Position numbers and translations under genes: made by a program. The notes under the pieces were generated by a model. It saw only the letters and a program-made list of their open reading frames with translations. It had not been told where the DNA came from and ran no database searches. DNA of 13,783 bases from Candidatus Brocadiia bacterium (GTDB lineage: Bacteria > Planctomycetota > Brocadiia > SM23-32): the NCBI GenBank assembly GCA_046538485.1, contig JBKHIT010000090.1, positions 1 through 13,783 on the forward strand, read 5' to 3'. Positions within the stretch are counted from its first letter, which is position 1, and every line of letters starts with the position of its first letter. This document shows positions 1-13,783 of this stretch, piece after piece.

Positions 1-54
1 GTTTTTCTACTTAAATCGAAGAGGCAACTGTCCAATTCACGCTGAACCAGTACA
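1..54 (-). mobile_element. Terminal inverted repeat / end of a probable IS3-family insertion sequence (continues beyond window)
   Basis: Minus strand reads TGTACTGGTTCAGCGTGAATTGGACAGTT from position 54. This matches the 5'-TG...TTGGACA pattern of IS3-family IRs and begins where ComF-like similarity stops. Confidence 0.7.
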
Positions 55-222
55 GTTCCCCGTCACTCGCGAGGCTGTTAATTCGGGGAAACACCGCTGA
101 CAGAGATACGGATGGCCGTCGGTTTTCAGTGGCTTACCGCAATGATAGCAATGACGCGGATAAAACCAATCCAGAACGGGATCGAGTTTATTCAAAACTG
201 TTTCTTGTAGTTTACCCAGCAC
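37..222 (-). pseudogene. comF: 5' fragment of ComF-family (double zinc ribbon / phosphoribosyltransferase) gene, truncated by IS insertion at about 54
   Basis: LDWFYPRHCYHCG...YLCQRCF is the typical ComF N-terminal zinc ribbon. A GTG start at 222 lies just after the HDAC stop. The frame ends at 37-39 inside the putative IS end, with no PRTase domain. Confidence 0.7.
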
Positions 223-226
223 CGTA

Positions 227-1144
227 TCACTTTTCCCCAAGCCGCCCGGCGTTCTCTGTAACCGCACATACCGTGCCGTAGTGAATCTTTACTGTGTCAT
301 TGAGATCCGGGGCGTAACCTCCCGCGAGCATTACGGCCACAGGTAGTTGCCGCTTACTACATTCCCCCAGCACCAGGTCGTCCCTTTGCCGGAGATCTTT
401 TATTGATAACATCAGAGAACCAAGCTGATCTTTTTCATACGGATCGGCTCCAGCGACGTAGAACACCAGATCCGGATCATGGTTTTCAAAGGCTGGAATT
501 ACATTGGCTTCCAGAGCCTGTAGATATCCCTCTCCCGAACAATAATCGTCCAGCCCTGTATCGCAATCGCTCTGTCGTTTCAGTGGGTAGTTATTTTCCT
601 GGTGAATGCTGAACGTAAAAACCGCCGGATTACCACGGAATATATACGCCGTCCCGTTCCCCTGATGAAGGTCGCAATCGACGATGAGAATTCTTTCTGC
701 GACACCTTCTTCAAGCGCGTTGGCGGCGGCTACGGCCACATCGTTAATGTAGCAGAATCCTTCAGCCTTTGCCGGAAAGGCGTGATGGAATCCACCGGCG
801 AGATTCATCGTCATCGTTTCCTGTTGGGCTGCCAACCTTGCGGCCAACAAGCTGCCGCCGGCGCCGAGGATGAACGCTTCGATAATACCTTTTGAGATCG
901 GCATTTCGCTGGATATGGTCCGCGTGGTATGACGGTAAGAGAACAGATCGTCGAGGTACGCGGGCTCATGCACCAGTTCCAGCTGTTCTCTGGAAGCCGG
1001 TTCAGGTTCAACAAAATCATCCGCTCCCACAACTCCTTCCTCGACCATGCGTTCGTACAGGAGTTCGTATTTTTCCGTACGGAAAACATGCTCACCGATG
1101 TCGCAATAATAGCCGGGAAGATATATGAATTTTGGTTCTGGCAT
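227..1144 (-). CDS. Histone deacetylase family protein (Zn-dependent, HDAC11/class IV-like)
   Basis: Motifs GGFHHA, GFCYIND, DCDLHQGNG, FSIH, AGADP and LAGGY. The ATG at 1144 (MPEPKF) is preceded by AGAAGGG and is preferred over the ORF-track start at 1213. Confidence 0.93.
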   Translation of the reverse strand: MPEPKFIYLPGYYCDIGEHVFRTEKYELLYERMVEEGVVGADDFVEPEPASREQLELVHEPAYLDDLFSYRHTTRTISSEMPISKGIIEAFILGAGGSLLAARLAAQQETMTMNLAGGFHHAFPAKAEGFCYINDVAVAAANALEEGVAERILIVDCDLHQGNGTAYIFRGNPAVFTFSIHQENNYPLKRQSDCDTGLDDYCSGEGYLQALEANVIPAFENHDPDLVFYVAGADPYEKDQLGSLMLSIKDLRQRDDLVLGECSKRQLPVAVMLAGGYAPDLNDTVKIHYGTVCAVTENAGRLGEK

Positions 1145-1441
1145 TGCAGCCCTTCTTGTGCTCAAAAATATTCTCAGCGTGCAAAGTTTAAACGAAAGTC
1201 CAAAGAAGGACAAATCAGCGGAAAATGTCAGTGACCAGTGGAGCGAGAAAAACGGAATGTCGATTTTGCCGATCGGCAGACCCCGCTGAATCGCTATCGT
1301 GCAAGCAAGAGAGATTGACTTTGGAACTGTTTAGCCCAACCTGTAAGCCGAGCTGGACTCGATGAGTCGATGCCTATATGCTATTGTTACGCTGATTCGT
1401 AACGCGGTTCCCGTGGCTGAAAACAGAACGGAGGTATGAAA

Positions 1442-2593
1442 ATGCCTGAAAAAACCTACGGTATTGGAATGCTCGGATGTGGTTTCATCGGCAAAGTGCA
1501 CGCGTACTCTCATCACGTAATGCCATATTACTATGAAGATTTGCCCTGGAATATGCGTTTCGTTGGCGTTTGCACGTCCCGGGACGAGTCGGCCCGGAGC
1601 GCAAAAGAGGAAATCGGTTTTGAGTTTGGGACAACGGAACCGGAAGAGGTCATTAGACACCCCGATGTCGATGTCGTTCATATATGCACACCGAATTCAC
1701 TGCACCTTGACGAACTGCTGTCCGCTATCGACGCCGGGAAGAACCTCTACTGTGATAAGCCCGTGACGTCGAACTGGGAAGAGGCCAAAAAAGTCTTGAA
1801 GGCTCTGGAAAACTATAACGCGACGCATCAAATGACGTTTCACAACCGGTTTTTCCCGGCCACCCTCAGGGCAAAAATGCTCATGGCGGAGAACTTTGTG
1901 GGTGAGGTCACGTGTTTCCGGTGCGAGTATCTCCATTCGGGAAGCGTCGATCCGGATAAGCCACTCGGCTGGAAACTGGATGCCTCGATGGGAGGAGGCG
2001 TGATTAATGATCTGGCAACACACGTGATCGATCTGATACGACACCTGATTGGTGACTTCACGGAGGTCGCGTGTTCGACCCGGATCCTCCATGATACTCG
2101 TCCATCCAGAAAAGACCCCGACAAACGTGTCCCGGTTGAAGCCGAGGATCACGTTATCTTAACTCTGCATCAAGAAAACGGGGCGATCGGAACGATCGAA
2201 GCATCTAAGATCGCGACGGGAATGCAGGACGAATTGCGTTTTGAGATTCATGGCATAAAAGGGGCTCTGCGGTTCAACCTGATGGATCCCAACTGGCTGG
2301 AGATCTACAACCGGGACGATCCCGGCGAGCCCATCGGCGGGAAACGCGGCTGGAAAAAAGTCGAGTGCGTCCAGCGTTATCCCGAACCGGGCGGGAAATG
2401 GCCGGCCACAAAAGCTTCAATCGGATGGTTGCGGGGACACATCGCCAGTCTTTTCAATTTTATGAATTCTTTGCATCGTGCGGAGAAAGCGGAGCCAGGT
2501 CTGGAGGTCGGTGCGGAAATCCAGAGAATCGCCGCTGCTGCCAGAAGAGCGGACGAGTCCGGCCGCGTCGTACAAATCGGTGATATCCAATAA
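1442..2593 (+). CDS. Gfo/Idh/MocA family NAD(P)-dependent oxidoreductase
   Basis: Rossmann motif GMLGCGFIG, ICTPNxLH, CDKP (EKP variant) and GGGVINDLATHVID. SD GGAGGT at 1430-1435 favours the ATG at 1442; 1436 is an alternative start. Confidence 0.93.
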   Translation: MPEKTYGIGMLGCGFIGKVHAYSHHVMPYYYEDLPWNMRFVGVCTSRDESARSAKEEIGFEFGTTEPEEVIRHPDVDVVHICTPNSLHLDELLSAIDAGKNLYCDKPVTSNWEEAKKVLKALENYNATHQMTFHNRFFPATLRAKMLMAENFVGEVTCFRCEYLHSGSVDPDKPLGWKLDASMGGGVINDLATHVIDLIRHLIGDFTEVACSTRILHDTRPSRKDPDKRVPVEAEDHVILTLHQENGAIGTIEASKIATGMQDELRFEIHGIKGALRFNLMDPNWLEIYNRDDPGEPIGGKRGWKKVECVQRYPEPGGKWPATKASIGWLRGHIASLFNFMNSLHRAEKAEPGLEVGAEIQRIAAAARRADESGRVVQIGDIQ

Positions 2594-2603
2594 CAGGAGT
2601 CCC

Positions 2604-4037
2604 TTACGTCCCTTCCGCCTCTTGCCGTTCCTCTTGCAACACCGACAGTGGCTCGGGCTGAAAATCGTCCGGCAGGTGGCGCACAAGTTCCTCTTCATTG
2701 GCCGCAAAACGCGGATCAATTTCAACCTGTCCGGAAGACTTTTCGACGGGTGTCGTGTCGATACCTGCATTTTCAAGCCACCGCAGCCATTCCTGGCGAA
2801 GCAGTTTGCGGCAACTCTCCGGGCTGTCGGAGCCCTCAGCGTTTTTAACTGGAGCAAATTCGCGTTCGCGACGGGCTTCCACAAATGCACAATCGCTGAC
2901 ATGGGGCAGACAATCAAAGACGAACTTCTCGAACTTATAACATTCGCCCGGGCGGGCGTTGCCGTTTTCATCGAGATGTTCGTAATTCTTCCGGGCCACA
3001 TGCCAGGGGAGGGCGTCGTTCCGCCTGCCTATCTCGAGCGCGAACTCTGTATCGATAATGTGGACGGCGATGCTGCCGAATTTATAAAGGAGTTCCCCAT
3101 CCTTATCTGTCTGCTCGGCCAATTCATCCGGCAGATCGATGTATTCGATGATACCCGGTTGGTCGTTTTTCAGGACGGCGATCCCCAGGCCTTCCGACGG
3201 ATCGCGTTTGGGGATGACTTTGCAGGAAAAATCCGCATGCCGTCGCAGATGATGTCCTACGTACCTCTCGTCAGCAACCGTCACGAGCGGATTGTCGACC
3301 TGGAAATAACTGACTAAATCGAAACCCCTTTTGAGGAGATCTTCGGCGAGGCCACTTTCCGACAGCGCTGAGAAGACCCCGCCGTGTCCGTCGGGCCCTA
3401 CGAGCAATTTGCCTTTGTTTTTTAGCAGAAGTTGCCCGTCCTTACCCAGGATGGGATTGGTATTTTGGGAAAAGAAATGGACCGTATCTTTGCCCAGTCC
3501 AAAATAGTTTTTCGTTTCAAAGAAGTCTCTTGTCTGGTCATCGTTTGTCGGACTGGTCATTACAAGCCAGGGGATGGGAGTGTCGTATCGGCGCCGAGCG
3601 GCAAGGACTTTGCCAGCCAAAACGTGGAAAAGGCTTTTTCCGGTGACAGGCATTATAGGGTAGGCGCCTTTGGGGCCATCATAGCCGAGCCGCGTTCCCT
3701 GGCCGCCTGCCACCACGAGCGCGGCCACACGACCGGCTTCAAAAGCCTCATGGCCGAGGGCTGCAACATCCTCTTCTATCTTTTTTTCTTCAGCTGTTTG
3801 CGGCAACGTGTTGACCGGGGCCGGTTCGACCTCTTCAAAGCTAATCTCTTCTCCGGATCTGCCGATTTGTTGAGTAAGCCGTGAGACTTTGCCGAAATCG
3901 ATGTTTTTCAGTTGGCTCAGCAGCTGCTGTTTTTGTTCCGATGACAGATCGTCAATCCATTTCAGGACATGGTCCTGCCCGGCGGAGCGGACTCTTTGGA
4001 TGGTTTTTTGCTGTTTTTCAGAGGGTTTTTGGGACAT
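2604..4037 (-). CDS. UDPGP type 1 family nucleotidyltransferase, eukaryote-like UDP-N-acetylglucosamine pyrophosphorylase (UAP1-like)
   Basis: Motifs AGGQGTRLGYDGPKG, PDGHGG, QVDNPL, IEY, KFEKFVFD and EFAPVKNA. SD GGAGG lies upstream of the ATG. Confidence 0.93.
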   Translation of the reverse strand: MSQKPSEKQQKTIQRVRSAGQDHVLKWIDDLSSEQKQQLLSQLKNIDFGKVSRLTQQIGRSGEEISFEEVEPAPVNTLPQTAEEKKIEEDVAALGHEAFEAGRVAALVVAGGQGTRLGYDGPKGAYPIMPVTGKSLFHVLAGKVLAARRRYDTPIPWLVMTSPTNDDQTRDFFETKNYFGLGKDTVHFFSQNTNPILGKDGQLLLKNKGKLLVGPDGHGGVFSALSESGLAEDLLKRGFDLVSYFQVDNPLVTVADERYVGHHLRRHADFSCKVIPKRDPSEGLGIAVLKNDQPGIIEYIDLPDELAEQTDKDGELLYKFGSIAVHIIDTEFALEIGRRNDALPWHVARKNYEHLDENGNARPGECYKFEKFVFDCLPHVSDCAFVEARREREFAPVKNAEGSDSPESCRKLLRQEWLRWLENAGIDTTPVEKSSGQVEIDPRFAANEEELVRHLPDDFQPEPLSVLQEERQEAEGT

Positions 4038-4068
4038 GGGACCTCCGCTATCACAAGTTACAGGATTC

Positions 4069-4095
4069 TAGCCTGCATCTTACGGATGCAGGCTA
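4069..4095. repeat. Perfect 11-bp inverted repeat (hairpin) upstream of the pyrophosphorylase gene
   Basis: TAGCCTGCATC-ttacg-GATGCAGGCTA. Confidence 0.6.
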
Positions 4096-4468
4096 TGTAA
4101 AACGGCGCATGCCGTTTAAAAACATTGTAGCGTTCGCCTCGTTGCTGATCACTGATTTTAAGTTGTCAGATTTATGCGCCGTTTGTTTTTAGCTCGGATT
4201 TTTGGCTGAGAAGGGTTGTGAACGGTGTCCAATAAAGATTCTGCCCTGACTTGACAAAAAGGGCGTCCAATTATCCGTAAAATCCGGGCTAGTGTATCTG
4301 CTTCCCCCCGCGCACTCAATCAAATGCGCCGCCCGTGTGCCAGCCCGTCCGTGTCAACTCGTGCCCCTCCGGGTGCAACGTCCGTCAGTGCTTGACAGCT
4401 ACGGCCTTCCCTCCGTAGCATACTGACCGCCCGCTGGATATTCCTCAGGACTTTTTAAAAGAAAAATT

Positions 4469-5749
4469 ATGCTCGATATTAACCTTATACGAGAAAAACC
4501 CGATGATGTCAGGAAGGCCATGGAGAAAGTCGGCGCTGATCCCGAGCTGATCAATCGCATTCTGGCTTTGGACGAACAGTGGCGAGACTTAGTCTCCGAG
4601 AGTGAGGATCTTAAAGCGAAACGCAATCGTGACTCTGATAAGGTTCGGACGGCCAAAGATGACGACGAGCGTCAGCAGCTGATACAGGAACTCCGTGAAC
4701 TGGGCGACCGGATCGATAAACTCGATGAGCAAGCCGAAGAACTTCGGCAGGAACTCGATGAATTAATGCTCAATGTGCCGAATATGCCACACGAGGATGC
4801 GCCGGCAGGGGAGGACGAGAGCGAGAATGTGGTCCGCCGTGTCGAAGGCGAAAAGCCTGAGTTTGGGTTTAATCCCAAACCGCACTGGGAACTGGGGCCG
4901 GAACTCCAGATTTTGGATTTCGAGAGGGGGGTCAAGCTCAGTGGTTCCCGTTTCTACGTGCTCAAAGGACAGGGGGCAAGGCTCCAGCGTGCGCTTATCG
5001 CGTGGATGCTGGATCTGCACACCAGCGAGCACGGTTACCAGGAGGTCTATCCGCCAGCAATCGTGCAGTCGAAATGTCTCGTGGGGACGGGCAATCTTCC
5101 GAAATTCGCCGAAAATCTCTATCACGACGCCGAGGAAGATTTCTGGCTGGTGCCAACCGCCGAGGTGCCGCTGACGAACCTCCACCGTGAGGAGATCCTT
5201 GAAGGAGATGATCTGCCTCTGTATTACACGGCTTACACCCCGTGTTTCCGGCGCGAGAAGATGAAAGCTGGAACGGATGTCCGCGGTATCAAACGCGGGC
5301 ACCAGTTCGAGAAAGTAGAATTGATGAAATACGTCCGTCCCGAGAACTCGGACGCGGAGCTGAAAAAACTTATCGCGGATGCCGAGGAAGTCTGCCAGGG
5401 GCTTGGCCTTCCGTACCGCATTGTGGAAATGTGCACGGGAGATTTGAGTTTCGTCGCGGCCCGTAAGTTTGATATCGAGGTCTGGGCGGCCGGTTGTGGG
5501 GAATGGCTGGAGGTCAGCTCTTGCAGCAACATGCGTGGTTTCCAGGCACGACGCGCAATGATTCGCTATCGCCCCGGTCCGCAGGAGAAACCCGAGTTCG
5601 TTCACACTTTGAACGGCTCAGGTCTGGCTCTCCCTCGGGTGATGATTGCGGTCATGGAAAATTATCAGCAACCGGACGGCAGCATCGAGATCCCCGAGGT
5701 TCTGCAACCGTACATCGGGGGAATGAAAGAAATTGAGCCCGAGGGCTGA
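4469..5749 (+). CDS. serS: Serine--tRNA ligase
   Basis: MLDI start, N-terminal coiled-coil arm, LVPTAEVPL, motif 2 CFRRE...RGHQFEKVE, EVSSCSN and motif 3 HTLNGSGLA.PR. Confidence 0.98.
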   Translation: MLDINLIREKPDDVRKAMEKVGADPELINRILALDEQWRDLVSESEDLKAKRNRDSDKVRTAKDDDERQQLIQELRELGDRIDKLDEQAEELRQELDELMLNVPNMPHEDAPAGEDESENVVRRVEGEKPEFGFNPKPHWELGPELQILDFERGVKLSGSRFYVLKGQGARLQRALIAWMLDLHTSEHGYQEVYPPAIVQSKCLVGTGNLPKFAENLYHDAEEDFWLVPTAEVPLTNLHREEILEGDDLPLYYTAYTPCFRREKMKAGTDVRGIKRGHQFEKVELMKYVRPENSDAELKKLIADAEEVCQGLGLPYRIVEMCTGDLSFVAARKFDIEVWAAGCGEWLEVSSCSNMRGFQARRAMIRYRPGPQEKPEFVHTLNGSGLALPRVMIAVMENYQQPDGSIEIPEVLQPYIGGMKEIEPEG

Positions 5750-5858
5750 GCGGCCTTGTGTCTCGGCAGAAGCCAGTTACCATTCAGAAGATTATCCCGC
5801 GGCCGAGTGTTGGGGTGGTGCTGGCTACATTTAGCTGTGAGTTCAGAGGAAGAATATA

Positions 5859-8800
5859 ATGAAAAAATGGATGATCTTTGCATTTGTTCTGTTTGTGTCG
5901 GTGATGACTCTGACTGCTAAAGAAGGCAGCGACAAGTGGCCTGAAGTCCTCACGATTGACAATTTTGAAGACGGCATCGAGCGGTGGAAAAACGAGGATA
6001 CAGGCAAGCTGGAATCGCTGAAGGATGCAGTGCAGGGCGAAAGAGCCATGCGGTGGACGGCGGCAGACGATGGGCTCGGCCACATCATCTTCCGGAACCT
6101 GAAACGCGAAGAGATCGACTTCAGTCAATACGATCTGCTGGTGTGCGAGGTGAAGATCGCCGGTAAGCCCATCTGGAACCTAAACCCCATCGTCCAGCAG
6201 CGCCCGGCCGTCTACGGTTTCCGGGGGCTCTACTACAGTATCGACAGACTTCATCCGTTCGGCCGGTGGTTCACGCTCTCGCAGGATCTGAGCCGATGGG
6301 AGAATGCCTGGCCGGACTCCTACAACGCCACCAATCAGGAGTTCCAATTCGAGGTGCATCAACTCGCCGGGCCCGGGTCGACCCAGATCTATCTCGATAA
6401 CATCCGGCTGATGAAGAACCCGCTCGCCCTCCGCCCTTCCTATCCCGGGAAGTGGTTGCAGCAGCCTGACGGATCGCAGTTGACAGAGTTTGCGATTCCG
6501 CTTGAAAATACCGGAGAGAAAGCTCTGACGGTCCAGACATCCGTGGCTCAGGGCGGGACGCTGGACCGGTTCAAGGTTGAACTGCCGGATCCAGTGGAGG
6601 TCTCCCCCACAGATTCTTCATCGGAGGAGGCCCGCCGGACACTCCGCATTCGGATTAAGGCACCCGCCCCGATGATCGATGAGGTTACCCCGTGGTATGG
6701 TGAGACGGCCCGGATTGCCGTGACTGCCAAAGAGGCACCCGGACTGGTCCTCTACACCGACCTGGCCGCAGGCACGAAACCGGCCCGGCTCGAGCACCCG
6801 TCCATCGTCTGCTCGCCCGAACGGATGGCGGATCTGCGGAAACGTTACTCATCCGAGGATTCCCGCAAAAAGATGAAGCGGGCGTTTCGTAACATCGCCA
6901 GGCGGGGCGAGCAGGCGCTGTCCTATAAGCCGGAGTATCCCCCCGTCGCGGCGCAGGGACGCACCAAGGACCCGATCTCGGGGAAAAGGCTGGTGGAAAT
7001 CGACGTGCCCAACCGCCCCCAGCGGGTTTATCAAGATCCATCCTCGGGGCGTTCCTATTCGGGGCCGCTCTACGATGCGGGCATGCAGGGATGGAAGCAG
7101 AAACATCTGAAGAACGCGGCCGTCACTAAATCTTTAGGACTTGCTTTCGTGGTCACGGGACGCCGGGAATTCGCCGAGAAGGCGGCGGCAATTTTGCGGC
7201 CCTATATCAAGGTTTATCCCGATCTTCCCCTCATCGCCCCCAGGCAGGGGAGTCCGGTCGGGAGCGTCACCTCCGGCACCGTACCCATCGGTAGCACTTA
7301 CATGCGGGAACGGACCTGGCTCACTTCCATGGCCATCGGTCTGGACTGCATACGCCCGGCCGGCGTGCTCTCAGCAGAAGATCTTCGGGGTCTGGCGGAA
7401 AATGTGTTCAGCCCCTCAGCCCACAATATGATGGATCACAAGGTGGGGCCGATGAATCTGCAGTGGATGATTCAATCCGCCTCGCTGATGGCGGGGCTGG
7501 CGGCGGAACTCCCCGACGTGACCGCACGGGCACTGCACGATTCTCACGGGATCGTCCGGCTGACCGAGGTGGGGTTCCTGGATGACGGCAACTGGTGGGA
7601 GAATCCCAGCTACCAGAACGTGGCGAAGATCGCCGCCTACCCGGCGCTGGTGACCGCCATCCACAATGAAATCATCCCGTGGAACGAGCGCTTCCAGACA
7701 ATCCTTAAGGCATCCTACAAGCTTTACGGTCCCGATGGACGGAGTCCAACTCTGGGAACGGGCGGATGGACCAGCTACGGGATGGATAATGCGGCAATCG
7801 CCGCTCTGGCCGAGTGGATCACCGATCCCGAACTGGCCTGGGTGGCCTACAACCGCAAACCCCGTCCCCATCGAAATATTGGTCTCCTGGCGCTGTTCCG
7901 GGATGGCAAACCGCGCGTGCCGGAGGGAAAAGCTGTCAGCCCTATCCCCGACAAAACCACACTGGCCCCGGACTACGGCGGGATCTCGCTACGCATCCCC
8001 GGAACCGATCGCTACTCCTATTTCCATTTCGGGCGTGAGCTGACGCACGGCCACCATAACAAACTCTCCATCAACGCCTACGGCAAGAAAGGGTGGTACG
8101 CTCGCAACGTCATGGGCGGCTACGGGCATAACTTCGACGATTTCCTCCAGACCAGCGCCAGCGCTTCAAGCATCATGGTCGACGGCGCGGACGCCGACCA
8201 TGACACCGGCGAGTTGCTGTTCCACGGGTCGATAGCAGGAACTGAGGTTGCGTCGGGTCGGGAGATCGGCGCATGGAAGGACGTGGAGCACGAACGGACG
8301 CTGGTCCTGACGGAATCGATGCTGATCGTGATCGATCGCTGCCTGAGCGAAAGTAAACACGTCTACGATTGGCTCCACCACACCAACCGTTGCGGGTTGA
8401 AGCTGGACAAAACAAACGTGGGCAAACCCCGCATCGAACGATTTGGCAAATCCGTGCACTACGACTCGCTCCCACCGACCGGTCGTTTCACCGACAACCG
8501 ACCCGCCCGCTGGGACCGGGAAAACGGCAGCGGGCTTCTGACGGCTTCCCTTCCGGTCGGCACTCGATACGTCACACGGATCACGCACACATATCGTAAC
8601 CACGACAGCATTCTGTGGCGGCAGACGGGCAAGACGATGCGTTTTGCCGCCGCGTTCCGGCCGCTGGGCAAAGGCGAGAGCGGAAAGGTGCAGATCGAGA
8701 GTGTGCCGGTGGTGGACGCAGCCGGAAAGAAGGTGGGGCTGGAAGATGGTCAGGCCGTGCAGGCTCGCTCCGATCGCGAGACGCTCACCGTACTGGTCAA

Positions 8801-8873
8801 CTATTCCGGCAACCGTCTCAATGCGGGTCCCGTAAGCACAAAACAGCGCGTGGGCGTGAAGAGAGAAAAATAG
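5859..8873 (+). CDS. Secreted heparinase II/III-like / alginate-lyase-like polysaccharide lyase with N-terminal carbohydrate-binding-like domain
   Basis: Signal peptide MKKWMIFAFVLFVSVMTLTA. The N-terminal beta-sandwich-like domain runs IDNFED...IYLDNIRL. The helical domain has AAAILRPY and DDGNWWE. The C-terminal Hepar_II_III-like region has HGHHNKLSI...IMVDG. SD GAGGA is present. Confidence 0.75.
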   Translation: MKKWMIFAFVLFVSVMTLTAKEGSDKWPEVLTIDNFEDGIERWKNEDTGKLESLKDAVQGERAMRWTAADDGLGHIIFRNLKREEIDFSQYDLLVCEVKIAGKPIWNLNPIVQQRPAVYGFRGLYYSIDRLHPFGRWFTLSQDLSRWENAWPDSYNATNQEFQFEVHQLAGPGSTQIYLDNIRLMKNPLALRPSYPGKWLQQPDGSQLTEFAIPLENTGEKALTVQTSVAQGGTLDRFKVELPDPVEVSPTDSSSEEARRTLRIRIKAPAPMIDEVTPWYGETARIAVTAKEAPGLVLYTDLAAGTKPARLEHPSIVCSPERMADLRKRYSSEDSRKKMKRAFRNIARRGEQALSYKPEYPPVAAQGRTKDPISGKRLVEIDVPNRPQRVYQDPSSGRSYSGPLYDAGMQGWKQKHLKNAAVTKSLGLAFVVTGRREFAEKAAAILRPYIKVYPDLPLIAPRQGSPVGSVTSGTVPIGSTYMRERTWLTSMAIGLDCIRPAGVLSAEDLRGLAENVFSPSAHNMMDHKVGPMNLQWMIQSASLMAGLAAELPDVTARALHDSHGIVRLTEVGFLDDGNWWENPSYQNVAKIAAYPALVTAIHNEIIPWNERFQTILKASYKLYGPDGRSPTLGTGGWTSYGMDNAAIAALAEWITDPELAWVAYNRKPRPHRNIGLLALFRDGKPRVPEGKAVSPIPDKTTLAPDYGGISLRIPGTDRYSYFHFGRELTHGHHNKLSINAYGKKGWYARNVMGGYGHNFDDFLQTSASASSIMVDGADADHDTGELLFHGSIAGTEVASGREIGAWKDVEHERTLVLTESMLIVIDRCLSESKHVYDWLHHTNRCGLKLDKTNVGKPRIERFGKSVHYDSLPPTGRFTDNRPARWDRENGSGLLTASLPVGTRYVTRITHTYRNHDSILWRQTGKTMRFAAAFRPLGKGESGKVQIESVPVVDAAGKKVGLEDGQAVQARSDRETLTVLVNYSGNRLNAGPVSTKQRVGVKREK

Positions 8874-8951
8874 CCCGGGCATCGTATTGACGAGCTTTGG
8901 GACAAAGTGGAAGGTGTTTGTAGCCCGACTTTGGATCGCAGCCGGAGTGGA

Positions 8952-9147
8952 ATCTTCTTCACCTGCCGGACAAGCCGGCAGGGGCCGTTTGTTTTGGGGC
9001 ACGGATTTCTAGCCCACGAATCTGCGTCTCCTGCCACTCAAGGTGGCAGGGGGACGATAGCCTCGTACCGCCGGCGAGAGAAATTGGCCGGTTAGAGAAT
9101 GGCCGCCAGGCGCAGCCGCGACCCCCGCGGCCTCGCGCCGCGGGTGA
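8952..9147 (+). repeat. 196-bp direct repeat copy 1 (hairpins H1, H2, H3)
   Basis: Identical by eye to 10007-10202 (offset 1055). Confidence 0.95.
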
Positions 9148-9191
9148 AGGTGATTTCACCGAGCTATCTTCTTTTTGCGAAAGGAACTGCG

Positions 9192-9998
9192 TTGGTTTCA
9201 AAACCCATCTATAATGCTCACAACCTGGAATCGGCATACCAGCTCCGCTACGATTGGACCTGCTGGCCATCGCGGGAATCGACTTTCCCGCCCGACTTTG
9301 GACATTTAATAGAGCAGACCAAAGATGTCTGGGAGAACGATGGGTTGCGGTTGCTGGAAAGCAATGTGTCTTCGCAACAAACTCAGCTTCTTTTCAGCGT
9401 CACACCACAGGTCTCGGCCGTATTCTGCACGCAACGTGCCAAGGGCCGCCTTCAATATGCCGCACGGCAGGCTGGTTCTCCGATAAAGTTCAGCCGGAAG
9501 CTCTCCTTGCGCACGGTGGGTAACGCCCACAGCAAGGAAATGCTTAGATACATTGAGCGGCAGGCTCTTGACAGTCGTTATCTTGATCAGGGCTTTCGAG
9601 AAAGACTCGAGGATTTTGTCGTGGTATCCCCCGAAGTTGATCTTTCCCTCCCCACTGAAACTCGAGGTGGTCGATATTGGTATAATCTGCACCTGGTCCT
9701 TACCACTCAACAAAGATATCTCATCACTGATAGCGATCAGCTGGGCCGAATTCGCGATATGAGCTTCAAAATTGCCGACAAAAAGGGGTATAGAATTGCG
9801 TCTCTTTCGGCCATGCCGGATCATCTTCATATTGCCCTTCGCGGTAATATACAGCACAGTCCGGAGGAAGTCGCTCTCGGATTCCAGAACAATTTGGCAT
9901 ATGTGCTTGGCCAGAACGCCGTGTGGAATTACAGCTATTATGTGGGGTCTTTCAGTGAATACAATATGGAGGCCATTCGTCGTGCTTTGAGACCGTAG
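9192..9998 (+). CDS. tnpA: Tandem double-domain Y1 HUH transposase (IS200/IS605 TnpA-like)
   Basis: Domain 2: YNLHLVLTT, MPDHLH, VWNYSYYVGS. Domain 1: AKGR, LRTVG...LRYIERQ. A TTG start at 9192 follows SD AAGGA (9181-9185); the ORF-track start at 9099 lies within the hairpin block. Confidence 0.88.
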   Translation: MVSKPIYNAHNLESAYQLRYDWTCWPSRESTFPPDFGHLIEQTKDVWENDGLRLLESNVSSQQTQLLFSVTPQVSAVFCTQRAKGRLQYAARQAGSPIKFSRKLSLRTVGNAHSKEMLRYIERQALDSRYLDQGFRERLEDFVVVSPEVDLSLPTETRGGRYWYNLHLVLTTQQRYLITDSDQLGRIRDMSFKIADKKGYRIASLSAMPDHLHIALRGNIQHSPEEVALGFQNNLAYVLGQNAVWNYSYYVGSFSEYNMEAIRRALRP

Positions 9999-10006
9999 GG
10001 AGCGGG

Positions 10007-10202
10007 ATCTTCTTCACCTGCCGGACAAGCCGGCAGGGGCCGTTTGTTTTGGGGCACGGATTTCTAGCCCACGAATCTGCGTCTCCTGCCACTCAAGGTG
10101 GCAGGGGGACGATAGCCTCGTACCGCCGGCGAGAGAAATTGGCCGGTTAGAGAATGGCCGCCAGGCGCAGCCGCGACCCCCGCGGCCTCGCGCCGCGGGT
10201 GA
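10007..10202 (+). repeat. 196-bp direct repeat copy 2
   Basis: Identical to 8952-9147; starts 9 nt after the transposase stop. Confidence 0.95.
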
Positions 10203-10271
10203 GAGAGATTAGCCGGCTAGAGAATGGGCCGTCACGCGCAAGGACGACCCCCGCGGCCTCGCGCCGCGGGT
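10131..10271 (+). repeat. Two diverged tandem ~70-bp units (A 10131-10200, B 10201-10271), each ending in hairpin H3
   Basis: Both read GAGAGA.ATT.GCCGG.TAGAGAATGG...CGACCCCCGCGGCCTCGCGCCGCGGGT. About 10 differences, all 5' of the invariant hairpin segment. Confidence 0.9.
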
Positions 10272-10317
10272 GAAGGTGATTTCACCGAGCTATCTTCTTT
10301 TTGCGAAAGGAACTGCG

Positions 10318-10450
10318 TTGGTTTCAAAACCCATCTATAATGCTCACAACCTGGAATCGGCATACCAGCTCCGCTACGATTGGACCTGCTGGCCATCGCG
10401 GGAATCGACTTTCCCGCCCGACTTTGGACATTTAATAGAGCAGACCAAAG
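10318..10450 (+). pseudogene. Truncated second copy of the transposase 5' end (about 44 codons)
   Basis: Identical to 9192-9324. It diverges after CAGACCAAAG and the frame stops at 10482. Confidence 0.9.
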
Positions 10451-10474
10451 GTGGGGAACGAATCTTCGAGCTTC

Positions 10475-10483
10475 TGTTATAAT
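10475..10483 (+). promoter_or_regulatory. Putative extended -10 promoter (TGnTATAAT) upstream of the prepilin-like gene
   Basis: TGTTATAAT is a perfect consensus match; a second TATAAT lies at 10581-10586. Confidence 0.4.
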
Positions 10484-10609
10484 AAGCATGGAGAAAACAA
10501 CGGTGATCTACACGCACGAATATACGAAACACGCGTGTACGCCGAATGATACTGCGGTAGCTGTGTCCTTATTTCTGGATTATAATATTTTCTTATGAGG
10601 GAAAGGGCC

Positions 10610-11413
10610 ATGTATAAACAATCTTTCCATAGGAAACCTGGCTTCACGCTCATAGAATTGTTGGTGGTCATTGCCATCATCGCCATCCTGGCAGCGATGC
10701 TGATGCCGGCGCTGGAGCGGGCACGCGAAGGGGCTCGCCAAGCTGCGTGCAGAAGCAACCTGCACCAGATTGGACTGGGGGGTATGATGTATCAGAACGA
10801 TTACGATGGAACATTGCCCATCAGCACCGAGTGGAGTCAGTCTTTCGGCCCCAAACTATACAGTAAGGAGTATGACAACGGGGGGGGTAATGATAACATA
10901 TGGGGCGAGGAATTCGTCTACCTGGCCTGCAATTATTGCGGGGCGCAGGACTATCCGAACAAACCTCGTCCCGGCCCTATCGGCGTATTTTGGTGTCCGT
11001 CCAAGGAGTTCAAAGAAGATTTGAAGATCGCGAACCAACCGTATGTCGCGGGCAACGCCGTGGCCATTCATTATGCGCGTGATGGGCAGGCCTACCCGCT
11101 CTCACAGGATGTCCAGGACGAATCGAAGGATGTCTACGGTGGCGAATATGACACCGGTCCGGTGCGGCCGATGAAAGCAATGAGCCCCAGCAGGTGGCCG
11201 GTATTCTTCGACGAAGAGGTGTATTCAGACGACCGCTACGGAGTGGTGGACAACCATCCCGATAAACGACTGAACGCTCTGTACATGGACGGCAGCGTCG
11301 ACAGCCAGATTGGCGACGTAGGATTCCGCGGTAATAATTACGGCCAGCCGAACGGAAGTTTCGTTGTCTGGTTCCTGCCCTACGTCCGAACCGCACCCAT
11401 GCCCTACCGTTGA
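10610..11413 (+). CDS. Prepilin-type N-terminal cleavage/methylation domain protein (DUF1559 / H-X9-DG-type, PVC family)
   Basis: [32 protein letters not shown]...C.SNL.QIG, FWCPS and C-terminal [15 protein letters not shown]. Start is 10610 or 10595. Confidence 0.92.
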
Positions 11414-11500
11414 ATCGGGCAAAAACATCTTCTGAGCGCTTTCCTGGCGTCAGTGCAGAGAGTTCCTGTGGCGATCTGCTGCCCCGGCAATCTCCTCCTT

Positions 11501-11995
11501 CTATCTGTACCTCTCCCCCAAAAGAACGACACCGTGTTCAGCCATCATGTCCGTCCGCTGAAGGAACTCGTAGTCGGACGTGCGGAATAGCTCTCGTTCG
11601 AGCGCGTTCTGCAGACGCGCACGGTTTTCGGCATGCGCGGGATCCTCAGCCAGATTTTGAAGATCGTACGGGTCCGCAACCGTGTCGATGAGGGAGATCG
11701 GTTCCCAGGAATCTTCAGCTCCTTTGATCGCGTAGATATAGCGTCCGTCGTAGATCCCGCGCCAGGGGGACTGGTTGAGGCGAACCTCATGCTGGTGTGG
11801 ATAGAGTCCGGTCTGCACAGTGGCCCGATACGGGCAGCACACGGGAGAACTCGACACGCAGTTGGTGTATCGCACCCCGTCGGCGGCCAAACGGTCGAAG
11901 TTAGGAGAAATCACGTCGGAATTGCCGTAACAATTCAGCGCCGACCATCGGTGCTGGTCGGACAGGAGGAAAAGGATGTTCGGTTGTTTGTCCAT
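11501..11995 (-). pseudogene. Sulfatase gene with large in-frame internal deletion (164 aa)
   Basis: The N-terminal PNILFLLSDQHR and FGly motif CCPYRATVQTG join directly to the C-terminal WRGIYDGRYIY...DPYDLQNLA. The central catalytic region (e.g. GKWH, SDHG) is absent. Confidence 0.8.
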
Positions 11996-12120
11996 AAGCG
12001 GCGATTATCGTTCTTCTATGTTGAACATTGACAACAGGGCCAAAACGGTCACTGGCCTCACAGGAGAGCGGCTAATGTATCAAAACTACTCTCCCGGCAC
12101 TCTTCGGAAAAACGTGACCA

Positions 12121-13188
12121 TCAGGTCTCTTCCACCGAATCCGGGGGCACCTCGCATGGCAGCAACCAGCGGTCGCGCTTGATGAACCGGCCGTTATGGA
12201 AGGTCTGGCCGATCGTGCCCCGTTGCTCCAGGTGATCAAAACAGCTACGCATGCATCCGCGTGATCCCTCGATACCGTAACTGCCTGCCTCGCCCCAGAT
12301 TTGCAGGCGATGGTGGCCCTCGATCACGTGGCCGGAGGGGAACCGTTTCGAAGCGCGCCAGGTCCCGGTGGACATGGTCCAGGCGAGTTTGTAGGCCGCT
12401 TCCTCGCTCATCTCCTGCTCGGTCACATCAAAATGCCAGCCGGGCAACTCCCGGTGGATGAACGGCGAGGTCATGGGATCGCCGCCGTGATAGCTCAGGG
12501 TACACCGTCCCATGTGGACGTCCCCCCATTCGTATTCGTACTCGCCGATGCGCACCGATACGGTCTTACCTTCGCGCTGATGCGGTATGGCGCAGGCCGA
12601 ACACCCCTGGACGCACGACATGCAGCGATCGCAGATCGTACCGGGCTCGATCTGAGGATCGGGCTCCAGGTCGGCGTCGGTCAAGATCGCCGCCAGGCGG
12701 ACCCGCGGCCCGAACTCGGGCGTAAGAAACACCTTGGCCCATCCCATCTCCCCCAGACCGGCGGCGACGCCGGCCAGGCGAACGTTCAGGTTGACGTCGG
12801 GCGCGACCCCGCCGGGCCGAAGCGGCTCCCCGCTGGGATCGAAGTCCTCGGGCGTCGGCGACGGATAATACGGCACGGCCTCCCAGCCAAAATCCTCGAT
12901 GTAACACGCCGTCTCGAACATGGGCGTATGGATGAACGTGGTGTTGAGCTGGCCGTGATAACCAAAATACGTGTAGCTCGGCCAATACGTGCCTTCCTCG
13001 ATCCCTCGCCACGTTCCGCGAGGAATGCGTCGAGCCACCACGACCACCGATCTGACCTCCGGGAAGATGGTGGCCGGATGCATGTTGCGAGGGGCCTCCT
13101 CAAACCGCTCGATACTGGCGATCCCGCAGAGGTCGAGCCCCTGGTCCAAAGCAAATTGTTTAATCGTCGCAGCGTCGATTGCGCTCAT
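12121..13188 (-). CDS. Epoxyqueuosine reductase (QueG)/reductive dehalogenase-like cobalamin Fe-S protein
   Basis: GLDLCGIA, AGVAAGLGEMG, LTPEFGPRVRLAAILTDA, CDRCMSCVQGC and GCMRSC. The ATG at 13188 has SD GAGGAG. Confidence 0.8.
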   Translation of the reverse strand: MSAIDAATIKQFALDQGLDLCGIASIERFEEAPRNMHPATIFPEVRSVVVVARRIPRGTWRGIEEGTYWPSYTYFGYHGQLNTTFIHTPMFETACYIEDFGWEAVPYYPSPTPEDFDPSGEPLRPGGVAPDVNLNVRLAGVAAGLGEMGWAKVFLTPEFGPRVRLAAILTDADLEPDPQIEPGTICDRCMSCVQGCSACAIPHQREGKTVSVRIGEYEYEWGDVHMGRCTLSYHGGDPMTSPFIHRELPGWHFDVTEQEMSEEAAYKLAWTMSTGTWRASKRFPSGHVIEGHHRLQIWGEAGSYGIEGSRGCMRSCFDHLEQRGTIGQTFHNGRFIKRDRWLLPCEVPPDSVEET

Positions 13189-13202
13189 CGCGCACTCCTC
13201 TC

Positions 13203-13733
13203 TCACTCAATCTCATAGTTCGTTTCGATGCGACTCTTTCCATTCTGCAGCACCCATGCGGGACGCTTGCGGAACGGATTCATGTAATCGCAGCTGAGAC
13301 GTCCGGAGCGTTCCAGGTAGTCGTAATACGACCGAATGCACACGGCGGCGATGCGGTCCGGTTTCCCGCTGGGATGCCGGTTGTTCGGCCGGGCACCGTT
13401 CTGGCATTCGGCACATTTATCAAAATCAATGCCGGCGACCGTCATGCTCTGTCCGCAGATGTCCAGCGTCTGCTCGCTCTCGGGGTCGATGGCGCCGAGC
13501 GGGCAAAAACGGGCGAACTCGGCCTTGCGCGGACAGATCTCGGGAGGACGAACCGGGGTCGGCTCCAGCTCGGCGTCGGTCAGTATGATGTAGAAGCGCT
13601 GCCGCGTGCCGAATTCCGGCGTGACAAAAGTCTGAAGGTAACCAATCTCGCCGAGTCCGGCCCGGACCGCCGCATCGTCGAAATCAAGCAGCACGTTGGG
13701 AGCGGGCTGGCCTTCACGGACCGGGCACCCTAG
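13203..13733 (-). CDS. 3' part of a second QueG-like paralog; 5' part is outside the window or cut by an insertion
   Basis: PVREGQPAPNV, AAVRAGLGEIG, VTPEFGTRQRF.IILTDAELEP and CPLGAI align with the downstream gene. The frame stays open to the window edge. Confidence 0.75.
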   Translation of the reverse strand, partial: LGCPVREGQPAPNVLLDFDDAAVRAGLGEIGYLQTFVTPEFGTRQRFYIILTDAELEPTPVRPPEICPRKAEFARFCPLGAIDPESEQTLDICGQSMTVAGIDFDKCAECQNGARPNNRHPSGKPDRIAAVCIRSYYDYLERSGRLSCDYMNPFRKRPAWVLQNGKSRIETNYEIE

Positions 13734-13783
13734 CCTGAACTTTACGGATATCCTGCCGTTATCTGGCGTAAGCAATGCTTTAG
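13730..13783. mobile_element. Possible IS terminus preceded by CTAG target site
   Basis: CTAG-CCTGAACTTTACGG. Paralog similarity is lost beyond this point, GC drops, and the 54-nt length mirrors the IS stub at the left end. Confidence 0.4.

Follow-up and report, generated by a model that had tools for sequence, protein, structure and literature searches.

The hairpins that lie between positions 8960 and 9160 of the window (the whole 13,783-nucleotide stretch of a Candidatus Brocadiia contig that was analyzed here) are probably the cognate, REP-like single-stranded DNA repeats of the Y1 protein encoded beside them. That protein belongs to an apparently undescribed, low-copy family of HUH/Y1 enzymes, in which the equivalent of an IS200 TnpA homodimer would have been fused into one chain that has just one active site, formed in trans. 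The best reading of the locus is that of a REPtron-like system which harbors a natural version of the engineered trans-only IS608 heterodimer. The enzyme family is found mainly in PVC bacteria, is low-copy, and does not satisfy the criteria that define RAYT, IS200 or class 3 TnpA-Y1 proteins. An earlier note on this DNA had offered REP-like units as one of several possibilities for the hairpins, and it is this possibility that is borne out: the units are conserved beside homologues of the gene, are dispersed throughout the genome and co-occur with the gene, and they would be bound as single-stranded DNA. Searches of an open-access library turned up no account of a tandem Y1 protein accompanied by such repeats, and text terms applied to the available part of the supplements to Quentin et al. 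2018 (PMC6006769) found no such tandem Y1 family.

The repeat unit and its arrangement at the locus

The uniform geometry of an 8-bp stem and a 5-nt loop that had been described for H1, H2 and H3 is perfect in all three (Table 1). When the segment 8960-9160, with its three perfect hairpins of at least 8 bp, was compared with 2000 dinucleotide shuffles, 1940 of these contained no such hairpin, 60 contained one and none contained two. The window holds eight perfect hairpins of this size, seven of them within 8962-10270, because the cassette is present there twice. Each unit consists, in order, of a TAGC head, an AATC-like second box, an 8-bp stem of the form CC...GG, an RCRAG loop and a GG tail; the head lies ~20 nt (18-21 nt) upstream of the stem, with the box in between, and the foot of the hairpin is either TTCA-type or GCT-type. 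The ends of the unit are sharp, with conservation extending from the T of TAGC to GGTCG (45 and 53 distinct flanks).

Table 1. Repeat units and genes in the central part of the window.
Feature	Position	Strand	Description
Unit H1	8939..8987	+	Degenerate head 8939-8942, box 8951-8955, 8-bp/5-nt hairpin 8962-8982, tail
Unit H2	9010..9055	+	TAGC head 9010-9013, box 9019-9023, hairpin 9030-9050, tail
Degenerate half unit	9064..9097	-	Head, box, 5' arm and loop kept; 3' arm replaced; at the tail-to-tail junction of plus and minus arrays
Unit H3, inverted	9118..9166	-	Hairpin 9124-9144, minus-strand TAGC head 9163-9166; 6-bp H4 in its leader
Tandem two-domain Y1 (IS200-like) gene	9192..9998	+	268 aa
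Downstream unit H1'	9996..10042	+	Hairpin 10017-10037; head overlaps the gene's TAG stop codon
Downstream unit H2'	10065..10110	+	Hairpin 10085-10105
Inverted unit	10173..10221	-	Hairpin 10179-10199; extra unit, missing from the upstream copy
Inverted unit H3'	10244..10292	-	Hairpin 10250-10270
Truncated second gene copy	10318..10453	+	First 45 codons (5' end); end of the recent local duplication

H3 is a reverse-strand copy of the unit represented by H1 and H2, a result that bears directly on the proposal of the earlier note that the hairpins form two classes (H1/H2 versus H3), with one class bound by each domain of the protein. Pairs of an H1-type followed by an H2-type hairpin do recur on five contigs of the source genome, both foot types are found in 15 of 67 loci, and dimers of the IS200/IS605 group bind one hairpin per monomer (available text of PMC3479197). 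However, the minus strand of H3 carries the head, box, stem ends, loop class and tail of H1, so that it constitutes no separate class; among the 67 loci with at least three units, 49 display a single foot type (and 15 a single stem sequence), and the arrays seen in another carrier genome, G340, are nearly homogeneous. The two-class scheme is thus highly improbable, as is its weaker form, in which alternating subtypes would occupy the two hairpin-binding faces of a pseudo-dimer. The overlapping GGTGAA/TTCACC stem (H4, 9143-9160) is present as reported, with 6 bp and a 6-nt loop, but it does not stand as an element: it is built from the leader of H3 itself, and the sister copy of H3 at 10179-10199 does not have it; it therefore looks incidental and was rejected as a conserved feature.

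The locus as a whole reads (+ +)(-) gene (+ +)(- -) stub. Its cassette is repeated 3' of the gene, with 8944-9155 corresponding to 9999-10210 (98%) and 9101-9327 to 10227-10453 (97%), and the duplicated copies are identical over 195 and 169 nt, so that the duplication must be recent. Assembly artefact is an unlikely cause: the depth of run X1 on the repeated segments is 56.6 and 50.8 versus 27-31, or approximately twofold, though X1 may itself be the source sample and no contig spans the stretch. In two runs of another study the contigs are unbroken through the start of the gene, a weak hint that those strains are without the stub. Run X2 contains a joint from which 8812-10005 is missing (depth 2, with a 38-nt side); it probably derives from another copy of the repeat and was set aside. 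Enzyme-driven copying and ordinary recombination each fit the local duplication, and repeats of at least 60 nt between the two flanks are seen in 21 of 80 homologous loci. The stop codon of the gene appears to be the TAG of the first downstream head, an arrangement that is found in 14 of 76 loci.

Two further features of the locus may be recorded here. At 9050-9097, and again at 10105-10152, a tail-to-tail junction joins a plus-strand TAGC to the loop of a truncated minus unit, possibly as the scar of a cutting and rejoining event. A 13-nt exact match connects the upstream flank (8923-8935) to the interior of the gene (9290-9302, and also 10416-10428), and may reflect either chance or the trace of an earlier rearrangement.

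The compensatory change between H1 and H2 to which the earlier note had drawn attention is a general property of the repeat, as judged by the near-perfect pairing of stems that were not selected for it: when units were chosen without regard to whether their six inner positions pair, no more than one mismatch occurred in 91 of 98 and in 94 of 101 distinct stem-loops, and one stem pair takes all four Watson-Crick forms (24, 22, 21 and 17 times). With the loop left free, its positions 2 and 5 in clade 1 are C/G in 228 rows, T/A in 32 and T/G once (49 further rows being reverse-orientation calls), and 4-nt loops are without position 1. The ‘5-nt loop’ is therefore a bulged base, followed by an extra pair that closes a two-base loop. 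Read on the pyrimidine strand these loops are CYYG or TYYA, sequences of a type that form type II DNA tetraloops with two-base loops (PMC9975016, in its available text); TTTA and TTCA loops are common in the published REPs described in the accessible part of PMC6006769. Such loops point to recognition of single-stranded DNA, probably on the pyrimidine-loop strand. Mismatches on that strand are more often G-T wobbles (14 vs 8 and 22 vs 12), a bias that mutation could likewise generate.

The same evidence weighs on the alternative that the hairpins act as RNA, either as a small structured RNA (as the earlier note also suggested) or as leaders that stabilize mRNA or dampen translation, with the association to the protein being secondary. 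The region folds better than its shuffles as RNA (z -2.42), about equally well as DNA (z -2.75); the units abut the start and the stop of the gene, and REPs are described, in the sources available, as able to act in mRNA. Against this stand the absence of any Rfam match at E up to 5 across 8800-10700, the presence of units on both strands within single intergenic regions, and a scan for promoters and terminators that gave no promoter-like or terminator-like site at the hairpins. On the purine-loop strand, moreover, G-T pairs (8 and 12) are rarer than A-C mismatches (14 and 22), and the loops follow the rule for DNA type II tetraloops. The units have neither a fixed strand relative to their neighbors nor a conserved multi-stem layout, but rather occur on both strands, in variable number and separated by unrelated, non-conserved spacers. 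A role as RNA is accordingly very unlikely.

A two-domain protein with divided catalytic motifs

The preferred reading, in which the hairpins are single-stranded DNA repeats of the adjacent protein, depends in part on the character of that protein. Its gene, which lies between the two cassettes, begins with a TTG codon preceded by a Shine-Dalgarno-like site (9181-9185) and ends with TAG. The product contains two Pfam Y1_Tnp stretches. Domain 1 harbors a catalytic-type tyrosine (codon 9549-9551, within YxxxQ) and is without HUH, with Q-x-T/L found at the position expected for that motif; domain 2 harbors the HUH (histidine codons 9822 and 9828) and is without a C-terminal tyrosine.

This division is maintained across the family. 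Motifs were counted in 192 full-length proteins kept from 270 that were fetched (73 from the 50% representatives), extending down to 24% identity. The domain-1 tyrosine is kept in 192 of 192 and the glutamine four residues later in 189; the two histidines of the domain-2 DHuH motif are kept in 190 and 191, and the last helix of that domain is without the tyrosine. Exceptions consist of an HxH near the corresponding strand of domain 1 (4/192) and a tyrosine near the C-terminus (7/192). A second tyrosine, at query position 252 in the hinge of domain 2, is kept in 185 proteins and could be another nucleophile. The two domains gave no alignment with each other in BLASTP, and a weak but positive match in profile-profile comparison (probability 68%, E 4.7e-5).

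The structure model is confident (pLDDT 93.2, pTM 0.90), and the best structural matches are to ISDra2, IS608 and Sulfolobus TnpA, involving the C-terminal half of the protein. That half matches ISDra2 and IS608 with, in the best rows, Z ~10 and rmsd 2.0-2.4 over 115-117 residues; the match to the E. coli RAYT (PDB 4ER8) is far weaker, at Z 4.9. The NCBIfam model NF033573 is matched with 58.1 bits, compared with its cut-off of 55.

In IS608 each active site is made of the HUH of one protomer and the tyrosine of the other, and an engineered heterodimer (H64A + Y127F) that is restricted to one such trans site cleaves DNA and displays no strand transfer (both from the available text of PMC3597680). 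By analogy, the domain-1 tyrosine and the domain-2 HUH probably make up one trans active site within the fused chain, and the natural protein, which matches the H64A + Y127F arrangement by sequence, appears to be that heterodimer made by evolution.

The family is coherent in length (~266 aa), with 803 matches and 228 representatives at E up to 1e-30. The best 80 genome loci come mostly from Planctomycetota, Verrucomicrobiota and Lentisphaeria, plus a small number from myxobacteria and Armatimonadetes. At ~31-35% identity to the source protein there is a second clade of 31 sequences, separated by a deep split (FastTree support 0.995), in which the motifs are divided in the same way.

Association and dispersal of the repeats

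The earlier note had named a lack of hairpins beside homologous transposases among the observations that would count against their link to the protein, and the opposite was found. Of 80 close genome homologues, 76 have a unit no more than 500 nt away, and an independent scan of the divergent clade found a hairpin with a 4-5-nt loop at 69 of 74 distinct genes. Inverted flanking repeats, a criterion by which REPtrons are defined, are present on both sides at 69 of the 80 loci (54 of the 59 with full flanks) and at 52 of the 74. The nearest unit points outward, being minus upstream in 64 of 72 cases and plus downstream in 65 of 73; the corresponding values in the divergent clade, which contributed 233 hairpins of 8 bp/5 nt, are 53 of 58 and 57 of 63. 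Head and box in that clade are as in clade 1, shifted by about one base. Units are concentrated near the gene (383 in 72,036 nt, versus 26 in 123,319 nt situated more than 1 kb away), and the similarity of units tracks that of the proteins (Spearman 0.38, compared with 0.15 for the best of 999 permutations; calculated over 71 of 80 loci, whose close kin are not independent).

Close kin keep the locus and its flanking genes, with arrays that differ, and beyond them no neighboring gene is conserved (769 ORFs from 80 loci, the largest cluster comprising 5 loci). When the 80 loci were compared in pairs, they displayed common synteny, with no clean insertion ends and no pair of filled and empty sites, and a DNA search of 31 relatives for an empty site returned only pilin-leader matches.

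Genome-wide copies, which had been proposed as a check for REP-like dispersal, were counted with a matrix built from other genomes: it detects 40 units, spread over 27 sites, in the source genome, and 0-1 when that genome is reversed as a control. These units are essentially intergenic, as 16 overlap mechanically called ORFs, 14 of these being of at most 220 aa and two of the overlaps falling in 5' extensions. The source genome has one full gene and the stub, its other Y1 matches being of unrelated types.

Within the taxonomic family the gene was found in 4 of 31 genomes. A pattern that ignores pairing matches 11 of the 31: three genomes with the gene have 21, 7 and 5 matches, a congener in which no gene was found has two, and seven others have one or two each (mostly non-palindromic), such that genuine hairpin matches occur mainly in gene-bearing genomes. 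The clade-2 gene of genome G007 has units with RCAGG loops that are invisible to this pattern, genome G034 has two hairpins with no gene found, and the five RCRAG hairpins of genome G005 do not match its clade-2 gene. In the phylum the gene is rare (3 of 301 genomes, with only eight candidates scored per genome). A first metagenome scan with one divergent protein as query gave no relative, and a second, alignment-based scan succeeded. Five other carrier genomes have 1-3 genes each and 35, 151, 0, 17 and 71 exact matches to the pattern (control 0); in long-read genomes, several of the genes are interrupted by stop codons or a frameshift.

Twenty regions of G340, seven of which share flanks, were hand-picked from the cluster listing; in 19 of them the cluster has the (minus)n(plus)m form seen around the gene, its heads pointing inward. 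Within one arm the spacers are frequently the same, and from locus to locus they are mostly different. Seven clusters in that genome (L188, L189, L192, L197, L199, L200 and L205) have the same flanks at different positions, indicating that a larger segment is itself repeated. In genome G339 a tandem array with a ~510-nt period (C8:382261-385235), made up of the repeat units beside the gene, represents a larger amplification than that of the source locus.

Relation to known systems and a possible mechanism

The source family resembles REPtrons (the RAYT/TnpA-REP proteins and their REP/BIME repeats, as in E. coli, PDB 4ER8) in many respects, when compared with the available text of PMC2817692, PMC3333891, PMC3479197, PMC8266576, PMC5581495 and PMC3733652. 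In both, a low-copy Y1 gene is flanked by inverted palindromic units, clusters without the gene are dispersed, arrays vary between relatives at a fixed locus, each enzyme has one active site, and repeat sequence tracks protein relatedness. The low copy number and stable locus expected of a REPtron are seen here as one gene plus stub, 1-3 genes in the five other genomes and flanks shared among close kin. The differences are equally clear. The stem of the source units does not have GT[AG]G as its 5' foot, and there is instead a head ~20 nt away and a second box; the clusters are polar, (minus)n(plus)m, whereas the BIMEs of REPtrons alternate; and the protein has two domains with YxxxQ in 189 of 192 members, unlike the one-domain RAYT with its YxxxNP (the class 2 motif in the available part of PMC6006769).

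With TnpA of the IS200/IS605 group (IS608, ISDra2) the protein shares the fold, the YxxxQ helix and the DHuH motif, the motifs here residing in different domains, and like the engineered IS608 heterodimer it takes its tyrosine and its HUH from different protomer-equivalents (PMC3597680, in the part available). However, each TnpA protomer of ~150 aa contains both HUH and tyrosine, giving two sites per dimer, in contrast to the one tyrosine/HUH pair in 268 aa here; the arrays of one unit on opposite strands differ from the one left and one right subterminal hairpin, on the same strand, of those elements; and clustering of the ORFs around the 80 loci gave no conserved partner gene, where members of the IS605 group have tnpB.

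These comparisons bring in the alternative that the locus is a true insertion sequence, moving by an IS200-like peel-and-paste route, in which the hairpins would be its ends, the gene-less clusters MITE-like derivatives, and two fused proteins would pair to provide two active sites. Such an explanation would accommodate the YxxxQ signature, the fold nearest to IS200/IS605 TnpA, the NF033573 score above its cut-off, the patchy distribution in family and phylum, the (minus)(plus) polarity that gene-less clusters share with the full locus, and the layout of the window, which resembles a permuted concatemer of gene and arrays. It is nonetheless improbable. Transposition in the IS200/IS605 group is strand-specific (PMC8266576), yet the units on the two sides of the gene occupy opposite strands; the flanking genes are kept in close relatives; and no plasmid or phage record was matched, although one IMG/VR contig was. 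Nor was multi-copy spread evident in these mostly fragmented assemblies, with one full copy here and 1-3 in the five other genomes (two of them in G340).

A third comparison is with TnpA-Y1 class 3 (Quentin et al. 2018), which, according to the available text of PMC6006769, is rich in planctomycete members, of YxxxQ type, flanked by atypical REP-like structures, and was proposed as an intermediate between insertion sequences and REPtrons. By the same account, class 3 proteins have a median length of 178 aa and an NHVH motif, and their hairpins are bulged, with a CnGA foot and a 4-nt loop, none of which fits the source family; unexpectedly long or fused proteins were left out of that study.

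For the preferred reading of a REPtron-like system, a mechanism can be proposed from the sequence features described above. The protein would bind the folded strand when the DNA becomes single-stranded, most likely the strand whose two-base loop is of the CYYG/TYYA kind and whose bulged base is a pyrimidine, and would nick at, or close to, the TAGC/GCTA end that is conserved ~20 nt from the stem. With a single active site, the reciprocal strand transfer of IS608 should not take place, and the enzyme would therefore either reseal the nicked end to an incoming 3'-OH or prime copying. The expected outcome would be head-to-tail arrays with a locus-specific spacing of 65-75 nt, new clusters, and local duplications such as the one observed here. 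Binding, cleavage, the cut site, the strand and the route of amplification are all presumptive, and arrays could also grow through simple slippage or recombination by RecA. A test for a guide and cut site, in which head and box would covary, found no such covariation in any IS608-like register.

As a more tentative and somewhat doubtful extension, the family may represent a second, independent origin of REP-type domestication, in which a fused and half-inactivated IS200 TnpA dimer, acting as a single-site nickase that may hold two hairpins and cut one, would amplify ~70-nt units outward from a head-to-head center by nick-and-copy and not by peel-and-paste. DNA base pairing may select the conserved TAGC/GCTA end, in which case the protein would be a compact, single-chain, retargetable ssDNA nickase/ligase. 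PMC3479197 points out that a monomer has no ready mechanism for spreading REPs. How Y1 enzymes with one active site spread such repeats is a question that this family can address: its enzyme is conserved among members as little as 24% identical, its repeat is sharply defined and can number 151 copies or more in a genome, and it offers a single-chain protein and a ~50-nt substrate for experiment. For the annotation of Planctomycetota and their relatives, it also supplies a repeat family that could be mistaken for terminators or RNAs.

Several additional hairpin families were encountered. A second subfamily, with RCAGG loops, is present on contigs C13, C57, C81, C102, C118, C131 and C141 of the source genome (G000), and its main stem type flanks the clade-2 tandem-Y1 genes of G005 and G007. 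A search of the source genome (an 88%-complete assembly) for a clade-2 gene returned only the gene in the window, and the subfamily there may consist of orphan repeats. Hairpins with the 8-bp/RCRAG geometry, a different leader, and TAGC or TAAC directly after occur on C46, C63, C109 and C127 of the source genome, some of the copies on C109 lying 300-450 nt downstream of a single-domain RAYT-type gene. Finally, a perfect 11-bp hairpin whose loop is TTACG occurs, along with copies related to it, at 4069-4095, 4272-4295 and 13727-13750 of the window; TTACG is the commonest loop among the perfect 5-nt-loop hairpins of the genome (22 of 177), and these hairpins are probably another REP-like family.

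Elsewhere in the window, 5859-8873 encodes a protein of 1004 aa whose N-terminus is signal-peptide-like and for which Pfam gave no match at E up to 0.1; it resembles an enzyme of the heparinase/alginate-lyase type. On the minus strand of 12121-13775 are two adjacent genes with similar cysteine-rich motifs, which resemble epoxyqueuosine reductase or reductive dehalogenase-like Fe-S proteins; for one of the two only, a sub-threshold Fer4_9 match was obtained.

Follow-up and report, generated by a model that had tools for sequence, protein, structure and literature searches.

Transposases of the IS200/IS605 family (TnpA; IS608, ISDra2 and IS200 among them, subclass 1.1 of Quentin et al., 2018) classically carry an HUH motif and a catalytic YxxxQ motif together in one subunit of about 130–150 aa, and the insertion sequences that encode them typically occur as several near-identical copies with two subterminal hairpins, often with a tnpB partner. 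Central to the movement of these elements are the building of the active site in trans and the swapping of the Tyr-bearing helix. For IS608, that helix is described as domain-swapped onto the HUH motif of the partner subunit, with the active site lying in trans (PMC3597680; PMC3479197), and the proline seven residues past the HUH position is named as a key residue of the dimer interface (PMC3479197).

The RAYT/TnpAREP proteins (class 2) are encoded by low-copy genes that lie among inverted hairpins with a conserved 5′ foot, and their repeats are dispersed through the genome. E. coli TnpAREP is described as a monomer (PMC3479197), the Y motif of class 2 is given as YxxxNP (PMC6006769, Table 1), and the inverted repeats that flank the gene make up the “REPtron” layout of E. 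coli (PMC3333891); how monomeric RAYTs move REPs was, in the discussion of PMC3479197, still unexplained. Class 3 TnpAY1, found in Planctomycetes, Acidobacteria and Proteobacteria, is characterized in the class descriptions of PMC6006769 by single-domain proteins of median length 178 aa with NHVH and YV..EQ motifs and a CnGA foot, as well as by atypical flanking secondary structures and a REPtron-like character. Among bacteria of the PVC group, the repeats named in PMC3733652 are of the GTAG and CGTC kinds and do not have an AAWCT foot.

Here we describe a locus on contig JBKHIT010000090.1 of a Candidatus Brocadiia bacterium, analyzed within a stretch of 13,783 nt (the window), that encodes two Y1 domains in a single polypeptide, each of which keeps a different half of the active site. 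We consider it likely that this protein is a single-chain pseudo-dimer with one composite site, a REP-associated (RAYT-like) ssDNA nuclease/transferase whose site geometry, catalysis, point of cleavage and role in spreading repeats we infer.

Results

The gene and its surroundings

The gene lies on the forward strand at 9192–9998, starting with TTG at 9192 and stopping with TAG at 9996–9998; both the list of open reading frames and a check of the sequence give a frame of 268 aa, and full-length homologs are about 266 aa long and 48–57% identical to it. An in-frame ATG at 9099 would yield a protein of 299 aa, with a 31-residue extension that would cross a hairpin repeat; we favor the TTG because the N-termini of the homologs begin there and because it is preceded, at a distance of 5 nt, by an AAAGGAA box. 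At its other end, the protein reads EAIRRALRP and then stops.

The genome carries this single full copy and one 5′ fragment of the gene (its first ~45 codons; 10318–10453, forward strand), which forms the end of a 97–98% identical repeat of positions 8944–9327, the product of a recent, partial tandem duplication that took in the left flank and the start of the gene. One copy of the repeat starts at 9999, right after the stop codon; truncation by this repeat was considered as the cause of the missing Tyr in the second domain and was rejected, since the C-terminus falls at the same point in hundreds of homologs.

The neighbors of the gene are housekeeping genes (serS, a UDPGP-family gene and a gene for a DUF1559 protein), and the neighbors at 45 homolog loci are housekeeping genes as well, unrelated from locus to locus. 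At E ≤ 1e-5, none of 87 mechanically chosen neighboring ORFs from these 45 loci matched TnpB or a family of transposases. Public annotations call the homologs “transposase” or use the generic COG name RayT, and the Protein Atlas clusters carry the generic label “Transposase IS200 like.”

Two Y1 domains in one chain

A preliminary description of this DNA proposed that the protein contains two TnpA-like repeats, the first without HUH yet with the Tyr/Gln helix and the second with HUH yet with Ala in place of the Tyr. Sequence and alignments bear out both halves of this pattern, and the Pfam scan, a profile of the first domain, hhalign and structure matches all agree on the two repeats; the codon coordinates given for the motifs were likewise correct when checked against the sequence. 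The protein is confirmed as two Y1_Tnp (IS200/IS605 TnpA) domains in one chain, and the homology is real rather than a chance likeness.

Domain 1 (D1) and the linker comprise residues 1–152 (9192–9647, forward strand), with D1 itself at residues ~10–127. It has the Y1 fold and no HUH, the HUH position being occupied by Q63-T-Q65 (9378–9386), and it keeps R82, K84, G85 and R86 as well as a helix with Y120 (9549–9551) and Q124 (9561–9563). Domain 2 (D2; residues 153–268, 9648–9995, forward strand) has the Y1 fold with H211 (9822–9824) and H213 (9828–9830). Its Tyr position is held by Ala265, after which the chain ends, leaving a vestigial C-terminal helix that is short and predicted with low confidence (pLDDT 76, then 44).

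When the whole protein was scanned with Pfam Y1_Tnp (PF01797), two stretches were matched with 55.9 bits (cut-off 23), so that the two hits expected from the preliminary description were found. Scanned alone, D2 scored 43.1 bits (E 5.4e-11; profile positions 5–115), and D1 scored 18.4 bits (E 0.0025; positions 27–121), which is below the 23-bit cut-off. D2 also exceeded the 55-bit cut-off of NCBIfam transpos_IS200 with 57.2 bits; the NCBIfam model REP_Tyr_transpos, whose cut-off is 80 bits, gave 14.2. The D1 match is backed by a D1 profile of 46 sequences (the window and 45 loci) searched against PDB, which returned eight IS200/IS605 TnpA sequences, ISDra2, IS608 and IS200 among them, at E 1.9e-5 to 1.3e-3, ahead of an unrelated next match at E 0.58. 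The alignment with TnpA spans the whole domain and places Y120 on Y132 of ISDra2, Q124 on Q136, KG on KG, and K/Q opposite the histidine pair of the HUH. Further, hhalign aligned the family D1 with the family D2 (E 5e-5, probability 67%), pairing Q63/Q65 with H211/H213 and Y120 with A265.

The full-length AlphaFold model (pLDDT 89.5, pTM 0.88) is matched in confidence by an independent model of the protein in the Protein Atlas (pTM 0.89). Comparing predicted models with 15 TnpA entries, we obtained Z 8.2–10.4 for D2 (residues 153–268 of the full model) and Z 11.2–12.7 for D1 modeled alone (residues 21–110 mostly above 90 pLDDT); for the D1-alone model, the next unrelated entry scored Z 8.0 and E. 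coli TnpAREP Z 7.0. The fold of D1 is thus that of Y1, which removes one ground on which the preliminary description could have failed, a first domain of some other fold.

The half-sites are conserved across a large family

A word-indexed search found at least 803 homologous proteins at E ≤ 0.001, with hosts mostly in the Planctomycetota, Verrucomicrobiota, Kiritimatiellia and Lentisphaerae; the best 120 are 231–360 aa long and 48–57% identical. Searching the 50% representatives exhaustively, we obtained 578, of which 333 had E ≤ 1e-10. Short D1-only and D2-only sequences also occur among the 50% representatives, as split genes or fragments.

In the close set, made up of the query and its 120 best homologs (n = 121), Y120, K84, R86, R102 and H213 are each present in 121/121, H211 in 120/121 and Q124 in 118/121 (His in the other three). 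At the HUH positions of D1, residue 63 is variable and residue 65 is Gln in 99 sequences and His in two; at position 265, the six commonest residues are R, I, A, S, N and K, with no Tyr among these. The Y motif of the family is YIxxQ (YIERQ in the window protein). The diverged set consisted of 90 representatives of 235–440 aa, the other 60 of the 150 listed having been dropped as outside this length range. Here Y120 is found in 90/90 and Q124 in 89/90; the H-x-H of D2 is present in 81/90, and the remaining nine have scrambled or absent C-terminal parts. Tyr occupies position 265 in 0/90 (in a single sequence, a Tyr lies two residues before it), and H-x-H is found at the D1 position in 1/90. 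The Y-only plus HUH-only pattern is thus conserved family-wide, as had been proposed, and the classical layout, with HUH and catalytic YxxxQ in one subunit, is absent both here and throughout the family. Mean identity to the window protein over 77 loci is 43% for D1 and 56% for D2, and therefore both halves are maintained.

Two further tyrosines of D2, Y250 and Y257, are highly conserved in the close set, and the latter, the Tyr of SEYNM, had been raised as an alternative nucleophile. In the diverged set, position 257 is Tyr in 77, Phe in five and another residue or a gap in eight. Since Phe is unable to act as a nucleophile, Y257 is unlikely to be catalytic, and the alignments suggest that its role is probably structural.

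REP-like hairpins flank the gene

Seven perfect 8-bp hairpins, all built in one way, lie in the window, those in plus orientation starting at 8962, 9030, 10017 and 10085 and those in minus orientation at 9124, 10179 and 10250; this DNA context is new relative to the preliminary description. Upstream of the gene, unit h1 (8951–8982, plus) consists of the foot AATCT at 8951–8955 and the hairpin CCTGCCGG-ACAAG-CCGGCAGG at 8962–8982, and unit h2 (9019–9050, plus) of the foot AATCT at 9019–9023 and the hairpin CCTGCCAC-TCAAG-GTGGCAGG at 9030–9050. Unit h3 (9124–9156, minus) is inverted, with the hairpin CCCGCGGC/GCCGCGGG at 9124–9144 and, on the minus strand, the loop GCGAG and the foot AATCA; the start codon follows 48 nt further on, and the orientation of h3 is the one that is commonest upstream of the gene at homolog loci. 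Downstream are a copy of h1 (10006–10037, plus), whose stem begins 19 nt past the stop codon, the usual spot for a plus hairpin at homolog loci, a copy of h2 (10074–10105, plus), and two tandem copies of h3, 71 nt apart (10179–10270, minus; hairpins at 10179–10199 and 10250–10270). AATCT at −11 to −7 precedes the plus hairpins of the window, and the minus-oriented h3 has AATCA there. Folded as ssDNA, the h1–h2 stretch gave −26.5 kcal/mol (z −3.65). With h3 (minus) upstream and h1/h2 (plus) downstream, the gene has inverted flanks of the REPtron type; the outer upstream h1 and h2 stand in direct orientation with the downstream hairpins because of the recent duplication.

Several homolog ORFs run on into SPAGQAGRG tails, which are the hairpin in translation, and it was these tails that first showed the hairpin to be conserved beside the gene in distant genomes. 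Scans of 350-nt flanks at the best 80 of 213 confirmed loci (one genome per species) found hairpins at most of them, often in arrays with 68–72-nt spacing. From genome to genome, both arms of the stem vary (CCTGCCGG, CCATCCGG, CCGGCGGG, CCACCGAG and CCAACGAC, among others), whereas loop and foot stay the same. Counting perfect 8-bp hairpins in 400-nt flanks of 77 homolog loci and the window, we obtained 293 in total. The nearest upstream hairpin, at the 74 loci with enough flank, is minus at 50, plus at 12 and unclassified at six, with none at six; the nearest downstream hairpin, at 76 loci, is plus at 57, minus at seven and unclassified at two, with none at 10. Both feet therefore face the gene, as in the REPtron, in an inverted arrangement that is usual yet not universal among the homolog loci.

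The commonest loops are ACAAG (65), GCAAG (57), CAAG (40), ACGAG (36) and GCGAG (33). Among the 218 hairpins with a five-nt loop, the foot has A at −10 in 171, C at −8 in 182 and T at −7 in 175, and C is found at −2 in 172; the stem starts with CC (217 and 215) and is followed by GG (202 and 198). In its general form, the unit consists of a GC-rich 8-bp hairpin, whose loop is RCAAG or RCGAG, and an AAWCT foot that lies 7–11 nt upstream of it.

Dispersed repeats and a patchily distributed gene

Within its own genome, the upstream element was found by blastn on nine other contigs. Twelve aligned copies define a ~120-nt two-hairpin element in which similarity begins at AATCT, and about eight such dispersed elements, starting at AATCT, lie on other contigs. 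Of 177 perfect 8/5 hairpins in the 5.19 Mb, 29 carry the RCAAG/RCGAG loop class. This copy number is modest, far below classical REP counts, and repeats may be under-represented in an assembly of 143 contigs that is 88% complete. The genome of one homolog locus (L019) has identical hairpins in gene-less minus-minus-plus-plus clusters with 70-nt spacing, and in five other genomes a loose hairpin pattern gave 95–273 matches against 44–100 for the reversed control.

The main rival to a REP-processing enzyme is that hairpins, gene and hairpins move together as an autonomous IS-like element, of which the dispersed hairpins would be miniature derivatives, the gene then not being a domesticated REP processor. 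Several observations are in keeping with this. The gene was found in only 3/60 relatives (3/30 of the same family and 0/30 of other families), a patchy spread no less compatible with a mobile element than with a gene domesticated long ago; the family spans several phyla, and the neighbors over the 45 loci are unrelated; the window records the recent duplication of left flank and gene start described above; and the gene-less inverted clusters of the L019 genome resemble the flanks of the gene with the gene removed. Such an element would, however, be expected to leave near-identical copies, and there is only one full copy in its own genome; two-locus genomes number only five among the best 80 of the 213 loci, and these five carry paralogs that are 50–60% identical, each with different stems. 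Further, it is hard to see how a chain with a single Tyr and a single HUH could coordinate cuts at both ends. On balance, we consider an autonomous element unlikely, though it is the alternative to be taken most seriously.

Discussion

A proposed composite active site in a single chain

The reading that we prefer is that the two halves of this protein work as the two subunits of a TnpA dimer do elsewhere. An ancestral TnpA-type homodimer with trans sites may have been fused head to tail, after which each half would have lost the part of the site that it no longer needed. In the composite site that this predicts, H211 and H213 of D2 would hold the metal jointly with Q124, and Y120, on the helix after the D1 core, would be the nucleophile that forms a 5′-phosphotyrosyl link to ssDNA. 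The Gln of the YxxxQ motif is the third ligand in such sites. A position of Y120 near the HUH of D2 is suggested by the confidence of the models and by homology to the trans dimer: segment 111–130, which carries Y120 and Q124, has pLDDT 90/82 in the full model, vs. 52/48 in the D1-alone model. The position of the dimer-interface proline is occupied in D1 by the invariant P72, which, like the vestigial C-terminal helix of D2, is indirectly in keeping with such docking.

Judged by the DNA context, the putative substrates are the REP-like units on either side of the gene and elsewhere in the genome. Like a RAYT/TnpAREP, the enzyme would bind a folded ssDNA hairpin, nick beside it and rejoin the end to another 3′-OH, with the proposed outcome that repeats are spread, amplified or rearranged. 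With its one Tyr and one HUH, a monomer would be unable to run the two-site helix-swap excision of IS608. Each check proposed with the preliminary description and carried out here agreed with it. Of the roles suggested there, REP mobilization is the one that the hairpins around the gene and across the genome support, strongly and independently, and nothing specifically favors the rolling-circle-like alternative.

Two ends could still be processed in classical “peel-and-paste” fashion if the pseudo-dimers themselves formed a dimer or higher oligomer, with two composite sites. IS200/IS605 transposition is stated to require two sites (PMC3479197), and paired hairpins and ~70-nt arrays could seat more than one protein; however, no second interface is indicated, and the classical dimer interface, whose proline is kept as P72, would already be used within the chain. 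Co-prediction of two full-length chains, run without controls, scored 0.00 and speaks neither for nor against a dimer. We regard such an oligomer as improbable. More improbable still is that D1 is a DNA-binding or regulatory appendage, with D2 (alone a good IS200 match) catalyzing through another nucleophile or the protein being a dead hairpin binder: the missing HUH and sub-threshold Pfam score of D1 and the conservation of Y250 and Y257 would suit it, but an invariant Y120 and nearly invariant Q124 in exact YxxxQ register are hard to explain in a non-catalytic domain, Y257 is replaced by Phe in the five diverged members, and the invariance of the HUH argues against a dead protein.

Relation to the described classes

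A composite site within a single-chain pseudo-dimer would set this family apart from each of its closest relatives. It shares with IS200/IS605 TnpA the fold, common to both domains (Z 8.2–12.7), the DHLH form of HUH, the YxxxQ motif, a KG motif, seen here in D1, in the helix that follows the HUH strand, hairpins with a conserved 5′ element and, as proposed here, the trans-dimer logic of the site. It differs in that the subunits are fused and have lost one half-site each, leaving one active site rather than two; in its single-copy gene and divergent paralogs, without TnpB among the 87 neighboring ORFs; and in its hairpin arrays and dispersed gene-less clusters, in place of two subterminal ends. 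The classical behavior of these insertion sequences is thus not seen here.

The likeness to RAYT/TnpAREP (PDB 4er8) lies in the low-copy gene, the inverted hairpins with a conserved 5′ foot, the dispersed repeats and, as expected here, one active site per polypeptide. The protein is nevertheless not a member of the RAYT class, because the REP_Tyr_transpos score falls far short of its cut-off, the Y motif is YxxxQ and not the YxxxNP of PMC6006769 (Table 1), and the structural match to 4er8 reaches only Z 5.0–7.0. Further, the foot is AAWCT, not GTAG, and the one site would be built by two fused degenerate domains, whereas TnpAREP builds it with a single domain. By sequence, the family appears to descend from the IS200-type (YxxxQ) branch, with the trans-dimer logic kept within one chain.

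Class 3 TnpAY1, as described in PMC6006769, resembles the present family in its Planctomycetes host, Q-type Y motif, atypical flanking secondary structures and REPtron-like character. Against the length, motifs and foot given there for class 3, our proteins have ~266 aa, DHLH in D2, YIxxQ in D1 and an AAWCT foot, and they fall outside that class. None of the 12 subclasses set out in PMC6006769 (Table 1, class descriptions and methods) fits. That survey discarded “unexpectedly long proteins,” and members of the two-domain family may have been seen and dropped there. The literature searched, including the most complete classification of these proteins (PMC6006769), holds no description of a fused, pseudo-dimeric or half-site Y1 protein and none of an AAWCT-footed REP.

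Significance

It is possible, though we offer this tentatively, that the family represents an independent second route from a selfish IS200-type transposase to a REP-type system, in which the trans dimer was “frozen” in one chain and its labor divided, giving a naturally asymmetric recombinase of ssDNA that has two recognition modules and a single site. Along such a route, there would be no cis refolding of the Tyr helix as in TnpAREP. D1 would give the nucleophile and a hairpin-binding surface (R82, K84, R86, R102 and R107 are conserved) and D2 would supply the metal site; each domain might read one hairpin of a dispersed doublet, one serving as anchor and one as substrate.

The two-domain family would amount to a natural experiment, bearing both on IS200/IS605 movement and on REP movement by monomeric RAYTs, in which the dimer has been fused, one trans site kept and the other discarded, in association with REP-like repeats. 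Through such an enzyme, limited to one defined site, one could learn how a lone Y1 site handles hairpin DNA. The family also defines, for the little-studied repeats of the PVC group, a class of REP with an AAWCT foot and an RCAAG loop. The at least 803 sequences, with their naturally varied stem specificities, could also serve for covalent protein–ssDNA coupling of the HUH-tag kind. Taken together, this looks like an undescribed way to build a single-site enzyme that cuts and spreads hairpin repeats.

Domain architecture and read-through of homologs

In the fused Y1 gene, the KG motif (R82-K84-G85-R86, window 9435-9449), which lies in the helix that follows the HUH strand, is invariant in the first domain, whereas at the counterpart position in the second domain (window 9882-9896) the motif has been replaced and N233 is invariant; the complementary loss between the two domains therefore extends past HUH and the catalytic Tyr.

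Many homolog ORFs in other genomes have no nearby stop codon and are translated on into the downstream hairpin (loci L016, L026, L030, L036, L050, L064, L067, and L077), giving tails such as SPAGQAGRG, with up to three hairpin-derived units in some database representatives (P0172). Such tails derive from translation of the hairpin repeat and are not features of the protein.

Probable duplication and gene neighborhood

A direct repeat of 97-98% identity (window 8944-9327 and 9999-10453) comprises the left flank with the REP-like units h1, h2, and h3 as well as ~45 codons from the start of the gene; the second copy begins directly after the stop codon, carries an additional 71-nt tandem unit bearing h3, and ends abruptly at 10453, ~140 nt short of the next gene. 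The arrangement suggests that a unit of 1055 nt was recently duplicated in tandem and that the second copy was then largely lost.

Immediately upstream of the repeat block is an ORF of 1004 aa (window 5859-8873) whose N-terminus resembles a signal peptide; it matched no Pfam family at E ≤ 0.001. At one Pirellulaceae locus, a reverse transcriptase (RVT_1) ORF (L021:4590-6311) lies ~800 nt downstream of the homolog; it was the sole mobile element-type neighbor among the 87 scanned.

Other Y1 genes in the same genome

Three single-domain classical Y1 genes (contig C127:405-746 and 1750-2091; contig C7:406-750) carry DDHVH or DHHVH with Y..NQEKHH, the signature motifs of subclass 1.2 of Quentin et al. 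(2018), and are flanked by other GC-rich palindromes. Four more (C109:4324-4656, C90:47634-47975, C99:37613-37909, and C121:25254-25481) have class 2 (RAYT-like) motifs, namely NHYH with YVHNNP, NHFH with YIHHNP, and NHVH. Hairpins with CTTGT/ACGAG-style loops also occur on C109, a few kb or less from its Y1 gene, and a ~65-nt repeat of its own flanks the gene on C90. Given these further Y1 genes and their repeats, several Y1-repeat systems are thus hosted by one genome.
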